The position numbers were made by a program, and so were the translations under genes. DNA of 64,000 bases from an uncultured Poribacteria bacterium (GTDB lineage: Bacteria > Poribacteria > WGA-4E > WGA-3G): positions 3,040,001 through 3,104,000 of the forward strand of contig CATQHZ020000001.1 in assembly GCA_958296135.2 (NCBI GenBank), written 5' to 3'. The notes below the pieces were generated by a model. The model worked only from the letters and a program-made list of their open reading frames with translations, searched no databases and was not told where the DNA came from. Shown here in pieces: positions 1-64,000 of the stretch. The number at the start of each line of letters is the position of its first letter. The first letter of the stretch is position 1.

Positions 1-2
1 CC

Positions 3-1631
3 GAGGCCGGTATTCTCGCCGGAACCGGCAGCCTCATCGGGTGCGTCTTCGCAGTAGGATACGCACAGTTGATGCTCTTTGGCTTGCAGACCTGGTGGTT
101 ACCCGCCATTGGTACGCCTTTTGTTGAACTCCATATCGGCATCACGAGTCTGCTCATTGGCGTGCTCATCTCGCTAGGTGTTGTGCTGTTTTCTATCCAA
201 GCAACTATTCGCAGACTCGGGAAGTCTCCCGCCGCATCACTTCTCGCCGGTGTGACAGATTTCGCGGAGGCGGGCCCGCAACCCGAAACACCGGAAATGA
301 TTGCCCGGACTAAAAAACGGACGTGGCAGATATCTATTTGCATTATTCTTGGGATTACCGTAATCATAATCCTGAACTTCTTTGAACAATGGGGAGTTTC
401 TAAACTTTGGGAGGACTGGTTAGATAATCCTATTGCCAGATTGCTGGCATCCACTGTATCCACCGTCGGAGTGGGGTGGCTCGTCTTTGACAGATGGCTC
501 ACCTCGCAAAAGGTGCCGAAGCACCTCACTCGCCTCCGGTTTGCGCTTAAAAACGCCGCGCGGCACCCCGGCCACAGCAAAGGTTGCGTGATGATGGTGA
601 GTTTGGCGTGTTGCATCGTCGCTGCGGTGGGTGTGAATCGGCAGGAGGCACCGCCTCCGACAGAATACGCCTTCGTCGCCGAGGCGGATATCCCACTGCA
701 TCACAACCTTAATACCGAAGACGGACGCTTTGAGCTCGGTTTTTCCGATAAAGATGCTGAACTTCTCAGCGAATCGGCGGTGATGCCTTTCCGCGTTCTG
801 CCCGGCGAAGATGTCAGTTGTCTCAACCTCTACCAACCGCAGAAACCGCAGATTTTGGGCATTTCGGATGCCGCCCTAGACGAAAACCCGTGGCGCGAGA
901 CGCGGCCTCGGGGCGATAAAGTTGTCGCCATCGCCGATGAAAATTCGGTGCGCTGGGTGTTACATCTTGACCCGAGCGATACATTGTTCATTGAAGATGA
1001 ATTCGGAAATCCGCTCGGCTTGGCTCTTCATGTCTTGCAGAACAGCCTTTTTCAAGGCCAACTGATTATTTCAGAATCGAATTTCATGAAGTTCTTCCCA
1101 AGCCAGAGTGGGTATCGCTATTTCTTAATCAAAACGCCGCCTGAATTGCGGGAAGCGACAGCACAAGTGCTTGAGAAAACGTTAGGCGATTACGGCTTTG
1201 ACGTGACGCTGGCATCGGCACGGCTGGCAAGTTATCGGAGCGTAACAAACAGTTATATCTCCACGTTTCAGAGTTTAGGAGGGCTCGGGGTCATCCTCGG
1301 CACGTTCGGGTTGGCACTCGTGCTCTTCAGGAACGTTATTGAACGTCGGGGTGAATTGGCTACGCTCCGCGCGTTCGGGTTTCGCCGACAGCTTTTGTCG
1401 CGGATGTTGTTCGTTGAGGGCAGCTTTCTGCTGGGTGTCGGGATGCTCATCGGTATCGCCGCGGGGCTCGTTTCTTCACTCGCTGAACGAGGGGCTCTAC
1501 CGGCATTTCCATGGGTATCTCTCACAATTACCTTGCTTTCAATTTTCGTTTTTGGTATAATTGCAAATGCAGTTGCGGTTGCCGTGGCACTCCGAAGTCC
1601 ACTTCTTGCAACCCTCAAAAAGGATTTGTAG
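3..1631 (+). CDS. FtsX/MacB-like ABC transporter permease (5' truncated by window edge)
   Basis: Frame is open from base 3. Multiple TM segments; C-terminal FtsX-type motif 'RNVIERRGELATLRAFGFRR' and terminal 'SPLLATLK'. Confidence 0.85.
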   Translation, partial: EAGILAGTGSLIGCVFAVGYAQLMLFGLQTWWLPAIGTPFVELHIGITSLLIGVLISLGVVLFSIQATIRRLGKSPAASLLAGVTDFAEAGPQPETPEMIARTKKRTWQISICIILGITVIIILNFFEQWGVSKLWEDWLDNPIARLLASTVSTVGVGWLVFDRWLTSQKVPKHLTRLRFALKNAARHPGHSKGCVMMVSLACCIVAAVGVNRQEAPPPTEYAFVAEADIPLHHNLNTEDGRFELGFSDKDAELLSESAVMPFRVLPGEDVSCLNLYQPQKPQILGISDAALDENPWRETRPRGDKVVAIADENSVRWVLHLDPSDTLFIEDEFGNPLGLALHVLQNSLFQGQLIISESNFMKFFPSQSGYRYFLIKTPPELREATAQVLEKTLGDYGFDVTLASARLASYRSVTNSYISTFQSLGGLGVILGTFGLALVLFRNVIERRGELATLRAFGFRRQLLSRMLFVEGSFLLGVGMLIGIAAGLVSSLAERGALPAFPWVSLTITLLSIFVFGIIANAVAVAVALRSPLLATLKKDL

Positions 1632-1740
1632 GCAGGAAAAAGCCCTATTCCGATAAGGTTCCCGCTCGCGCGGCTTAGCGTCCGGTAGAGCTGCTTTGTA
1701 GGTTGGGCGCGCCTGACTTCAACCGCCGCTCCCTTATCCG

Positions 1741-2418
1741 ATGAGCATCAGAAACGTAGGCATTGACAACGGCAATGACAGATGGACGGAGAGAAACGTG
1801 AGCGCACCAGATACATATCCAAACGCGTTGCGAATAACAAAAAATCGACTTTATTGGATACTCGCAATGTTCTTCCTGCTCGGAACGTTCTTCGGTTGTT
1901 CCGAAGATACGGAGGACAATACGGCCCCTGCTCTCTCACACGCGGAGAAAGGATGGGGGTTTTATCAAGCGGGCGACTATGCGCAGGCACTGCTCAGTTT
2001 TGAGCGCGCGCTCAACTTCGATGAGGCGCTTGCCGACGCGCACAACGGGGTAGGCTGGAGTCACCTGAGTCTCTCGTTAGCCATTCCTGTTGCGCAGGAA
2101 GCGTTCCAAAACGCCGTTCGGCTTGATGCCGCCAATGCGGATGCGTGGATTGGCCTCGCAAACCTGCTCTATTTGCGGCAGAAAGACGCGTCTGATTTCA
2201 GGGCGGCCCTCCGCGCAGTCGATAACGCCATGAACGCCGATGCACAATACCTCTATCGCCACGACTATGATTCTCCCGCCGGTCTTCATGCACTCAAGGC
2301 GGCGTGCTATTACTATCTGGGCGAGAATCCGGACGCGAGACAGGAGGTTGAGAAGGCACTCCGCATCGACTTAGAAAATAGGAGCGCGCGTGCCCTTGAC
2401 GCGCTGCTGCAAAAATGA
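1741..2418 (+). CDS. TPR-repeat lipoprotein (true start may be downstream)
   Basis: Lipobox-like 'FFGC' followed by TPR helices (GWGFYQAGDYAQALLSFERAL; ADAWIGLANL). Confidence 0.75.
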   Translation: MSIRNVGIDNGNDRWTERNVSAPDTYPNALRITKNRLYWILAMFFLLGTFFGCSEDTEDNTAPALSHAEKGWGFYQAGDYAQALLSFERALNFDEALADAHNGVGWSHLSLSLAIPVAQEAFQNAVRLDAANADAWIGLANLLYLRQKDASDFRAALRAVDNAMNADAQYLYRHDYDSPAGLHALKAACYYYLGENPDARQEVEKALRIDLENRSARALDALLQK

Positions 2419-2436
2419 TAAAAATAGGAGCGATAA

Positions 2437-3336
2437 ATGGCTCAAAACGTTTTAACAGCAACAAACTTAACGCACTTCACACCCATACACCGCGGGAAAG
2501 TGCGCGACCTCTATGAACTGGGGGATGAACTCCTCATTATATCCACCGACCGGCTTTCGGCGTTCGATGTGGTTTTGCCGAACGGCATCCCCGACAAAGG
2601 CAGCGTGCTCACCGGACTGTCCAAATTTTGGTTCAACTACACCGAGGCTGTCGTTGACAATCACCTCATCGCAACCGAGGTTGCGGACTATCCGGCGGCA
2701 CTCCACGTTGATGCGGAGGTATTAACCGGCCGCTCCATGCTCGTTCGTAAAGCGGAGCGGGTTGACGTTGAATGCGTTGTGCGCGGCTATCTCGCGGGTT
2801 CGGGATGGGCTTCGTATCAGAAGACAGGGGAGATATGCGGGCAAAAACTTCCGGCAGGGCTTCGCGAATCGGAACGCCTCCCGGAACTCCTCTTCACGCC
2901 GACGACAAAGGCGGAGCACGGTGAACACGACGAACCTATCTCTATCCAGCAAATGCGCGATGAAATCGGCACGGAGCTCACCGCCCGGCTGATTGATGCC
3001 AGTTTCGCGCTCTTCAACGCCGCCAGCGAGCACGCCGAGAACGCCGGTATCATTCTCTGTGATACCAAGTTTGAATTCGGGCAACGCGACGGTGAGTTGA
3101 TTCTCATCGACGAGGTATTCACGCCGGATTCCTCGCGCTTTTGGCCCGCCGATTTGTATGAACCCGGTAAGTCGCAGCAGAGTTTTGATAAACAGTTCGT
3201 GCGGGATTACCTCTCTAAAATCGGATGGAACAAGCAGCCGCCCGCGCCGGAACTTCCGGCCGAAGTCATCGCTAAAACGAGCGAGAAGTATCGGGAGGCA
3301 TACCGCCTCATCGTTGGAGAGGAACTCCCGGCATAA
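2437..3336 (+). CDS. purC: SAICAR synthase
   Basis: Motifs RGKVRDLY, TDRLSAFD, ECVVRGYLAGSG, DTKFEFG, DEVFTPDSSRFW, SFDKQFVRDYL; AGGAG RBS. Confidence 0.97.
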   Translation: MAQNVLTATNLTHFTPIHRGKVRDLYELGDELLIISTDRLSAFDVVLPNGIPDKGSVLTGLSKFWFNYTEAVVDNHLIATEVADYPAALHVDAEVLTGRSMLVRKAERVDVECVVRGYLAGSGWASYQKTGEICGQKLPAGLRESERLPELLFTPTTKAEHGEHDEPISIQQMRDEIGTELTARLIDASFALFNAASEHAENAGIILCDTKFEFGQRDGELILIDEVFTPDSSRFWPADLYEPGKSQQSFDKQFVRDYLSKIGWNKQPPAPELPAEVIAKTSEKYREAYRLIVGEELPA

Positions 3337-3403
3337 TCGATTGTTTATCATAACAAGGTGAGGAACAGGCCCTCGCCCTACGTAAGACGCTACGGTTACA
3401 ATT

Positions 3404-4606
3404 ATGGCGACTCCGCTAGATGGCATCAAAGTGCTCGATCTCACCCGTGTCCTTGCTGGCCCGTATGCCACAATGCTTCTCTGCGACTTAGGTGCAGAGG
3501 TGATTAAGATTGAACAGCCCGGCACCGGGGACGAGTCTCGGAATTTCGGTCCCTTCAAAAACGGGTTTAGCCTCTATTTCATGAGTGTGAACCGCGGCAA
3601 GCGGAGCATCACGCTGAACCTCAAGACGCAGCGTGGGCGCGAGTTATTCATGCAACTTGTCAAACAGTGTGACGTTGTGGTGGAGAATTTCCGTCCGGGA
3701 ACGATGCTGAAACTGGGTTTGGATTACGATACGCTCAAAACCGAGCGTCCATCGCTGATTTATGCGGCGTGCTCCGGTTTCGGCCAAACGGGCCCTTATG
3801 CGCAGCAGGGTGCCTACGATATGATTATTCAAGGGATGGGCGGCATCATGAGCATCACAGGTGAGCCGCCCTCTCCGGACGAAAAGCGCGCGCCGGTGCG
3901 CGTCGGCACGTCCATCAGCGACATCACCGCGGCACTCTTCACGACAATCGGCATTCTGTCCGCGCTCCATCACCGCCACCAAACAGGAAAGGGGCAGTTT
4001 GTGGATGTCGCCATGCTGGATAGCCTCGTCGCCGTTTTAGAGAATGCGGTTGTCCGCTATTTCGCTACAGGTGATGTGCCGCAACCGCTCGGGAGCCGGC
4101 ACCCTGCGATAACACCGTTTGAAGCGTTCGCATCTGCAGATGGATACGTGATTATCGCTATCGGAAACGATACGCTTTGGGAGAAGTTTTGTGAACATGT
4201 TGGCAGGCAAGAACTCATCTCCGATGCGCGGTTCCGTACCAACGCCGGCAGGACAGCAAATCATAGTGCACTTTTCCCGATTCTCTCGGAGATTCTGCGT
4301 CAACAGACTACGGATGCATGGATAGACGCTCTTGAGAAAATCGGTGTGCCGTGTGGCCCGATTAATGCCATGGACAAAGTCGTCAATCATCCGCAGGTGC
4401 AGGCGCGTGAGATGATTACGCGAGTCGTGCATCAGATTACCGGGGCGGTTGAAGTGCCGGGTATGCCGATTAAACTCTCGGAAACCCCTGGTAGTGTGGA
4501 CGCGCCTGCGCCGAGCCTCGGCGAACATACCACCGAGGTTTTGACAGAATTGTTGGGAATGCCCCCTGACGATGTGGAGAGGTTAAGACAGGAGGGGATT
4601 GTTTAA
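3404..4606 (+). CDS. Class III CoA-transferase (CaiB/BaiF family)
   Basis: LDGIKVLDLTRVLAGP, NRGKRSITLNLK, ENFRPG, SGFGQTGP, APSLGEHT. Confidence 0.95.
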   Translation: MATPLDGIKVLDLTRVLAGPYATMLLCDLGAEVIKIEQPGTGDESRNFGPFKNGFSLYFMSVNRGKRSITLNLKTQRGRELFMQLVKQCDVVVENFRPGTMLKLGLDYDTLKTERPSLIYAACSGFGQTGPYAQQGAYDMIIQGMGGIMSITGEPPSPDEKRAPVRVGTSISDITAALFTTIGILSALHHRHQTGKGQFVDVAMLDSLVAVLENAVVRYFATGDVPQPLGSRHPAITPFEAFASADGYVIIAIGNDTLWEKFCEHVGRQELISDARFRTNAGRTANHSALFPILSEILRQQTTDAWIDALEKIGVPCGPINAMDKVVNHPQVQAREMITRVVHQITGAVEVPGMPIKLSETPGSVDAPAPSLGEHTTEVLTELLGMPPDDVERLRQEGIV

Positions 4607-6856
4607 ATGAACACATTACCGGGAACAACGCTCTTAACGATAGAAGGCGACATCGCCGCACAGATGGTGGAGGCACTCAACACCTATGTGATGCAAGCCA
4701 CCGCGGCTTCGGTGGAGAAGCGCGATGCCTTGTGGCATCGGGATTATAGTGCTCACGGCGCGTATGTCGAATCTGTGAAGCCAAACCGAGAACGGTTTAG
4801 AAAACAGATTGGCTGCGTTGATACGCGCCTGCCTATTGATGCACTCGCCTATATAGCGACAACGAAGTGCTATAAACATGCCGTGCCTAAAAGCACTGTC
4901 AAGGAGACGGAGAATTACAGCGTATCCCGCGTCCGCTGGCCCGTTTTTGACGAAGTGGAAGGTGAAGGGCTCCTCCTGGAACCTATCGGCGAACCTGTCT
5001 CCCAAGTCATCGCCTTGCCGGATGCAGACTGGACACCGGAAATGATAGCCGGTATCACCGATGAACTGCCGCCGCAAGCACAGTTCGCGCGGCGTTTAGC
5101 GGCGGCGGGGTGCCGCGTCGTCGTGCCGCTTTTGATTAACCGCGACGATACCTACGCCGGCAACCCGACAATCGGCGCAATGACTAATCAACCGCATCGG
5201 GAATTTATCTATCGGATGGCGTTTGAACTCGGCAGGCATATCATCGGGTATGAGGTGCAGAAAGTGCTGGCGTTGGTAGACTGGATGTCCACTGAAAAAG
5301 CACCCATCGGCGTTATCGGCCACGGCGAGGGTGGGCTCCTCGCGTTTTATAGCGCGGCTGTGGATACGCGCATACAGTCTACGGTTGTCAGTGGGTATTT
5401 CCAATCGCGGCAGGATGTCTGGCGTGAACCGATTTATCGAAACGTCTGGGGGCTCCTGCACGAATTTGGCGATGCCGACATCGCGAGTCTTATTGCCCCG
5501 CGCACGTTAATCGTTGAGGCGAGCCGTGGACCTGAAATAGCCGGGCCTCCGCCGGCGCGCTCGGGGCGAGGTGGTGCAGCACCGGGACAATTGGTGTCGC
5601 CACCGCAAACTTCCGTGGAAGCGGAGTTCAATCGCGCTCGTTCTTTTTATCAACACCTCGGCTGTGAAGATGCGCTGCGCCTCGTTATTCCTGAAGACAG
5701 CTTACCGGGTGCTGATGAGACGTTAAACGCGTTTCTCGGCGGGCTCGGTGTTGAGAATAGGGGTGCGCGCGTGGAAAGCGCGCCTACCGAACCCTTTGGG
5801 GAACCCCTCGACTATGAAGCACGGCAGCAGCGGCAATTCATGCAGCTCGTTCATCTGACACAACGCTTCTTGCGAGAGGCAGCATCCCGACGGAAAGCGT
5901 TCTTTTGGGATAATACCGATACCTCTTCGCTTACTAATTGGGAGGCAAGCTGCGCCGATGCCAAGGCTTATTTCTGGGATGAAGTCATCGGGCGGTGTCC
6001 GGCACCCGATGTGCCTGCTAATCCGAGGACGCGCCTGCTCTACGACGAACCGCTCTGGAGCGGTTATGAAGTCATGCTTGATGTGTGGCAGGACGTTTTC
6101 GCTTACGGCATCTTGCTCATCCCGAAGGGGATTCATGAGGGCACAAAACGGCCCGTCGTCGTCTGCCAGCACGGGTTAGAGGGAAGGCCGCAGGATACCG
6201 CCGACCCGAGGATAGACTCAGTCTATCATTCTTACGCGGCGCAGTTGGCAGACAGAGGATTTATTGTTTACGCGCCACAGAACCCGTATATCGGGCAGGA
6301 TGCGTTCCGTGTCATCCAACGCAAGGCGAATCCGATAAAATGGTCTCTATTTTCTCTGATTATTCGGCAACACGAACGCACGTTGGAGTGGCTGGCAGAA
6401 CAACCGTTCGTCAATTCTTATCGCATCGGGTTTTATGGGCTCTCCTACGGTGGGAAAACGGCGATGCGCGTGCCAGCATTGCTAGAAGGTTATGCCTGTT
6501 CGATCTGCTCCGCGGATTTCAACGAGTGGATTGTCAAAAACGCTACCTATGACTCGCGCTATAGTTACATGTTCACCGGCGAATATGAGATGCCGGAATT
6601 TGACCTCGGGAATACGTTCAACTATGGTGAGATGGCTGCGCTCATCGCGCCGCGGCCGTTTATGGTAGAGCGCGGCCACGAAGATGGCGTTGCACCCGAT
6701 GAGTGGGTGGCACACGAATACGCGGTTGTGCGGCGGCTCTACGTTCAACTCGGCATCGGTGTGAGAACAGAGATCGAGTTTTTTGACGGTGGGCATCAGA
6801 TTAACGCCGAGTCCACGTTCCGTTTCCTGCATCGTAGCCTGAATTATTGGCCGTAA
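4607..6856 (+). CDS. Tandem alpha/beta hydrolase (dienelactone hydrolase-like, two domains)
   Basis: Two related halves with nucleophile-elbow regions GHGEGG (degenerate) and GLSYGG; repeated 'LIAPR' motif; C-terminal GGH. Confidence 0.75.
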   Translation: MNTLPGTTLLTIEGDIAAQMVEALNTYVMQATAASVEKRDALWHRDYSAHGAYVESVKPNRERFRKQIGCVDTRLPIDALAYIATTKCYKHAVPKSTVKETENYSVSRVRWPVFDEVEGEGLLLEPIGEPVSQVIALPDADWTPEMIAGITDELPPQAQFARRLAAAGCRVVVPLLINRDDTYAGNPTIGAMTNQPHREFIYRMAFELGRHIIGYEVQKVLALVDWMSTEKAPIGVIGHGEGGLLAFYSAAVDTRIQSTVVSGYFQSRQDVWREPIYRNVWGLLHEFGDADIASLIAPRTLIVEASRGPEIAGPPPARSGRGGAAPGQLVSPPQTSVEAEFNRARSFYQHLGCEDALRLVIPEDSLPGADETLNAFLGGLGVENRGARVESAPTEPFGEPLDYEARQQRQFMQLVHLTQRFLREAASRRKAFFWDNTDTSSLTNWEASCADAKAYFWDEVIGRCPAPDVPANPRTRLLYDEPLWSGYEVMLDVWQDVFAYGILLIPKGIHEGTKRPVVVCQHGLEGRPQDTADPRIDSVYHSYAAQLADRGFIVYAPQNPYIGQDAFRVIQRKANPIKWSLFSLIIRQHERTLEWLAEQPFVNSYRIGFYGLSYGGKTAMRVPALLEGYACSICSADFNEWIVKNATYDSRYSYMFTGEYEMPEFDLGNTFNYGEMAALIAPRPFMVERGHEDGVAPDEWVAHEYAVVRRLYVQLGIGVRTEIEFFDGGHQINAESTFRFLHRSLNYWP

Positions 6857-6874
6857 CCCAATCACGAGAGAAAA

Positions 6875-7930
6875 ATGCTTTACTCAACCATGGTCCCGGC
6901 AGGACTTGAAAAGATTGCGCGTGAAGAGCTCACGGAACGTTTCGGTAACACGGGCACCCTAAAAATTCTCGCGCCGAAGCCGCGGCGCGTCCTTTTCCAC
7001 TATTCTGGTAACCCGCGCGAACTCCTCTCGCTGCGGACAGCGGAGCATCTGTTTCTTGTCGTCAAGAAGCTGCCGAAGATGAGCCGCTCGCGCGGCTCTT
7101 TGGCAGCCCTGAGCGGCTCACTGGCACGCTTTAATTTCAACGAGACGTTTGACTGCTGCCGACAGATGGGGCTGAAACTTCGCAAGCGCGTGACGTTCCG
7201 GGTGACGAGTCGCTTGTCGGGGCATCGCAACTTCCGTCGGTTGGATCTTCAGCGAGTTGTCGAGAGGGTGTTACGGGAGCACGGATGGCACTTGACAGCA
7301 CCGAACCCCGCGCTGGATGTCTGGGCAGAAGTGCATGGCGACGATGGGTATCTCAGCATCAGGCTTTCGCCGATTGAGATGGCACAACGCCGCTATAAGC
7401 AAGCACACATTCCCGCTTCGCTGAAACCGACACTCGCTTATAGCATGGTGCGGCTTTCACAACCACGCCCGAACGATGTTTTTCTGGACGCGATGTGCGG
7501 CGCAGGCACAATTTTGCTGGAACGCGCGTTTGCCGGCCGCTACCGTTATCTCATCGGCGGCGATATCTCCACAGCAGCGTTGGATGCCACCGTGACGAAT
7601 TTCGGCAGGCAGCATCAACCGCGCCAATTTTTCCACTGGGACGCACGCGCGCTGCCGCTCCAACCGAACACCGTTGATAAAATCGTCTGTAACCTGCCGT
7701 TCGGTGAGACGCACGGAGAGTCGGCACATCTGACAAGCCTATATCGGGACTGCCTCCGTCAATTTGAGGCGGTGCTGAAACCGCGCGGCCGAATGGTGCT
7801 GCTCACCTCGCAGCAAACGCTCCTAGACGAACTCCTCAAACGGCGGCGGAAACTCAAGGTAACGCAACGGTTGTCGGTAGATGTGCGTGGGATGCGCGCG
7901 TGGATTTACGTTATCCTATTGATTAGGTAG
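6875..7930 (+). CDS. THUMP-domain SAM-dependent RNA methyltransferase (Trm14/RlmL-like)
   Basis: N-terminal 'GLEKIAREEL', ASLKPTLAYSMV, DAMCGAGTILLE, GGDI, CNLPFG. Confidence 0.85.
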   Translation: MLYSTMVPAGLEKIAREELTERFGNTGTLKILAPKPRRVLFHYSGNPRELLSLRTAEHLFLVVKKLPKMSRSRGSLAALSGSLARFNFNETFDCCRQMGLKLRKRVTFRVTSRLSGHRNFRRLDLQRVVERVLREHGWHLTAPNPALDVWAEVHGDDGYLSIRLSPIEMAQRRYKQAHIPASLKPTLAYSMVRLSQPRPNDVFLDAMCGAGTILLERAFAGRYRYLIGGDISTAALDATVTNFGRQHQPRQFFHWDARALPLQPNTVDKIVCNLPFGETHGESAHLTSLYRDCLRQFEAVLKPRGRMVLLTSQQTLLDELLKRRRKLKVTQRLSVDVRGMRAWIYVILLIR

Positions 7931-7934
7931 GGGG

Positions 7935-8137
7935 CTCGTCGTGCCGTGTTCGCGAGGGAAACGTAGGAGAGACCTCCTGGTCTCGATGCCCTCCCGGGCG
8001 TTCCTCGTCGTGCTGTGTTCGCGAGGGAAACGTAGGAGAGACCTCCTGGTCTCGATGCCCTCCCGGGCGTTCCTCGTCGTGCTGTGTTCGCGGGGGAAAC
8101 CCTCGGCAGTTAGTGACTGCCGGGGCCCCGCGCTACA
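7935..8137. repeat. Tandem 69-bp repeat (units at 7935, 8004, partial at 8073) built from REP-like GTAG palindromes
   Basis: Unit CTCGTCGTGCyGTGTTCGCGAGGGAAACGTAGGAGAGACCTCCTGGTCTCGATGCCCTCCCGGGCGTTC between convergent genes; ends in ...GGGGCCCCGCGCTAC. Confidence 0.9.
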
Positions 8138-8152
8138 GACGAAGAAGATGCC

Positions 8153-9238
8153 TTATATCTCCGGCACCCGCACTGACACCTCTTTCCCGGCTTCGTGCGA
8201 ACGGAAAATGCCATCCATAATCACGTTCGTGAGCAGCACTCCCTCCGGCGGAATCGGCGAGGGCCCGTCTGTCTTGACTGCCTCACGGAAGGCAGACATC
8301 TGTGCCTCCCACACATCTACTGCCGGGAAGCCGGAGAAGCGGATAGTCGTCATCCCTTCCGGTGGATTCGGTTCCGCTGTGAGCCCTTCCGCCTCGACGA
8401 GTTTCTGGAGTTCATCGGTATACGCATCGGCATAGACAACGGGGCCATCCAACGAAATCCCGGCTTCCTTGCCGAGGCAGAAGTTGCCGCCAAGCGAGTC
8501 GTTGTGAATCGCCCACGAGATTTTGAACACCATCACGCCGCCGTTATCAAACCGCACCCATGCCGCGCCGAATTCCTCAACGTCCATCACGTCGCGCCAC
8601 CTCGGGTCTTGCTGCGAGATGTAATCCTCCGTGATGGCAGAGACGCGCACCGGCTTTGGATATCCCATCGCATACAGCGAGTTGTGCATGTTGTAAACAC
8701 CGATGTCAACCGTCGCTCCTGCGCCCGCTGTCTTCTTGTAGATGAAGGTGTGTCCCGGATTGCCGCGCCTTCTGCATCCCGCGGATTCGGAATAGTAGAT
8801 GTCGCCGAGTAACCCGGCATCGACAACCTTTTTAGCGAATTGGAGGCGCGGGTTAAACGTGCTGTGAATACCAATCTGCAAGATTTTGCCAGAGGCTTTC
8901 GCTGCGCGCGCCATCGCGGTGGCATCCGTCAACTTCGCCGCCATCGGTTTCTCGCAGAACACATGCTTGCCGGCGTTCAACGCCGCCACTGTCGGCCGGC
9001 GATGCCCCTGATTATACGTGCAGACGCTCACCGTATCAATGGTGTCCATCTCCAGCATCTTGTTGTAACTAGTGAAGACGTGCTTTTGGGGGACACCCCA
9101 TTCTTCGGCGGCTTGCCGTGCCTTACTTTTGATAATGTCACATACTGCGACGATTTCAAAACCGCCGGCTTTTTCGTAGGCTCTCTGGTGTGCACGCGAA
9201 ATGCCACCTGTGCCAACGATACCAACTCGGATAGTCAT
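8153..9238 (-). CDS. Gfo/Idh/MocA family oxidoreductase
   Basis: VGIVGTGGIS Rossmann motif, GKHVFCEKPMA. Confidence 0.93.
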   Translation of the reverse strand: MTIRVGIVGTGGISRAHQRAYEKAGGFEIVAVCDIIKSKARQAAEEWGVPQKHVFTSYNKMLEMDTIDTVSVCTYNQGHRRPTVAALNAGKHVFCEKPMAAKLTDATAMARAAKASGKILQIGIHSTFNPRLQFAKKVVDAGLLGDIYYSESAGCRRRGNPGHTFIYKKTAGAGATVDIGVYNMHNSLYAMGYPKPVRVSAITEDYISQQDPRWRDVMDVEEFGAAWVRFDNGGVMVFKISWAIHNDSLGGNFCLGKEAGISLDGPVVYADAYTDELQKLVEAEGLTAEPNPPEGMTTIRFSGFPAVDVWEAQMSAFREAVKTDGPSPIPPEGVLLTNVIMDGIFRSHEAGKEVSVRVPEI

Positions 9239-9256
9239 GGTGTCATCTCCTTTTTC

Positions 9257-9426
9257 GGTTGATGCAAATCCCTTTCTTGGTTGATGCGAATCCCTTTCTT
9301 GTAGGAGGGACCTCCTGGTCCCGATAGGGGAGAGTATCGAGACCAGGAGGTCTCTCCTACCGGGGATTGTCGAGACCGGGAGGTCTCTCCTACCGGGGAT
9401 TATCGAGACCGGGAGGTCTCTCCTAC
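9257..9426. repeat. 22-bp tandem duplication followed by REP cluster (one forward and three reverse GTAGGAGAGACCTCCyGGTCTCG copies, 33-bp period)
   Basis: GGTTGATGCrAATCCCTTTCTT x2 at 9257-9300; GAGACCrGGAGGTCTCTCCTAC x3 at about 9339-9426; same family as at 7935-8137. Confidence 0.9.
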
Positions 9427-9467
9427 AGCAGTTAACTGAATGTTGTTTATTTTAAACGCGATTCGGT

Positions 9468-9497
9468 TTGCAATGCAAGTGAAAAATGTGGTATCCT
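9468..9497 (+). promoter_or_regulatory. Putative sigma70 promoter for the structured element upstream of dndC
   Basis: TTGCAA-18 nt-TATCCT with extended -10 TGTGG. Confidence 0.5.
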
Positions 9498-9504
9498 AAT
9501 TGCA

Positions 9505-9713
9505 GAAGGGATTCCGTTGCGGCGGTAGCGGCAGTGTGGAGAGCATTTTCTGTCTTTCTGCACTGTAAACGCAGTATTTCACTGCGGCTTACCACCTCAT
9601 GAAAAGAACCCTCTTCAGATCGCCTGCCCGTTTTCTAAAGGCGTGACCGTTTTTCTATAGACATGTAGGTGACAGCGAACCTAAAGCGAATTTCTTGTGA
9701 CGAGAACCCCTTC
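9505..9713 (+). ncRNA. Candidate structured RNA (~210 nt, closed multi-hairpin) upstream of dndC
   Basis: 5' GAAGGGATTCCGTTGC pairs with 3' GTGACG-A-GAACCCCTTC. Internal hairpins: CAGTGTGGAGAG/CTTTCTGCACTG, CGCAGT/ACTGCG, CGCCT/AGGCG, TAGGT/ACCTA. No long ORF; promoter immediately upstream. Family not recognised. Confidence 0.5.
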
Positions 9714-9741
9714 GCGCAGAAAGAGTCTGCAGTAAAAAAAA

Positions 9742-9771
9742 TTGGCATTTTATTGCGAAATATGCTATGCT
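9742..9771 (+). promoter_or_regulatory. Putative sigma70 promoter of dndCDE
   Basis: TTGGCA-18 nt-TATGCT with TG extended -10, preceded by an A-tract. Confidence 0.45.
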
Positions 9772-9864
9772 TCGTTTTGCGCCTTGAGAGCTTTTGAAAC
9801 AGATATTCAGCTCAATGCGTTATATCTATTTTTAGACAGTTTTCCTTGAAAGGGAATGTAATCC

Positions 9865-11271
9865 ATGGGAGCCGAGACCCCTTACAGCATTTTCAATACG
9901 CGCCCGCTTGCCCAGGTCTATCGCGAAATCCAAGAGGTCTATCTTGAAAACGCGCGTCCCTGGGTCATCGGCTACAGCGGCGGGAAAGACTCAACGACAG
10001 CACTCCAACTCGTTTGGTATGCTCTCGCGGAACTGCCGCCCGAAAAACGGAAGTATCCGGTCTACGTCATTTCATCCGATACCCTCGTCGAAACACCGGT
10101 GATTGTCAGTTACATTACCGGCACGCTGGCGCGAATTGAAACGCACGCGCGCGAACAACAGATGCCTTTTCAGACCGAACTCGTTCGGCCGAAAACCGAA
10201 GACACCTTTTGGGTGAACCTCATCGGGAAGGGTTACCCCGCGCCCTATTCACGCTTTCGGTGGTGCACCGACCGGCTCAAGATCCAGCCGGCGAATCGGT
10301 TCATTTTGGACAAAGCCTCGGTGCACGGCGAGGTTATCCTCGTGCTCGGTTCGCGCAAAGGGGAGAGTGCCACCCGCGACCAGGTGTTGAGTCTGCATCG
10401 TCTCAAAGATTCGTTGCTATCAAGGCATACCACGCTGCCGAATGCCTACGTCTATACGCCGATTGTCGATTTTGGATTGAACGATGTGTGGATGTATCTG
10501 CTTAGCAATCCGCCGCCGTGGGGCGGCAATAACAAGCAGCTCGTCACGCTCTACCGAAACGCCAACGCGCAAGGCGAATGTCCGCTCGTCGTTGACGAAA
10601 CCACGCCTTCGTGCGGAAACAGCCGCTTTGGATGCTGGACCTGCACGGTTGTCTCGAAAGACCGGTCTATGGAAGGACTCATTGACAACGGCGAAGAGTG
10701 GATGTTGCCGCTGCTGGAATTCCGGGACTTCCTCGCCGAAACGCAAGACCCGGAACGGAAGGCAGATATTCGGGAGCATAGACGGCGGAATGGAAAGATA
10801 ACGTTCGTGGGAGAGAAACTGATTCGGGGCCCCTATACGCTGGAATTCTGTAAGGCACTGTTGCGGCGGCTTCTTGAAACCCAGCAGCAGGTCCGCGAAG
10901 AAGGACCGGATCCGAACCTCCAACTCATCACGGATGCTGAATTGGAAGAGATTCGTAATATCTGGCGGACTGAACGTTCGGATTGGGAAGATGCCGTACC
11001 GCAGATTTACAAGGAAGTTGTCGGTGAGCACGAGTGGATTGTTGACAACACAACCGCTTTTAACGGCGACGATAAACTGTTGTTGTCCAAAATCTGTGAC
11101 GCAAACGGTATTCCCGTTGAACTCGTAGCAAAACTACTTGATACCGAACGACAGATGGATGGCATGAGCCGTCGCGCGGGAATCCAGTCCCGGATTGATG
11201 CAATCTTTCACGAGGACTGGGATTCAGAGGAAGAAGCTCGCGCCCGTCTAACTAGAAGTAATCAATTATGA
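9865..11271 (+). CDS. dndC: DNA phosphorothioation sulfurtransferase DndC (PAPS-reductase fold, Fe-S)
   Basis: PWVIGYSGGKDST, SDTLVETP, FWVNLIGKGYPAP, RWCTDRLKIQP, GECPLVVD..SCGNSRFGCWTCTVV. Confidence 0.96.
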   Translation: MGAETPYSIFNTRPLAQVYREIQEVYLENARPWVIGYSGGKDSTTALQLVWYALAELPPEKRKYPVYVISSDTLVETPVIVSYITGTLARIETHAREQQMPFQTELVRPKTEDTFWVNLIGKGYPAPYSRFRWCTDRLKIQPANRFILDKASVHGEVILVLGSRKGESATRDQVLSLHRLKDSLLSRHTTLPNAYVYTPIVDFGLNDVWMYLLSNPPPWGGNNKQLVTLYRNANAQGECPLVVDETTPSCGNSRFGCWTCTVVSKDRSMEGLIDNGEEWMLPLLEFRDFLAETQDPERKADIREHRRRNGKITFVGEKLIRGPYTLEFCKALLRRLLETQQQVREEGPDPNLQLITDAELEEIRNIWRTERSDWEDAVPQIYKEVVGEHEWIVDNTTAFNGDDKLLLSKICDANGIPVELVAKLLDTERQMDGMSRRAGIQSRIDAIFHEDWDSEEEARARLTRSNQL

Positions 11272-13271
11272 TTATCCATACCCTCACCGTTAACAACTTT
11301 GGTTTGTTCCGTGGAGAGCATACTCTTCCGTTAACACCGAACGGTACGGAGTCCGTCATCCTTATCGGTGGAATGAACGGTGCTGGCAAAACGACGCTGC
11401 TGGAGGCGGTTCGTCTTTGTCTGTACGGCAAGCGTGCCCTCGGGAATCGGGTTAGCCTCAATGAATATCATGAGTACCTCTCTAAAATGATTCATCGAGA
11501 TTCTCGTTTCGCGGGGAGTTTAAATTACGCTTCTGTGTCACTTGAATTTGAGTATGCCTACGGAGCAGAAAAAAGAGAGTACCGGGTCAAACGTTTTTGG
11601 CAACAGTGCGGCAAAGCAGTTGACGAGGTTTTGACTGTCTCTGAACCTCATCAGTCAAGCAACCATTTTGAGACAGAACATTGGCAGGACTACCTCAATG
11701 GACTCCTCCCAATTGGAGTATCCCAGTTCTTTTTTTTTGATGGCGAGGATATCCAGAAATTGGCGGACGACTCCAGTCACGACGTATTCCTTGCGGATTC
11801 GATTAAGGCGTTGCTCGGGCTAAATCTCGTTGAGCGGCTGCAATCGGATTTGCGAATCTACTCAAACCGGTTGGTTAAGCGAGGAAGTCCGGTCTCGGTG
11901 CAAGAAGAAATTGGGGCGGTGGAGTCAGTAGTCACCTCTCTTGAAGTGTCTCTTTCAAATGTGACTGCAGAAAAGGAATCTCTACAGTCGCAGATTGAGG
12001 AGTTATCAGCAGCAATTACCCAACAAGAAGAGCGGATTGCAGCCGAAGGCGGAAGTTACGCCCAAAGTCGCGAAAACCTGAAACTTCAGCGAGAGCAACT
12101 GCAGAACGAGATTGAGGAATTAGAAGACGAGATTCGCGTATTTTGTGACGAATTGTTTCCGTTCGCTTTAGCACCGGGACTTCTCGAGGAATTGGCGGAA
12201 CGGCTTCTTAAAGAGATGGAGTTGGATAAGTGGGAAGCGACAAACAACGCGTTAACTGAGCATAACACTGCGGTGCTTGAAACGCTGGGATCGGGCAATT
12301 TTTGGGAAGGGGTTTCCCTATCGGGGGAACAAATCGCGGATATTCGCGCCAAACTTGCTCCGCTGCTCAAGACACAATTTGAGCGTCCCGAATCGTTGCG
12401 CGGTTTCACAAAACTCAGGGACCGGTCTCCATCGGAACGGCAGCAACTGTTAAAATGGATTGATGCCTGTCTCAATGAAGTTCCGCGGCAAGCGAAGAAG
12501 TTGTTCAATGCACTGGAAAAAGCACAAACCGAACTACAGCAGGTGGAACAGGCTCTTCAGAGAGTGCCATCCGACGAAGTTTTGAAGCCGCTAATCGAAA
12601 AACACTCGGAGTTGAATCAAACGCTGGGGCAACTGCAAAAGCAGGAGCAAGATACAGAAAAATTCGTGCTCTCCTTGACACGTCAATTGGCAGAAACAGA
12701 GCGCAGATTAGAAAGGTTGCGTCAAGCCAAACGGTTGGACGAAGCGCACCGCGAACGCCAAAAACGGGTGAGCGATGTGCAATCGGTGCTCTCTAAGTAC
12801 ACGACAAAACTCACCGGGACAAAAATTTTGACTTTGGGAAACACTATTGTAGAGGGTTTTAACCAACTCTCTCACAAGCGGAATAGAATCAAACGGGTTG
12901 AGATACATCCGCGGACGTTTGCGGTAACGCTCTATGATACCTACAATCGTCCTGTGGCCAAGGAAGAATTATCAGCGGGTGAAAAGCAGATTTACACAAC
13001 CGCGCTCTTATGGGGGTTGGCGAAGACCTCGGGCAAGGTATTGCCGATGATTCTTGACACGCCTCTAGGACGTTTAGATAGTGACCATCGCCGTCTGCTG
13101 ATTGAGCGGTATTTTCCGTATGTCAGTCATCAAGTGGTTTTGCTTTCAACGGATACGGAAGTTGACGAGCATCTCTACGAGCTGCTGACCCCTCACATTT
13201 CGCATGCGTTCCGGTTGGTGTATCAGCATACAGAAGTTCACACCACTATTGAGAATGGCTATTTCGGATAA
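11268..13271 (+). CDS. dndD: DNA sulfur modification SMC-like ATPase DndD
   Basis: Walker A GMNGAGKTT, FFFFDGE, long coiled coil, LSAGEKQ signature, DTPLGRLDSDHR, SHQVVLLSTDTE; overlaps dndC stop. Confidence 0.95.
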   Translation: MIIHTLTVNNFGLFRGEHTLPLTPNGTESVILIGGMNGAGKTTLLEAVRLCLYGKRALGNRVSLNEYHEYLSKMIHRDSRFAGSLNYASVSLEFEYAYGAEKREYRVKRFWQQCGKAVDEVLTVSEPHQSSNHFETEHWQDYLNGLLPIGVSQFFFFDGEDIQKLADDSSHDVFLADSIKALLGLNLVERLQSDLRIYSNRLVKRGSPVSVQEEIGAVESVVTSLEVSLSNVTAEKESLQSQIEELSAAITQQEERIAAEGGSYAQSRENLKLQREQLQNEIEELEDEIRVFCDELFPFALAPGLLEELAERLLKEMELDKWEATNNALTEHNTAVLETLGSGNFWEGVSLSGEQIADIRAKLAPLLKTQFERPESLRGFTKLRDRSPSERQQLLKWIDACLNEVPRQAKKLFNALEKAQTELQQVEQALQRVPSDEVLKPLIEKHSELNQTLGQLQKQEQDTEKFVLSLTRQLAETERRLERLRQAKRLDEAHRERQKRVSDVQSVLSKYTTKLTGTKILTLGNTIVEGFNQLSHKRNRIKRVEIHPRTFAVTLYDTYNRPVAKEELSAGEKQIYTTALLWGLAKTSGKVLPMILDTPLGRLDSDHRRLLIERYFPYVSHQVVLLSTDTEVDEHLYELLTPHISHAFRLVYQHTEVHTTIENGYFG

Positions 13272-13276
13272 GCATT

Positions 13277-13684
13277 ATGCAATTCAACCGAATTCGCCTT
13301 TCTGAGGATTCCCGCATCAAGTTGGGAATTTTAAAGACGCGCACGGGTTTGCTACCCAACGTTCTCTGTCGAATTGGGTTGATGCTTTCGTTAACAAACC
13401 CGAGCGAACCAGAACTTGATGCTGATGCAACGGATGGTTCCGAGTTTAACCGCTACACGCTTACGGGTGAGTGGGATCCACTGATTGTAGCACTCTTGGA
13501 GGAAAGGGTTCTCTCCAAAAGGCTTTGTGCGGACAATCAAGAATTTGGCGCGGATAGGGAAGAGTTTGACAATGAAAAACTTGTTAAATACTTTCGAGCG
13601 CACCTGAATCACGGAGTGCGTATGCTTCACGGCCGCGTGAGGGGATTGGAGGATTTAGCGAACCTCCTAATGCCTGTGCCTTAA
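13277..13684 (+). CDS. dndE: DNA sulfur modification protein DndE
   Basis: RIRLS..LKTRTGLLPNVLCRIGLMLSL, EFNRYTLTGEWD, FRAHLNHG; position after dndD. Confidence 0.92.
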   Translation: MQFNRIRLSEDSRIKLGILKTRTGLLPNVLCRIGLMLSLTNPSEPELDADATDGSEFNRYTLTGEWDPLIVALLEERVLSKRLCADNQEFGADREEFDNEKLVKYFRAHLNHGVRMLHGRVRGLEDLANLLMPVP

Positions 13685-13784
13685 TATTTCGTCAAACGAG
13701 TCCGGTAGGCGCGCTTCGTAAGCATGCTCCCTTGGATTGACGCGCGCTTACAAAGTGGATCTACTAGTATTAAGTCTCTCTAAC

Positions 13785-14810
13785 CTATTTCCCCCATTCC
13801 CGCTCGTACTGACTCGTTGAAGGCCGAGCCTCAATTCCCAATTCTCGTTTCAATGCAAGGGCAAGGTCTACACCATGCCCACCCCGGCTGTTATCCGTGA
13901 TAACCTTCTTGGCTCCAGTAGCACGTACATATTCAAGAGTCCCTATATAGTCAGCATGGTCTGAAAGTGATACGCAAAATGCCTTCTCTGAATATTCTAC
14001 GACTGGATCCCCGAAGCGGCTCATGTATGCACTCAACACGATTCTGGAAGTAGCTTCACCCTTGTCAGTTGGGAACCTCTCTCTGGTTCCATAAAGACGA
14101 ATGTACCTTCCTTCGCTGCAAGCGAGTTTTGCTTCTGCTGTCTCAGCATTAAGGACCTTTGTTAGGCTATATCCATGCTGCTGATACACTCTTAATTCAT
14201 CACAGAGCCGTGCGCTTGCAATGATCGGGAATTTGACTGCATCATCTAGACAAGAAGCTGCTCTTTGTAGGGTACCGCGGTGAGATAAAATTAGAACCGG
14301 GCCAACTTTTATCCGCTCAACAACTAACTCTATAAAGCGGCCATTTGCCTCTTCTTGGGTGAATTTTCGGACTGATTCAGGAGATCCGTAGGTGCTATCC
14401 AATACGAGTTCCTCAACCTCTATAACCTCGCCGAGAGGCCAAGCGAAATCCCCTGAGTATCCGCACCTTCCTCCATCAGGTAACGTTACTTCAACCTGCA
14501 CAGAACCTAGCATGTGTCCGTTATCCAGCAACCGGATCTGACATTCAGCTAGATGAATAGGATGCCCTAATGAAACAGCCTTGACGTTAGCGCGATACGG
14601 GATGTCTGCATTGTATTCAGCTATCAACAGGTCGCGAGTGGGCTGAGTCATAATAATATGCTTCTGATGCCCTTTGCTCCTATCAAAGCCATCCATGTGA
14701 TCTTCATGGACATGGGTTTGTACGCGAATCGGATATTCGTGAACGAAACCGTCACAAGTTACCACATCACCTAGTGTAACCGCACCCGATCCAGAAATGT
14801 CAATCCTCAT
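13785..14810 (-). CDS. Metallo-beta-lactamase / beta-CASP family nuclease
   Basis: THVHEDH (HxHxDH), GHMLGS, YSGDF, LVLDSTYG, SDHADY: the motif set of SNM1/Artemis-like and ligase-associated MBL exonucleases. Confidence 0.85.
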   Translation of the reverse strand: MRIDISGSGAVTLGDVVTCDGFVHEYPIRVQTHVHEDHMDGFDRSKGHQKHIIMTQPTRDLLIAEYNADIPYRANVKAVSLGHPIHLAECQIRLLDNGHMLGSVQVEVTLPDGGRCGYSGDFAWPLGEVIEVEELVLDSTYGSPESVRKFTQEEANGRFIELVVERIKVGPVLILSHRGTLQRAASCLDDAVKFPIIASARLCDELRVYQQHGYSLTKVLNAETAEAKLACSEGRYIRLYGTRERFPTDKGEATSRIVLSAYMSRFGDPVVEYSEKAFCVSLSDHADYIGTLEYVRATGAKKVITDNSRGGHGVDLALALKRELGIEARPSTSQYEREWGK

Positions 14811-14815
14811 ACAAC

Positions 14816-15526
14816 CTAATCCTTGCTAGTTAATTCTCGTGTTAGATATTCCGTGATTGCTTGTTCAAAGCCCTCAGGAAGTGACATAATCGCGGCATGA
14901 AGCCGATCGTCTCCAATTAGAAGAAAATATCCATCACCAAGTTTGGATCCCAATCGCGGAATATTAGGACTGTATCGATCTAGTGCAGATTGCAGAAGAT
15001 TATCACGTTCTAGTTGTGAAATCTGCCTGAGACTATCTTTCAACCTTTCAGATTGGAGACTTCCGACAATCACATGCCTTCTCTCAATGACTGGACGTTG
15101 ATTCAAGACAGCCTTCATGCACTCTTTGATGGAGTTTCCCGAGCGCTGCCGGATTTGAACAACCTGCATGATCTCGGATTTGCTAAACCGATTCTCCAAC
15201 GCGGCTGTTGCTAATGCAAGTTGCTCTTGCTCGTCCTCAAGTCGGGCAATCTCAGAACCGGCAGTAAAGGACAAGGTTGCCGGATCAGACCCCCATCCGA
15301 TGAGTTGTTGCACGTCAGGAGGTAGCCGGAGAAGGCGGATGAAACGCCCGATTATAGATGAATCCTCAAGGAGGAGCCGGGCAGCAATCTCCCGCCTTTT
15401 TTCACCTGCCTCTAATGCTTTGTCCATAAGTTTCGCGACTTCAACCGGCGAAAGCGGCCGCGCCGATTTATGCGTTCCTACGGAAAGAATAAGCTGACGT
15501 ACTTCGGACGACGACAACCCTCTCAC
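14816..15526 (-). CDS. ParB-like HTH/helical-domain protein lacking the N-terminal CTPase domain
   Basis: RPLSPVEVAK..GEKRREIAARL..IGRFIRLLRLPPDVQQLI..LSFTAGSEIARL..EQLALA aligns by eye with the central ParB/Spo0J HTH region; GTGA overlap with the upstream gene. Confidence 0.65.
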   Translation of the reverse strand: MRGLSSSEVRQLILSVGTHKSARPLSPVEVAKLMDKALEAGEKRREIAARLLLEDSSIIGRFIRLLRLPPDVQQLIGWGSDPATLSFTAGSEIARLEDEQEQLALATAALENRFSKSEIMQVVQIRQRSGNSIKECMKAVLNQRPVIERRHVIVGSLQSERLKDSLRQISQLERDNLLQSALDRYSPNIPRLGSKLGDGYFLLIGDDRLHAAIMSLPEGFEQAITEYLTRELTSKD

Positions 15527-16356
15527 ACTATACCTCTGTCAGGATCGTAGCCGCCGCTTGATAATCCGCTTTCAATCAGTTGGGCAGCTGCCTCGTCTAC
15601 GGTAGTGCCTTCGTCCTTCGCAAATTGCCCTAACGAGTTGCGAATTTGCTTTCCAAGGGTCACAGTAATTTGCGTAACCTTTTCGCCGCTTTTCGCTCGT
15701 TCTACAAGTTCATCCACAGAGGCATCGGAATCATCTCTTAGTTTCTTGCGGAGATTCTCTTGCTGCGCGCCGCTCATCTGTGACATTTCTTTGGCGAGTT
15801 TCACGGAATCTTGCGGGTCGGGATCGCCCTCGGTTGCCAGGGCATCCTGGGCACGAAGGGCAGCCTTCAAGGTGGCGTCTCCCTTTTCAACAACCCTTTT
15901 GAGTTCAGGAATTAGACGGTCATATTTGACATATTCGCGCACTTTTTCGTAGGGTAGTCCGGTTTCGTCCGCGACCTCTTTCATTGACGCGTAGTGCTTA
16001 TACAGGTATGTGCAAACGTCAATCAGGTCCTTCCGGTTTAGGTTGCGACGGACAAGGTTTTCGGTTACCGATAATACCTTCGCTTGGATTTCTTCCACGC
16101 GGTCGTCAAGGATACCGGCTTTAATCGTTTTTTTACCAAGTCTCTGGTGTGCCAAAAAACGCCTTTGGCCCAGTATAATTTCATACTTTTCACCAGATTC
16201 CAAAGGAGCGACCAGGATAGGTTCCAAGAGTCCTACTTTGGCAATGCTGTCTGCGATCTCATCAATCTCTTTCCCAACATCGCTTAAGCGGACTTGGCTC
16301 GTTCCGATTACTAGATCTTCCAAAGGAATATCTTTAAATTCGACAATATTTGCCAT
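15523..16356 (-). CDS. ParB/RepB/Spo0J-family protein (CTPase-fold, HTH, putative C-terminal ribbon-helix-helix)
   Basis: ATG at 16356 with GGAGG RBS; SQVR, IADSIAKVGLLEPILV, YEIILGQRRFLA (GxRR), ENLVRRNL; C-terminal QITVTLGKQIRNSLGQFAKDEGTTVDEAAAQLIESGL is RHH-like. Confidence 0.88.
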   Translation of the reverse strand: MANIVEFKDIPLEDLVIGTSQVRLSDVGKEIDEIADSIAKVGLLEPILVAPLESGEKYEIILGQRRFLAHQRLGKKTIKAGILDDRVEEIQAKVLSVTENLVRRNLNRKDLIDVCTYLYKHYASMKEVADETGLPYEKVREYVKYDRLIPELKRVVEKGDATLKAALRAQDALATEGDPDPQDSVKLAKEMSQMSGAQQENLRKKLRDDSDASVDELVERAKSGEKVTQITVTLGKQIRNSLGQFAKDEGTTVDEAAAQLIESGLSSGGYDPDRGIV

Positions 16357-16432
16357 CTTAGTTTCCTCCGCATTGAGACACAGTTGATACTCCACTAGGG
16401 GGTCTCGTTTATGTCCCCCAGATATTTTCGAT

Positions 16433-16476
16433 TGTTGACATAAAGACTGCAACACAGGAACTTTGTGATGTCAACA
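16433..16476. promoter_or_regulatory. Inverted repeat between RNA copy B and the parB-like start (operator, attenuator or processing hairpin)
   Basis: TGTTGACAT(16433-16441)...ATGTCAACA(16468-16476) with inner AAAG/CTTT pairing. Confidence 0.45.
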
Positions 16477-16498
16477 TCTTTGTAAATAAACTATTGTC

Positions 16499-16675
16499 GG
16501 AGTTGCAGTGCGGATTCGCGAGTCTCCGGCCCCACAAGTTGACTGCCTCCGCCTTTGAGTTCTCGGTGTTGACGCGACAGCAACGACGCGTCTTTGTGAA
16601 CGAAGCGCGACGCGCGCTCGGTTCTGTGCAGTCCGAGGGCCGCCTCTTCCGCTGCGACCGGCCCGGCGCAATTCC
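16499..16675 (-). ncRNA. Candidate structured ncRNA, tandem copy B
   Basis: Own promoter at 16684-16712. Ends pair (GGAATTGCG/TGCAACTCC); nested stems CGGCCCT/GGGGCCG, GACTGC/GCAGTC, GAAC-GAGCGCG/CGCGCTT-GTTC, GACGCG/CGCGTC. Confidence 0.65.
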
Positions 16676-16683
16676 TCTTAAAT

Positions 16684-16712
16684 AGCATACCACAAAACGC
16701 GAAAATTTGCAA
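16684..16712 (-). promoter_or_regulatory. sigma70-type promoter of RNA copy B
   Basis: Minus strand TTGCAA-17 nt-TATGCT with TGTGG extended -10. Confidence 0.7.
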
Positions 16713-16744
16713 ACAAAAAATATTAGAGAATTTTCTGTGGAGTC

Positions 16745-16911
16745 GGAGTTGCAGTGCGGATTCGCGAGTCTCCGGCCCCACAAGTTGACTGCCTCCGCCT
16801 TTGAGTTCTCGATGTTGACGCGACAGCAACGACGCGTCCTTGTGAACCATGGTTCTGCGCAGTCCGAAGGGCCGCCTTTCCCGCTGCGACCGGCACGAAC
16901 CCGCGCAATTC
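16745..16911 (-). ncRNA. Candidate structured ncRNA, tandem copy A
   Basis: Direct repeat of copy B at 246-bp period (106 nt with 2 mismatches). 11-bp stem GCGGGTTCGTG/CGCGAATCCGC; the variable hairpin is shortened to GAACCATGGTTC. Confidence 0.65.
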
Positions 16912-16920
16912 GTCGTGGAT

Positions 16921-16949
16921 AGAATACCACAGAAAACGAAATTTTGCAA
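16921..16949 (-). promoter_or_regulatory. sigma70-type promoter of RNA copy A
   Basis: Minus strand TTGCAA-17 nt-TATTCT with TGTGG extended -10. Confidence 0.7.
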
Positions 16950-17134
16950 ACAAAAAACGTTCGCGAAATTTTCGTGGATACGGTATCAACGCTTTCATTT
17001 TAGAAAAATGCCAATTTGTCTCAACCACTTTTTTGCGCAAAGCGATGCCTTAACATCGGTTTTTGAGGATTTCGGCACAAATTAACCAAACCTTCTCTCA
17101 ATTTTACCACATTTCCAAAAAAAACAAAATGTTC

Positions 17135-17163
17135 TTGACAAATTTATCAGAAAATAATAGAAT
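17135..17163 (+). promoter_or_regulatory. sigma70 promoter for the secreted paralog pair
   Basis: TTGACA-17 nt-TAGAAT. Confidence 0.65.
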
Positions 17164-17244
17164 ACCTAGATTGACACGCTGTTCGCGCCAAATGCGCGCA
17201 ACAGAAATTATGAATATCTCTAACCAACAGGAGGAATCTTGTTT

Positions 17245-18078
17245 ATGAGACTCTTTATTACCGTTGCTTGTGTGCTGTGTGCTGCAGCTATCATGCTTTG
17301 CGCACCCACAGCCGATGCAGCGAAGAAAATTGATGTCTTCGTTTACACGGAGACAGTGCAGTGGATCGGCCAAGCACAGGCACAAGACGCAGCCGACATC
17401 CTGATCAAGGAAATCGAAGGCAAACAGGGAATCGGCGAAGTTGTCAACGACCCGGCGAAAGCGATTGAAGCCTGGACGAAGAAACATACCGTCGACAAGG
17501 GCAATCACATCATTGTGATGTTCGGGGATTTCCCCAAGGAAATTTACCCGAATGGTAAAGGCGACATCAAGAAGGGCTCCGTCGCTGAGGAGTTCCTCGA
17601 TGCCGGCAATACCTACTCGAACAGTGCCGACTACTTTTTCTGGGGACAAGGAGGCCGGAATGAAAAGGAAGGACTCCAAAACATGATGGATATCCCCGCA
17701 ATCGTTCAGTGGGATGACGACACCCCGATGAAGGTGACGAAGGAAGGAAAGGCACTGACTCCGTCATTGGACGATTACAACACAGACCGGCCCTTCCACC
17801 TCAATGAGCTGGAAGGCGATTGGGAATTGGAAGTCGCCTTCGCTACCGAAACCGGCAAGGGGGATAACGCAACACGCTGCGATCCTTGTATCGTCCGGAA
17901 TACGAAGACGGATGCACGCCTTATCCAGGTCTACCAGACTAACAATCAGGCTGATCCGAAGGGTGAAGTCATCGCGGAGATCATCCTGAACTACTATCTT
18001 GAAGTCACGGGGGCCCTCGAGGTCGACCCGCAGGATAAACTGCCTACACGTTGGGCAGACATCAAAACTCGGAGGTAA
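17245..18078 (+). CDS. Secreted hypothetical protein with C-terminal VDPQDKLPTRWADIK tail
   Basis: AGGAGG RBS; signal peptide ending ADA; paralog of the next gene. Confidence 0.8.
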   Translation: MRLFITVACVLCAAAIMLCAPTADAAKKIDVFVYTETVQWIGQAQAQDAADILIKEIEGKQGIGEVVNDPAKAIEAWTKKHTVDKGNHIIVMFGDFPKEIYPNGKGDIKKGSVAEEFLDAGNTYSNSADYFFWGQGGRNEKEGLQNMMDIPAIVQWDDDTPMKVTKEGKALTPSLDDYNTDRPFHLNELEGDWELEVAFATETGKGDNATRCDPCIVRNTKTDARLIQVYQTNNQADPKGEVIAEIILNYYLEVTGALEVDPQDKLPTRWADIKTRR

Positions 18079-18084
18079 TAATTG

Positions 18085-18888
18085 ATGCGAAACGTTTGTA
18101 TCCTTCTAATCGCCATGGTTTTCATGGCACTCCCCTTGGCTCCGCTGTTCGCAGCAGGCGAGGTGGCAATCTACACCGGCACCACGCAGTGGATCGGCAA
18201 AGCCCCCGCGGACGAACAGGCGCAGATCTGCGTTGACATGCTTGACGCTGCCGGCATCTTGAACACGTGGTTCGATAGCGATGGCGATATGGATGCCCTC
18301 GCCGAGTGGATGGATAGTGTCACCGGCGACCAGGGATTGGACATCTGTGTGCTTTACGGCGATTTGCCGCCGCCCGTCTATCCGGAGGGCAACTCACAGA
18401 CCGATGGCTCCGTCGGCGAAACCTTCATTGAGACTACCGATGGCGATACGTTCATCAACCACGCCGACTATATGTTTTGGGGACTCGGCGGCCGAAATGA
18501 GGAAGGCGGCTTGCAGAACATGATGGACATTGAAGGCATTGTGATGTGGGACGATGATACCGCGATGACCGTGACAGACGAAGGCAAGACCATCTCGCCG
18601 AGTCTGACCGATTTTGCGTCAGATCGCCCGTTCCACGTCGATGAACTTGATGGCGATTGGGAAGTTGAGGTATCTTTGGCACAGAGTGATGACGGCACCC
18701 GTGCGGATCCGATTATCGTTCGCGATGGCAACCTCGGCAGACTGATTCCGGTCATCCAAACGAACGGAGGCGATGAGCCGAAAGGCGCGGTCGCGGCGGA
18801 GATCATCATCTGGCTGATGTCCACCACGCCTGTTGAACCGGCTGGAAAGTTGTCCACAACGTGGGCAGACTTGAAAGCAGTCCGATGA
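18085..18888 (+). CDS. Secreted hypothetical protein, paralog of the upstream gene, C-terminal VEPAGKLSTTWADLK tail
   Basis: Shared blocks ADYxFWG.GGRNE..GLQNMMDI, WDDDT.M.VT.EGK, DRPFH, DP.IVR; very acidic. Confidence 0.8.
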   Translation: MRNVCILLIAMVFMALPLAPLFAAGEVAIYTGTTQWIGKAPADEQAQICVDMLDAAGILNTWFDSDGDMDALAEWMDSVTGDQGLDICVLYGDLPPPVYPEGNSQTDGSVGETFIETTDGDTFINHADYMFWGLGGRNEEGGLQNMMDIEGIVMWDDDTAMTVTDEGKTISPSLTDFASDRPFHVDELDGDWEVEVSLAQSDDGTRADPIIVRDGNLGRLIPVIQTNGGDEPKGAVAAEIIIWLMSTTPVEPAGKLSTTWADLKAVR

Positions 18889-18896
18889 GTCTTTTT

Positions 18897-18960
18897 GTCA
18901 GGGCGGATTTCTATATCCGCCCTGACTTCCAACTCCGTAGGCGCGGTTTCCAACCGCGCC
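18897..18960. repeat. Two REP-like palindromes directly upstream of the RAYT remnant
   Basis: GTCAGGGCGGAT-TTCTAT-ATCCGCCCTGAC (12-bp perfect stem) and GTAG-GCGCGGTT-TCC-AACCGCGC. Confidence 0.85.
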
Positions 18961-18987
18961 CGGTCGACAAGAAAATTAACCCAATTT

Positions 18988-19194
18988 ATGAAATCTTCGC
19001 CAACACCACGCAGCAAAGAATTACGGAAAGGGCGGCACTCAGCACCTGGAATATACTACCCTCTCACAACTGTCACACGTGCACGCAAACCCATCCTTGC
19101 AGACAGCGGGACTGCGTCAATTATTTTTAAAGCCTTTGACTGGCTGGAAACCATTGGAAACCACGCGTACCGGGAATTCACCTTATATCAATGA
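18988..19194 (+). pseudogene. N-terminal remnant of REP-associated tyrosine transposase (RAYT, IS200-like HUH)
   Basis: SKELRKGRHSAPGIYYPLTTVTRARKPIL matches the RAYT N-terminus; no HUH motif or catalytic Tyr follows; adjacent to GTAG REPs. Confidence 0.7.
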
Positions 19195-20060
19195 ACTTGA
19201 GACGACACAGCGTCCTATTCATAGGCACCCTTACTATTGTGCTGCTAGCATTGATTTCCTGCAATGAGCGGATGGATTCTCCCATCGTTGGCACCCTGCC
19301 CATCGAAACGCTCACTACAGACAAGGATTCGGCCGTGATGGTCTATGTTCCTGCAGGCGAGTTTTTGATGGGCACCAGCGATGCAGACATCGAGCAGTAT
19401 AAAGTGCTGTTCCCTCTCCGCAAAATCTCCCGATTTGATAACGAACGTCCGCAGCGCACCGTGTTTGTCGATGCGTTCTACATTGACCGGACAGAGGTTA
19501 CCAATCGGCAATATAAGCGGTTTCTCGCCGAGACCGGCTACGAACCGCAGCACTATCTGGATTATTTGCCCTATAACGCGCCCGATTTGCCTGCCGCGGT
19601 GCTGGAGTGGGAGGATGCCATCGCCTACGCCGAGTGGGCCGGCAAACGGCTGCCTACCGAGGCGGAATGGGAGAAAGCGGCGCGCGGCACAGATGGCCGT
19701 TTCTGGCCTTGGGGAAATGAATGGGATGCCACGAAACTGAGCGGCAACGATGGCACAGGACTCAAAGACGGCTATAAGGAGACTGCGCCGGTCGCGCAAT
19801 TTCCGCAAGGCGCGAGCCCGTACGGCGCGCTGGATATGGCAGGCAATTTGTGGGAGTGGGTATCTGACTGGTATGATGCAGACTACTATCGCAAAAACCC
19901 GAGCAATGTGAATCCACTGGGCCCCGAGACCGGGGATGGACACGTTTTGAAAGGCGGCGGCTGGGCAGAGAATTTAGATTTCACGCGATGCGCCAGTCGG
20001 TTAGGCGGCAACCCGGGCTCGCTCTTGCGCGGTTTCCGTTGCGCGATGGACGCGCCATGA
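19191..20060 (+). CDS. Formylglycine-generating enzyme-like (SUMF1/FGE-sulfatase) lipoprotein
   Basis: Lipobox LISC; VPAGEFLMG, FYIDRTEVTN, KRLPTEAEWEKAARG, DMAGNLWEWVSDWY, RGFRCA. Confidence 0.92.
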   Translation: MNLRRHSVLFIGTLTIVLLALISCNERMDSPIVGTLPIETLTTDKDSAVMVYVPAGEFLMGTSDADIEQYKVLFPLRKISRFDNERPQRTVFVDAFYIDRTEVTNRQYKRFLAETGYEPQHYLDYLPYNAPDLPAAVLEWEDAIAYAEWAGKRLPTEAEWEKAARGTDGRFWPWGNEWDATKLSGNDGTGLKDGYKETAPVAQFPQGASPYGALDMAGNLWEWVSDWYDADYYRKNPSNVNPLGPETGDGHVLKGGGWAENLDFTRCASRLGGNPGSLLRGFRCAMDAP

Positions 20061-20536
20061 AGCAGATTGTCACGCACGCAAACCCAGACCTGGATGCCAT
20101 CGTTAGCGCATGGCTTGCGCAAGATTTCCTCTTTCGCGGGCAACCGACAGAGGTGCTGTTTGTCAGCCGCAAAGTTCCTGAGAAATTGATGCAGACAGCC
20201 GACTGTCTCGTTGATGTCGGCAACACTTACTGTCCCGAACGTTATCGGTTTGACCACAAGCCGCCGGCATTTGTGAACCGAAACAGCACTTGTGCAACAC
20301 AATTAATTTGGGAACATTTGCGGGAGATAGGTGTGAAAGTAGAACACCTAGCACCGCTGGTGCAGGTGACTTATGAAGGAGATACGCATCGAAATTCGGC
20401 GGCTCTTAAACAGAGTCGCATCAATGGCCCACACGCAGAATTGGCGAAATTGAAACGGAAATATCGGAAGGCGATGGACATCTATCAGCGGATGGTTGTC
20501 TGGTTGCGGGAGTATGCGCGACAATTAGGGAGGTAG
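20057..20536 (+). CDS. DHH/MYG1-like phosphoesterase-fold hypothetical protein
   Basis: IVTHANPDLDAIVSAWL, LVDVG, RFDH; ATGA overlap with the upstream gene. Confidence 0.6.
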   Translation: MKQIVTHANPDLDAIVSAWLAQDFLFRGQPTEVLFVSRKVPEKLMQTADCLVDVGNTYCPERYRFDHKPPAFVNRNSTCATQLIWEHLREIGVKVEHLAPLVQVTYEGDTHRNSAALKQSRINGPHAELAKLKRKYRKAMDIYQRMVVWLREYARQLGR

Positions 20537-20541
20537 AACCG

Positions 20542-21165
20542 ATGGCATTTAGCGATTTCAAGTCGGTTCCTGAAGTTCAAGCGAAATTCGGCATCAAATC
20601 TTCAGAAGAGGATTTCATCGGGGTTGAGGAAGCTTTAACTCCTTCGGAGTCTTTTCTGCAAGAATTTGAATTTAACCGGCAACACCTCAACACCCTCGGG
20701 TCTGAGATGGCACGATGTGAGACGCTTATCTTTCCGGTTTTACGGGAAGTCTATAAACCCTACGCCGAGTCCTATATGCTCTGGATTGGCGAATCTCTTG
20801 CTTACGACGCAACTTTAACCGGCACGCCGGACTACTTCATCGCCACAAAATCTGAACTGGGCAAGCGCGTTGTCGGCACGCCCTTGATAATTCTTGTTGA
20901 GGCGAAGAAGAACGATTTTGAGTTAGGTTGGGGGCAGTGTCTGGCGGAGTTAATCGCCGCGCAGAAAATCAACGAGGATGCAGCTTTTCCGGTATACGGC
21001 ATCGTCACCGATGGGATGCTCTGGCAATTCGGGAAACTTGTCGGCGTCCGCTTTACTGAAAACATCACGCCGTTTAGTTTGGGGGATTTGCCGCGCCTCT
21101 TCGGAGCAATTGATGCTGTCTTCAAAGCAGCCCAAAACGGAAGCCCCGCGACCGCGGCACCGTAG
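20542..21165 (+). CDS. PD-(D/E)xK nuclease-like protein (HsdR N-terminal-like), array copy 1
   Basis: TGTPDYFI..VEAKK..GWGQCLAEL..VYGIVTDG..WQFGKL. Confidence 0.75.
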   Translation: MAFSDFKSVPEVQAKFGIKSSEEDFIGVEEALTPSESFLQEFEFNRQHLNTLGSEMARCETLIFPVLREVYKPYAESYMLWIGESLAYDATLTGTPDYFIATKSELGKRVVGTPLIILVEAKKNDFELGWGQCLAELIAAQKINEDAAFPVYGIVTDGMLWQFGKLVGVRFTENITPFSLGDLPRLFGAIDAVFKAAQNGSPATAAP

Positions 21166-21240
21166 CCGCCGGCAACTTTGTCGCCATCAGCATTTTCGGT
21201 ACAGACACGGTGTTGCTTTACCAGAAAAGGAGTGGAACCG

Positions 21241-21864
21241 ATGGCATTTAGTGATTTCAAAACGCTCACTGAAGTGCAAAAAAGATTCGGCATTAAGGAC
21301 TCGGAAATTGACTTTGTCGAGGCTGACAAACTCTTAAACCCTTCGGAGCATTTCCTGCAAGGATTTGCGTTTAGTCGGCAGCACCTTAATGTTTTCCGGT
21401 CCGAGGCGGCTCGGTGTGAGGCGGTTATCTATCCAATTTTACTAGAGAGTTATAAAGGATATGCCGATAATTATATGCTCTGGATTCGCGAACCGCTCGC
21501 CTACGATGCAATCTTGAGCGGCACACCGGACTACTTTATCGCTACCCGGTCGGCATTGGGAAAAAACGTTGTCGGCACGCCTTTGGTGATGGTGGTAGAG
21601 GCGAAGAAAAACGATTTTGAGTTAGGTTGGGGGCAATGTCTGGCGGCGATGATAGCCGCGCAGAAAATCAACGAGGATGCGGCGTTTCCGGTATACGGCA
21701 TCGTCACCGATGGCATGTTTTGGCGATTGGGGAAACTTGTCGGCGACACTTTCTGGGAGAACATCACGCCGTTTAGTTTGGGGGATTTACCGAGACTCTT
21801 CGGGGCAATTGATGCTGTCTTCAAAGCCGTTCAAAACGGAAGCCCCGCGACCGCGGCACCGTAA
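21241..21864 (+). CDS. PD-(D/E)xK nuclease-like protein, array copy 2
   Basis: Starts MAFSDFK after AAGGAG; same motifs as copy 1. Confidence 0.75.
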   Translation: MAFSDFKTLTEVQKRFGIKDSEIDFVEADKLLNPSEHFLQGFAFSRQHLNVFRSEAARCEAVIYPILLESYKGYADNYMLWIREPLAYDAILSGTPDYFIATRSALGKNVVGTPLVMVVEAKKNDFELGWGQCLAAMIAAQKINEDAAFPVYGIVTDGMFWRLGKLVGDTFWENITPFSLGDLPRLFGAIDAVFKAVQNGSPATAAP

Positions 21865-21941
21865 CGCCCCTCGTGCTTTGTTGCAATCGGCAGCTCTGGG
21901 ACAGGCACGGTGTTGCCTTACCAAAAGAGGAGGGGGAACCG

Positions 21942-22565
21942 ATGGCATTCAGTGATTTCAAAACCGTTGTTGAAGTGCAAGAAAAATTCAGCATCAAGTC
22001 TTCAAGAGTGAATTTTGTCGCGGATGAGGAACCCTTAACTCCTTCGGAGTGGTTTCAGCAAGAATTCGCTTTCAATATGCAACAGTTTGACTTTGCCGAA
22101 TCTGAAACGGCACGGTGTCAGGCACTGATCTTCCCCGTTTTACGGGAAGTCTACAAGGCCTATGCCGAGGACTACGTGCTCTGGATTGACGCATCTCTTG
22201 CTTACGATGAAACTTTAACCGGCACGCCGGACTACTTCATCGCCACAAAATCTGAACTGGGTGGGCGTATTCTCGGCACGCCGCTGATAATCGTTGTTGA
22301 GGCGAAGAAGAACGATTTTGAGTTAGGTTGGGGGCAATGTCTGGCGGAGTTAATCGCCGCGCAGAAAATCAACGGGGATGCGGCGTTTCCGGTGTATGGC
22401 ATCGTCACCGATGGGATGCTCTGGCAATTTGGCAGGCTTGTCGACGACAGCTTCACACAAAACATCACGCCGTTTAGTCTCGGCGATTTACCGCGCTTGT
22501 TCGGCGCAATCGATGCTGTCTTCAAAGCCGTTCAAAACGGAAGCCCCGCGCCCGCGACACCGTAA
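21942..22565 (+). CDS. PD-(D/E)xK nuclease-like protein, array copy 3
   Basis: Starts MAFSDFK after GGAGG; same motifs. Confidence 0.75.
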   Translation: MAFSDFKTVVEVQEKFSIKSSRVNFVADEEPLTPSEWFQQEFAFNMQQFDFAESETARCQALIFPVLREVYKAYAEDYVLWIDASLAYDETLTGTPDYFIATKSELGGRILGTPLIIVVEAKKNDFELGWGQCLAELIAAQKINGDAAFPVYGIVTDGMLWQFGRLVDDSFTQNITPFSLGDLPRLFGAIDAVFKAVQNGSPAPATP

Positions 22566-22641
22566 CGTCCCTCGTGCTTTGTTGCAATCGGCAGCTCTGG
22601 GACAGGCACGGTGTTGCCTTACCAAAAGAGGAGGGGAACCG

Positions 22642-23268
22642 ATGGCATTCAGTGATTTCAAAACCGTTGTTGAAGTGCAAGAAAAATTCAGCATCAAGTC
22701 TTTAGAGGAGGATTTTGTCGGCGTTGAGGAACCCCTAACACCTTCGGAGTGGTTTCTAGAAGAATTCGCTTTCAACATGCAACAGTTCAACTTTGCCGGG
22801 TCTGAGATGGCACGGTGTCAGGCATTAATTTTTCCTGTTTTACGGGAAGTCTATAAGGCCTACGCCGAGGACTACGTGCTCTGGATTGACGAATCCCTTG
22901 CTTACGATGAGACTTTGACCGGCACGCCGGATTACTTCATCACCACAAAATCTGAGTTGGGCCGACGCATTTTCGGCAGGCCTTTGGTGATGGTGGTAGA
23001 GGCGAAGAAGAACGATTTTGAGTTAGGTTGGGGGCAATGTCTGGCAGAGTTAATCGCCGCGCAGAAAATCAACGGGGATGCGGCGTTTCCGGTGTATGGC
23101 ATCGTCACCGATGGCATGTTCTGGCAATTTGGCAGGCTTGTCGACGACAGCTTCACACAAAACATCACGCCGTTTAGTCTCGGCGATTTACCGCGCTTGT
23201 TCGGCGCAATCGATGCTGTCTTCAAAGCCGTTCAAAACGGAAGCACTTCACTACCGGAAAGGAAATGA
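22642..23268 (+). CDS. PD-(D/E)xK nuclease-like protein, array copy 4
   Basis: Starts MAFSDFK; same motifs; stop overlaps the next start. Confidence 0.75.
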   Translation: MAFSDFKTVVEVQEKFSIKSLEEDFVGVEEPLTPSEWFLEEFAFNMQQFNFAGSEMARCQALIFPVLREVYKAYAEDYVLWIDESLAYDETLTGTPDYFITTKSELGRRIFGRPLVMVVEAKKNDFELGWGQCLAELIAAQKINGDAAFPVYGIVTDGMFWQFGRLVDDSFTQNITPFSLGDLPRLFGAIDAVFKAVQNGSTSLPERK

Positions 23269-24578
23269 TGAAACACATTGCAATCCTACTCATAACCGTT
23301 TTCTGCTCCATCGCGTTCCTCCATGCGGATGAGTGGCCGCAGTGGCGCGGCAAACACCGCGATGGCGTATGGAAAGAAACGGGGATAATTGACGCTTTTG
23401 AGGTGCCGGATATCCCCATCCGCTGGCGCGTGCCGATAGGCAGCGGCTACAGCGGCCCTAGCGTCGCTGATGGACGCGTCTACGTTACCGACCGGCTCAC
23501 GAAGCCGACGCAAGTTGAACGCGTTCACTGCTTTGACTGGGAAACGGGCGAACAAACCTGGTCCTACGTTTACGAGTGTGCTTATCGGATTGATTACACT
23601 GCCGGCCCGCGCGCTACCGTCACCGTTCATGACGGACTCGCCTACGCGTTAGGCGCGATGGGGCACCTGCACTGCTTTAATGCCGCTACCGGCGAGATTG
23701 TGTGGAAAAATGACCTCGGTGCAACGTATAATATAGAGATGCCGACATGGGGTATCGCGAGCGCGCCGATTGTCGAGGGTGAACACCTCATCGTGCAAAT
23801 CGGTGGCACACCGGGTGCGTGCATCGTCGCACTTGACAGGAGAACAGGCAAGGAGCGGTGGAAGGCCCTAGACGCTCCTGCCTCCTATTCCGCGCCTATT
23901 GTTATCACGCAGGCGGGACAACGCATTTTAATCTGCTGGACAGCCGCCAATATCGCCGCGCTCAATCCACAGACAGGCGAAGTGCTGTGGCTCTATCCGT
24001 TTAAACCGACGCGCATGAGTATCGGCATCGCCACCCCGGTTTTCTACGAAAATGAGCTCTTTATTACGGATTTCTTTGAAGGTTCGCTTTTGTTGAAACT
24101 AGCCCCCGATAAACTGACGGTGAAACTTGGCTGGCACCGCAAGGGCAAAGACGAGCAGCATACGGATGCACTGCATTCCACGATGGCTACGCCGATTCGG
24201 AACGGCAATTACATCTACGGCGTGGATAGTTACGGCGAACTCCGCTGTTTGGATGCTCGCAACGGCGATAGGGTGTGGGAAGCCCTCTCCGCCGTGCCGA
24301 GAGCACGATGGAGCAACATCCATTTTATCGAGAACGGCGACAAGGTGTGGATGTTCAACGAGCGCGGGGAGCTCCTCATCACGACGCTTTCTCCGGAGGC
24401 GTTGAACGTCATCAGCCGCGCGAAGTTGATTGAACCAACGCGAGCTCAGCTGAACCGCAGAGGTGGCGTAACCTGGGCGCACCCGGCGTTCGCCTATCGG
24501 CATGTCTTCGCGCGGAATGATAAGGAGCTGGTCTGCGCGAACCTCGCGAAAAATCAAAAATCAGATAAAGGAGACTAA
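23265..24578 (+). CDS. Secreted PQQ-like (BamB-type) beta-propeller protein
   Basis: Signal peptide; DEWPQWRG, YSGPSVADGRVY, repeated ALD..TG..W blades. Confidence 0.88.
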   Translation: MMKHIAILLITVFCSIAFLHADEWPQWRGKHRDGVWKETGIIDAFEVPDIPIRWRVPIGSGYSGPSVADGRVYVTDRLTKPTQVERVHCFDWETGEQTWSYVYECAYRIDYTAGPRATVTVHDGLAYALGAMGHLHCFNAATGEIVWKNDLGATYNIEMPTWGIASAPIVEGEHLIVQIGGTPGACIVALDRRTGKERWKALDAPASYSAPIVITQAGQRILICWTAANIAALNPQTGEVLWLYPFKPTRMSIGIATPVFYENELFITDFFEGSLLLKLAPDKLTVKLGWHRKGKDEQHTDALHSTMATPIRNGNYIYGVDSYGELRCLDARNGDRVWEALSAVPRARWSNIHFIENGDKVWMFNERGELLITTLSPEALNVISRAKLIEPTRAQLNRRGGVTWAHPAFAYRHVFARNDKELVCANLAKNQKSDKGD

Positions 24579-24582
24579 CATA

Positions 24583-27500
24583 TTGGAAACGACTCAAACG
24601 CCAACCGTTGATTTGCAACCTGGCCAACACCTGCACGGATTTGACGTGAAATCCATCACCCCGATTGATGAACTTCGCGCGGTGACAATTGAAGTAGCCC
24701 ATCCGCAGAGCGGCGCACGGCTGCTGCATCTCTATACGCACGACACAGAAAATCTTTTTTCTATCAATTTCCCGACACCGCCGCCCGATGATACCGGGCT
24801 GCCGCATATTCTTGAACATGCGGTGCTTGCCGGCTCACACAAATATCCGGTAAAGGAACCGTTCTTCGAGATGATTAAGATGAGCATGGCAACGTTTATC
24901 AACGCCATGACGAGCGCAGACCACACCTATTACCCGGTCGCGAGCAACGTTAAGAAAGACCTTTTCAATCTCGCCGAGGTCTACTTTGACGCGGTGTTTC
25001 ATCCGCTCCTGACTGAGGATACTTTCCGACGCGAGGGGCATCATCTCGCGCCTGCGAATCCGGAAGAGCCGACCGGCGATTTGAAAATCACCGGCATCGT
25101 CTATAACGAGATGAAGGGTGTCTTCTCCGACCCGGAGTCGCGGTTGTATCGTTCTATGACGAGCCGCCTGATGCCGGATACGCTTTACGCGCGGGAATCT
25201 GGCGGGAATCCGGTCGTGATTCCGGATCTAACTTATGAACAACTCAAGGCGTTTCACCAAACCTATTACCATCCGAGCAACAGTTACTTCTTCCTCTATG
25301 GCGATATTCCGACGAGTGATTATCTTGCCTTTCTCGCCGATAAACTAGCGGCTATTTCGCAAAATGGGGGCGGTTCGGCACACCGGCCACTCCGTCCCGA
25401 AGTCACGCGCCAACGGAAGTGGACATCGCCGCAGACGGTGATGGATACCTATCCCGTCGGTGCGGACGAGCCGCTCACGGAGAAGACGTATCTGATGCTG
25501 AGTTGGCTTATCGGTGATGCGACGGCTCCAGAAGATGTCGTCTTGTGCCGCATTTTAAGCCTGATTTTGCTTGGCAATGAAGGCGCGCCGCTCCGAAAGG
25601 CGATTATCGATTCCAAGCTCGGTGCCGATCTGGTTTATTCGGGTGCCAGTTCTATCGGTCCCACTAGCACCTTTTACGTTGGGCTCAAAGGTAGCGAGGC
25701 TGAGCGCGCCGAGGCGTTTACGCAATTGGTAATGAAAACCCTCACCGAGATTGCCGATGCAGAAATCGACAGTGCTCGGGTGGCATCGGCGTTCCAGCAG
25801 GCCACCTATCACTATCAGGAGGTTGCGTCGATGTTCCCGCTTCGGATGCTCTACCGCGTCATTGAAGCGTGGATTTATGAAAAGGACTCGGGCACCTTTT
25901 TGAGGATGGGAGAGAGTCTGGCTGCTGTTCAGCGGCGGTGGCAGGAGAATCCTGCGATTTTCAATGAACTGATTCGCGAGCAGCTGATTGACAATCCGCA
26001 CCGTTTGCTGAGTGTGCTATCCCCCGATGCGGAGATGCAGGCGAAGATAGACGCTGAATCAGCGGCACGGACGAGGGGTATTCGCGCGCAATTGACAGAT
26101 GGGCAGGTCGCGCAGCTCGCCGCCGAGGCCGCCGAATTGGAACGTCTCAACGGGCAACCTAACTCACCGGAGGCACTGGCAAAACTGCCGCAGTTGAAAG
26201 TCAGCGAGCTTCCTGAAAAGCCGCGGCATATTCCGACAACCGTTGAAAAGGTTCACGGCCGTGACTTGCTCCACAACGATGTCTTTTCTAACGGTGTGAA
26301 TTACCTCGTTCTCAACTTCGATCTGGCTGGGTTACCGCAGCACTTGTGGCAACACCTGCCTCGGTACGCCGAGGCGATTAGCAAACTGGGTGCCGCCGAT
26401 ATGAACTACGAACAGATGGCCCAGCGGAAATCCGCTGTCACCGGTGGTATTGGTTGCACGCCCGGTTTCGGCACGCACGCGTTGGATGGGAGTCGTTTGT
26501 TGCAGCATCTGCGTTTTCATCTGAAGGTACTTGATGGCAAGATGGATGCTGCGCTGGATGTGCTGCGGGATTTGGTTTTTTCCGTGAACCCGCGCGATAC
26601 TGAACGTCTTCGCGATGTGCTGACGCAGTCCGTAGCGGAATATCGCACTGAGATGATTCTCGACGGGGCGAGTACGGCGATTCATCACGCCGCGCGCGGG
26701 CTTTCATCGGGGGCGCATCTGTCTGAAATCGTCTTTGGGCTGCCGCAGTTGCACGGCAGTGAGAAGCTGCTCAGCGGTTTTGACGAACTTAACACTGAGC
26801 TCATGCGTCATATTGAGCAGATTCGCGATTTTCTGTTGTCCCCCGGCAGGGTGACTGCAAGTTTCACTGGTTCTGATGCCGCTTTCGATGCCACGCGCGC
26901 GTGTCTCGGCGAGTGGCTCAGCGCGATGAAAGCTGAAGCGATAGCTGCCGAGCCGGTTGCCTTCCAGCCGTTTGTCACCCCGCCACGCGAAGGGTTGGCG
27001 GGTCCGATTCAGATTGCGCACTGCGCGCAGGTGATGCCTGCACCGCACTATTCGCACCCGGATTCAACGTTGCTCAGTATCGGCGCGCACATCATTCGTT
27101 TGGATTACATCATGAGTGAGATTCGGTTTAAGGGCAATGCTTACGGTGCGTGGTTTACCTATAGTCCGCTTGAGGCGCATCTGTATCAGGCTTCTTACCG
27201 CGACCCGCACGTGGCGCGCACGCTCAACGTTTTCGCCGAAACTGTCGATTACGTCAAACAGGTGAAATGGACGCAGACAGACATTGATAGAGCGATTATC
27301 GCTACGGCGAAGAGCGGCGAGAAACCGATTCGTCCGAGTGGGGCAGCGAGCGGCGCGCTGAGTCAGCATCTCACTGGGCAGACGCGCGAGATGCGTGAGG
27401 AGCGGTATGCGCAACTCCGCCGTGCAACCCCTGCAGAAGTAAAGCGCGCGCTCCTCCAACTTTTGGAAGAAAACCGCGATAAGGCCGCGGTGTGCGTCGT

Positions 27501-27588
27501 GTCGAGCCGTGAAAAATTAGCGGCGGCGAATCAAGAATTGGCGGACCCTCTTGCTATTGAGGATATTCTGATATCCGCTTCAACGTAA
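24583..27588 (+). CDS. M16C insulinase-family zinc peptidase (PreP-like)
   Basis: TTG start after AAGGAG; HILEH inverted zinc motif, FINAMT, GIVYNEMKG, YYHPSNS, IRFKGNAYGA, SYRDP. Confidence 0.93.
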   Translation: METTQTPTVDLQPGQHLHGFDVKSITPIDELRAVTIEVAHPQSGARLLHLYTHDTENLFSINFPTPPPDDTGLPHILEHAVLAGSHKYPVKEPFFEMIKMSMATFINAMTSADHTYYPVASNVKKDLFNLAEVYFDAVFHPLLTEDTFRREGHHLAPANPEEPTGDLKITGIVYNEMKGVFSDPESRLYRSMTSRLMPDTLYARESGGNPVVIPDLTYEQLKAFHQTYYHPSNSYFFLYGDIPTSDYLAFLADKLAAISQNGGGSAHRPLRPEVTRQRKWTSPQTVMDTYPVGADEPLTEKTYLMLSWLIGDATAPEDVVLCRILSLILLGNEGAPLRKAIIDSKLGADLVYSGASSIGPTSTFYVGLKGSEAERAEAFTQLVMKTLTEIADAEIDSARVASAFQQATYHYQEVASMFPLRMLYRVIEAWIYEKDSGTFLRMGESLAAVQRRWQENPAIFNELIREQLIDNPHRLLSVLSPDAEMQAKIDAESAARTRGIRAQLTDGQVAQLAAEAAELERLNGQPNSPEALAKLPQLKVSELPEKPRHIPTTVEKVHGRDLLHNDVFSNGVNYLVLNFDLAGLPQHLWQHLPRYAEAISKLGAADMNYEQMAQRKSAVTGGIGCTPGFGTHALDGSRLLQHLRFHLKVLDGKMDAALDVLRDLVFSVNPRDTERLRDVLTQSVAEYRTEMILDGASTAIHHAARGLSSGAHLSEIVFGLPQLHGSEKLLSGFDELNTELMRHIEQIRDFLLSPGRVTASFTGSDAAFDATRACLGEWLSAMKAEAIAAEPVAFQPFVTPPREGLAGPIQIAHCAQVMPAPHYSHPDSTLLSIGAHIIRLDYIMSEIRFKGNAYGAWFTYSPLEAHLYQASYRDPHVARTLNVFAETVDYVKQVKWTQTDIDRAIIATAKSGEKPIRPSGAASGALSQHLTGQTREMREERYAQLRRATPAEVKRALLQLLEENRDKAAVCVVSSREKLAAANQELADPLAIEDILISAST

Positions 27589-27697
27589 GGACGGATGTCT
27601 ATGGTTTCCGCCTGTCCATGAAGCCTGCGATGGGATGTAAGCGCAGATTCTATCCCTCCATGCTTTCAAATAGAACATAAAATAGGAGATAATTATC

Positions 27698-29044
27698 ATG
27701 AAAAGCATTGCGTTTTTAACCCTCTGTGTCTGCGCTTTAGCGGCGATTGCGGCGGGCGCATCACAGCCGGGCGATTATGAGAAAAATTGGCATCAGTGGC
27801 GTGGGCCGCATGCGACTGGGGCTGCTGCCAGCGACGCGAATCCCCCGCTGACTTGGAGCGAAACCGAGAATGTCCGTTGGAAAGTGGCTATCCCCGGCAT
27901 GGGGCATGCCACGCCGATTGTGTGGGAAGATAAAATCTTCGTCCAAACCGCTATCCAAGGCGTGGTGCAGAAAGCGGAGGAAACCGATGATGGCAATCCG
28001 TTTAGTGGTTTTTTCCAGCGAAGGGACGGAGGTCCTACTAATACGTATAAGTTCTCCCTGCTTGCTATCAACCGAAGCGATGGCAGTATCTTGTGGCAGA
28101 AAACATTGCGCGAGGAAGTCCCACATGAAGGCATGCACCAAGATGCCAGTTTCGCCTCCAATTCGCCGGTTACCGACGGTGAATATATCTACGCCTATTT
28201 CGGCTCGCGCGGGCTTTACTGCGTGGATATAGATGGCAACGTCAAGTGGGAGAAGGACATCGGCACGATGCGTAAATCAAACGCCTTCGGCGAAGGCAGC
28301 TGCCCCGCGCTCTATGGGAATACCCTCGTTATCGTTCAAGACCACGAGGGCCCCACGCCTTCCTTCATCATCGCGCTGGATAAGCGGAGCGGCGACGTGC
28401 TGTGGAAAACCGAGCGAGATGAACGCACCACGTGGACATCGCCTATCGTTGTTGAGCAGGACGGGAAACCGCAGGTGATTGTTCCCGGAACGAACCGTAC
28501 CCGGAGTTATGATTTGGCAACCGGCAAACTTTTATGGGAATGTAGTGGGTTAACCAGAAACGTTATTCCTGCGCCCGTTGCCGATGATGGGTTAGTCTAT
28601 GTCACCAGCGGCTTCCGCGGGAACGCCCTGCAGGCGATTCAATTAGCTGCAGCCAAGGACGATATTACCGATTCCGATGCTATTGTGTGGCAGCACGACA
28701 GGGATACACCTTATGTGCCATCGCCGCTCCTCTATAAGGACGCGCTCTATTTCTTAAAACGCAACGATGGCATCCTCTCTGCCTTCAATATCAAAACCGG
28801 GGAGGCAAACTATGGTCCTGAGCGGTTACAAGGCATTGGTAATGTCTACTCTTCGATCGTCGGTGCGGCGGGGCGCGTCTATATCGCCAGCCGAAACGGC
28901 ACGGTGCTTGTCATCAAACACTCGCCAACCTTCGAGGTCTTGGCGACGAACAAACTAGCCGATAGTTTCAATGCTTCGCCGGTGATTGTCGGTTCGGAGT
29001 TATATCTGCGCGGGATGGAGTATCTCTACTGTATCGCGGAGTAG
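27698..29044 (+). CDS. Secreted PQQ-like beta-propeller protein
   Basis: Signal peptide; NWHQWRGP, WSETENVRWK, ASNSPVTDG, FNASPVI..LYLRG. Confidence 0.88.
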   Translation: MKSIAFLTLCVCALAAIAAGASQPGDYEKNWHQWRGPHATGAAASDANPPLTWSETENVRWKVAIPGMGHATPIVWEDKIFVQTAIQGVVQKAEETDDGNPFSGFFQRRDGGPTNTYKFSLLAINRSDGSILWQKTLREEVPHEGMHQDASFASNSPVTDGEYIYAYFGSRGLYCVDIDGNVKWEKDIGTMRKSNAFGEGSCPALYGNTLVIVQDHEGPTPSFIIALDKRSGDVLWKTERDERTTWTSPIVVEQDGKPQVIVPGTNRTRSYDLATGKLLWECSGLTRNVIPAPVADDGLVYVTSGFRGNALQAIQLAAAKDDITDSDAIVWQHDRDTPYVPSPLLYKDALYFLKRNDGILSAFNIKTGEANYGPERLQGIGNVYSSIVGAAGRVYIASRNGTVLVIKHSPTFEVLATNKLADSFNASPVIVGSELYLRGMEYLYCIAE

Positions 29045-29132
29045 TTTAATTTGACTTTTGGTTCTGCATGTGGTAAACTTAACCTATCGTTGTTTTGTTT
29101 CCACATGCAGATACCCGAAGGAGGTTATTGAA

Positions 29133-29348
29133 ATGAAACTGACACCAGATAATAAGGAACGCCTTGAAGAGATTCAGGAGTTCTATCGCACTATGGAGCG
29201 GGAGTCTGAGCCGTACCGCGAGTATTTCGCGGCTCTGGCAACTTTGCCCCCAGAACCGCCTCCGCCTGTAACTTTCATCGAAATTGGGAACACATCGGTT
29301 CCACGTGGCGGATCTGAGGATGCCAGACTCCAGTTAACTCCTACATGA
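29133..29348 (+). CDS. Small hypothetical protein
   Basis: AAGGAGG RBS before ATG; TTGACT-17 nt-TAAACT promoter at about 29051-29079. Confidence 0.55.
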   Translation: MKLTPDNKERLEEIQEFYRTMERESEPYREYFAALATLPPEPPPPVTFIEIGNTSVPRGGSEDARLQLTPT

Positions 29349-29436
29349 AATTAATGCCGCATACCGTAGAGTGAGGGGATGGTTTAAAAGGATATTGACG
29401 TGCATCGCCGTGAAACGCCGCCTTACAAAAGGTATA

Positions 29437-29549
29437 AAGGAATTTCTCGTACGTCTCGGCAAGGCGAGGGACAGGCCCTCGCCCTACGGGCCAAGGAATT
29501 TCTCGTACGTCTCGGCAAGGCGAGGGACAGGCCCTCGCCCTACGGGCCA
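29437..29549. repeat. 56-bp tandem duplication containing a REP-like palindrome
   Basis: AAGGAATTTCTCGTACGTCTCGGCAAGGCGAGGGACAGGCCCTCGCCCTACGGGCC x2. Confidence 0.9.
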
Positions 29550-29558
29550 GGGGATAGC

Positions 29559-30308
29559 TTAATACGTCGCCCTGCCCCCACTCACATCGTAACACTGCCC
29601 CGTAACAAAACTCGCCTCATCCGAAGCGAGGAAATTGACGACAGCGGCGACTTCCTCCGGTTGCCCAACGCGTCCCAACGGAATTTTGCTCACCATATAG
29701 TCAACGGTTGACTGCGCCATGCCCGCCAAAATCGGTGTCTCAATTACGGCGGGTGACACGGCGTTGACGCGGATGTTATAGTCTGTCACCTCCTTCGCCA
29801 GTGCCTTCGTCAGACAGATGACCCCGGCCTTGGAGACCGAATACGGGATGAGTGTCGGATTGCCTTCCTTACCGGCAATGGAGGCGATATTCACGATGCG
29901 GCCGTAGTCTTGTGTAATCATCGTCTCGATAACCGCCTTACAGCAGAGGAAAACGCCGGTGAGATTGACACCCATCACGGCGTTCCATTCCGCCTCCTCT
30001 AACTCCGTCAAGGGCACCGTTTGCCCGGCAATCCCGGCGTTATTCACGAGAATGTCGATGCGGCCGAAGGCTGTCAGTACCTGCGCGACAGCGGCGTTCA
30101 CTTCTGCTGCTTGCGAGACATCCGCTTGAAGAGGGAGTGCCTTGCGTCCAACACCTTCAATTTTCTGTGCTGTTGCTTCGGCTGCCGATAGGTTGATGTC
30201 CATGATGGCGACATCGGCACCGGCGTTCGCTAGCCTGAGCGCGATGGCTTTGCCGATGCCTTGGCCTGCGCCTGTCACAATCGCGATTCTATCGTTCAAT
30301 GTCATCAC
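29559..30308 (-). CDS. Short-chain dehydrogenase/reductase (FabG-like)
   Basis: TGAGQGIG, NNAG, YSVSK (YxxxK), FVTGQ. Confidence 0.93.
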   Translation of the reverse strand: MMTLNDRIAIVTGAGQGIGKAIALRLANAGADVAIMDINLSAAEATAQKIEGVGRKALPLQADVSQAAEVNAAVAQVLTAFGRIDILVNNAGIAGQTVPLTELEEAEWNAVMGVNLTGVFLCCKAVIETMITQDYGRIVNIASIAGKEGNPTLIPYSVSKAGVICLTKALAKEVTDYNIRVNAVSPAVIETPILAGMAQSTVDYMVSKIPLGRVGQPEEVAAVVNFLASDEASFVTGQCYDVSGGRATY

Positions 30309-30318
30309 AATGCCTCCT

Positions 30319-31548
30319 TTATTCGCCGATGACTACCCCGTATTCGCCGACGACTGCGCCTTTGTGGCCGCTCTGATAATGCATGTGTCTCTCGCCGATA
30401 ATCGGCTGAGTGCTTTGCACTTCCACCGTGCCGCGTTCATTCCCCATCGCGCCTTCATCTATATCCTCGCAGCAGAGCGGCTTAATCTGACGATGCAACT
30501 GCCGCCGGATATCTCCTTGTTTATTTCGGATGATAATGTTAACGAACGCATCCGCTTCGCCGACGTTGAGGAAGCGGAACCAGTCTCTTGCCCCGGTTGC
30601 GATTTCTGGAAAAAAGAGCCGGAGCCCCACGTGTCCACCTTCTTTCGATGCGCCCGGGAGATCGACAATAGCTGTCCCGCTGCGCATGTGTCGCTCCGCG
30701 ACAATCGGCTGCTCGCTGCTGACTTCTACGGAGCACTTCACCTTAATATCCTCCATATCCGGGTTCCAGCACTTGAAAGGTTCCAAGGGGGAGTGTACTT
30801 TGCTCCAGAACGATTGCGCGTTGTCGTCTTTACGTGCGATCATCTCCACCCGCGCTGGCTCGTTACCGACGTTGACGATGACTACCCAGTCGTCCCACGC
30901 CGGCCCGACTTCGGGAAAGAAGAGGGTGCGCGGTGCCTCCGAAATGACTTGTCCGAATTGCCCGACGCAGGTTTTTCCACCCTGATAGTGCAGGTGCCGT
31001 TCACCGACAATCGGTTGCGAACTTTGCATCTCAACTGTTCCGGTGACGTTCCCCATCACGCCTTCGTTGAGATCCCAGCAGCAGTGCGGCCGGATGACGT
31101 GGTGGCGTTGCCGCAGCACGTCCCCGTTTCTGTTTCGGACGGTGATGTTGACATGTGCGTCCGCCTCGCCGACGTTCAAGACCCGGAACCAATCGTGTGC
31201 GCCCGACACCAATTCGGGAAAGAAGAGCCGCTGCCCGACTGTCTCATATTCCTCTGCTGCGCCGACGAAGTCAATGATGTTCGTGCCCGAGTGCATGTGG
31301 CGTTCGGCGACAATCGGCTGATCTGCGCTAATTTGCATCGATGCATTCTCTTTGATATCCTCAACCGGGGGTGTCCAACACTCAAAAGCACCGATTGTTT
31401 TCTCAGAAATATTGATAGGGTTGCCATTGCGCGCGTGCCGGGCTAGCGCCTTGACGCGCGTCTCCTCTGTCCCGACGTTGACAACTTGGATCCAGTCCTG
31501 CCATTGCGGGCCCACTTCGGGAAAATAGAGGATTGTTGCTCCAGCCAT
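30319..31548 (-). CDS. Hypothetical protein with four ~100-aa internal repeats
   Basis: Four copies of L(Y/F)FPE..DW..vNVG..CW..QPI(V/I)xERH(M/L); AGGAG RBS; no signal peptide. Confidence 0.75.
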   Translation of the reverse strand: MAGATILYFPEVGPQWQDWIQVVNVGTEETRVKALARHARNGNPINISEKTIGAFECWTPPVEDIKENASMQISADQPIVAERHMHSGTNIIDFVGAAEEYETVGQRLFFPELVSGAHDWFRVLNVGEADAHVNITVRNRNGDVLRQRHHVIRPHCCWDLNEGVMGNVTGTVEMQSSQPIVGERHLHYQGGKTCVGQFGQVISEAPRTLFFPEVGPAWDDWVVIVNVGNEPARVEMIARKDDNAQSFWSKVHSPLEPFKCWNPDMEDIKVKCSVEVSSEQPIVAERHMRSGTAIVDLPGASKEGGHVGLRLFFPEIATGARDWFRFLNVGEADAFVNIIIRNKQGDIRRQLHRQIKPLCCEDIDEGAMGNERGTVEVQSTQPIIGERHMHYQSGHKGAVVGEYGVVIGE

Positions 31549-31695
31549 AATTTTCTCCTATAACCAGCCTCTATGAGGCTTTATCGAAATTGGAACTTTT
31601 CAATTTTTTCGGATTGCGCCTACACGTCTATTTTAACTTGCTTTTATATCAATTTTCCACTACAATTTCACCAGAATCCTTAGGAGGAGACAATT

Positions 31696-31983
31696 ATGGC
31701 AGTCAAAAAACTGACAGACGCTGACATTCAGCAGAAACTAGAACAAGTCAACGGATGGACGGTGCAAGATGGGAAATTGCACAAGGAATTCCAGTTTGAC
31801 ACCTTCGTCACGGCATTCGGTTTCATGACGCAGCTCGCCTTAATCGCCGAGTCGATGAATCATCATCCCGAATGGTTCAACGTCTACAATCGCGTTACTA
31901 TCGATTTGATGACGCACGACGCGGGCGGCATTAGCGAATTGGATTTCGAGTGGGCATCGCGCGCCGATGCACTGAGTCACTGA
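31696..31983 (+). CDS. phhB: Pterin-4-alpha-carbinolamine dehydratase
   Basis: [28 protein letters not shown]. Confidence 0.93.
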
Positions 31984-32172
31984 ACGATTTTCCGGTAGGC
32001 GCGCTTTGATGAAGTTTCAGTCTGAAATCGGGCAATGTTGCTGGGCGGCCCGCAGCGTCTCTGCGGCTATTGCGCTCAACTGTAAGGGCTTATTTTTAGA
32101 TTCGCCCGCCGGTTAAAATGAACCGATTCATTTCTGACGCGCCCGTTAATCAACGATAGGGAGACGAATTTC

Positions 32173-33243
32173 ATGAGTCAAAAAACGTATCGTGCCGCGG
32201 CGATCGGGCATACCGGTGCCGGCAACTTCGGGCACGGCTTACATATCGCCTATAACAACTTGGACAACGTTGAATTTATCGCCGTAGCAGACCCGGATGA
32301 AGCCGGCCGCGAAAAGGCGATGGCGGATACGGGTGCCGTGCGCGGCTACGCCGATTACCGCGACATGTTGGATAAGGAGACATTGGACATCGTCAGCGTC
32401 TGTCCGCGTTGGGTGCCGGAGCATCTCGCTATGGTGACCGGCTGCTTGGAAGCGGGATGCAACGTCTACTGCGAAAAGCCGATGACGATGTCCCTCGCCG
32501 ATGGCGACAAAATTGTGGAGACAGCGAACGCGCGCGGCCTAAAAGTCGCCGTGGCGCATCAGGCAGTTTATCTCCCCGCGACGCACGCAATCAAGCGGAT
32601 GCTTGACGATGGCAAGATTGGCACCGTGCAGGCCATCTACGCCAGCGGCAAACAGGACCATCGTGGCGGCGGCGAGGACATGATTACCCTCGGAACGCAC
32701 ACGTTCAATATGATGCGGTTTTTCGTCGGCGATGTCGCGTGGATGCAATCCCACGTGACAATCAACGGCAAGGAGGTTGCGCACGGCGACGCGCATGAAC
32801 CCACCGAGCCTGTCGGACCTGTCGCAGGCGACTGTGTTAACAGTTATTTCGCCTTCAAGAACGGCGTTTCCGGCTTCTTTTCGTCAAGACGTGCTCAGAG
32901 GGGCACCGGGCGTTACGGAATGGAGATTGTCGGTAGCGAGGGCATCTTATCCCTCCGCGGCGATGTTGCCAACCGACTCATGGTTTATCCGTATCCGGTC
33001 TTGTTGCCCTCCAATCCTGCGCAAGAGTGGGAGGCGATGGATCTGGACGACACGCCGTTCTCGCAAGGCAACGAGCTCGCTATCCGTGATCTGGTTGATG
33101 CGATAGAGAACGATCGGAAGCCTATCTCTGCCGCCGAGGATGCTGTCGCCGCGTTGGAGATGATTCTGGGGGCATACCAATCGCAACTCACGGGGCAGCG
33201 CGTCCCCTTCCCGATTGCAAACCGCGAGCATCCGTTCAGTTGA
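32173..33243 (+). CDS. Gfo/Idh/MocA family oxidoreductase
   Basis: IAVADPD, YADYRDML, VYCEKPM, GTH. Confidence 0.9.
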   Translation: MSQKTYRAAAIGHTGAGNFGHGLHIAYNNLDNVEFIAVADPDEAGREKAMADTGAVRGYADYRDMLDKETLDIVSVCPRWVPEHLAMVTGCLEAGCNVYCEKPMTMSLADGDKIVETANARGLKVAVAHQAVYLPATHAIKRMLDDGKIGTVQAIYASGKQDHRGGGEDMITLGTHTFNMMRFFVGDVAWMQSHVTINGKEVAHGDAHEPTEPVGPVAGDCVNSYFAFKNGVSGFFSSRRAQRGTGRYGMEIVGSEGILSLRGDVANRLMVYPYPVLLPSNPAQEWEAMDLDDTPFSQGNELAIRDLVDAIENDRKPISAAEDAVAALEMILGAYQSQLTGQRVPFPIANREHPFS

Positions 33244-33266
33244 TAAGACCGCAACCGTCCACGGCC

Positions 33267-33388
33267 TGTAGCGCGAGGGACAGGCGATCGCGAATCGCCG
33301 GGCCCTCGCCCTACGGCGGAAGGCCCTACCGTCACGGCATGGCGAGGGAAACCCTCGGCGATTCGCGATCGCCGGGCCCTCGCCCTAC
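33267..33388. repeat. REP cluster between convergent genes
   Basis: GTAGCGCGAGGGACAGG.., GGGCCCTCGCCCTAC, GGCGAGGGAAACCCTCGGCGATTCGCGATCGCCGGGCCCTCGCCCTAC; related units at about 36990-37037 and 63530-63646. Confidence 0.85.
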
Positions 33389-34104
33389 GGGATGAGGCGC
33401 GATTTCCGAACACCGTTTTCATACCGCACTTCGTAGGGGCCCTCTGGCACATCCATCGCTCGGATAGCCAGTTCGCCGAACGTGATGAGCTGCTCCGAAA
33501 GCAGGAGCAGCTCATCCAGCGATTCCTGCGGAGTCTTGTCTGTCGTGTCCAAAATGATCTTGCGTCCTTTTTGGGCAAACAGCGATTTGTCAATTTCCTC
33601 GTCAAACAGGCGTTTGAGTTTCGGGATATCCGCTGCCCTGATAATCTGATACTCGTGCGGGTTGGTTTCCATCCGTTCCCGAATCGCCGCATCGCTGGCG
33701 GTGACATGGATCAACACCACATCCGGCAGCCGCGCTTCAATGACTTGGGTTTCGTAGCCTCGCTGCGCGTTATAGTGGTAGTTTCCGTAATAGGGGCTCT
33801 CCGGCTCATCGCCGTAGAGGGAGGTGTAGACAGCCTCCTCAATGTGCCATCCTGCGATGAGCGTGTTCGGATAGTTCTTGATTACCTCAACGTGATATTG
33901 GAGTTGCATCCGTTGCATCCGTTCCTTCACGTCGGCGGGGAAATCCACGTATGCGGCTCTAGATGCCGGGCTGAGCGTTGCATCGGGAATGGTAAAATGG
34001 TCATCGACGTGCACCGCCAGTTGCCGGTGGCGGTAATAGTCTGTCAACAGGTCGATCAGCGTCGATTTTCCTGCGTATTCTATGCCGACAAAAATGCATC
34101 TCAT
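33385..34104 (-). CDS. P-loop nucleotide kinase-like protein
   Basis: N-terminal Walker A GIEYAGKST; lid-like IRERM; LDTTDKTPQES. Confidence 0.7.
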   Translation of the reverse strand: MRCIFVGIEYAGKSTLIDLLTDYYRHRQLAVHVDDHFTIPDATLSPASRAAYVDFPADVKERMQRMQLQYHVEVIKNYPNTLIAGWHIEEAVYTSLYGDEPESPYYGNYHYNAQRGYETQVIEARLPDVVLIHVTASDAAIRERMETNPHEYQIIRAADIPKLKRLFDEEIDKSLFAQKGRKIILDTTDKTPQESLDELLLLSEQLITFGELAIRAMDVPEGPYEVRYENGVRKSRLIP

Positions 34105-34353
34105 GAGAAGTTACCTCGTTTGATGGATTTGTTGTTACACTATTTAGCATGAAGTGGGGAAATTGTCAAGTAGTGGGTTTCTGTATTCAGGAGCATTTAG
34201 TTTTCAGTTTGCGATGTCACTCGTGAAAATCAACAACGGCCCCCTGCCTTGTAGGTGGAGATTCGCCGGCTCTTGACCTGTTTGCGCTCCGGCGCGCTCA
34301 TCGCAACCTGCAGATATGGGACAACTGAATGTCTCTAGCTGTTTATTTGGGGC

Positions 34354-34382
34354 TTGACAATTGCCCCGTTATAGGGTATAAT
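34354..34382 (+). promoter_or_regulatory. Consensus sigma70 promoter of the decayed TA locus
   Basis: Perfect TTGACA-17 nt-TATAAT. Confidence 0.8.
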
Positions 34383-34391
34383 AACTTGAAT

Positions 34392-34520
34392 CTAAAGAAG
34401 GTTAGAGAGCCTTGGTTTGCGCAAATCAATATGGACTATCGGGCGTTGGCCCGTGAAGAGGCGGGAACTTTCGTCTGGCCTTGGCTCGGCATGTGAGGCG
34501 GATCCGACAACCGATTTAAG
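34392..34520 (+). pseudogene. C-terminal remnant of a RelE/ParE-like toxin
   Basis: Translates LKKVREPWFAQINMDYRALAREEAGTFVWPWLGM*, resembling the KKV..WS.RV...YRAL.......WFWIG.H toxin motif; no start codon, premature stop. Confidence 0.55.
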
Positions 34521-34534
34521 ACACGGAGGCACAC

Positions 34535-34846
34535 GTGAAATACGTTCATACGATTGAGTATCTGGATTTCCTTGAAACCTATACTGCCCACATCCAAAAA
34601 AACGGCGAGGGTTGGCTCGGGTGGATACAGGAAGTCCCCGAAGTGAAATCGCAGGACAGCACGCACGAAGCGGTGCTGAAATCTCTCAAGATTGAACTCC
34701 ATGAATTCTTAGAGGCGGACTGGGAGGCATGGACGCAGCAATTTGAGGAAGACGTGAAAGCCGGCAGGCTGGATAACCTTTTCGATAAGGCTCTGGAGGA
34801 TTTACGCGCCGGGAGGTGCACCGAGCTGGCCGTTACACAAGCATAG
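34535..34846 (+). CDS. Antitoxin-like protein: HicB-like N-terminus fused to a W..QFEEDVKAGRLD antitoxin domain
   Basis: YTAHIQKNGEGWLGWIQEVPEV (HicB RNase H-like fold) plus WTQQFEEDVKAGRLDNLFDKALEDLRAGRCTEL; GGAGG RBS, GTG start. Confidence 0.7.
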   Translation: MKYVHTIEYLDFLETYTAHIQKNGEGWLGWIQEVPEVKSQDSTHEAVLKSLKIELHEFLEADWEAWTQQFEEDVKAGRLDNLFDKALEDLRAGRCTELAVTQA

Positions 34847-34988
34847 ACGCGCATCAGAAACTTTTGGAAAAGTGATATGGAACATATCCTTTGGAATTGG
34901 GTTGGTAAACCTGGCGAATACATGAGGCGAATCTGATAGCCGAAATCTTGTAGCTGTTGCCCGTTTCATAATCAGGAAATTCACTATC

Positions 34989-35975
34989 ATGCTAACAATT
35001 GGTGCCCTCCACATCCCCGATTTCCCGTTGTTGCTGGCCCCGATGGAAGATGTCAGCGACCCGCCGTTTCGCGCCGTTTGCAAAGAGAACGGCGCGGATT
35101 TGATGTATACCGAATTCATCTCCGCCGAGGCACTCATCCGTTCTGCCGCGCGGAGTATGGCGAAGCTTGACATCTTTGAGATGGAGAGACCTGTCGGCAT
35201 CCAGATCTTCGGGCACGATATCGCGTCCATGCGCGCATCCGTGGAAATCACCGAACGCGTCCAACCCGATATCCTTGACATTAACTACGGCTGCCCTGTG
35301 AAAAAGGTGACGTGTAAAGGTGCCGGCGCGGGCATTCTTCAGGATATCCCCAAGATGGTGAAGATGACTGCCGAGATAGTGAAAGCGACTTCGCTGCCTG
35401 TCACCGTCAAAACGCGGCTCGGTTGGGATGAAAATACGAAGTATATCGTTGAAGTGGCGGAACGGTTGCAGGATGTGGGCATCCGCGCCATCGCAATTCA
35501 CGGCCGGACGCGAAAGCAGATGTATAAAGGCACGGCGGATTGGACGCTCATCGGCAAGATTAAGGATAACCCGCGCATCACAATCCCGGTTTTTGGGAAC
35601 GGCGATGTGGATAGTCCGCAAAAAGCGGCGGAAATGCGGCAAAAATATGGCGTTGATGGCATCATGATCGGACGCGCTGCGATAGGATACCCGTGGATTT
35701 TCAGCGAGATCAAACACTATTTCGCCACGGGTGAACTGCTCCCGCTGCCCTCCATCGACGAACGCATTGCGGTGTTTCGGAAGCACCTCGATTTTTCGGT
35801 TGAGTGGAAAGGCTTAAAACTGGGGCTTATTGAGATGCGCCGTCACTACGGGAACTATTTCAAGGGTATCCCGCACGTGAAGCCGTTTCGCACCCGCTTG
35901 GTTCAGGCGGATAGTTACGATGACGTTATGGCGATTGTGGAAGAACTCCGCGCGCATGCAAAGTTATGCCTGTAA
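34989..35975 (+). CDS. dusB: tRNA-dihydrouridine synthase B
   Basis: LAPMEDVSD, DINYGCPVKKV, PVTVKTRLGWD, HGRTR, GNGDV, IMIGRA. Confidence 0.92.
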   Translation: MLTIGALHIPDFPLLLAPMEDVSDPPFRAVCKENGADLMYTEFISAEALIRSAARSMAKLDIFEMERPVGIQIFGHDIASMRASVEITERVQPDILDINYGCPVKKVTCKGAGAGILQDIPKMVKMTAEIVKATSLPVTVKTRLGWDENTKYIVEVAERLQDVGIRAIAIHGRTRKQMYKGTADWTLIGKIKDNPRITIPVFGNGDVDSPQKAAEMRQKYGVDGIMIGRAAIGYPWIFSEIKHYFATGELLPLPSIDERIAVFRKHLDFSVEWKGLKLGLIEMRRHYGNYFKGIPHVKPFRTRLVQADSYDDVMAIVEELRAHAKLCL

Positions 35976-36098
35976 TGCCAGATTTCTATATCTGTCCGTT
36001 CTCTCAGCGAGAAAAACTGCTTGACAGAAAATACAACTCCTTTTATCATATAAAAAAACGATATGAGGAGGAGTCGCGATCGGGAGATCGCTCCTACA

Positions 36099-36965
36099 AT
36101 GGATAAAATACCCTTTATGAAACTCAGCGGTGCGGGGAACGATTTTGTAATTATCAACAATCTGGAGAATATCGTTGATAGCACCGACACAACCTTCGTG
36201 AAAAAGGTGTGCGAACGCCGGATGTCGGTTGGGGCTGACGGTGTGTTGCTCGTTGAAAAGGCGGACGGGATGGGTCCCGGGAGGGCTCGCCTACCCGCAG
36301 AGGGGGAAGGTGTCGATTTTCGGATGCGCTACTTCAATGCCGATGGCGGCGAAGTGGAGACGTGCGGCAACGGGGCGCGGTGCATCTCTAAATTCGCTTA
36401 TCTGAACGGCATTGTCCCGGAGCAGATGCGCTTTCTGACGAACGCCGGCATCTATGAATCTGAGATAGTCGGCGATAATGTCAAGGTTCGCATGAGCGAT
36501 CCGACGGACATTCGGCTCAACGTTCCGCTTCGCTTGACAGACAGGGTGCATACCATCGGCTTTGCGAACAGCGGCGTGCCGCACGTCGTCTTTTTTGTCG
36601 ACGACTTGGAAGGCACAGATGTCTTCGACCTGGGGCAACAGACCCGCTACCACACCGATTTCACGCCTGCTGGCACCAATGCCAACTTCATCCGCATTCA
36701 GTCATCGGAACGGTTGGATATTCGGACGTATGAACGCGGCGTTGAAGATGAGACACTCGCCTGTGGCACCGGTTCGATTGCCTCTGCCATCGTTTCTGCT
36801 GCATTGGGGAAGGTTACGTCGCCGGTTTCTGTCAAGACAGCGAGCGGCGTTGTGCTGAAAATCCATTTTGATATGTCAGATGGTGAGCCGAAAAACGTCT
36901 ATCTGGAGGGCGATGCTCGGGTTATCTACGCGGGCGAATTGACAACCGATGCGTGGAATTATTAA
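36099..36965 (+). CDS. dapF: Diaminopimelate epimerase (with short REP-derived insertion)
   Basis: KLSGAGNDF, GADG, NADGGEVETCGNGARC, GVPH, TYERGVEDETLACGTG. Confidence 0.96.
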   Translation: MDKIPFMKLSGAGNDFVIINNLENIVDSTDTTFVKKVCERRMSVGADGVLLVEKADGMGPGRARLPAEGEGVDFRMRYFNADGGEVETCGNGARCISKFAYLNGIVPEQMRFLTNAGIYESEIVGDNVKVRMSDPTDIRLNVPLRLTDRVHTIGFANSGVPHVVFFVDDLEGTDVFDLGQQTRYHTDFTPAGTNANFIRIQSSERLDIRTYERGVEDETLACGTGSIASAIVSAALGKVTSPVSVKTASGVVLKIHFDMSDGEPKNVYLEGDARVIYAGELTTDAWNY

Positions 36966-37078
36966 TCGGTGTTTGGGAAATCGGGGCATGGCGAGGGACA
37001 CCCTCGGCGATTCGCGGTCGCCGGGCCCGCGCCCTACGTTTCGGTAGGCGCGCTTTGGATGCGCGCGAGGAGAATTTT

Positions 37079-37954
37079 ATGTTTCAAGGTTCTTATGTTG
37101 CACTGGTTACGCCGTTTAAGGACGATGAATCGCTTGACGAAGCGAAGCTGAAGGAACTCATCCGATTTCAGTTGGATGGTGGCACGCACGGCATCGTTCC
37201 GTGTGGGACTACCGGCGAGTCGCCTGCGCTCACTGAAGCAGAGCACGACAGGGTAATTGAACTCACCGTTGAGACGGTAAACGGCCGGGTGCCGGTTATC
37301 GCTGGTACTGGTTCTAACTCAACGACGCGGACGCTGCGCGCGACGCAGCACGCGAAATCCGCTGGGGCGGATGCCGCGCTGATCGTCACGCCCTATTACA
37401 ATAAACCGACGCAGGAAGGGCTCTACGCGCACTATATGACAATCGCCGACACCGTGGACATCCCGATTGTTATCTACAATGTCCCAGGGCGCTGCGGTAC
37501 TGACATCCTTTCGCCGACGATTGCTCGCCTCTCGGCGCATCCGAACATCGTTGGGCTTAAGGAGGCGACAGGCGAACTGAAACGCGCGAGTGAAGTCGTC
37601 AGCCTCTGTCCCGATGACTTTGTTGTCCTTTCCGGTGACGATGTCAACACGCTGCCTATCCTTGCTGTCGGTGGGAGAGGGGTTATCTCGGTTGTTGCGA
37701 ACGTCGCACCTGCAGATGTGGCGGAGATGTGCAACGCGTTCCACGCGGGCAATTGGGAGCTTGCGCGCAAGTTGCACTATAAGACGCTGTCGCTCGCTGT
37801 GAACCTGTTCATCGAGACGAACCCGATTCCTGCGAAGACAGCGTTGCAGTTGATGGGCAAGTTGAACGGGAAACTGCGCCTGCCTCTCGTGTCGATGGGC
37901 ATACGGAATGTTGATGTCGTGCAGAAGACGCTTCGAGAGGTAGGGTTGATTTAG
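37079..37954 (+). CDS. dapA: 4-hydroxy-tetrahydrodipicolinate synthase
   Basis: ALVTPF, GTTGES, GTGSNST, TPYYNKP, IYNVPGR, LKEATG, ETNPIPAK. Confidence 0.97.
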   Translation: MFQGSYVALVTPFKDDESLDEAKLKELIRFQLDGGTHGIVPCGTTGESPALTEAEHDRVIELTVETVNGRVPVIAGTGSNSTTRTLRATQHAKSAGADAALIVTPYYNKPTQEGLYAHYMTIADTVDIPIVIYNVPGRCGTDILSPTIARLSAHPNIVGLKEATGELKRASEVVSLCPDDFVVLSGDDVNTLPILAVGGRGVISVVANVAPADVAEMCNAFHAGNWELARKLHYKTLSLAVNLFIETNPIPAKTALQLMGKLNGKLRLPLVSMGIRNVDVVQKTLREVGLI

Positions 37955-38097
37955 GGCGGAATATGCCGATGAGCTCCGAATTAAGAAAAGAAATAGGTAA
38001 GTTTTTCTGCGGAAAACCAACGGGCGGATAGAGACATCCGCCCTTACCCTCCGAACGGCACAAGTTAGCTCTAATCCCAATAAAGCCGTTCATCCCG

Positions 38098-41000
38098 TCA
38101 ATCCTGATGCAGACGAAAGGCGGACAACCCCTCCACAATCTCCATCGTCTTTAAACTCACCGTAATTACCGAACCAATGAGGGCCACAATCGCCGCAGGG
38201 TTTTCTGCATCGTTCGCATCGTTGGTAATCTGGCTCTTATCATAGGTTTTGACGCGATACTGGGCGAGAAGCCAGTCTAACGCGGAACGGTTCCCTAACC
38301 GATAGGCTAACGCCTTTGCCGGAATGCCATCTAACGTGAGCGACTCGTTATAGATTAGCTGCGTCTTGTCCTTGGAGAGTTTCATCTGTTCCACGCGCAA
38401 ATTGAGGGCGTGTCCCTTTCTGATGGCCTTCAATTCATATTGCGGCTGCGCTTCGTAGTTGACGTGAAGTTCTGCGAGTTGCGCGCCCGCGTTCGCGAAG
38501 GCCCAGAAGTCTTCAACGAAAGGGATATGCGGCAAGTCGCGCTTGAGATCGGCGGTGTGACGTTCGCGGTAGTGCGGATGATGCAGGAGCCCGTAGATAT
38601 AGTTAAAAATATCCCACTTCGTGAGGGTGTCGTCGGCGTAATGCGCGCGGAATGCCGCCAGTGCCCAGTCGGTGATGTTTTCTCGGCGATTGGTGCCATC
38701 TTCATCGTAAACGTAGAACGGAAAGCACTGATTGGCATCAAGGGTAATAAGTGAGGTACTGAGAATAACATTTGCGACACAACACCAAAAAGGCGCGCGG
38801 CCGCCCGGTCCGGGGACACAAATCACCCGATTCTCTGCTTCGGTATCGGGCGTAGGGAAGATAGCGGAGAACCCAGACACGCTGTCATTGAGCGTCCTGT
38901 CAAAGAAGAGATTGGTTTTTGTGAAGGGGCGATAGAGAAAATGCCGCATCTTGTTTTCCGCGTATTCGGCGAGTCTACCGCGCTGCAACTTCGCTTTCAA
39001 ATCGCGGCTCCACTTGATGCGGGTTTCATCGTTATCGACAAAATTGTCAACATTTACGCCCGATTTGTCTGCTAAGCCTCGCCACTTGAACACCTCATCG
39101 TTATAGGCTCGACTCATCCGTTGGACGTTTTCTGCGAGTGCGTTTGGGTTGAAGTTGCAAACCCAAGCGTCCCGGCTAGTGTTGATGCCGGTGCTGTACG
39201 TGTGAAAAATGACACCTTGCGGTTCGATTTTGGCGCGCTTTGCCGCCTTGGTGCCCATCGGGATGAACGTCAAAAATTCGGGGTTGAGTCCTTCGGTGAG
39301 CCACGTGTGCCGTGCATCCGGTTGAAGCATTTGCCATGCAACATTGCCGATGTGTTCGGCTTGCGTGAGGAACTCGAATTTCTGGTTTTTGTTCCACGTG
39401 TCATTAGTGCGGAAGTAGAAGATACGCGCTGTTGAGGCCGGGGGGTTGCCCTTTTCTTGTGTCGAAGCCGGATCGTGTGTCAAGACCGGGAGGGCTCTCC
39501 TACCGGGGTTTTTGACGAACAGGTTGATGCTTACGCCGACGCGGATGCCGAAGACGTTTGCATCAGCAACGGGTGCGTCTTTCCGCGCGTTCCCCCCGAG
39601 GTCTACGATATAGAGTGCATCAAACTCTTGAGCGAGATGGTGTCGCATGCCGTCAAACGCCGTCGCGTCTAGGAAACTGTTGTTCGTGACGAAGGCGACA
39701 ATCCCCTCGTTGCCAATCCGGTCTGATGCGTAGCGGATTGCCTTCACATACGCGTCGTAAAGGGCACGTCTCAGTGTGGCTTGCGATGCTTTCACGTACG
39801 TCTCCTCGATTCGCGCGTCCATCGCGGGATATTTGCGGTTCTTGTTGTTATCGTTTTCGTTGGCTTGCCCGACGTTATAGGGTGGGTTGCCGATGACGAT
39901 AAACATCGGTGCAGCCTTCTGTTTCTCCACGCGCGCGGTATTCTCCTGCGTCAACAGCGACAACTGCCGGTTTTCAGCTAAATCGAACGTATCGACGAGG
40001 GAAATGCCTTCAAACGGGAGGTATTCCCCGGTGATGGCATAAAATTCATGTTCGATGTTGAGATTCGCCACATAGTAGGGCAATAACAGCAACTCATTGC
40101 ACCAGAGTTCGGTGCTGTATTTCGCCTTCAGTTTGAACGGGTCGAGCTCGCGCATCAGCCGTACGATGAAGTTGCCGGTGCCGACGAACGCATCGATGAG
40201 ATGCACGCCTGCGTCGGAGAGAGAACGCTTGAATTCGGTTTGGAGGAGATAGTCCACACTCTTCACCATGAAATCGACGATGGGCTGCGGGGTGTAGACG
40301 ATGCCGTGCGTATCGGCAATCTTCACGGAGAAGCCTTGGAAGAACTGCTCGTAGACGGTATTCAGGAAGTTCTGTTTCTGCGAGAAGTCGGCGAGCGTTG
40401 CAGCTTGGCGTTCGATTTCGCGGTAGAACGGGTCCAGTCGTCGGAGGAATTCGCCGCGGCTGTAGGCTTTGTCGAGTGGGCCTTTCAGCACCTTTTCGAT
40501 TTCCCGTGCGATGATGTTCCGGGAAGTGAAGTCTGGATTCTCGAACACGGTTCGGAAGATGCGTTCGGTGAGGAGGTGCTGGATGAGCATTTCCTCGACA
40601 GCTGCTTCAGAGAGGTTCGGGTTGATGGCGGCTTGGCAGAGGCGATGAAAATCGGCGAAGTCGGCGTGAAATTGCGGATTGGTTTTGTGCTGAGCCCGGA
40701 GGAGTTCGGCGGCTTCTTTGCCTAATTCGGGGACGAGCGTCTTGAAGTCGGCGACAGCGGCTTCCCAGTTGGCGGCATGTTCGCGTTCGTAAGAGAAGAA
40801 CGCTTTCAGCACAGTGACGAGCGTGTGGCGTTCGGTGATGTCTGCGTCCAGCACTTCTCTGCCATTCTGGTACAAAATGGCGCGTTCTGGCGTTTGGAAG
40901 AGGATGTTGTCCTGTGGGTACCCGGCATCGAACTTGGTTTGGATGTCTGCACGTAGATTTCCGTGAACGCCTTTTGCCTCCCAGGTGCCGCGAGGGAGAC

Positions 41001-41256
41001 TATATGCGTCAAGCAGCGCGCCATCAAGACGAATCACCGTAGCGCGGGGGCCTGTCCCCTGCGAACCTCCCGTAACTCGCAGCGTATATTCACAAACGAG
41101 CGTCCAGTTCAACTGTCGCGCGCCAACTTCAAGGAGTGCTTGAAAGGCGGCTCGCACGGCAGTTTCGTGGGTGATGCCGTGTTGTTGAAACCGGTCGAGG
41201 GCGGCGTAATAGGCGGTTATCGCTTTGTGGTTTGGTTTTATGTTAAGTGTTGGCAT
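38098..41256 (-). CDS. Type IIG / type ISP-like fused restriction-modification enzyme (N6-adenine MTase)
   Basis: N-terminal D..EAK nuclease-like motif (RLDGAL..WEAK), GIVYTPQPIVDFM, DAFVGTGNF, IGNPPY, LlaBIII-like C-terminal recognition region (YRPF, DIFNYIYGLLH, YRLGNRSALDW); no helicase domain. Confidence 0.88.
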   Translation of the reverse strand: MPTLNIKPNHKAITAYYAALDRFQQHGITHETAVRAAFQALLEVGARQLNWTLVCEYTLRVTGGSQGTGPRATVIRLDGALLDAYSLPRGTWEAKGVHGNLRADIQTKFDAGYPQDNILFQTPERAILYQNGREVLDADITERHTLVTVLKAFFSYEREHAANWEAAVADFKTLVPELGKEAAELLRAQHKTNPQFHADFADFHRLCQAAINPNLSEAAVEEMLIQHLLTERIFRTVFENPDFTSRNIIAREIEKVLKGPLDKAYSRGEFLRRLDPFYREIERQAATLADFSQKQNFLNTVYEQFFQGFSVKIADTHGIVYTPQPIVDFMVKSVDYLLQTEFKRSLSDAGVHLIDAFVGTGNFIVRLMRELDPFKLKAKYSTELWCNELLLLPYYVANLNIEHEFYAITGEYLPFEGISLVDTFDLAENRQLSLLTQENTARVEKQKAAPMFIVIGNPPYNVGQANENDNNKNRKYPAMDARIEETYVKASQATLRRALYDAYVKAIRYASDRIGNEGIVAFVTNNSFLDATAFDGMRHHLAQEFDALYIVDLGGNARKDAPVADANVFGIRVGVSINLFVKNPGRRALPVLTHDPASTQEKGNPPASTARIFYFRTNDTWNKNQKFEFLTQAEHIGNVAWQMLQPDARHTWLTEGLNPEFLTFIPMGTKAAKRAKIEPQGVIFHTYSTGINTSRDAWVCNFNPNALAENVQRMSRAYNDEVFKWRGLADKSGVNVDNFVDNDETRIKWSRDLKAKLQRGRLAEYAENKMRHFLYRPFTKTNLFFDRTLNDSVSGFSAIFPTPDTEAENRVICVPGPGGRAPFWCCVANVILSTSLITLDANQCFPFYVYDEDGTNRRENITDWALAAFRAHYADDTLTKWDIFNYIYGLLHHPHYRERHTADLKRDLPHIPFVEDFWAFANAGAQLAELHVNYEAQPQYELKAIRKGHALNLRVEQMKLSKDKTQLIYNESLTLDGIPAKALAYRLGNRSALDWLLAQYRVKTYDKSQITNDANDAENPAAIVALIGSVITVSLKTMEIVEGLSAFRLHQD

Positions 41257-41397
41257 GGTTTTTAGTCTATCATAGTTTGCAATCAGATTGCAAGGAAAAA
41301 AGGCTGAATCTAGGGTGATATGGGCGGATAGAGATATCCGCCCTTACAGGTACTGCGCTGCAAATCTCAAATATGAGAAACAATCCGGCGCGATTTT

Positions 41398-42717
41398 CTA
41401 CTGCAGAAATTCAGCGGGCAGCAGCCGATGCACTGCATCAACGACTAACTGCTCCACGCCGGGGGCGAAGCGAGTCGGCGGGCCGAAATAGAGCATCGCG
41501 TCGCCGCCCTCATATCCTCCCTCGGCGAGGACGCGCTCAGATGGGATATAGCCGGGAAAGGCGTTGGCGTAGGCCCCTACCCACAGCCGCGCTGCATCGA
41601 ATTCGTGTTTTAACCGAAGCGAATAGTCAACCACTACTTCACTGGCAAGGAAAACGATGGCGAGTTCGTCCCCGAAAGTCCATGTCTGCACCGGGTAAGA
41701 GAGTTCCGTTTGCAAGGGTTCTCCCCGCTGTAGCCGTTCGAGATGCTTTTGCGCGTGGTATCCAACGGCCCCTCCCGCCGCGACGCGTGCTTTCCACTCG
41801 TCAGGCGTGGGTAGCGTATCAAACGGCAGGTTTACGCGTTCAAACGAACCTGTCGGCGTTTGGGAGAGCGGCGTGGCATTGGATGCTAGAAGGCGTTGGA
41901 CTTCCTGCGCGAGTGCTTCTCCGTGTTCTTTCGCATAGGCGAGGCGCGTCTGAAAAACCTCCTGTTGTCTATCGGGCATCGGCATCATCCGCGATGCAGG
42001 ATTCGCGTCCGCGCCGCATCCGATAGAGATTAACGCCGTTGTGCCGGGGTTTGTCTCCTGAATTGCCTCTTGCGCGTATCCGGCCCAGTCGCCGCAGATG
42101 TGATTGTCGGTGCCTGCCAACGTGGTGCAGTGGCATGCGTAACTTGCCCACACGGCACGCAAGGCACCATCTTCACCGGTGACTTGTAGCATCGGCAAAG
42201 AATGCTCAGCGGGTCCGCCCTGAGTTCGCCGATTTTTGGCGAAGTCCAATTCGCCGATGCTCCACTGCACTTGACACGGTTCACGATTTGTCAGTGCCTC
42301 CAGCGCGGCTTCCTCTAGCCAATCGCCGAGTTGTCGGGTATACCGGTAGATCTTTTCTTGCTGTTCCGGCGGTATATCTGAACTGAAAAGGAAAGGCGCG
42401 GCGTTGGTGAGGCATGGCGCGCTGTGCGTGTGCGTAAAACATGCGACAAAATGTGCCCGGGAGAGCCCAGTCTTCTGCTTGACGCGGTGCGCTATTTCCT
42501 CGGTAAGTTCATCTGGTAAGCCGCAGTTTTCGACGGTTACGACGACAACCGGTTCCTCGGTTTCACTGCCGATGGCGAGGGCTTTCGCCCAAATCCGCTG
42601 AATGATGCCCTCGGATTCGGTGCGTCGGCTACCGTAGCCGCTGAGGCGAATTGGGTAATCTGGCGTGATGTCCACTTGGGCAACGCCTACCTCAAGAGTG
42701 TTGTGTTTGTGATTCAT
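41398..42717 (-). CDS. Neutral/alkaline non-lysosomal ceramidase-like hydrolase
   Basis: VDITP..LSGYGSR, THTHSAP, YACHCT, GCGADANP, YIPSERVLAEGGYE. Confidence 0.85.
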   Translation of the reverse strand: MNHKHNTLEVGVAQVDITPDYPIRLSGYGSRRTESEGIIQRIWAKALAIGSETEEPVVVVTVENCGLPDELTEEIAHRVKQKTGLSRAHFVACFTHTHSAPCLTNAAPFLFSSDIPPEQQEKIYRYTRQLGDWLEEAALEALTNREPCQVQWSIGELDFAKNRRTQGGPAEHSLPMLQVTGEDGALRAVWASYACHCTTLAGTDNHICGDWAGYAQEAIQETNPGTTALISIGCGADANPASRMMPMPDRQQEVFQTRLAYAKEHGEALAQEVQRLLASNATPLSQTPTGSFERVNLPFDTLPTPDEWKARVAAGGAVGYHAQKHLERLQRGEPLQTELSYPVQTWTFGDELAIVFLASEVVVDYSLRLKHEFDAARLWVGAYANAFPGYIPSERVLAEGGYEGGDAMLYFGPPTRFAPGVEQLVVDAVHRLLPAEFLQ

Positions 42718-42733
42718 GTCCGTTTCCTCATTT

Positions 42734-43900
42734 CTACCAATGCAGCGTGAATGCCACTAGGTGACTTGCCGCTGTAATCGGGATGTTCGTAAAAGGGCTA
42801 CGCAAAGTATATTCTGTAGAGAGCGTGCCAAGCGTTAAGGCGATGCCGATGGAAAAGTGAGGCGTTGCTTCAACGCGCCCAGTGCCCATGCGGAGGGCCA
42901 TGGCGAAACCATTCTCCCATGCCCGATGGAATTCGGTGCCCAGTGCCCAATCCATACCGCTAGTTCCCGTGGCCCGTGATACATCTGCGGCGAGGGCAAT
43001 CCATTCCAAAGGTTCATACGCGATACCGATGCCGAGCTTGAGCGGGAGAGGTTCAACCAAATCTGCACGCAGGATATTTTCAAAGAGAACGCCTACCTGT
43101 ATCGGTTTTAGGCGCGAGAACCGGACCTCGTGCTGCAACCCGACATCCAATTCCAACTGACCGGATGTCCTATCGATTTCGGGATGATTCTCATGGATAA
43201 TATCCCGGACTCTGTCGCCGAATTGCAACGCCTCAACGATTGCTGGAATGAATTGTTCCGGTGTGCGCGTATCTATATCCGGTCCGTGCCGTGCCGCCAA
43301 ATTTAAGGTGGACACCAGCGTGCCGCGCCTCACATTTTGTGTTATCCACTTGAGCCGTGCCCCCGCCACCGTCTTTCCAATCTGGCGGCCGAGGCACAGT
43401 ATCCAACGTCCTTCGCGGAACAAAGCGTAGTCTGTGCTGAGGTCTGTCTGTGAAGAAAACTGGCGGTTATTCGTATCATATTCAGCGCGAGTGGCAGAAA
43501 ACGTGACATTCGCAAAATGGGTGAATGTCGTTGCATAGCCGATGCTAGTTCCCCACTTTCCGAAGGCGTGCGAGTAGTAAGATGCAGGGTAAACGTCGAT
43601 GCCTGCTTCGGCGGCGAACTGGTGCTTGTCTTCAAAGGGCATCGCGCCCGGGAGGGCGCGCCTGCTGGTTTTCGGCAATTCTCCCCAGTGCAGATTTTCG
43701 GCGGCAATTCCGAAAGCGAGATTATGGTTTTGCACGTGAATTAACGATGCCGGATTGCCAAAGATGCCAGCGTCTGCTGTGCGCGTTGCGATGCGGGTGC
43801 CGCCCATTCCAAGGCTGCGGAGCCTCTCGTCTGCGGATGCGCGTGAGGGCAGGCTGGCGGCGAGTATGTAAAGTGCGACGAGCCATGCTTTCAAAGTCAC
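42734..43900 (-). CDS. Outer-membrane beta-barrel protein, PorV/FadL-like N-terminus
   Basis: Signal peptide; RSLGMGG....DAGIFGNPASL; amphipathic strands; terminal aromatic W. Confidence 0.6.
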   Translation of the reverse strand: MTLKAWLVALYILAASLPSRASADERLRSLGMGGTRIATRTADAGIFGNPASLIHVQNHNLAFGIAAENLHWGELPKTSRRALPGAMPFEDKHQFAAEAGIDVYPASYYSHAFGKWGTSIGYATTFTHFANVTFSATRAEYDTNNRQFSSQTDLSTDYALFREGRWILCLGRQIGKTVAGARLKWITQNVRRGTLVSTLNLAARHGPDIDTRTPEQFIPAIVEALQFGDRVRDIIHENHPEIDRTSGQLELDVGLQHEVRFSRLKPIQVGVLFENILRADLVEPLPLKLGIGIAYEPLEWIALAADVSRATGTSGMDWALGTEFHRAWENGFAMALRMGTGRVEATPHFSIGIALTLGTLSTEYTLRSPFTNIPITAASHLVAFTLHW

Positions 43901-44835
43901 TCTACACCTATCGCCTCGGCGAAGATATCCTCAAGCGAGTGCTTCACCTCGCGCAGTTGGCGCAGTTGGATACCACATTCCAATGCTAATCTGAAAAAAC
44001 ATCTCGGGTCTGTTTCATCAGTCCGTGCGTTTTCACGGGTGGTGACTCGGAGTCTGCCGCCCGATTTGAGTTCGGCCAGATACCGATTGCGTTCCAATGC
44101 GCGAACGTAAGCCACCCCGGCATCCTCACTACCACCGACAATCTTCAGGTCGAACGCGCGATGTTGCTGTTTCTTCAACGCCTCTATGTTGCCGTGGACG
44201 ACAACGCGGCCGTCGTGGAGTGCGATGACCTCCTGACACGCTGTCTCAACATCGGGCAATAGATGCGAGGACAAAATGGTGTTAATCCCCTTGTTGGCGG
44301 AGATGTCTTTTACGAGGGAGATCATCTCCTCGCGTCCACTTGTATCCATGCCGTTGGTGGGTTCATCGAGGAACAACAGTTTTGCGTCATGGACGAGTGC
44401 CTGCGCGAGTTTCACCCGCTGTTTCATTCCTGTTGAGTATTCGCCGACTGGGCGGTAGCGTTCTTCGTCAACGCCGACGTAATAGAGGACTTCGTGGGCG
44501 CGTTGTAGTGCATCGCGGGCCGGCATCCCGCACAACTCGCCGGCGTAAGCCACCAATTGCACGGCGTTCATTCCTGGGATTAAGCAGTCATCTTCGGGCA
44601 TATAGCCTACCTGTTGGCGGATGGCTAAGGCGTGCGTCTGGATATCCATGCCGAAGATGGCCGCGCTTCCTTCGGTTGGCGGAACGAAGCCGAGCAGCGT
44701 CTTCAGCAGCGTGCTTTTGCCTGCACCGTTCGGACCGAGGAGGCCGATGGCACCTCCTTTTACTTCTAGCGAGAGTGAATCCAACGCCGGACGAGTGCCA
44801 TAAGAGACAGAGAGATTTTTGAGTGTGATTACCAT
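43897..44835 (-). CDS. ABC transporter ATP-binding protein
   Basis: GPNGAGKST, YSTGMKQR, LFLDEPT, SSH. Confidence 0.93.
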   Translation of the reverse strand: MVITLKNLSVSYGTRPALDSLSLEVKGGAIGLLGPNGAGKSTLLKTLLGFVPPTEGSAAIFGMDIQTHALAIRQQVGYMPEDDCLIPGMNAVQLVAYAGELCGMPARDALQRAHEVLYYVGVDEERYRPVGEYSTGMKQRVKLAQALVHDAKLLFLDEPTNGMDTSGREEMISLVKDISANKGINTILSSHLLPDVETACQEVIALHDGRVVVHGNIEALKKQQHRAFDLKIVGGSEDAGVAYVRALERNRYLAELKSGGRLRVTTRENARTDETDPRCFFRLALECGIQLRQLREVKHSLEDIFAEAIGVE

Positions 44836-44894
44836 TTTTCGTGATTTGTAAGGGCAATACTAGTTCGATGGGCGGAAACCATAGAAATCCGCTC

Positions 44895-46286
44895 TTAAGA
44901 TTTATGAGATGGCTTGTAGTTTCGTTCAACACGGTTGCTTATTTGCGTGAGAATGTGATATGAAATCGTGCCGGCGCGCGTGGCAATTTCATCAATGCCG
45001 AGCTCAGCGTCTCCCTGTTTACCGATTAGCACTGCTTCATCCCCAACTGAGACGTTGTCTGAAGGTTCTAGTTGGACGACGGTTACGTCCATGCAGATGC
45101 GCCCCGCAATTGGCCTGCGTTTGCCGGCGATTAATACCTCTCCGCCAATCGGTGCATGGCGAGGGACAGGCCCTCGCCCTACGGTAGTTGTCGGTTTCGG
45201 TGTCTGGTGAGGGACAGGCCCTCGCTCTACGGTAGACATCGGTTTCGGTGCATGGCGAGTGGCTGTTCCTGTCTCTACGGTAGTTGTCGGTTTCGGTGTC
45301 TGGTGAGGGACAGGCCCTCGCCCTACGGTAGTTGTCGGTTTCGGTGTCTGGCGAGGGATAGGCCCTGGCTCTACGGTAGTTGTCGGTTTCGGTGCGTGGC
45401 GAATGACAGGCCCTCGCCCTACGGTGGGAGGATTGGATAGCGCGCGCGGATATCCATCGCCGTAGCCTACCTGTAACGCTGCTACGCGAGTTCGGCGTGG
45501 TGCCCGATACGTCAACCCGTAACTCACGCCTTCGCCTGCTTCGAGCCACCCCACCCATCCGATGCGTGTTTTCCATGTGAGGGCCGGTTGCAACGGAATC
45601 GGTTTTTCTGCCGATGGGTAGATACCGTATAGACTCAAACCGGGGCGAACAGCATCGAAACGCGCTTCTGGTATCGTTAGCGTTGCAGCACTGTTCGCCG
45701 CGTGAACCGTCGTCGTAACCGGCAGGGCGCGTTTATCAAGCACTGCCGAGAACCGCTCAAGTTGCAGGTAGGCATAACTTTTGTCTACCTCGTCGGCGGT
45801 TGCGAAGTGCGTGAAGATGCCTCCGATTTCAAGTTGCTTTAGCGTTTTCAACTTCTCTAAAAATGCTTTCGCCTCTGTCCAATGGACTCCGCCTCGATTC
45901 ATGCCGGTATTAATGTCAACATGCACGGGGAGTCGCGTGCGGGAAATTGCGCCTACTAACCTTTGCGCCAACTGCCAATTGTCAATCGCCGGTGTCAATT
46001 GATGTGCAACGAGTGCCTCCGCCAATTCGGGGAGGGGGCTCAACAGAATCAGGATGGGCTTGTGAATGCCAGCCTTGCGCAGTTCGATGCCCTCTTCTAC
46101 CGTGGCAACGGCGAACATGTCAGCGATTTCGTGCAGTGCCAGTGCGACGCGTACTGCGCCGTGTCCATAGGCATCTGCCTTGATAACGGTGATGAGACAG
46201 GTGCCAGTATGTGCCTTGATTGCCGTTGCGTTCGCTGCAATCGCCTGCAAGTCTACTTCTATCCACGTGCGTGAAAATGTCATCAT
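44895..46286 (-). CDS. alr: Alanine racemase with ~95-aa repeat insertion
   Basis: VIKADAYGHG (PLP Lys), HVDINTGMNRGG, FTHFATAD, HAANSA, VRPGL, GVSYG, GYGDGYPR, GRICMD, GTISY. Confidence 0.95.
   Translation of the reverse strand: MMTFSRTWIEVDLQAIAANATAIKAHTGTCLITVIKADAYGHGAVRVALALHEIADMFAVATVEEGIELRKAGIHKPILILLSPLPELAEALVAHQLTPAIDNWQLAQRLVGAISRTRLPVHVDINTGMNRGGVHWTEAKAFLEKLKTLKQLEIGGIFTHFATADEVDKSYAYLQLERFSAVLDKRALPVTTTVHAANSAATLTIPEARFDAVRPGLSLYGIYPSAEKPIPLQPALTWKTRIGWVGWLEAGEGVSYGLTYRAPRRTRVAALQVGYGDGYPRALSNPPTVGRGPVIRHAPKPTTTVEPGPIPRQTPKPTTTVGRGPVPHQTPKPTTTVETGTATRHAPKPMSTVERGPVPHQTPKPTTTVGRGPVPRHAPIGGEVLIAGKRRPIAGRICMDVTVVQLEPSDNVSVGDEAVLIGKQGDAELGIDEIATRAGTISYHILTQISNRVERNYKPSHKS
45150..45425 (-). 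repeat. In-frame tandem array of ~5.75 x 48-bp REP-derived units inside alr
   Basis: Unit ACCGTAGGGCGAGGGCCTGTCCCTCrCCAnrCACCGAAACCGACAACT encoding TVGRGPVPHQTPKPTT; core matches intergenic REPs at about 3358, 29463, 29519. Confidence 0.95.
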
Positions 46287-46364
46287 GAAATATGATACCA
46301 CAGATAGCGTTTTTTTGCCTAACGGTTTGGCGCGCCCTCTAACTATTGCACCCTTAACGGGGTT

Positions 46365-47144
46365 TTAGAGGGACGGGGACTTTTCCTTTTTCTCTCTGAA
46401 TCGCAGAAATAGCAGGATAAAAACAATTGAGTTCACCAACAACATCGTCGAGATAGCGTTGATTTTTGGCGTGATGCCGAATTTGAGTAGCGAATAGATA
46501 TGCACCGACAGCGTCGTCCATCCGACTCCCGCGGTAAAGAACGTGATGACAAAATCGTCAATGGAGAGTGTGAATGCGAGCAATGCGCCGCCGATAATTC
46601 CCGGTGCGATGAGCGGTAGCGTTATCCGCCAAAACGTCTGCCACTGGGTGGCACCTAGGTCGAGTGCTGCGTCCTCTACGCTGTTATCGTACCCCTGCAA
46701 GCGTGCTCTGACGACGATGGTAACGTAAGCGATATTGAAAACGCCGTGCGCGATGATCAGTGATATGATTCCAAGTGGGATGCGCGCTTGCACGTAAAAT
46801 GTGAGTAGCGCAATCGCCAGGACGATGTCCGGAATGATGATTGGGAGGTAGAGACATCGCACTAACGCCGCGCGAAACCGAAACCGGTGGCGTTCAATGG
46901 CGAGCGCGGTGGCTGTCCCGATAACGGTGGCGATGAGCGTTGCGGCCCCTGCTACTATCAAACTATTTCGGCATGCGCGCCATAACGCTGCGTCCTCAAA
47001 CAACGCCGCATACCAATTGAACGTGAACCCCTGCCACACTGCTGTCTGTTCGCTGCTGTTGAATGAGAACGCGACGACTGTCAGGATGGGAACGTAGAGG
47101 AAGAGGAAAACTACGGCGATGTTGATTTCAAGGAGGCGTTTCAT
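46365..47144 (-). CDS. potC: Spermidine/putrescine ABC transporter permease
   Basis: FLYVPIL..FSFN, GFTFNWY, EAA-like 'EDAALDLGA', FTLSIDDFVIT, TPKINA. Confidence 0.88.
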   Translation of the reverse strand: MKRLLEINIAVVFLFLYVPILTVVAFSFNSSEQTAVWQGFTFNWYAALFEDAALWRACRNSLIVAGAATLIATVIGTATALAIERHRFRFRAALVRCLYLPIIIPDIVLAIALLTFYVQARIPLGIISLIIAHGVFNIAYVTIVVRARLQGYDNSVEDAALDLGATQWQTFWRITLPLIAPGIIGGALLAFTLSIDDFVITFFTAGVGWTTLSVHIYSLLKFGITPKINAISTMLLVNSIVFILLFLRFREKKEKSPSL

Positions 47145-48001
47145 TTTCCTGTCGCCTCCCCATCGTCTTCACGGCCTTGCAAGGTGCGGAAATAGAGCAC
47201 TGTTCCCGCCAGCACAATGCACATCAGCATGAACGACAGCGCGGAACCGAACGGCCAATCTCGCGCCGATTTGAATTGCCGTTCAACGACGTTTCCGATG
47301 TAACTCACCTTCCCGCCGCCGAGTAAATCTGGGGTGATAAACGCGCCGACGGTGGGGATGAAAACCAACATGGATCCGGCGAGGATGCCGGGGAGGCTGA
47401 GCGGCACGGTGACGTGCCAGAAGGTGCGACGTGGCGATGCGCCTAAATCTTGTGCTGCCTCCATTAGTGACATGTCCAGTTGTTCTAGTGAGGCATACAG
47501 CGGCAAAATCATAAACGGCAGATATCCGTAGACGAGCCCGATCTGCACCGCTATCGGCGTGTTGAGCAGTTCCACCGGACCGGCAGTCGGGATGAGCACG
47601 GCGAGCAGGCTGTTTAAAACGCCTTCCGTTCGCAAGAGCAGCATCCATGCGTAGGTGCGGATGAGAAAATTTGTCCAAAAGGGAACGACGACTAGCAATA
47701 ACAGGACGTTTCGCCATTTCGGCTGATACCGCGCCAGATAGTAGGCGAACGGGTAGCCGAGTAGCAAACATAAGGCTGTCGCCACAATTGCCGTGGAGAC
47801 TGAACGCCACAGGATACCGAGGTAGAGCCCGTCAAACAGCCGCTGATAGTTTTCCAATGTGAAGTTCCACTGCACGCCGCCATAAGTGCCGCGCTCTATA
47901 AAACTATACGCAAACACGGACAGCAGCGGAATGATGAAGAAGCAGAGGAGCCAAAAGACGACAGGAAATAGCAGGATGAGAAGGCGGTAGTTGCGGTGCA
48001 T
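47141..48001 (-). CDS. potB: Spermidine/putrescine ABC transporter permease
   Basis: PFWTNFLIRTYAW, YLPFMILPLY, EAAQDLGA, RDWPFGSA. Confidence 0.9.
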   Translation of the reverse strand: MHRNYRLLILLFPVVFWLLCFFIIPLLSVFAYSFIERGTYGGVQWNFTLENYQRLFDGLYLGILWRSVSTAIVATALCLLLGYPFAYYLARYQPKWRNVLLLLVVVPFWTNFLIRTYAWMLLLRTEGVLNSLLAVLIPTAGPVELLNTPIAVQIGLVYGYLPFMILPLYASLEQLDMSLMEAAQDLGASPRRTFWHVTVPLSLPGILAGSMLVFIPTVGAFITPDLLGGGKVSYIGNVVERQFKSARDWPFGSALSFMLMCIVLAGTVLYFRTLQGREDDGEATGK

Positions 48002-48025
48002 AGACGCGGTTTCGGCCCGTGCGGT

Positions 48026-48511
48026 TTAATAGGGGACGCGCATCCCGCGATAGAATTCAGGCTCCGTGTAATCCTTCCGCAGGGGGTACCCTATCCAATC
48101 ATCAGGGAGTAAGAGGCGGCGCAGATCGCTGTGCCCCTCGAAGTGGATGCCGTAGAGATCGAACGTTTCGCGTTCGTGCCAATTCGCCGTTTTCCAGATA
48201 TGCTCCACAGTCGGGAGGTGCGGTTCATCTTTCGGCACTGGTGCTTTGATTACCACCTTATGCCGATGTTGTATCGAGTAGAGGTGATAGACGACGGTGA
48301 ATTCCTCGTCGCGTGCGCTGAAGTCTACGCCGCTCAGCGACATCAACGAATCGAACGCTAATGTCTCGGTTTCGGCGAGGTATGCGCAGACATCGGCGAC
48401 GGCGAGGGCGGCGACGCGAATGCTCGGGTCGCCGGCAAGTTCCGCGTCAAAACCGAGGACTGCCTCGCCGAACTGCTGGGATAGCGTTTCATAAATTTCT
48501 TCGGGTTTCAC
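48026..48511 (-). CDS. nuoC: NADH-quinone oxidoreductase subunit C
   Basis: LSGVD, VVYHLYS, ANWHERETFDLYGI.F.GH.DLRRLLLP, PLRKDY. Confidence 0.93.
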   Translation of the reverse strand: MKPEEIYETLSQQFGEAVLGFDAELAGDPSIRVAALAVADVCAYLAETETLAFDSLMSLSGVDFSARDEEFTVVYHLYSIQHRHKVVIKAPVPKDEPHLPTVEHIWKTANWHERETFDLYGIHFEGHSDLRRLLLPDDWIGYPLRKDYTEPEFYRGMRVPY

Positions 48512-48578
48512 GTGTTTGCTTCACTCCATAGTTGAAACGGGCGGATATGGAAATCCACGCTTATAGTATCGGGTGACT

Positions 48579-49139
48579 TTACTCTGCAGCCTCTCCTTCC
48601 CCTTCGTGCTGGTACCATTCGGTTTTGGTAAAGAGTTTTTTCAGGAATGGCACGTGGGCGCGCTTGGCCACGGTCTGCGTCCGGATTTTCTCCTGCAACT
48701 TGAGCAACCCTTCGATGAGTGCTTCTGGGCGCGGGGGACATCCCGGCACGTAAACATCAACGGGGATAATCCGGTCTACGCCTTTGAGGACGTGGTATCC
48801 GTGTTGCCAATAGGGTCCGCCGCTCGTGGCGCAGCTGCCCATCGAGATGACGTATTTCGGCTCGGGCATTTGTTCGTAGAGCCGCTTGATGCGCGTTGCC
48901 ATTTTGAGTGTTACGGTGCCGGAGATAACCATCAGATCGGATTGGCGCGGTGTTGCGCGTGGCACGCCGGCCCCGAACCGGTCCAAGTCATAGTTAGAAG
49001 CCGCCGCCGCCATGAACTCAATTGCGCAGCAGGCGAGTCCGAACGTCATCGGCCAGAGTGCCGAGGAACGCGCCCAGTTGGCGACAGCATCAACGGATGT
49101 GACGATAACGTTTTTGTCGAGTTTTTCATCAATTATCAT
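48579..49139 (-). CDS. nuoB: NADH-quinone oxidoreductase subunit B
   Basis: [33 protein letters not shown]. Confidence 0.96.
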
Positions 49140-49539
49140 GAGTTTCTTCCCTCCGTAGGGATTGCACTGCCAGTTGTGTGGAACGGATCCACTCCAGATC
49201 GCCCTTCGCCCAGACGTAGGCGAGGCCGACTAAGAGGATAGCGATGAAGACGAGCATCTCTAAAAATGCGAACATCCCCATTTTGCGGAAAACTACCGCC
49301 CATGGGAAAAGGAACACTGTTTCCACATCGAAAATGAGGAAGATGAGCGCGATGACGTAGAAGCGCGTGTTAAACTTAATTCGTGTGTCGCCGACCGGGT
49401 CTTCGCCGCATTCATAGGGAATATACTTCTCGCCGGAATACAACTTCGTGTGTAGTAGGCGAGAGAGAGTCAGGTTGAGTACGACAAAGAGACAGCCGAC
49501 ACCTAAGAAAATGAGTACATTTGCAAAGTTGAATAGCAT
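49129..49539 (-). CDS. nuoA: NADH-quinone oxidoreductase subunit A
   Basis: [29 protein letters not shown]. Confidence 0.95.
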
Positions 49540-49756
49540 GTAGTTTTGTCCTTAAGCGTTTTGTGGTTAATAGTATATATTATATTGGGTTATTTTGCAA
49601 GAAAAAATGGAGTTTTTGTGTTCCTTCGGATTTCGGGCGCGCTTGGTTTCGTTTTGACTTCCGCCGCCGAGGGGAAGAGGTTGAGCCCCGTATTTGCCTC
49701 CCCTCCTTTTTGTGAAAGAAGTTACGCTGTGTTTCCATCGGAAAAGCATTGAGCTC

Positions 49757-50725
49757 TCAAAGTTTCATTTTGCTCCACGTCGTAGTCAACAGCTGCGGCT
49801 GCGGCGAAACAGGCAAACGCCTCGGATCAAACCAACTCTTAGGGAAATTGTTGCCACGCCGCGTCAACTGCGTGACACTACGGGTGCCTAAATCAATCTT
49901 GAAGATCTGGCTCCCCTCTTTAGGAACTGCTTGTGAATAGAGAAGTTCGTCACCTGTCGGAGACCAGACGGGCGCGTTTGCGAAAACGTCAACGAGCTGC
50001 TCAAGCCCACTTCCATCACGGTTCACGATGAATATGGATTGTTGCTGCGCCGCAGTTCTGTGCCAGACAAAAGCGATTTTTGTCCCATCCGGTGACCAGG
50101 CGGGTTGATACATCCTCGGCTCATCGTCAGGTAAAAGCGTCTGCTGTTTGCGGGTTTTTAAGTCAATAAAGCGGATTTGGCGGCTCGCCCAGTGAATCTC
50201 CTCTGCTACAACAAAGGCGATTTCTGTCCCCTCCGGTGCCCAGGTCGGCTGTCCGCTCTCCACGCTATTGACTTGGAGGACGCGCTTCACTAAGGTCCCG
50301 TCTGTCTTAGCGGTGTAAAGGGTTGTAACGTCGGTACCAAGGTCAGACTGCGCGTAAGCGATTCGCCTACCATCAGGCGACCAGGTGCCGCCGCTTCGGT
50401 ATGCCTTCTCAATTTTAAACAGGGGCCGCACCCGCTGTCCATCGGTGTCCATGAGATAGAGGTCGCGAGGGCCACCGCGGTCTGACATAAACAAAATCTG
50501 TTCGCCGGTCGGCGACCAGACGGGCCTGAGATCTGCCGCGCGATGATGCGTCAATCTCACTTGTTGACTGCCGTCGGGATTCATCGAAAAGATTTCCCAA
50601 TTGCCATCCCGGTTTGACGTAAACAAGATTTTTTCGGTTGCAGGTGCCTTCGCCGATACCGGACATAACAACGCGAAACTTAGGCAGCACAAACCGAAAA
50701 TGTGTAGGAGTTTTTTGATTGACAT
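49757..50725 (-). CDS. Secreted TolB-like WD40/PD40 beta-propeller with C-terminal VSPQPQLLTTTWSKMK tail
   Basis: AAGGAG RBS; signal peptide; repeated WSPDG/WSPTG blades. Confidence 0.88.
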   Translation of the reverse strand: MSIKKLLHIFGLCCLSFALLCPVSAKAPATEKILFTSNRDGNWEIFSMNPDGSQQVRLTHHRAADLRPVWSPTGEQILFMSDRGGPRDLYLMDTDGQRVRPLFKIEKAYRSGGTWSPDGRRIAYAQSDLGTDVTTLYTAKTDGTLVKRVLQVNSVESGQPTWAPEGTEIAFVVAEEIHWASRQIRFIDLKTRKQQTLLPDDEPRMYQPAWSPDGTKIAFVWHRTAAQQQSIFIVNRDGSGLEQLVDVFANAPVWSPTGDELLYSQAVPKEGSQIFKIDLGTRSVTQLTRRGNNFPKSWFDPRRLPVSPQPQLLTTTWSKMKL

Positions 50726-50980
50726 GAGAGATCTCCTTATCATTGCTATTGCTATTTTACAGTGAGACATCCGCGAAGAATTGGGCCCCGCCCTGCGTCA
50801 GTTATTTCGGAGGCGCGTCCAACCCCAATCGGTGCCCGAGCATTTTTCTTTTGACTTCAGGAAGGGACAGATATTGAAAACTGTCCTTACGAACCGAAGA
50901 AACGCGACTTGCAGCGCGCCTACCGGCATTTTAAAAGAAAAAGGGCGGATATGGACATCCGCCCTTACACCATTCAAATC

Positions 50981-52459
50981 TTACTCAAAACCGCCAACCT
51001 TGGCAGCTTCAGGCGCGCGCGTCGGCAGCTCCTTCTTCGCTAATGTGTCTTCAGGCACATAGCCGGAGTAATCTGAAATCTTGCCGTGCGTCAACGCATA
51101 CACGACAACGTTCGTCATGAAACGATACACACCCGGCGAATAGTGCACACTCCGCGTCGGAAGACTCACCGACTCCATCGCGCACATATAGTCACGACGG
51201 ACGACGATGACAGACAACTTCTCGCCGACAGAGATACCTTCAAGGTAGTTCCGTTTCGGTGGACGCGTCCCCCACCAGAAGATGTCAAAGCCTACCGGCG
51301 GGCCACCCATTTCGTAGAAATTGTCGTAGACCTCGTGCTCATTGTCAATCCGCTCGATCTGGAATTCGGGCATGACGTAACGCATCTGCGCGAGGAAGAG
51401 ACGAATCATCGCCTGCGCAGGCGCGTTCACACCGCAGTCGTCAAAGACGAGGAATCCGCCTTTTTCAACGAGGTAGCGGCGCATGCCAGAGGCTTCAGTT
51501 TCGGTGAGACGGCTATCCATCTTACCACCGCCATACTGCCTGCCGAGCAGGTTACGGGACCGGACGAGTGAAGGATCGTGCCCTGTCATGAAGACGAAGG
51601 GTGTTTTGAAGAGGTTCGCATCGGTGAGTTTCAATGCACCGCCTTCAACGTTCATGTCTGTCTTAATCTTCGTCCGCTCGTTGAGCCATTTCGTCAAGGC
51701 GTTCAGCGAAGATGCATCAGCCCACCAGTCAGAGAGGCTGTGACGGATGCGTGTGAACCGGAAGACACCACGAATGTCGCGGCCTTTACCGATGACGCGG
51801 CCACCGGGTTCGCCTCTGGGCAGCGGCGGCACTTCAACGTTACCGAGGGTGATGTTTTCAACGACATCGCCGAGGGCATCGCGCGCCGCACCCACATGTT
51901 CAACCATCGCGAGACCGGGCGGCCGTTCAAACGCCACCTTCACCTGCACTGCACCGCCTGCCACGCCGCGGCCGATGTTCGCCGGGCCAGCAGAAGGAGC
52001 CGTCGCAACGGGTGCAGAAAATGCCAGCGCGCCGGGCGCATCGGATACCGGCAGGTCTGTGTGTGTAACCACCTGCGGCACAGGCGCGTTCGGCGTGACA
52101 ACCTTCGGCACGTTCGGGTTAATCGGCGCATCTACCTTCACCGCTTGGTTGGAAAATTCCAACACCGTCTGCGGTTGGAAGTTGGACTTTGCAACAAACG
52201 CAGTAGTCACACGCGGCTGCACTTGGACTTGTTCAACGACGACAGTGTTCTGCGTCGGAACGGTCGGTTTGATATCAGGCTTGACAACGGGCTTACGTAC
52301 CTTCGGCTTCGGCGGTTCCTTCGGCTGAAGGACTTCGGCACCAACGAGGTCTTTGAATTGTTCCGTCTGGGTAACGAGATAGATACCCGCGATGAAAGCG
52401 ATGACCACGTGTAGCACGACCGAAGTCATGAAGGCACCGGAAGTTCTTTTGGCACTCAT
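50981..52459 (-). CDS. Membrane-anchored Pro/Val-rich protein with C-terminal DUF4159-like domain
   Basis: N-terminal SVVLHV anchor (TonB-like), Pro-rich stalk, PFVFMTGH, YLVEKGGFLVFDD, NVVVYALTH. Confidence 0.75.
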   Translation of the reverse strand: MSAKRTSGAFMTSVVLHVVIAFIAGIYLVTQTEQFKDLVGAEVLQPKEPPKPKVRKPVVKPDIKPTVPTQNTVVVEQVQVQPRVTTAFVAKSNFQPQTVLEFSNQAVKVDAPINPNVPKVVTPNAPVPQVVTHTDLPVSDAPGALAFSAPVATAPSAGPANIGRGVAGGAVQVKVAFERPPGLAMVEHVGAARDALGDVVENITLGNVEVPPLPRGEPGGRVIGKGRDIRGVFRFTRIRHSLSDWWADASSLNALTKWLNERTKIKTDMNVEGGALKLTDANLFKTPFVFMTGHDPSLVRSRNLLGRQYGGGKMDSRLTETEASGMRRYLVEKGGFLVFDDCGVNAPAQAMIRLFLAQMRYVMPEFQIERIDNEHEVYDNFYEMGGPPVGFDIFWWGTRPPKRNYLEGISVGEKLSVIVVRRDYMCAMESVSLPTRSVHYSPGVYRFMTNVVVYALTHGKISDYSGYVPEDTLAKKELPTRAPEAAKVGGFE

Positions 52460-52609
52460 GTTTTTACCTCCAAGGGATAGTGGTTTCGCGGAACGTATCC
52501 GGTAGGCGTGCTCTATAGGGGCGCGCCTGCCGCAACGCGCACTCAGCGCGCCTACGGGAGTCCGCGGAAATCCTTACACAAAAAATAAAATTGTTGATGC
52601 AAAGAGACT

Positions 52610-52626
52610 TGCAATTTCTATGCCAA
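52610..52626 (-). promoter_or_regulatory. sigma54 (-24/-12) promoter upstream of the DUF4159-like gene
   Basis: Minus strand TTGGCATAGAAATTGCA: GG-N10-GC spacing. Confidence 0.65.
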
Positions 52627-52818
52627 TTAATATGCAGGTATCGTGGCATCAAAACGGGCAACATTGCACGAAAAGGGGTAATTCTCTCTTCATGCTGCAC
52701 AAAAAGGGGCAATGCCCGATTTATCCGGCAGTCTGATGTCGCCCCGGACAGCAGACCGCGGCGCGTCGGGGTGGATATATCCACCCTGACGAAACACCGA
52801 GAAGGCTGTTACGGCGCC

Positions 52819-53589
52819 TTATCCGCCGATGTGGAGAAGAATTTGTCGATACGCGGCTTCTGTTTCTTCCAACGTCAGTGTGATGCTATTGGACATCAGC
52901 GATGCCTTGCCGCGACGCGATTTGACTGGAAGATACAGGGCCCGCTTTTCGTCTTTGTGCTTCGATTTGATAAACTCGATCTGTTCGCGGATTTCGTTAA
53001 TTGCGTCACGCTTCACCGCAGGCGTAAGCGCGGCATCCACGTTGGACTGGAGCCGCGCAATGTCCTGCTCCAATTCAACTATCTGTGGGTGTGGTTCTAG
53101 CAGCGACTCTCGGTAGACCTCCAATTCAACCTCTACTGCTATCGTGTAGGTGCCTGCTGGCAGCCGGTAATATTGCCGCAAATTTTCCAGCGAGACAGTC
53201 TGCTGCGCGCCGGCTTTCAGTTCAAATCCCTGAATGCATCGAACGGATTTTCCCTGGTGTATCACATATTTTTGCGGGTTTTCCATCGTGATGGGCCGTT
53301 TGCGCTTGACAACCTCGCCGTTTGCATTCGTGACTGTTATGGCAGTAAAAGCACTTTTAGTTGCGACGGTAACAAACGGCACGAAGAGGTCGAATTTCCC
53401 GTTCTGGATGCTGATTTCAAGCGGGATGGCTTCCTTCGCGGCGTAACTGGTTTTTGGCGTTGATAGGTGGATTTCCACGAGTGCCTGCGGTGCAGAGGTT
53501 TCGCCAACAGGTTGTGTGGTCGTCTGCTGGCTGCCGAGGCAACCGAGTAGGAAGACCAGGACGAGATAAAAAGGTGTAAAGCGTTTCAT
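52819..53589 (-). CDS. Hypothetical lipoprotein
   Basis: MKRFTPFYLVLVFLLGC lipobox; Ig-like strands interrupted by a helical hairpin. Confidence 0.7.
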   Translation of the reverse strand: MKRFTPFYLVLVFLLGCLGSQQTTTQPVGETSAPQALVEIHLSTPKTSYAAKEAIPLEISIQNGKFDLFVPFVTVATKSAFTAITVTNANGEVVKRKRPITMENPQKYVIHQGKSVRCIQGFELKAGAQQTVSLENLRQYYRLPAGTYTIAVEVELEVYRESLLEPHPQIVELEQDIARLQSNVDAALTPAVKRDAINEIREQIEFIKSKHKDEKRALYLPVKSRRGKASLMSNSITLTLEETEAAYRQILLHIGG

Positions 53590-53734
53590 AAGTTTCTCTT
53601 TCCTTGTTATGTAGGACTGACGCAGCATCAGTTCCGTAGGTAGGATTTCGATCTTGAACGGGTCCAGATCCGGCGAACTCATCTGGTTTCTATACAGCGG
53701 AAACCAGACGCGTCAAACTCATTTGGTATGAGTC

Positions 53735-54823
53735 CTATCGCGATTCAAGCTGCACGCCCAAACCCGGTCGGTTGGGCACGTTGATAAAGCCGTTGACAAT
53801 GTTTTCAGGTGGGGAGACGAGGGCGGCACGCCAGTTCACCTCGCCCCACGCGTATTCCAAGATGGCGAAGTTTGGCACACTCGCCATGCACTGCACACTC
53901 GCGGCAGTTGCGATGGGGCCGCTCGGATTGTGCGGCGTTACCATCACGTTCTGTGCCTCGGCGAGGGCGGCTATCTTTTTCAACCCCAACAATCCGCCGA
54001 CGTGTTTGACATCCGGCAAGATGTAATCGACGCGTCCCTGTTTAAGTAGCCGGTCGAAGGCGGAAAGGGTGCGGAGGCGTTCCCCGGTCGCGATGGGCAT
54101 GGAGGTGGAGCAGCTCACGTGCGCGAGCGCATCCAGATTATCCAGAGGCACCGGGTCTTCCACCCAGAAGAGGTGCAGGTCATCCAACTCTTTCGCGACT
54201 TGGACGATGATACCGGTGTTAAAACGGCTGTGACAATCTACCATCAGTTCGATGTCAGCACCGATTGTGGCACGAATCGCGCGAATCCGATCGATGCCGA
54301 GACGGATGGCTGGCGTGAGGCTGCCGTGTGAGATATTCACCACCGACACATCGTCGAACGGCGCGCATTTTATCGCTGTGAAGCCTTCGGAAACCGCCAT
54401 CTCTGCATTGCGAGCGAAGCCGTCGGGGCTCCGTTCTACCGTGGCGCGGTTGATATTCGCGTAAAGACGAATCTTGTCGCGGCATTTGCCACCTAACAGT
54501 TGATAACTGGGTAGGTTTAACGCCTTACCTGCCAAATCCCAGGTTGCCTGTTCAATACCGCTGAGCGCGGTGTGATAGGCTTGCCCCTCGGCATCGGGAT
54601 AGAACCTGCGTCGGAATGCCTCAAACTGAAAGACATTCCATCCGATGAGTGCCGGTGTCAGTGTTTCAATGATATGCGCGACGCGCGCATCATCCCTGCC
54701 GTGCGATGCCTCACCGATGCTGACTGTGCCATTGTCTGCATGGACTTTGACGAAGAGCCAATCGCCGCGGTGATTCACCGGAACAGTTTTGGTTTCTATA
54801 GCGGTGACTTTCAGTGTGTGCAT
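53735..54823 (-). CDS. Mandelate racemase/enolase-superfamily dehydratase (DgoD-like)
   Basis: WDLAGK, LLGGKCRD, MVDCH, WVEDP, ATGE, PHNPSGP, RPGLG. Confidence 0.88.
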   Translation of the reverse strand: MHTLKVTAIETKTVPVNHRGDWLFVKVHADNGTVSIGEASHGRDDARVAHIIETLTPALIGWNVFQFEAFRRRFYPDAEGQAYHTALSGIEQATWDLAGKALNLPSYQLLGGKCRDKIRLYANINRATVERSPDGFARNAEMAVSEGFTAIKCAPFDDVSVVNISHGSLTPAIRLGIDRIRAIRATIGADIELMVDCHSRFNTGIIVQVAKELDDLHLFWVEDPVPLDNLDALAHVSCSTSMPIATGERLRTLSAFDRLLKQGRVDYILPDVKHVGGLLGLKKIAALAEAQNVMVTPHNPSGPIATAASVQCMASVPNFAILEYAWGEVNWRAALVSPPENIVNGFINVPNRPGLGVQLESR

Positions 54824-54882
54824 CCGATCCCAAACTCCGAGGGGGGCGGATAGTTAACAATATCCGCCCTTACAATACCGAA

Positions 54883-55530
54883 TTATGCGTTAGCGGCCCA
54901 CTTGGCTGCTTGTGTGATGAACTTTTGCATCCCGGCGCGTTCAAAGGTGCCGGGGCCGTGTCCCAACGTGGTATAGAAGACGCGTCCTGAGCCGTAGGGC
55001 TTCACCCACGCCATTGGATGCGCCTTGCCAAACCACTCGGCGGAAGCCAAGACGTGAATGTGCGGTTCGTGCGCGGAGATGTAAATTTCATCTTCCACGT
55101 CAAAGTCCACAACGTCTTGCGTCGTCGGGTGTTCGGGATCCTCAATATGCACCGTGAAGGTAGAGCCCGGCGGGTGCCAGTTTGAGTGGCCGCCGATGAG
55201 GTCTGCGGCTCGGCCGCCGATCCACCAGGCGGTGCCATGAATGCCGACGAGCCCTTTGCCGCCGCGGACGTAGCGGAACAAGCCAGCCTCTTCTTCGGGG
55301 GCTAGATCGGGTACGTGCGCTACAGAGCCATCGGCTTGCCGCTCGGTGCGCGTGAAGCCAGTGCCGAAGACGCACGCATCGTAACTGTTCAATTCGGTGG
55401 AGGCTAATATTGCTTTGTCGTCGGTGAGCGTGGCTGAAATATCAGCATCGGCGGCGAGGAAGTCGTGAATGACGCTTGCGCTCGCATCAAAGCGATGGTT
55501 TTCACCGGATAGCACGAGAATTTTTGACAT
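54883..55530 (-). CDS. ThuA-like (glutamine amidotransferase-fold) protein
   Basis: GGKGLVGIH, HP, DEIY, PMAWVKPYGSGRVFYTTLGH. Confidence 0.88.
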   Translation of the reverse strand: MSKILVLSGENHRFDASASVIHDFLAADADISATLTDDKAILASTELNSYDACVFGTGFTRTERQADGSVAHVPDLAPEEEAGLFRYVRGGKGLVGIHGTAWWIGGRAADLIGGHSNWHPPGSTFTVHIEDPEHPTTQDVVDFDVEDEIYISAHEPHIHVLASAEWFGKAHPMAWVKPYGSGRVFYTTLGHGPGTFERAGMQKFITQAAKWAANA

Positions 55531-55685
55531 GATTGTCTCCTTTAGAATTGCTTATCCTGAGAAATCAGACCTAAAAACTGCATGTTGACTATTGTAAATG
55601 AAAACCAGAATTGTGTCAAGTTATTTTTTTGAATTGTCAGGGAGGATAGAGACATCCGTCCTGACACACCCTGGCTGCGCACGGC

Positions 55686-56636
55686 TTATTTTCTTCGCCA
55701 CCAACTTTTTTTATTCTGATACGATGCCAGCAATTTTGAAATCGCCTTATCCTTTTTATCCAGATGCAGCACTGCCTCGCACGCCTGAATTACTTTTTGC
55801 TTTGCTGTCTCATCTTGGGTGTGGGAATAGACGTGGTGATAACTCTGCGCGACGGCGGCGTAATAGGCCGCGCTGTCCACACCCGCTGGTACCTCGTCGG
55901 GGAGTTCAGCGAGGCATGCAACCGCCTCTTCCCACGCCTCGGCGTTCGCGTAACATATAACTTTGTGAAACAACGGCGCGGGTTGCGAATCGTCAAGCCA
56001 ATATGCCTCCTCATAACAGGACACCGCCTCGGTATAGGCATCGTTGGCAATGTGCAATTCGGCGAGTTCGGTATAGAAGGCATAGAGCCCGCTAGTTGTT
56101 ATCGTGTAAAGTTCCGAGCCACTTCCGGCGAGCCATTCTCTCTCCAATAGGAATTCGATGGCGGAATTCACTTCTTCTTCCGTGATACGGACATCAGAGA
56201 GGAGATGCTTCGCTACGGCGGCGTTTGGGAAAATCTTGGTGCGGCTCTTCAGCAGCGGATACGCTTGCACCGGTTTCTCCATCGCCAGCAGTTTAATTCC
56301 CGTTGCGATTCGGAAAAGAGAGACGATTGCGTCGCTGTTTTTGCGCGACATTTCATCGGCTATCTGCTCTCGGTTTTGCGAGAAGTGCAGATTGAGTTCA
56401 TCTATCGCGGCTCGGATGTCGGCGTTTCTGGGTTCAAGTTGATGTGCTTGTGCCAAAAACCGCTGCGCGGCGAAGAGTTCACTCCACTCGCGATAGATAA
56501 CTCCGAGCCGAAAATTGGCGTGTGCAAGCGTCGCCGTTTCTTCGGTTGTACCGAGAATAGTATCGTAAGCCCGAATGGCTTCGGCGAGGTGTCCCTCGGT
56601 CTCTAGCGTTTGGGCGTGATGGATTAGGTTTGGCAT
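55686..56636 (-). CDS. TPR-repeat protein
   Basis: TPR helices (FRLGVIY..AQRFLAQAHQLEP; YTEAVSCYEEAY); central winged-helix-like segment. Confidence 0.75.
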   Translation of the reverse strand: MPNLIHHAQTLETEGHLAEAIRAYDTILGTTEETATLAHANFRLGVIYREWSELFAAQRFLAQAHQLEPRNADIRAAIDELNLHFSQNREQIADEMSRKNSDAIVSLFRIATGIKLLAMEKPVQAYPLLKSRTKIFPNAAVAKHLLSDVRITEEEVNSAIEFLLEREWLAGSGSELYTITTSGLYAFYTELAELHIANDAYTEAVSCYEEAYWLDDSQPAPLFHKVICYANAEAWEEAVACLAELPDEVPAGVDSAAYYAAVAQSYHHVYSHTQDETAKQKVIQACEAVLHLDKKDKAISKLLASYQNKKSWWRRK

Positions 56637-56736
56637 TTTTCGTACTAGCGCAAGGCGTTCAATAACGGTGGTTGGTGCGATGTCGTCTTCCTCTGTATCT
56701 CCGCATGCGCCGTTGTTGCATGCTCGGTTTTCGATG

Positions 56737-56949
56737 CTAAGGTTCTAGGGAGGATTCCCATTCCTCTGTCGCGGCGGCGAATTGCTCGGAAAGTTCCGTA
56801 GAGACAGTCTGCTCAAGCACCTGAATCAGGTCTGCGCGGAATTGCGCCCAGTCGTTGCCGCGGCGCGTATACCGAATCCTATCGTCGATTTCGATAAACA
56901 TCGTGTCGTTCGGTTCGGACATGGATTCAAAATAGCGGGTGACGTTCAT
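56737..56949 (-). CDS. Small hypothetical protein
   Basis: AAAGGA RBS, 70 aa, co-directional in the operon. Confidence 0.6.
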   Translation of the reverse strand: MNVTRYFESMSEPNDTMFIEIDDRIRYTRRGNDWAQFRADLIQVLEQTVSTELSEQFAAATEEWESSLEP

Positions 56950-57017
56950 ATTTTTTCCTTTCTTTTAGTTTTGGCAAGATTGCCTGAGGATTAAGTAAAG
57001 AAACCGGTCATTTTATG

Positions 57018-57710
57018 TCAAAGTATCCATTCATGCATTTCCCAGCCGGCGGAGAGTGCTTTCTCGCGGAGGGATTTTCTCGGGTTCACAACAGCGGGAT
57101 TGCCGACGCACTCTAACATCGGCAGGTCAGATTGACTGTCGCCGTAGGCGTAGCAATTATCAAGTGAGATGCTGTGTTTCGCGGCGAAGGTGTGCATCGC
57201 TTTCGCCTTCTGCTCTCCGATGAGCGGCAGCGTTGTCAGTTCACCGGTGAACTGTCCGGTTCGTTCGCGGAGTTGTGGTGCTAAGACGTAGTCTACGGCA
57301 AGGAAATCGGCAAGCGGTTGCATAATGAAATCTAGCGAGCCGGTTACGAGGACGATTGCCGCGCCTTGCTCCTGATGTTCCTGAATTTGCGATATGGCGG
57401 CGGGAAAGATTTTGGTGCGTAGGTAGTCCTCAAACATCTCCTCGGACAACGCTTTGACACTTTCCACGTCCATCCCGCGATAGTTACGATAGAAGACCTG
57501 GTTGAACCGCGGTCTGCTCACTCTGTCCAAAATCAGGTAGTAAACGATTTTGGGAAGGAACGCCGCCAGCCACAACGGTTTCAAAAAGAGTGGAAGTTGT
57601 GACATGCGCAACCAGAGGTAGTAATGCACAATCGTGGCATCCAGGAGCGTGCCGTCTACATCAAAGAACGCTATAGTATCGGATGCCAGTGGCGTTTTTT
57701 TTGCGTCCAT
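57018..57710 (-). CDS. HAD-IB family phosphatase (SerB-like)
   Basis: FFDVDGTL, LVTGS, K, AYGDSQSDLPML, VNP; start overlaps the stop of the megaenzyme gene. Confidence 0.92.
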   Translation of the reverse strand: MDAKKTPLASDTIAFFDVDGTLLDATIVHYYLWLRMSQLPLFLKPLWLAAFLPKIVYYLILDRVSRPRFNQVFYRNYRGMDVESVKALSEEMFEDYLRTKIFPAAISQIQEHQEQGAAIVLVTGSLDFIMQPLADFLAVDYVLAPQLRERTGQFTGELTTLPLIGEQKAKAMHTFAAKHSISLDNCYAYGDSQSDLPMLECVGNPAVVNPRKSLREKALSAGWEMHEWIL

Positions 57711-60700
57711 TATGCACCGTCCTTTGATAGGGTTGAGCCAAGTTTTGCGACTTGGTTTCGCGCCTGTTCCAGAAAATCTTGGTATCTGTCCGCGTCTATA
57801 TGCGCTTTGCCGGCTTGCATATCAAAGGTGAGCGGTTTGCCGAAAACTATGCGGACCGGATGCTTTTTGGGGAGATTTTTTCCTTTCGGGAGCGCGCGAT
57901 AAGTGCCTTCAATGTACGCTGGGATAATCGGCACGTCGGGGGCATAAATCAGCAAGCTGAGGACTCCCTGTTTGAACGGCTGAAGGTTGCCATCAAGCGA
58001 ACGGGTGCCTTCGGGGAAGACAAGCAATCCGTTGTTTTGCGCCATGACTTCGTTTGCCACGCGTAGATCTTGGAGAAACTCGGTGAAGTTGCCCTCCCGT
58101 TCAATTGGGAGCGCGTTGAGGCAGTTTCGCGCGAACCAGCCTTGGAGGCGGTTTGCAAACCAGTAATCGCGTGCGGCGAGCGTCCAGAGCTGATATGCCT
58201 TCGGGCCGAGGGCGGTTATCACCGTGAGTGTATCCAAGTGACTCGTGTGATTCGGCGTGATAATGTAGGGTTTTCCCAGTGGGATGTGCTCGAGCCCGTG
58301 GCACTCTAGTGAGAAATAGTGTTTATAGATGCCACCGATTACGGAGCGGAAGGCGCGCGCGTACCACCGCGGCACCTGCCGAATATCAATTGGTTTCACG
58401 GAGTCGCGAGGTGCTGCGTTATCTTCAGCATCCGACGCGTGGAAGGTCTGCGTGAGTTCAACAACATCGCCGACTGTCTGTAAATTGGCGAGCATCGCGT
58501 CGGGGATGGTGTGGCCGAGGCGCGCTTCCAAGAGAAGCAACAGGTCGAGTCTCATGAGCGAGTCTAGCCCGAGGTCGGTGTCTAAACGGCTTTCTGGACG
58601 AATTTGATTAACGGACATGCGTGCTAACCGCGCGAGAGACGCTAAAATTTCTTCCGGAGTACCTTCTGCAGTCTCGATTACCTCACTTGGAGGCGCGCTT
58701 TGCAAGCGCGCCAGACGTTCCTGAAGCATTGCCTTCACGCGATGCCTATCAATCGCGCCCTCGGCAGTCTTGGGGAGTGCCTCTTCCCACAGATGCGTTT
58801 TGTGAAAGTGCTGATAACTCGGCACCTGTTTGGCGCGCGCCTGAAGATATTTTTGAATCGCTTCCTCGGTAGCGGGATGACAAACCGGGTCTACGGATGT
58901 CGCGTTTGTCTCTTTCGGCACAATGACGGCGTGGATAGCTGTATCGGCCCCGTCTTCATAAGGAATGCCGACGACGCACATCTCCGAAATCGCTGGATGC
59001 TCTTGATAAAGTGCCTCCAATTCCACAGGGTACACATTTTTGCCGGAGGCGGGGACGATAATATCTTTGCAATGCCCCGTGATATAGAGATATCCCTCTG
59101 GGTCCATGAACCCGAGGTCGCCCGTGTAGAGCCATCCATCGCGGATGGCTTTCTCCGTGGCGTTTGGATTTTGGTAGTATCCCTTCATCGTGCTTGGGCC
59201 TTTGGCGATGATTTCACCGATGCCGTTGCTATCAGGGTTTTCGATGTGGAGTTCGACTCCCTCCACCGCCGGTCCGACAGAGTCGCGCTTGCTTTTCAGG
59301 TATGGATTGACGCTGAGGACAGGCGCGGTTTCTGTCATTCCGTAGCCTTGGTAAAGGGTGAGTCCAAACGCTTTAAATTCATCGTAGATTGCGGCGGAGA
59401 GGGCGGCACCGCCGCTGACTAGCACCCGAATCTCCCCTCCCATGACGGCGCGTACCTTCTCTGCCAAAGTCTGCCCTGGCGTTTCGGTTCGTTCGGCCTG
59501 CCGTTTGATAGTGCTCTGGAGCATCTGGAATAGCCGTGGCACACCGATGAAGGCAGTAATTTTCGCTTCACGCATCGTCTTAAGGAGCGTCGTTGGGCGG
59601 AGCGCGTTGACGTAAATCGCTGTTGTGCCGCTGTAAAGTGCCATCAGCAGGCTGCACGAGAAACTCAAGGCGTGATACAGCGGTAGCGCGGACAGGATAC
59701 GTTCGTTATCTGTCGGCGGCAGTGCTTTTGCAACAGCGCGAACGTTAGAAATAAATCCGCCGTGCGTTAACATTGCGCCTTTCGCGTCCACCGTTGTGCC
59801 CATGGTGAAGATGATCGAAGCGACGGTATCGGGCGTAATCTTGACGTTTGGGAAATCGGCGGGGAGCTCCGATGTCGCTGTCATCTGGTTGATGTTCTGC
59901 ACCTGCGGTTTTGCCGCCGTTAATGGCTTGCTGCACTTGGCTAAGACGCTTGCAGATACCAAAATGGATTTCGCTTCGGTGAATTCGGCGATGGCTAACA
60001 TCTCGGGTGCCGGCGTTTGCGCGTCAAGTGGCACTACCGCCACGCCAATCTGGACAGCGGCGAGGTAGGCGATGCACCACTCTGGCTGGTTCTCCGAAAC
60101 GAGGAGGGCCCTGTCACCTTTTCGGAGGCCACTTTTCCACAATTGAAATGCAACTTGGCGCGAGTGCGCGTAGGTTTCCGCGTAAGTGTACTGCACCCAC
60201 TCTCCATCGTTTACCATCTGGAGCGCGATGTTGTTGGGAATGCGCTTTGCCTGTATCTCCACCAAATCGACGATGGTTTTGGGGGAAATCCGGTCGATGG
60301 GGTTTTCTGCATCATCACCGGTCGGACGTAGAAATCCGTCCTTACAATTCTCGTTGGGCAGTTGCGCCTGGGCGGTTGCAGCGGGGGCTTCCGCTTCGTC
60401 GTCAGCATCCGATTGGCTTTGTGCTGCCGAGGTGGCTTCGCCTGCCGTTGGCGCTTCCAATTTCAGCACGTGTCGTTTGATGCCGGGAATATGAATTTCA
60501 TGAAAATACTGCTTCCAGTGGATTTGCGAGACATCAAAGTTAAAGCGTTGCTGTTCTGTCGGGGAGAGTGCCTCCCAGAGTGCCTGCGTTTTCCCTGTCT
60601 CGAACTCAAAGTTGGTGCGGGTGTAAGGGGCGTAAATGCGGATGTAGTGTAGCAGTGCCCTGATGCTGCTCTGCTTCACGACAAGTTTGCGGCGGCGGCG

Positions 60701-62041
60701 TTTGGCGGCGCGCAGCGGTAACCGCGCGAGGCCCTGAATTGCCCTATCAAGCATCCGCATCCGGCTGTCCAATTTCCGTTGGAAGTCCTCTAAACTGGGA
60801 TACTGCCAGACAGGCACCTGAATCGGTTTGCCGTTTTCTAGCATTGGGTTTTCGACAAAATAGTCGTAGGTTGCGTCAACGATGCCGCGGAAATAGAGGG
60901 GATTCTGCGTGCCGGTGGCGACGTGATAGACTTCAATGCCGCCCTTCCGTGCAGTGGCTTCGGCGGCCGCCAAAATGGCGTTCACAACGAAATCGACGGG
61001 AATAATATCGAGGATAATATCTGGTTCTGCGGGGAAATCGGGTAAACGCCCTTTTGCGAAACCGACGATGAGTGGTTCCGACATCCGAAACTTGCCGAGC
61101 CACCCTGGCACGGGTTCTGCGAGACTACTCTCAATAATGGAAGGCCGGATGATAGCCGTGGGGAGTTCGCCGCGCAATTCCATCACCATCTGTTCGCCGA
61201 GGAATTTCATGTAGGTATAGGTATCGTTCCACCCCCGCGAGCGCGCGTGCTTCAACCCTGCCTCAACGAGTCGCGTCTCAAGCCATTCTGCTTGTGCCTC
61301 TTTGACTTGGGCATCGAGTCCTTTGCGGCTGCCCCGTTTATTCTGTTCTGCTCCCTGCTGAAACTGCGCGAGGCGTTCTGGCGAGTCTGCCTCTGCGTAG
61401 ATGGCATCGCTCAGAACTAGCAATTCCTCAACTTCCGCCGAGAGAGTCTGCGGGATGGTTGTGCCAGTCTTCTCCTGATGCTGCGCAGCGTAGACTTGAT
61501 AAGGAGGTGGGAGTTCCTCCGAAACTCGGCCTGGCGCGTGGCCGCAGACATACGCCGTTGAAACGTGCAGGAACACGGCGTTCTGACATCCCCTAGCGAA
61601 GGTGACGACGTGCTTGGCTGCCAGCGCGTTGCCCTTTAACGATTCGTCAAACGGCGGATCGAATTGAACTACCCCGGCGATGTTAATGAAGATTTGCACT
61701 TCGTTCTGCAGCTGTCGGTATTCTTCATCGTTGAGGCCGAGGCGTTCATGCGTGAGTTCGCCTTCAACAGCAAACAGTTTCTGCTTCGCCCAGTCATCAA
61801 AATTCTCGCCGTGCAATTGGCGAAGGGACGCGAACACATCGGAGGTTAACAGTTCGTTCTCTAACCGTTCTTGTGCAGAAGTGCGTTTTCCGTTGGAATC
61901 GGTGCGGCTCCGGATGAGCAGATAAATTTTGTGGACATCCGGAAGCGCGGTCAAAATTTTGGAGACCATGGGCTGCCCGAGGAAGGCGGTGCCGCCTGTT
62001 ATGAGTAGAACTTTCCCGCGAAAAAAATCGGCTATTGACAT
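57710..62041 (-). CDS. Multidomain fatty acyl reductase - acyl-CoA synthetase - ACP - acyltransferase (ElbD-like)
   Basis: FAR: ITGGTAFLG, HVSTAYV, TYTYMK, IRPSII, DIIPVD. Adenylation: IIFTMGTT, GYGMTE, TGDLG, SGKNVYP. ACP: LGLDSL. PlsC-type: NHTSHLD, FPEGTRS. Confidence 0.9.
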   Translation of the reverse strand: MSIADFFRGKVLLITGGTAFLGQPMVSKILTALPDVHKIYLLIRSRTDSNGKRTSAQERLENELLTSDVFASLRQLHGENFDDWAKQKLFAVEGELTHERLGLNDEEYRQLQNEVQIFINIAGVVQFDPPFDESLKGNALAAKHVVTFARGCQNAVFLHVSTAYVCGHAPGRVSEELPPPYQVYAAQHQEKTGTTIPQTLSAEVEELLVLSDAIYAEADSPERLAQFQQGAEQNKRGSRKGLDAQVKEAQAEWLETRLVEAGLKHARSRGWNDTYTYMKFLGEQMVMELRGELPTAIIRPSIIESSLAEPVPGWLGKFRMSEPLIVGFAKGRLPDFPAEPDIILDIIPVDFVVNAILAAAEATARKGGIEVYHVATGTQNPLYFRGIVDATYDYFVENPMLENGKPIQVPVWQYPSLEDFQRKLDSRMRMLDRAIQGLARLPLRAAKRRRRKLVVKQSSIRALLHYIRIYAPYTRTNFEFETGKTQALWEALSPTEQQRFNFDVSQIHWKQYFHEIHIPGIKRHVLKLEAPTAGEATSAAQSQSDADDEAEAPAATAQAQLPNENCKDGFLRPTGDDAENPIDRISPKTIVDLVEIQAKRIPNNIALQMVNDGEWVQYTYAETYAHSRQVAFQLWKSGLRKGDRALLVSENQPEWCIAYLAAVQIGVAVVPLDAQTPAPEMLAIAEFTEAKSILVSASVLAKCSKPLTAAKPQVQNINQMTATSELPADFPNVKITPDTVASIIFTMGTTVDAKGAMLTHGGFISNVRAVAKALPPTDNERILSALPLYHALSFSCSLLMALYSGTTAIYVNALRPTTLLKTMREAKITAFIGVPRLFQMLQSTIKRQAERTETPGQTLAEKVRAVMGGEIRVLVSGGAALSAAIYDEFKAFGLTLYQGYGMTETAPVLSVNPYLKSKRDSVGPAVEGVELHIENPDSNGIGEIIAKGPSTMKGYYQNPNATEKAIRDGWLYTGDLGFMDPEGYLYITGHCKDIIVPASGKNVYPVELEALYQEHPAISEMCVVGIPYEDGADTAIHAVIVPKETNATSVDPVCHPATEEAIQKYLQARAKQVPSYQHFHKTHLWEEALPKTAEGAIDRHRVKAMLQERLARLQSAPPSEVIETAEGTPEEILASLARLARMSVNQIRPESRLDTDLGLDSLMRLDLLLLLEARLGHTIPDAMLANLQTVGDVVELTQTFHASDAEDNAAPRDSVKPIDIRQVPRWYARAFRSVIGGIYKHYFSLECHGLEHIPLGKPYIITPNHTSHLDTLTVITALGPKAYQLWTLAARDYWFANRLQGWFARNCLNALPIEREGNFTEFLQDLRVANEVMAQNNGLLVFPEGTRSLDGNLQPFKQGVLSLLIYAPDVPIIPAYIEGTYRALPKGKNLPKKHPVRIVFGKPLTFDMQAGKAHIDADRYQDFLEQARNQVAKLGSTLSKDGA

Positions 62042-62251
62042 AATTTCCTTTTCGTGTTATCATTCGTAACCGTGATACGACATGATAGGTTTAGTGTGCG
62101 TTTATTGCAAAGAGAAGACTTGGGCAGAACATCTTCGGTAGGCGCGGTTTGTCACCGTGCACGCCGCGAGGGTCCTGTTTCAAAACAAGCCTATCAGTAT
62201 TTCTAAATTTTAACGGATTTTCTGAAAAAAGTCAAGAGGATTGAATGGACG

Positions 62252-63442
62252 ATGTTAACCGAAGAAGATAAACTCCAATTTCTGCGGGAGACTGCGCTGT
62301 TTGCAGCACTCCCGCCGGCGGAATTAAAATTAATCTGCGATATCGCCCGCGAGGTAACTTACCCTGCTGAGGAGACGCTGTTTGAAGAGGGCGACGAAGG
62401 CGATTCACTCTACCTGCTCGTTAATGGCGAAGTCAGCATTATCAAGGCTGAGACCGAGGTGTTGTCTTTCGATGAGCAAGGGTATTGCATCGGCGAGATA
62501 GCCATGATTGATGACCAGGCGCGTAGTGCCACCGTCAAAACGGCGGTTCCGACACAGTTTCTGCAAATTACCCGGCACGACTTTCATGAGGCGATGAGAC
62601 GGGAGCCGCTGATCGGCATCGGCATGTTTCGGGTGCTGAACAACAAAATCCGGCGCGATTTGGAAATTCAGATGGATGCCATCCGCAAGGACATCGCGCA
62701 GGAGGAATCGATGCGGCTCGCCGCGGAGGTGCAACAATCGATTCTACCTAACGAAGAAATTGATACGTTGTGTTTAACCTCTGCCGGGTATTGCAAACCG
62801 ACGAATAGCGTCGGCGGCGACTATTACGATTATCTCTATCTCTCTGGCGACCGGGTGGCCCTCTTCATCGGCGATGTGATGGGGCACGGCTACCACTCGG
62901 CGATGGTGGCGGCGATGACGAAGAGCTGCTTGCAAACCCAAATCCGTTTTGACGCTTCCGTGCCGGAAGTCATGAATGCCATCAATCGCGTCGCAGAGGA
63001 AGACGTGCAGGCGTTTACTTACCAGACTTGCTGTTACGTCATCATTCATCCGGATAACCGGATGGAGTTTTCCAATGCGGGCCATCCCGCGATGCTCCTC
63101 TTCCGGGCCGGGCAGCAGCAGGCGGAGCCTCTTGAACTGAAATCGTCCTTTACGCCTGTTGGCATCTCCAGGTTCCTGTCGCAGCCAGAGACAAACTACT
63201 CCGGCAAAGAACTCGCGTGGTATCCGGGAGACTTGCTCGTCCTTTACTCCGATGGCATCACAGAGGCATTTAACCCAGCATCTGAAATGTATGGGCTCGA
63301 CCGTTTCAAAGCCGTGCTGTCTGAAAAACGGCACTTACCGCCCGCGAACATCAAACAGGCAGTGCTGGCAGACCTCGGGGCGCATCAGCAGAGTGCCGCT
63401 GCCAATGATGATATTACCTTAGTTATCGCGAAATTCCGGTAG
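62252..63442 (+). CDS. cNMP-binding domain fused to SpoIIE/RsbU-type PP2C phosphatase
   Basis: LFEEGDEGDSLY..GEIAMID..RSAT; VGGDYYD, GDVMGHG, NAGHP, YSDGITE, DDITL. Confidence 0.93.
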   Translation: MLTEEDKLQFLRETALFAALPPAELKLICDIAREVTYPAEETLFEEGDEGDSLYLLVNGEVSIIKAETEVLSFDEQGYCIGEIAMIDDQARSATVKTAVPTQFLQITRHDFHEAMRREPLIGIGMFRVLNNKIRRDLEIQMDAIRKDIAQEESMRLAAEVQQSILPNEEIDTLCLTSAGYCKPTNSVGGDYYDYLYLSGDRVALFIGDVMGHGYHSAMVAAMTKSCLQTQIRFDASVPEVMNAINRVAEEDVQAFTYQTCCYVIIHPDNRMEFSNAGHPAMLLFRAGQQQAEPLELKSSFTPVGISRFLSQPETNYSGKELAWYPGDLLVLYSDGITEAFNPASEMYGLDRFKAVLSEKRHLPPANIKQAVLADLGAHQQSAAANDDITLVIAKFR

Positions 63443-63467
63443 GAGCGATTCAAAAAGGCTGCTCATA

Positions 63468-63648
63468 CCGTGGCGCGGGGGCCTGTCTCCCGCAATCGTT
63501 GATTGTGATCGGTTTGATCGATGCCTGACGAGGGGAACCCTCGGCGATTCGCTATCGCCGGGCCCTCGCCCTACGGTATCCGGGGCCCTGGCGGCACGGC
63601 GAGGGAAACCCTCGGCGATTCGTGCTCGCTGGGCCCTCGCCCTACGGT
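63468..63648. repeat. REP cluster between convergent genes
   Basis: GTGGCGCGGGGGCCTGTCTCCCGC and two GAGGGAAACCCTCGGCGATTCG..GGGCCCTCGCCCTACGG units. Confidence 0.85.
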
Positions 63649-63659
63649 GCCAAGCAATT

Positions 63660-64000
63660 CTATAACCGAGCCACTGCGTAATGCAGAATATTCTCCATCA
63701 ACGCCTTATTCATCGTCGTCGTATATTGGCTATCGTTGCGGAGGCTGGTAATGATATAGAGCCCCTTGCCATATTTGCGCACGCCGACAACGAGTTCGTT
63801 CCCTCCCGGGGTTGTCGCCAAAATTTCGTCACGTCGTTCCCACTTCTTCCATGAATCATCAATAAAGATTGTGCCGGACTCGATCTTGTTCGGTGTGGAG
63901 AAGAGTGAACTGCCCTTTTTTGTCACGACAAAATTTTGCGTCGGGGGGCTCTCTACGCCTTTCAGTTTGCCGTGTAGCCATCCGATGCCGCAAGGATTTT
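63660..64000 (-). CDS. C-terminal part of a hypothetical protein (runs off the window)
   Basis: Open frame ending ..YGKGLYIITSL..ALMENILHYAVARL. Confidence 0.55.
   Translation of the reverse strand, partial: NPCGIGWLHGKLKGVESPPTQNFVVTKKGSSLFSTPNKIESGTIFIDDSWKKWERRDEILATTPGGNELVVGVRKYGKGLYIITSLRNDSQYTTTMNKALMENILHYAVARL

Follow-up and report, generated by a model that had tools for sequence, protein, structure and literature searches.

A phosphorothioate-linked ParB and beta-CASP nuclease gene trio behind a predicted lineage-specific leader in an uncultured poribacterium

What do two ParB-like proteins and a beta-CASP nuclease do beside the phosphorothioate (PT)-writing genes dndCDE, and do the two RNA-like units directly upstream belong with them? 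The question is raised by a locus in a 64,000-nucleotide stretch of DNA from an uncultured Poribacteria bacterium (hereafter the window), which an initial annotation, made from the letters alone, had read as one new RNA-associated defence or DNA-surveillance system. Here, we compare the proteins, their neighbourhoods and the upstream units with related loci. We hold with moderate confidence that two separate things are joined in the window, namely a PT-coupled restriction or surveillance module without its SNF2 helicase, and a lineage-specific cis-regulatory leader of defence operons.

Three coupled genes and their proteins

In outline the original description of the locus stands: two tandem promoter-plus-RNA units of ~235 nt precede three tightly coupled minus-strand genes that converge on dndE of the PT-writing dndCDE cluster (9865..13684, plus strand), whose genes were matched by both Pfam and PADLOC (Table 1). 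Genes 1 and 2 overlap by 4 bp (15523-15526), and genes 2 and 3 are separated by 5 bp (14811-14815). The ORF of gene 1 is open over 15523-16455, those of genes 2 and 3 being as tabulated; its start is most likely the ATG at 16356 (277 aa) rather than the GTG at 16455, because ‘MANIVEF’ stands at residue 34, GGAGG lies just upstream and 25 of 25 homologues start there. Among the flanking ORFs scanned there was no match to ParA, Rep or an integrase, again as first reported. A role of the ParB gene in segregation was rejected, given this lack of a ParA-type match and a context of PT modification and a nuclease. The AT-richness ascribed to the coding block is real with respect to the outer flanks (GC 0.43-0.52 over the trio against 0.55-0.61) but is not peculiar to it, dndCDE being equally low.

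Table 1 Features of the locus, in window coordinates
Feature	Position	Strand	Basis
Leader unit 1: promoter-like site ~16955-16921, 5' domain D1 16849-16912, 3' domain D4 16726-16810	16726..16966	-	
Leader unit 2: promoter-like site, D1 16618-16675, middle hairpin, hairpin D3, D4 16482-16564 plus U-rich tail	16482..16729	-	
Gene 1, ParB-family protein, 277 aa: ParB_N NTPase-type domain, HTH, C-terminal tail	15523..16356	-	Pfam, TIGR and PDB matches, alignment
Gene 2, HTH_ParB protein, 236 aa: ParB/Noc-type DNA-binding domain plus C-terminal alpha/beta domain	14816..15526	-	Pfam, structure model, structure match
Gene 3, beta-CASP metallo-beta-lactamase-fold nuclease, 341 aa, full set of metal-ligand motifs	13785..14810	-	Motifs, model, Foldseek
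dndE	13277-13684	+	Pfam and PADLOC, DndE 6.6e-33
dndD	11268-13271	+	Pfam and PADLOC, DndD 1.8e-212
dndC	9865-11271	+	Pfam and PADLOC, DndC 7e-202
Promoter-like site of leader type (TTTGCAA...TGTGGTATCCT), ~370 nt upstream of dndC	9467..9500	+	Sequence

The three protein assignments were borne out. Gene 1 matches ParB_N in Pfam (9.7e-13), TIGR00180 (63.9 bits, above the cut-off of 58.45 bits) and Spo0J/ParB/Noc structures in the PDB (E 7e-11 to 3e-6). An arginine-patch box (GxxRxxA) is present together with an ENLxR box. Across 26 aligned ParB sequences GQRR and ENxxR do not vary, and residues G63, Q64, R65, R66, A69, E99 and N100 are all invariant; the GxRR motif is intact. These motifs suggest putative CTP binding, hydrolysis and clamp closure on DNA. 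The C-terminal tail gives an RHH-like impression in its sequence, and a PDB sequence search with it was uninformative. Gene 2 matches HTH_ParB (6.2e-8 over residues 25-124), and its model (pLDDT 94.5) has a ParB/Noc DNA-binding domain at about residues 1-130, matching 6y93 with a TMt of 0.84, followed by an alpha/beta domain for which no relative was recognised. Neither ParB-like gene matches DndB, whether as PF14072 or as the PADLOC model.

Gene 3 has no Pfam family match, carries HVHEDH and combines the metallo-beta-lactamase (MBL) motifs (HxHxDH, a later His and Asp) with a beta-CASP insertion domain. Its metal-ligand set is complete, with H33, H35, D37, H38, H99, D121 and H285 invariant in 19 aligned MBL sequences, and its AlphaFold model (pLDDT 85) matches the beta-CASP nucleases CPSF73, SNM1A, Artemis and TTHA0252 (Foldseek E 1.5e-19 to 1e-14, TMq 0.62-0.73). 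The best family-level sequence match is TIGR04122, a ligase-associated DNA-damage-response exonuclease (3.4e-17), at 62 bits far under that family's cut-off of 325 bits.

A conserved module beside phosphorothioate writers

The nuclease family is large, with 671 matches at E<=1e-3 and 161 clusters at 50% identity with E<=1e-30. We examined 87 homologous loci, 7 from genomes and 80 from metagenomes, across which the conserved partners are an SNF2 helicase, HTH_ParB, the nuclease and PT genes. At the 13 loci with at least 7.5 kb of upstream and 4.5 kb of downstream sequence, a PT gene (dnd or ssp) is present in 12, SNF2 in 11, ParB_N in 12 and HTH_ParB in 12; with shorter flanks (at least 3.1 kb and 1.5 kb, n = 31) the counts are 27, 29, 30 and 30. 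The module occurs in both orientations relative to dndCDE, with SNF2 on either side of the other three genes, and genes 2 and 3 can be fused: HTH_ParB–nuclease proteins of ~582 aa with PF17762 make up 9 of 120 among the matches listed and are found also at loci L077 and L078.

The linkage extends to more than one type of PT writer. DndD or DndE was seen at 37 loci, and Ssp genes take the place of dnd at three (L099, L105 and L120), the first of which has SspA, SspB, SspC and SspD. A true DndB gene accompanies the module ParB gene at several loci (for example L066, L087, L104, L106, L109 and L143), so that the latter is not a DndB substitute.

By gene content and homology, the trio represents, without its helicase, a conserved set of four genes (SNF2 helicase, ParB, HTH-ParB and beta-CASP nuclease) that is apparently widespread and undescribed. 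The earlier view of the trio as a complete system of its own was thus right that the genes stay together, and with PT genes, across distant lineages, and that no named system covers them (none in PADLOC, where this had been predicted, nor in Pfam, NCBIfam or the searched literature); it overlooked the helicase, the fourth gene of the conserved unit.

The best reading of the module, by analogy with DndI and SspE, is a PT-coupled restriction or DNA-surveillance partner, which probably cuts foreign DNA. The ParB protein would bind and clamp DNA in a nucleotide-dependent manner, the HTH-ParB protein would tether the beta-CASP nuclease to this clamp, the SNF2 motor, if present, would power translocation, and PT marks on host DNA would block or abort cutting.

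A different and, in our judgement, unlikely reading makes the module a PT-maintenance, repair or regulation machine instead of a defence effector, one that processes damage at PT sites, removes misplaced PT or limits modification, in which the beta-CASP enzyme would serve as repair exonuclease while ParB and SNF2 scan the DNA. The TIGR04122 match fits repair as well as restriction, the nearest folds of comparable size include the repair nucleases SNM1A and Artemis (TMt 0.65-0.70), and tight linkage to PT writers is equally expected of a maintenance factor. Moreover, DndB, itself of the ParB superfamily, regulates PT levels according to PMC10853773. However, the swapping of Dnd and Ssp writers, together with presence in just 11 of 176 poribacterial genomes, is the pattern of a restriction partner, and with DndB often alongside, a second regulator seems redundant. 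In the sister genome G002, PbeA and PbeC, of a known PT-linked module, fill the equivalent slot beside dndCDE behind the orthologous leader, and the window module stands behind a leader otherwise seen ahead of RM and defence genes.

A predicted leader family ahead of defence-type genes

The two upstream units are direct repeats, with 106 nt at 98% identity and a mean column identity of 87% overall. Each follows a TTGCAA-N17-TGnTATnCT promoter-like site, as had been proposed, although this site was read by eye and is absent from the consensus scanner list. We built covariance models of the 3' domain (R1) and the 5' domain (R2). Unit 1 (nhmmer 2.3e-84) scores 67.8 bits with R1 and 55 bits with R2, and, since unit 2 comes directly after it, has no GAGUU/U-rich tail of the usual kind; unit 2 scores 77.9 and 43.4 bits, 5 nt being deleted from the GGGUUCGUG box of its D1 and its middle hairpin being 15 nt longer than that of unit 1. 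Folding energies were unremarkable against shuffles (z = -0.58 and +0.31), and no Rfam 15 covariance model matched at E<=1 over window positions 13000-18500. The same promoter type occurs upstream of dndC (Table 1) with neither an R1 nor an R2 match behind it, an observation that speaks against the leader reading.

The family is confined almost wholly to one poribacterial genus, with two matches in a neighbouring genus. R1 matches number 11 in the window genome (G000), 15 in G002 and 9 in G001, and elsewhere in 101 family genomes there were two weak ones, both within coding-looking sequence; R2 matches (13, 17, 11 and 2) fall in 4 of 111 genomes. Depending on the model, a genome of the genus thus holds 9-17 copies, some with the 5' domain alone. 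In the 3' domain the helices are paired in 95.5% of cells with double changes in 6 of 15 pairs, and in the 5' domain in 88.6% with 15 doubly changed cells; none of 500 shuffles was as high for either and slid controls gave 27-47% and 31-55%, respectively, all of them statistics that are inflated because the 3'-domain alignment had been made by fitting to the model and the copies come as paralogues from three related genomes. G-U pairs are frequent, so the structure is strand-specific, which points to RNA. The long 3' hairpin has an internal loop, GCAGUCAAC, that is invariant over its 9 nt in 29 copies with variable flanks, and most copies have a U-rich tract (consensus GAGUUUAUU) after it, with no canonical terminator in the scanner list. 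All copies examined have the orientation of the downstream ORF and lie 3-243 nt upstream of it, so that the features of a cis leader, a conserved structure that covaries and a constant orientation and place upstream of genes, are found together.

The genes behind the leader, though unrelated, are mostly of one functional class. The first downstream gene has an RM- or defence-type domain at 8 of 8 other loci of G000 and at 15 of 17 loci of G001 and G002, a total of 23 among the 25 cases tested, which come from three genomes of a single genus, and the genes include RM, FRG-TPR, HerA, Tiamat-like, Pbe and Csm6. Without a recognisable defence domain are 2 of the 17 in G001 and G002 and 1 of 3 behind D1-only copies in G000. 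The element is hence probably a cis-regulatory leader that the operons of a defence regulon share. The window units would represent a lineage-specific promoter joined to a structured 5' leader of ~170-200 nt, most likely a cis-acting regulatory element that many unrelated defence operons have in common, and they may work as attenuators, with the invariant loop in the 3' hairpin and the U-rich tract after it. Such a regulon would be made up of heterogeneous anti-phage and RM systems, and the trio would be wired into it, genus-wide, through its leader.

Alternatively, the unit could be a portable DNA promoter cassette or homology patch for the exchange of defence cassettes, or a source of stand-alone small RNAs, and not a cis sensor. 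We consider this rather improbable, although G000 and G002 have orthologous leaders (84-86% identity) at the same spot beside dndCDE with different cassettes behind them, copies are in tandem at two G000 loci, unit 1 in the window lacks a gene of its own and the 5' domain can stand alone. A pure DNA patch would not need helices whose pairing is preserved by compensatory and G-U changes and on the sense strand alone, and the fixed internal loop amid variable flanks also speaks against this reading; terminal repeats or target duplications were not noticed in an unsystematic look.

The window copy of the module could be crippled, because the SNF2 gene kept in 11 of the 13 well-flanked loci is missing from the window and has no orthologue in G000, in which the best matches are ~1100-aa proteins at 25-35% identity. 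Recombination at the leader might even have left a non-functional remnant: the syntenic poribacterial locus L066 shares the flanks and has GIY-YIG, DndB and SNF2 genes in place of the two leaders. We nevertheless find a remnant improbable, given that none of the three ORFs is shortened (277, 236 and 341 aa, comparable to homologues) and every invariant residue is kept, that homologues at 91-92% identity are present in other samples, that the trio has a predicted promoter and leader, and that at least one other locus without SNF2 (L099, flanked by 10 kb on both sides) adjoins a complete sspABCD.

The earlier proposal that the RNAs are integral to the trio, as scaffold, antitoxin or nuclease substrate, can hardly be right: the beta-CASP fold does include RNases (CPSF73, RNase J and Cas14 of type VII CRISPR) and the RNAs lie in tandem directly upstream, but neither RNA domain is present at any of the 87 other nuclease-homologue loci, the same leader precedes at least 25 unrelated operons of defence type, and G001 and G002, with their 9 and 15 copies, have no nuclease homologue. 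By this distribution the RNA is not part of the trio, and the reading as a stand-alone RNA–protein system is contradicted. Of the earlier expectations for the neighbourhood, conserved linkage was found and a conserved upstream RNA was not, an outcome that had been named in advance as counting against the proposal. In type III toxin–antitoxin systems of the ToxIN kind, short tandem RNA repeats belong specifically to the adjacent toxin, which processes them. This candidate was also rejected, as the units here are ~235 nt long with promoter-like sites of their own and the RNA is found before unrelated genes and not at the homologous loci.

Comparison with known systems

The leader resembles the T-box and the RAT/BglG-type antitermination leaders in that one structured element precedes many operons of one functional class, and differs from known regulon leaders in having no Rfam match. 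Gene 3 shares its fold and metal-ligand motifs with SNM1A, Artemis, CPSF73, RNase J, TTHA0252 and Cas14 of type VII CRISPR, from which it is set apart by 15-19% identity, a minimal form of ~340 aa and a dedicated PT-linked context. With chromosomal ParB/Spo0J, Noc and KorB, which are CTP-dependent clamps, gene 1 shares the N-terminal domain with its GxxRR and ENxxR boxes and the HTH, and gene 2 the ParB/Noc DNA-binding domain; unlike them, the trio comes without ParA, a recognised parS or the ParB C-terminal dimerisation domain.

Among PT-associated systems, DndFGH and PbeABCD, partners of dndBCDE, are likewise multi-gene, contain a helicase or ATPase and lie beside dndCDE. They have no sequence relationship to the module (the PADLOC Dnd and Pbe models match only dndC, dndD and dndE in the window), and the parts of PMC10853773 used here describe no ParB or beta-CASP component for either.

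The closest parallels are IscS-DndBCDE-DndI and SspABCD-SspE, in which a ParB-superfamily nucleotide-binding part and a nuclease stand beside PT writers, and whose DndI and SspE partners, like the module, are found with either Dnd or Ssp writers. As described in PMC11662687, both are validated precedents for a ParB-type NTPase and nuclease coupled to PT status, an N-terminal DUF262 (DGQQR) domain and a DUF1524 HNH nuclease being joined in one protein; the NTPase of DndI is stimulated by PT, which also frees the enzyme from self DNA. The trio had no match to DUF262, DUF1524, SspE or Orf5 in Pfam and PADLOC models. In contrast to DndI and SspE, the NTPase-type domain of the module is of the canonical ParB_N/Spo0J-Noc type instead of DUF262, its nuclease is beta-CASP instead of DUF1524/HNH, and its functions are divided over three proteins, joined at most loci by an SNF2 helicase.

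Three coupled genes beside dndCDE

The three minus-strand genes lie head to tail, genes 1 and 2 overlapping by 4 bp and genes 2 and 3 lying 5 bp apart, the tight coupling described in the initial annotation, and dndC, dndD and dndE are confirmed beside them, on the plus strand and convergent on gene 3 (see table). Gene 1 probably starts at ATG 16356, giving a 277-aa protein, because MANIVEF lies at residue 34 of the ORF, GGAGG is found just 5' of it and 25 homologs begin there. Its product matches ParB_N (9.7e-13), scores above the family cut-off for TIGR00180 and has Spo0J, ParB and Noc as closest solved structures (E 7e-11 to 3e-6). The GxRR motif is intact as reported, with both the GQRR box and ENxxR invariant in 26 aligned rows. 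For the 50-aa tail, suggested to be RHH-like, a PDB sequence search matched designed repeat proteins only.

Gene 2 had been read as the ParB HTH region alone, joined to a C-domain without known relative, and this reading holds. The protein matches HTH_ParB (6.2e-8), and its AlphaFold model (pLDDT 94.5) matches the Noc/ParB DNA-binding domain over approximately 110–130 residues (6y93, TMt 0.84); with the whole model in Foldseek, the N-terminal ParB domain is the only part matched. No relative was found for the C-terminal alpha/beta domain (approximately residues 150–236), and its best ESM Atlas score of 0.84 is uninformative. A co-fold prediction of the ParB_N and HTH_ParB proteins (score 0.21, mark 0.32) is evidence in neither direction. 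The gene 3 product has no Pfam match. Its metal ligands are complete, as first noted, with an HVHEDH motif and with H33, H35, D37, H38, H99, D121 and H285 invariant in 19 rows. The predicted structure (pLDDT 85) is that of a beta-CASP metallo-beta-lactamase-fold nuclease, with Foldseek matches to archaeal and eukaryotic CPSF73, SNM1A, Artemis, TTHA0252 and Cas14 (E 1.5e-19 to 1e-14); 'putative mRNA 3-end processing factor' is the sole name carried by the cluster members examined.

PADLOC gave no meaningful match for the trio, in agreement with its description as no named system. The flanking genes are ordinary ones, for a GFO/IDH/MocA oxidoreductase, an FGE-sulfatase, a PQQ/BamB-like protein and an M16 peptidase. 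As the oxidoreductase, sulfatase and peptidase are of housekeeping type and the scanned flanks hold no ParA, Rep or integrase match, readings as a partition system, already dismissed in the annotation, or as a mobile element are out. The claimed AT-richness is seen (GC 0.43–0.57 against 0.55–0.61 in the outer flanks), but it belongs to an island that includes dndCDE, not to the trio alone.

Three short elements were also noted. Downstream of leader unit 2 and ahead of the ParB start lies a perfect inverted repeat, which might serve the ParB or HTH protein as an operator or be the -35 box of a third promoter; it is not comparable across loci because an SNF2 gene abuts the ParB gene elsewhere. 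Within the 5' UTR of gene 1 is a hairpin that, on the plus strand, is followed by a T-rich run and was classed as terminator-like in a terminator scan; it could stop antisense read-through from dndCDE. The main chromosome has 79 copies of the core of the REP-like elements upstream of dndC, some of them near other leader copies.

Features of the window and of related loci, with positions (L numbers denote fetched loci; G000 is the window's own genome, G002 a sister genome)
Feature	Position	Strand	Description
Gene 1	window 15523-16455	minus	ORF call, ParB family
Gene 2	window 14816-15526	minus	ORF call, HTH_ParB
Gene 3	window 13785-14810	minus	ORF call, beta-CASP nuclease
Leader units 1 and 2	window 16482-16966		two direct-repeat units
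Inverted repeat	window 16434-16475	minus	8-bp arms GTTGACAT ... ATGTCAAC, 26 nt apart
5' UTR hairpin	window 16398-16419		GGGGG...CCCCC
REP-like elements	window 9335-9425		three tandem palindromic elements, core GAGACCnGGAGGTCTC, starts 9339, 9372, 9405
PF14072 (DndB-family) gene	G000, C1:1503457-1504494 (L071)		sole above-cut-off match in G000
Leader array	G000:C1:2037000-2051000 (L019)		14 kb, four leader copies
Insertion in module	L064:600-1700		transposase-like ORF
HATPase_c_3 + ~370-aa pair	L061 9191-11924		also in L062 and L063
HATPase_c_3 + ~370-aa pair	L060:9914-12656		G002

A module recurring beside phosphorothioation genes

Relatives of the nuclease number 671 at E<=1e-3 in a word-indexed search; searched exhaustively, the family comprises 655 representative clusters at E<=1e-3, 337 at 1e-10 and 161 at 1e-30. 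Nine of the 120 matches listed are of approximately 582 aa and carry PF17762, and thus are fusions of genes 2 and 3. We compared 87 loci, seven from genomes (six 'Candidatus Poribacteria' MAGs and one Gaiellaceae MAG) and 80 from metagenomes, with ORFs labeled by jackhmmer profiles for which the window and L066, a syntenic poribacterial locus, supplied the seeds. The recurrent unit consists of an SNF2 helicase (~460 aa), ParB_N, HTH_ParB and the nuclease; the helicase gene sometimes lies 3' of the nuclease gene, and phosphorothioate (PT) genes adjoin the module in either orientation. The SNF2 protein consists of the helicase core alone and resembles the corresponding parts of ZorD and DpdE.

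Co-occurrence was counted in loci chosen by flank length alone, whatever their content. With flanks of at least 7.5 kb upstream and 4.5 kb downstream (n = 13), a PT gene is present in 12 loci, SNF2 in 11, and ParB_N and HTH_ParB in 12 each; with at least 3.1 kb and 1.5 kb (n = 31) the corresponding counts are 27, 29, 30 and 30. The exceptions are L123, which has the nuclease alone, L099, which is without SNF2, and L077, L078 and L136, with no PT gene within reach. DndD or DndE is found in 37 loci and Ssp genes instead in three (L099, L105 and L120), L099 carrying SspA, SspB, SspC and SspD (E 1e-95 to 0); several loci contain a true DndB gene as well as the module. In the phylum the module is patchy, present in 11 of 176 genomes (one by a partial match) and 6 of 31 genera. 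One poribacterial genome has an insertion between the HTH_ParB and nuclease genes (L064).

The trio therefore stays together and linked to dnd, or to ssp, as expected if it forms a system. The RNA expected upstream is missing: neither RNA domain occurs in any of the 87 other nuclease-homolog loci, which argues against the RNAs being a component of the trio's system. Of the original proposal, the observation is confirmed and the PT-linked ParB-nuclease system supported, but the RNA as its component is not. Gene order, coupling, the fusion, linkage to two kinds of PT writer, the folds and motif conservation are observed features of the module, and in our judgment it is very probably tied functionally to PT systems.

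The window lacks the SNF2 gene, and its genome has no ortholog, the best matches being 25–35% identical within proteins of ~1100 aa. Its dndCDE has no adjacent DndB; the genome's PF14072 gene is 1.5 Mb away, at approximately 8 kb from a leader-TmtA-like locus. At L066 both flanking genes are as in the window, and GIY-YIG, DndB and SNF2 genes occupy the position of the window's two leaders. The nuclease is absent from two sister genomes of the same genus, G001 and G002. The same slot beside dndCDE in G002 holds one cassette of a leader followed by PbeA-PbeC-(160 aa) and another of two leaders followed by genes for an HATPase_c_3 protein and a 370-aa protein. No other leaders are as close to the window's units as these (84–86% identity), which makes the leader a resident of the genus and the cassettes behind it exchangeable. 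The pair formed by the HATPase_c_3 protein (~535 aa) and the ~370-aa protein without family match recurs beside the PT island in different poribacterial genera and could be another undescribed defense pair.

The putative leader RNA and the genes behind it

The RNA-like units upstream of the trio had been described as tandem and self-promoted. They are direct repeats with a mean column identity of 87% and 98% identity over the last 106 nt; the promoter-like site before each, TTGCAA-N17-TGnTATnCT, was read by eye and is unlisted in a consensus scan. The sole large difference between them is a 15-nt insertion lengthening a hairpin (GAACC-AU-GGUUC versus GAAC-CGAGCGCG...CGCGCUUCG-GUUC). Rfam gave no match at E<=1 in window 13000-18500, and the single-sequence folding energy of both units is no better than that of shuffles. 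A leader peptide, for which a GGAGG-N8-TTG inside D4 was considered, is rejected: frame and length vary among copies, and one copy reads TTG-TAG.

BLAST and nhmmer recovered further, diverged copies in the window's genome. The copies share the order promoter, 5' domain (GGGUUCGUG ... CACUCGGACC), variable middle, GACGCG...CGCGUC hairpin and then CAAAACC, and a long 3' hairpin, AACUC-[loop]-GGAG-[GCAGUCAAC]-UUGCAG-(variable tip)-CUGCAA-CUCC-[loop]-GAGUU, then UAUUCG. RNAalifold on 11 full-length copies recovered the 3' stem alone because the middle is poorly aligned. In a 32-row alignment fitted to the covariance model of the 3' domain (R1), 95.5% of cells pair, with double changes in 6 of 15 pairs; none of 500 shuffles reaches these values and slid controls pair at 27–47%. 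Over the first 29 rows, conservation of the 9-nt internal loop GCAGUCAAC does not fall below 90% at any position. For the 5' domain, a MAFFT alignment of 28 copies that we selected by hand gave two helices in which 88.6% of cells pair and 15 cells carry double changes (0 of 500 shuffles as high; slid controls 31–55%). In both domains the copies are paralogs in three related genomes, and the shuffle counts are not probabilities. The many G-U pairs in both domains place the structure on the sense strand only, as expected for RNA.

Among 101 genomes of the family, R1 finds 11 copies in the window's genome, 15 in G002 and 9 in G001, all in one genus; the only others, two weak matches in genus g5 (L032 and L033), were discounted as false, with coding-looking sequence upstream and no distal stem. 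The 5'-domain model (R2) finds 13, 17 and 11 copies in the same genomes and 2 in G004, of a neighboring genus, with no match at E<=1e-4 in the other 107 of 111 genomes searched. Upstream of TmtA-like genes in G002 (L047) and G001 (L051), two tandem 5' domains precede the 3' domain, and the family is thus modular. A literature search found no description of a shared defense leader; on comparative evidence, this one is an RNA family not described before and restricted to one lineage.

The copies examined are co-oriented with the downstream ORF and lie 3–243 nt upstream of it. Besides the window, eight R1 loci in its genome each precede genes of restriction-modification or defense-type families, a label that is our reading of family names: FRG-TPR-Mrr_N; HSDR_N, then FRG-TPR; FRG-TPR; HerA; a Sacsin-domain protein (PADLOC TmtA, 1e-103); an HSDR_N_2 coiled-coil protein; a cytosine-5 methylase (DrmMII-like) with an HATPase protein; and an AAA_15/AAA_21 ATPase (NsnB/AriA-like). 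Behind copies with the 5' domain only lie genes for a type-IIG-like methylase, a Csm6 HEPN protein and one protein without match. The first ORF has comparable matches in 15 of 17 leader loci of G001 and G002 (none in the other two), namely FRG-TPR (3), TmtA/Sacsin (4), PLD-SNF2 (2), Dcm, a type I methylase, a weak MTase_I/HSDR_N, an Orf5/GmrSD-like type IV enzyme, HATPase_c_3 and PbeA. The family, its helices and this gene association are matters of observation.

The leader is likewise in tandem at a second locus of the window's genome. In the L019 array each of the leader copies stands before an FRG-TPR(-Mrr_N) or HSDR_N gene and has an additional TTGACA-type promoter upstream; the array looks like a locally amplified cassette family.

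Proposed mechanism and known PT partners

The explanation we favor, with some reserve, combines a PT-coupled module with a defense-regulon leader. The module would be a restriction or surveillance arm of PT systems, in which ParB would act as a nucleotide-gated DNA clamp, the HTH-ParB protein as an adaptor carrying the beta-CASP nuclease and SNF2 as a translocase. PT might block hydrolysis or trigger release, by analogy with DndI and SspE, whose ParB-superfamily NTPase is stimulated by PT (PMC11662687). The leader would be a cis-acting control element with its invariant loop read by a protein or ligand, and may be an attenuator, because a U-rich tract lies behind the long 3' hairpin in most copies.

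A more far-reaching joint reading, a new class of PT-reading restriction machine together with an infection-responsive leader switch of the defense arsenal, seems to us doubtful. Here a CTP-gated ParB sliding clamp would patrol DNA and license the di-metal beta-CASP nuclease unless PT is met, and the SNF2-ParB-HTHParB-betaCASP machine would work with Dnd and Ssp writers alike. The 9–17 leader copies per genome in one poribacterial genus would form a riboregulatory switch, a riboswitch or protein-dependent attenuator acting via the invariant loop, that turns unrelated defense systems on together. A single structured leader before RM, Pbe, Tiamat-like, HerA, FRG-TPR, Csm6 and other genes would be one of few examples of a bacterial immune arsenal co-regulated at the RNA level, and would make the joint switching-on of heterogeneous defense systems testable.

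PT immunity has a handful of known restriction partners: DndFGH, DndI, PbeABCD, SspE and SspFGH. To our knowledge, no partner has been identified for many of the dnd and ssp clusters. The Dnd-linked nucleases named in the accessible part of a Dnd reappraisal are HKD-SF2 helicase, HNH-SAD(SRA), REase-HARE, URI, HEPN and PIN (PMC10853773), and MBL, lactamase, beta-CASP and CPSF do not occur in its main text as available. MBL does not occur in a BREX survey (PMC12839542), nor do the passages of it that we consulted mention a metallo-beta-lactamase. Our literature search found no SNF2-ParB-MBL module beside dnd or ssp; the neighborhood supplements of PMC10853773, outside this search, might contain one. 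On comparative evidence, we file the module as a new addition to the PT-coupled restriction partners. As such, this widespread and closely PT-linked module would be a mechanistically different partner, in which a true ParB-type clamp is combined with an SNF2 motor and a nuclease of the beta-CASP type, and would bring the study of CTP clamps together with that of epigenetic self/non-self discrimination.

Follow-up and report, generated by a model that had tools for sequence, protein, structure and literature searches.

Tandem copies of a putative structured 5' leader common to unrelated defence operons in a Poribacteria genome

The minus strand of a 64,000-nt stretch of a Poribacteria genome (the window) carries two tandem units that are probably copies of a lineage-specific, structured, cis-acting 5' leader common to unrelated defence operons. 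The units belong to a dispersed family, represented in the same genome by 11 copies of a 3' domain and 14 copies of a 5' domain, and members of the family lie between a promoter-like site and a start codon, co-oriented with the gene. An earlier note, made from the sequence of the window, had taken the pair for two stand-alone RNA genes. That view gives way to one of dispersed 5' leaders that are always co-oriented with the downstream gene, and no terminator-like site was found on the minus strand in 15900-17400. As the family has a narrow distribution and all of the evidence is computational, the claim is offered as a lead, not as a result.

The tandem pair and the operon behind it

A repeat search finds a 106-nt direct repeat on the minus strand (16496-16601 and 16742-16847), identical at 104 of 106 positions (98%) with a spacing of 246, which bears out the 246-bp period and the two differences in the 3' 106 nt given in the earlier note. 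The remainder of the duplicated unit is more diverged, and consists of pieces of 84 nt (77%, spacing 237), 30 nt (90%, spacing 232) and 31 nt (77%, spacing 231). Because the spacing steps from 246 to 231, the copies differ by indels of 15, 1 and 5 nt. A GAAC...GTTC hairpin (P3), described earlier as short in one copy and with a GC-rich stem added in the other, reads in just this way: it is short in the upstream copy, B (GAACCATGGTTC, 16844-16855), and lengthened by a GC-rich stem in the downstream copy, A (16598-16624). In short-read unitigs from four runs of one sample, the repeated 70-nt piece is covered about twice as deeply as its flanks (243 vs 113-123 in X1), and a single unitig (16536-16771) starts in the unique part of one copy and reaches 30 nt into the other. 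Depth and junction agree with a true tandem repeat; the runs may be the assembly's own source sample. The pair arose by a 246-bp duplication. No inverted-repeat pair of at least 12 nt is present in 16300-17250.

Each copy is preceded on the minus strand by a promoter-like site, identified by reading the sequence. The site upstream of copy B (16921-16949) consists of a -35 element TTGCAA (16944-16949), TGTGG (16927-16931) and a -10 element TATTCT (16921-16926), with a predicted start near 16914. That of copy A (16684-16712) consists of TTGCAA (16707-16712), TGTGG (16690-16694) and TATGCT (16684-16689), with a predicted start near 16677. In both, the spacer between the -35 and -10 elements is 17 nt long and has TGTGG at its 3' end, so the statement that TTGCAA-17-TATnCT and TGTGG are kept in both copies holds. 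It does not follow that the retained promoters are a mark of the RNA. The genome contains the strict pattern TTGCAA-N12-TGTGGTATNNT 19 times, whereas base composition predicts 0.006 occurrences. The excess marks it as a genuine and generic promoter type in this organism, and a strong one. Neither window promoter appears in a generic consensus promoter scan because each has 8/12 matches, the threshold being 9/12.

Leader copy B extends over 16742-16915 on the minus strand, with a match to R2, which covers the 5' domain, at 16838-16915 (46.8 bits) and one to R1, which covers the 3' domain, at 16719-16850 (89.9 bits). Its 5' domain is intact, with GGGTTCGTG at 16894-16902 and stem P2 (GGTCGC/GCGGCC) at 16886-16891 / 16870-16875. 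The short P3 is followed by P4 (16833-16838 / 16817-16822) and by a long hairpin made of P6, a bulge and P7 (16778-16796), P8 (16755-16777) and the 3' strand of P7 and P6 (16745-16754). The duplication junction cuts off the 3' strand of P5 (GAGTT), which copy B therefore lacks. Leader copy A extends over 16482-16678 on the same strand, with R2 matching at 16607-16678 (39.4 bits) and R1 at 16475-16604 (108.9 bits). In its 5' domain the conserved TTCGTG core has lost 5 nt, and P1 contains a C·A mismatch. Beyond its long P3 lie P4 (16587-16592 / 16571-16576), the 5' strand of P5 (within 16552-16562), P6-bulge-P7 (GGAGGCAGTCAACTTGTGG, 16532-16550), P8 (16509-16531), CTGCAACTCC (16499-16508) and the 3' strand of P5 with a tail (ATAGTTTATTTAC, 16482-16494). 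With B lacking the 3' strand of P5 and A lacking the 5' core, neither window copy is a complete consensus element.

Leader A is separated from the first gene by a spacer (16431-16477, minus strand) that contains, as read from the sequence, an inverted repeat, ATGTTGACAT at 16468-16477 and ATGTCAACAAT at 16431-16441, which may be an operator or a second promoter region. The start codon lies beyond it, about 125 nt past the leader, and the repeat could be a control region specific to the operon. A Shine-Dalgarno sequence, GGAGG, and an ATG (16354-16369) open a 277-aa gene with a ParB N-terminal domain (15523-16356; Pfam ParB_N, E 7.7e-13), for whose product the PADLOC search gave no significant family. 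It is followed on the minus strand by a 236-aa gene with a ParB HTH domain (14816-15526; Pfam HTH_ParB, E 6.2e-8) and a family-less gene of 341 aa (13785-14810), whose product has no match in Pfam or PADLOC and contains an HxHxDH-like motif, read by eye in the translation. Convergent with this ParB-like operon are phosphorothioation genes on the plus strand (9865-13684), namely dndC (9865-11271; PADLOC DndC, E 7e-202), dndD (11268-13271; PADLOC DndD, E 2e-212) and dndE (13277-13684; Pfam DndE, E 4.7e-22).

A dispersed family in front of defence genes

The 3'-domain copies of the window's own genome were recovered by nhmmer at E <= 1.3e-15 and by R1, the 5'-domain copies by R2. R1 matches 3 of 112 genomes of the taxonomic family, all from one genus (g1) and with 11, 9 and 15 copies. 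R2 matches 4 of 41 relatives (14, 12, 18 and 2 copies, the last being 5' domains in a sister genus) and 3 of 151 genomes of a phylum sample. Searches of other Poribacteria genomes gave no member of the family, which is young and narrow, being confined to one or two genera; its members are mutually 64-86% alike, with 9-18 copies per genome in same-genus carriers, a group of sponge symbionts. The 5' domain is also found alone, and tandem arrangements show the module orders 5353, 553 and 353. A four-unit array at 2043-2050 kb, with one unit per 2.1-2.3 kb, is a clear local duplication of FRG-TPR genes with their upstream regions. One copy of the family adjoins two tRNA genes.

All of the units examined lie downstream of a promoter-like site, in the orientation of the next gene. 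In the window's own genome a same-strand ORF comes next in 13/13 units, at a spacing of 2-173 nt in 12 of them and 483 nt in one. Among units from other genomes with at least 250 nt of flank (n=26), all 26 have behind them, starting within 450 nt, a same-strand ORF of 70 aa or more. In most units the start codon is found 2-80 nt past the leader. The earlier note had associated many dispersed copies with a MITE; the copies are indeed dispersed, but terminal inverted repeats of 12 nt or more are lacking in 16300-17250, likeness between copies is only 64-86% and orientation is fixed (13/13 and 26/26 units co-oriented).

Of the 13 units of the own genome, 10 have a first or second gene that matches a defence family. 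The families are FRG/PDC-S15, HSDR_N, HerA, TmtA (1e-103), Dcm with an REase-like HATPase, AAA_15/NsnB, a type I MTase with HsdS, CARF-HEPN (1e-121) and RE_BsaWI. In other genomes, 8 of the 11 units scanned, out of 26 downstream ORFs, have a defence family behind them, with matches to PbeA (2e-167), SspD (4e-116), TmtA (3e-194), type I MTase (2e-212), GmrSD, HKD+Snf2, REase-like HATPase and DruF. Such a match is absent from 3/13 own units and from 3/11 scanned units of other genomes. Several leaders have the same gene behind them in both species. The c4458 copy is devoid of the 3' domain, which is present in a sister-species copy before a look-alike gene, and the products of both genes begin with MIAKDIIRDILRDSDYHLDLFTE. 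The 3' domain is therefore inessential for expression. These associations suggest that the defence genes behind the leaders share one RNA-level control.

Fold, selection and searches for known relatives

In the family alignment a modular fold pairs 92.6% of 761 cells, compared with 31-43% in slid controls, and counts made domain by domain agree with the full fold. Eight of its 32 pairs are changed on both sides and its covariation score is reached by 0/500 shuffles, a test that overstates support, as no more than 3-4 related genomes supply the sequences. With a core that hardly varies, covariation is modest. Cells of the stems contain 97 G·U against 10 A·C pairs, which places the structure, and selection, on the sense (transcribed) strand; the earlier assignment of the conserved strand to the transcribed minus strand is upheld. 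Between species the 3' domain is identical at 70/73 positions, compared with 90.8% for adjacent coding DNA, and the 5' half at 97/121. The promoter spacer and the 5' half diverge while the 3' domain is kept. The claim of selection on RNA structure made in the earlier note is in accord with this comparison and with the compensatory and wobble changes in the stems.

The long-range fold proposed at the same time fared less well. Its segments, GAATTGCG/TGCAACTC, CGGCCCT/GGGGCCG and GACTGC/GCAGTC, exist, but only 68.5% of cells are paired over 26 family members, and its covariation is not above that of shuffled alignments (181/500 and 403/500 reach it). Minimum-free-energy folds of the two window copies do not exceed shuffled sequences in stability (z = 0.18 and 0.44). 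RNAalifold returned 0 pairs on a MAFFT alignment of the 5' domain and, on a full-length alignment, only P5/P6 and an alternative GCAG pairing. Candidate pseudoknots (the bulge with the P4 loop, and the 5'-domain GAC with the bulge GUC) involve 3-7 nt, are not kept across copies and were discarded.

The non-coding nature of the units is supported by the 1-, 5- and 15-nt indels between the copies and by stem lengths that vary in the family. Coding on either strand was rejected, as long ORFs through the repeat are broken by indels that are not multiples of three. The 3' domain contains an SD-like GGAGG followed, after 8 nt, by a UUG that could open a small ORF. A conserved peptide was rejected because frame and length differ between copies and the UUG is directly followed by UAG in three of them.

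No match to Rfam 15 was obtained in the window at the gathering threshold, with a set of 4227 families that included 6S, Y RNA, tmRNA, retron msr/msd, T-box, riboswitches and CRISPR repeats. When the limit was relaxed to E <= 10 for 16300-17250, four weak matches appeared, none of which overlaps the RNAs; the best scored 15.4 bits against a gathering score of 50 bits. At E <= 1, eight loci with other copies gave only two tRNAs and two unrelated weak matches; no Rfam family matches the units. The statement that the units are not CRISPR-like and have no reverse transcriptase nearby is borne out for the whole assembly, in which RVT_1 has no match. A retron ncRNA was rejected on the same ground (PF00078, 0 matches at E <= 0.01 in the 94.7% complete assembly). 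An integron cassette or attC site was likewise dismissed, PF00589 having 0 matches at E <= 0.001, with a control that was positive in 14/14 reference genomes. Control of the RfaH/LoaP type was set aside in view of the presence of exactly one NusG (PF02357) in each of 25/25 genomes, all searched carriers included.

In viral contigs neither the 3' motif nor a P8 20-mer has a match. A looser 5' pattern finds at least 120 stretches there, which is attributed to chance (best nhmmer E 1 over 80 loci). A single viral match to a P3 21-mer lies inside a GC-rich coding region and shows no model match or other likeness. The variable segments, which the earlier note had proposed to search for complementarity to phage, thus have no meaningful complement in the viral contigs. 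Blastn against phage and plasmid collections gave 0 matches, and no RNA run was listed as containing the region. A metagenome scan returned three stretches, none a full element (R1 best 17.5 bits, pattern part only), and a Ktedonobacterales match was discarded for the same reason (pattern part only, 18.3 bits). A literature search found no RNA motif reported for Poribacteria and, among the matches listed, no such shared leader before defence systems; the supplementary tables of motif surveys, which lie outside that search, may list a related motif.

A common leader, its rivals and known systems

In the reading that we favour, transcription would start at a generic strong promoter of the sigma-70 type and run on into the downstream operon. 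The leader would be composed of two independently folding modules. The first is predicted to be a 5'-terminal hairpin with the conserved core GGGUUCGUGAA on one strand and CACUCGGACCC on the other, topped by an apical stem, P2, that appears dispensable. The second, 3' module would comprise the P4 hairpin, a linker GUCAAnACC, a long irregular hairpin and then UAUUCG. The long hairpin would be built, in order, of P5 (AACUC/GAGUU), P6 (GGAG/CUCC), an invariant 9-nt bulge GCAGUCAAC, P7 (UUGCAG/CUGCAA) and a variable P8. The invariant unpaired nucleotides may provide the docking site for one common trans-acting factor, more likely an RNA-binding protein than a small ligand, that would set transcript elongation or stability across the whole set of defence operons. 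Downstream of the leader there is no conservation of either ribosome binding site (RBS) occlusion or a terminator/antiterminator switch, which makes both unlikely. What the data show are the repeat, the dispersed family in one lineage, its orientation with defence genes and the comparative support for a sense-strand fold; we infer transcription, cis action and the trans factor, and a regulatory effect is conjecture since there is no conserved expression platform (terminator or RBS pairing). In a bolder version, which we hold to be improbable, the leader would govern an immune regulon as its master switch at the RNA level. One infection or stress signal, such as a small ligand or a phage-modulated factor, would then raise or release a whole arsenal of more than 10 mechanistically unrelated systems together, and the conserved 3' end would act as a homology arm for cargo swap between strains. 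The systems named in this version are restriction-modification, phosphorothioation-linked, HerA, TmtA, CARF-HEPN and Druantia-like.

Other explanations account for part of these observations. The units could be a mobile or recombinational module acting at the DNA level, either a promoter-bearing MITE-like element or a cassette boundary, with a fold that is incidental or that of single-stranded DNA. Dispersal, the copy by the tRNA genes and the regular spacing of the four-unit array agree with this. So does a syntenic 8-kb locus in the sister species (G002) that retains the leader and, upstream of it, the flank (90.8% over 1806 nt), while the downstream 3.5 kb is unmatched and homology stops right past GAGUUUAUUUA. 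Similarly, the likeness of the copy at G000:C1:955.6-955.8 kb to L018 stops inside P8, with HerA as cargo in one case and a ParA-like ATPase in the other. Such a module is nevertheless unlikely: the missing inverted repeats, the divergence of copies that are not near-identical, the fixed orientation to the gene, the lack of a Phage_integrase-family recombinase and of a reverse transcriptase, the G·U excess, which reflects selection on one, transcribed strand, and the conserved gene behind several leaders in both species all speak against it. Exchange of cargo by ordinary homologous recombination, with the leader as the homology arm, is also compatible with the common-leader explanation. Functionless hitch-hiking would have a promoter and 5'UTR copied with segmental duplications in defence islands, the window pair being a decaying neutral duplication. 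The off-consensus state of both window copies, the origin of the FRG-TPR array and the youth and narrowness of the family fit such a history, which is nonetheless highly implausible given a 3' domain better conserved than neighbouring coding DNA while the spacer and 5' half diverge, stem changes that are overwhelmingly pair-preserving, and genes behind the leader that are unrelated and non-paralogous.

Two further alternatives, each of which we regard as slightly more doubtful than the DNA-level module, keep the RNA and change its role. A riboswitch-type sensor would let a small molecule, for instance a nucleotide alarm signal, switch many defence operons together. Multi-copy leaders that are occasionally tandem are known from glycine riboswitches and T-boxes, and the present family shares this architecture along with invariant unpaired nucleotides in an internal loop and a bulge; moreover, CUGC can pair with either of two GCAG copies in a mutually exclusive manner, as seen by eye and with RNAalifold. 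However, neither a conserved terminator/antiterminator nor an alternative pairing that would sequester the RBS was seen, none of the 4227 Rfam families is matched even at E <= 10, a range of one or two genera is unusual for a metabolite sensor and the ligand is purely hypothetical. The units could otherwise be independent trans-acting sRNA genes giving discrete RNAs of about 175-180 nt that pair, for example, via their variable hairpins. Each window copy has a promoter-like site of its own, the window start codon lies about 125 nt from the leader and beyond a possible separate control region, and RCd22 (the abiF motif; PMC12373285) offers a precedent for tandem motifs upstream of a defence gene that act in cis and in trans. 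Against this stand the minus strand free of terminator-like sites in 15900-17400, the short distance to the start codon in most units, the tandem pair at G000:C1:3454.3-3454.8 kb, in which no promoter separates the two copies, and the want of meaningful complements to the variable segments in viral contigs.

Sponge symbionts are reported to be enriched in defence functions (PMC5649159, PMC5099237). If the common-leader explanation is true, a structured leader common to defence operons that are otherwise unrelated would offer a new way of controlling them together, and would serve as a handle for new defence genes by guilt by association, such as the ParB-like/HTH/341-aa operon and family-less proteins of 364, 359 and 549 aa. 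It is also a concrete RNA to look for in sponge-symbiont metatranscriptomes. To our knowledge, how the many defence systems of one genome are coordinated is largely unknown, and the cases that we know of are either repressors that bind DNA at single islands or RNAs dedicated to one cognate protein.

A close architectural parallel is with T-box and other multi-copy riboswitch regulons, which also have structured 5' leaders of about 180-200 nt, many per genome, with modular stems and occasional tandem units, in front of functionally related operons. Unlike these, the present leader has no Rfam match and no conserved terminator/antiterminator, is confined to one or two genera and precedes heterogeneous defence systems instead of one metabolic pathway. 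Leader-borne signals for processive antitermination (RfaH ops/JUMPStart, LoaP leaders, EAR and the HK022 put RNA) are comparable in being short, strongly conserved and repeated within a genome, where several operons, accessory or horizontally acquired, have them in their 5' leaders, and the invariant GGAGGCAG loosely resembles the ops pattern, GGCGGTAG. Here, however, the carriers have no specialised NusG paralogue, and fold and size are different. Promoter-bearing MITEs, such as the Correia elements of Neisseria, and integron attC sites are likewise dispersed structured repeats of 100-200 nt just upstream of genes that can supply promoters or cassette boundaries, whereas the leaders have no terminal inverted repeats, are fixed in orientation and diverged, and reside in an assembly without a tyrosine recombinase.

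RCd22 of Clostridioides difficile resembles the window pair in that this non-coding RNA contains two conserved motifs in tandem and lies immediately before an anti-phage defence gene, which it regulates; it binds and neutralises its own cognate AbiF in the manner of a type III antitoxin (PMC12373285). No sequence or Rfam likeness links the two, and such a cognate RNA-protein relation is implausible for the present leader because it precedes more than 15 unrelated protein families. In its logic the common leader comes near to RptR, described as a protein repressor that binds short DNA repeats in the promoters of defence genes (PMC12255303), since one regulator recognises there, and would recognise here, a signal that is conserved ahead of restriction-modification and further defence genes. 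The two differ in the nature of that signal, which here is a structured element of about 180 nt, predicted to be transcribed.

Distribution and genomic setting

The two units had been described in the earlier note as two tandem RNA-like genes. Searches with blastn, nhmmer and two covariance models instead reveal a dispersed family, represented in the window's own genome by 11 copies of the 3' domain and 14 copies of the 5' domain. Within the taxonomic family, the model of the 3' domain (R1; 128 positions, 21 pairs) matches 3 of 112 genomes, each of them in the window's genus (11, 9 and 15 copies). The model of the 5' domain (R2) matches 4 of 41 relatives (14, 12, 18 and 2 copies, the two-copy genome being that of a sister genus) and, in a phylum-wide sample of 151 genomes, 3. 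When 185,579 species genomes were scanned for the core motif as a pattern, 11 stretches carried it, of which 10 fall in two assemblies with the title 'MAG: Candidatus Poribacteria bacterium'; the eleventh, in a Ktedonobacterales MAG, was rejected as a partial chance match. No convincing family member was found in JGI metagenome contigs, IMG/VR, or phage and plasmid collections, and the Rfam comparison proposed in the note, once run, matched no known RNA family. The modules occur in the orders 53, 5 alone, 3 alone, 553, 353 and 5353. In the sister genus (G004; loci L016 and L220), a stretch AGGTAGTCAACGCGA...TCGTGCAACACTT lies about 190 nt past the 5' domain and directly before a DruF-like gene (about 1740-1790 of L016, plus strand); R1 does not detect it, and it looks like a diverged 3' domain.

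A same-strand ORF follows 13 of 13 units in the own genome and 26 of 26 foreign units having enough flank. Of the own units, 10 have a defence-family match in the first or the second gene: FRG/PDC-S15 with TPR, HSDR_N, HerA, TmtA, Dcm followed by a REase-like HATPase, an AAA_15/NsnB-like ATPase, a type I methylase with HsdS, CARF-HEPN and RE_BsaWI. Eleven of the 26 foreign ORFs were scanned, and 8 match defence families (PbeA, SspD, TmtA, type I methylase, GmrSD, HKD+Snf2, REase-like HATPase and DruF); the other three comprise one without a match, one ParA-like ATPase and one with TPR only. The leader is a predicted new RNA family, unusual in its association with defence genes and narrow in distribution.

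The window pair precedes an operon (13785-16356, minus strand) whose products are a ParB_N protein, a protein with HTH_ParB and one of 341 aa that matches no family. The operon matches no PADLOC model and is convergent with dndC, dndD and dndE; as a candidate module, it may serve restriction or regulation linked to phosphorothioation. The PADLOC model mad2 matches (E 6e-17) a 351-aa protein encoded upstream of dndCDE (6875-7930, plus strand), in a part of the window that is a defence island. Elsewhere, two tRNA genes lie directly upstream of one leader copy (L010, a G001 locus on contig C193; 1882-2032, minus strand), a site which may be one of island insertion. Another own-genome locus (L042, G000:C1:872300-873300) carries at 353-716 a 20-nt repeat, TCGCGCTACGGTKRAARGGG, in five copies, together with a 53-nt repeat spaced by 240 nt, in the 5' region of another defence-type operon whose large protein, read from translation, is a putative DUF1156-like methylase. 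At G000:C1:3454.8-3455.0 kb (L005), where Rfam gives no match, promoter and tandem leaders are separated by a related hairpin motif rich in GC (CCCGGGGGGCTCTCCTCCCGGGGAG-like).

The tandem pair and its putative promoters

The tandem duplication on the minus strand, already proposed, is borne out. Two head-to-tail units occupy 16482-16949, and a repeat search returns a 106-nt direct repeat (16496-16601 and 16742-16847) with a spacing of 246 and 98% identity. The rest of the unit is 77-90% identical between copies at spacings of 237, 232 and 231, hence the copies are separated by indels of 15, 1 and 5 nt. In four runs of one sample, which may be the assembly's own, the repeated piece is at double depth in the unitigs and a single unitig bridges the copies, in agreement with a genuine tandem repeat. 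Both copies are imperfect relative to the family consensus. In copy B (16742-16915, minus) the 5' core is canonical, but P5 has no 3' strand, the duplication junction having taken its place. In copy A (16482-16678, minus) a 4-bp P5 is kept, five bases are missing from the UUCGUG core and P1 contains a C·A. The main indel was correctly placed inside the GAAC...GTTC hairpin; since the long form is also that of the sister species, the short form of the upstream copy (B) looks derived. Between leader A and the ParB-like gene (16431-16477, minus) is an inverted repeat, ATGTTGACAT ... ATGTCAACAAT, which may act as an operator bound by the ParB/HTH proteins or belong to a second promoter.

Each unit has TTGCAA upstream of it, separated by 17 nt, the last of them TGTGG, from TATGCT or TATTCT. 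A simple sigma-70 scan passes over both sites (8/12 matches). In its strict form the pattern has 19 occurrences genome-wide, where 0.006 would be expected; since most of these sites have no RNA element downstream, TTGCAA...TATnCT is predicted to be the organism's generic strong promoter. The claim that each copy has its own promoter holds as to promoter-like sites at both, and these are of a generic type.

A predicted modular fold

Two modules emerge from alignments A1, A2 and A3 (28, 32 and 26 copies). Near the predicted 5' end, a hairpin forms the 5' module. Its outer stem, P1, varies; the helix that follows, GGGUUCG/CGGACCC, is conserved and contains a U·U. Beyond an internal loop stands the apical stem P2 (GUCGC/GCGGC), deleted or swapped for other sequences in some copies. 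In the 3' module, the hairpin P4 (GACGCG/CGCGUC) is joined by the linker GUCAAnACC to a long, irregular hairpin. This is built of P5 (AACUC/GAGUU), P6 (GGAG/CUCC), a 9-nt bulge that never varies (GCAGUCAAC), P7 (UUGCAG/CUGCAA) and P8, which is variable. A conserved tail, UAUUCG, closes the module.

On A3, 92.6% of 761 cells are paired in this fold (slid controls, 31-43%), both sides have changed in 8 of 32 pairs, and 0 of 500 shuffles reach its covariation score, figures to be read with the caution that the core is nearly invariant and that all sequences were drawn from three or four related genomes. Per-domain counts agree. RNAalifold on a MAFFT alignment of the 5' domain finds no pairs, and single-sequence folds are not more stable than shuffles. 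The long-range fold of the earlier note, a terminal stem with two nested helices, is rejected: 68.5% of cells are paired, covariation does not exceed that of shuffles, and the 5' domain occurs without any 3' domain.

The proposed leader and its alternatives

Our best explanation, which we hold to be rather probable, is that the units are a cis-acting 5' leader common to defence operons. Under it, the most likely mechanism would be that a shared RNA-binding factor docks on the invariant unpaired bases and acts on transcript elongation or stability. Such action is favoured because no terminator, antiterminator or RBS-pairing element is conserved across copies. A ligand-sensing riboswitch and discrete sRNAs remain as rivals, as does neutral hitch-hiking. 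Here the 3' domain is 70/73 identical between species, against 90.8% for flanking coding DNA and 97/121 for the 5' half, which argues for purifying selection mainly on the 3' domain.

The fourth rival is a mobile or cassette module at the DNA level. The excess of wobble pairs over A·C cells (97 to 10) assigns selection on structure to the strand that is transcribed. In the congener G002, the syntenic locus keeps the upstream gene and a tandem leader pair 519 nt apart, with a different downstream gene (HATPase_c_3); likeness to the window stops just past the leader tail, and window bases 13001-16500 have no match within this 8-kb locus, where a third leader precedes PbeA. At another locus, likeness between species stops inside P8 and the cargo differs, while the same gene stands behind other leaders in both species. 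The leader thus often marks the edge of variable defence cargo, and ordinary homologous recombination on it would be enough to explain the cargo differences.

A retron was rejected, no reverse transcriptase having been found anywhere in the own assembly; the note had seen none nearby. So was an integron, for want of a tyrosine recombinase: a Phage_integrase-family search of the whole own assembly (94.7% complete) gives 0 matches at E <= 0.001, whereas the same search yields matches in 14 of 14 reference genomes, implying that no XerC/D-type recombinase is detected. An RfaH/LoaP-type system was rejected on the finding of one NusG per genome in 25 of 25. A conserved small ORF was rejected, as were viral targets of the variable hairpins after the suggested search for complementarity to phage sequences.

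The literature search, which left supplementary motif lists aside, found no paper on a structured leader common to unrelated defence systems. RptR, according to PMC12255303, coordinates a defence island via DNA repeats. The closest parallels to the leader are regulons with multi-copy leaders (T-box, riboswitches) or antitermination signals carried in leaders, but the tests run here place it in none of these classes. The nearest defence-linked case is the abiF-motif RNA RCd22, in which, according to PMC12373285, tandem motifs likewise stand before a defence gene but are tied to one cognate protein.
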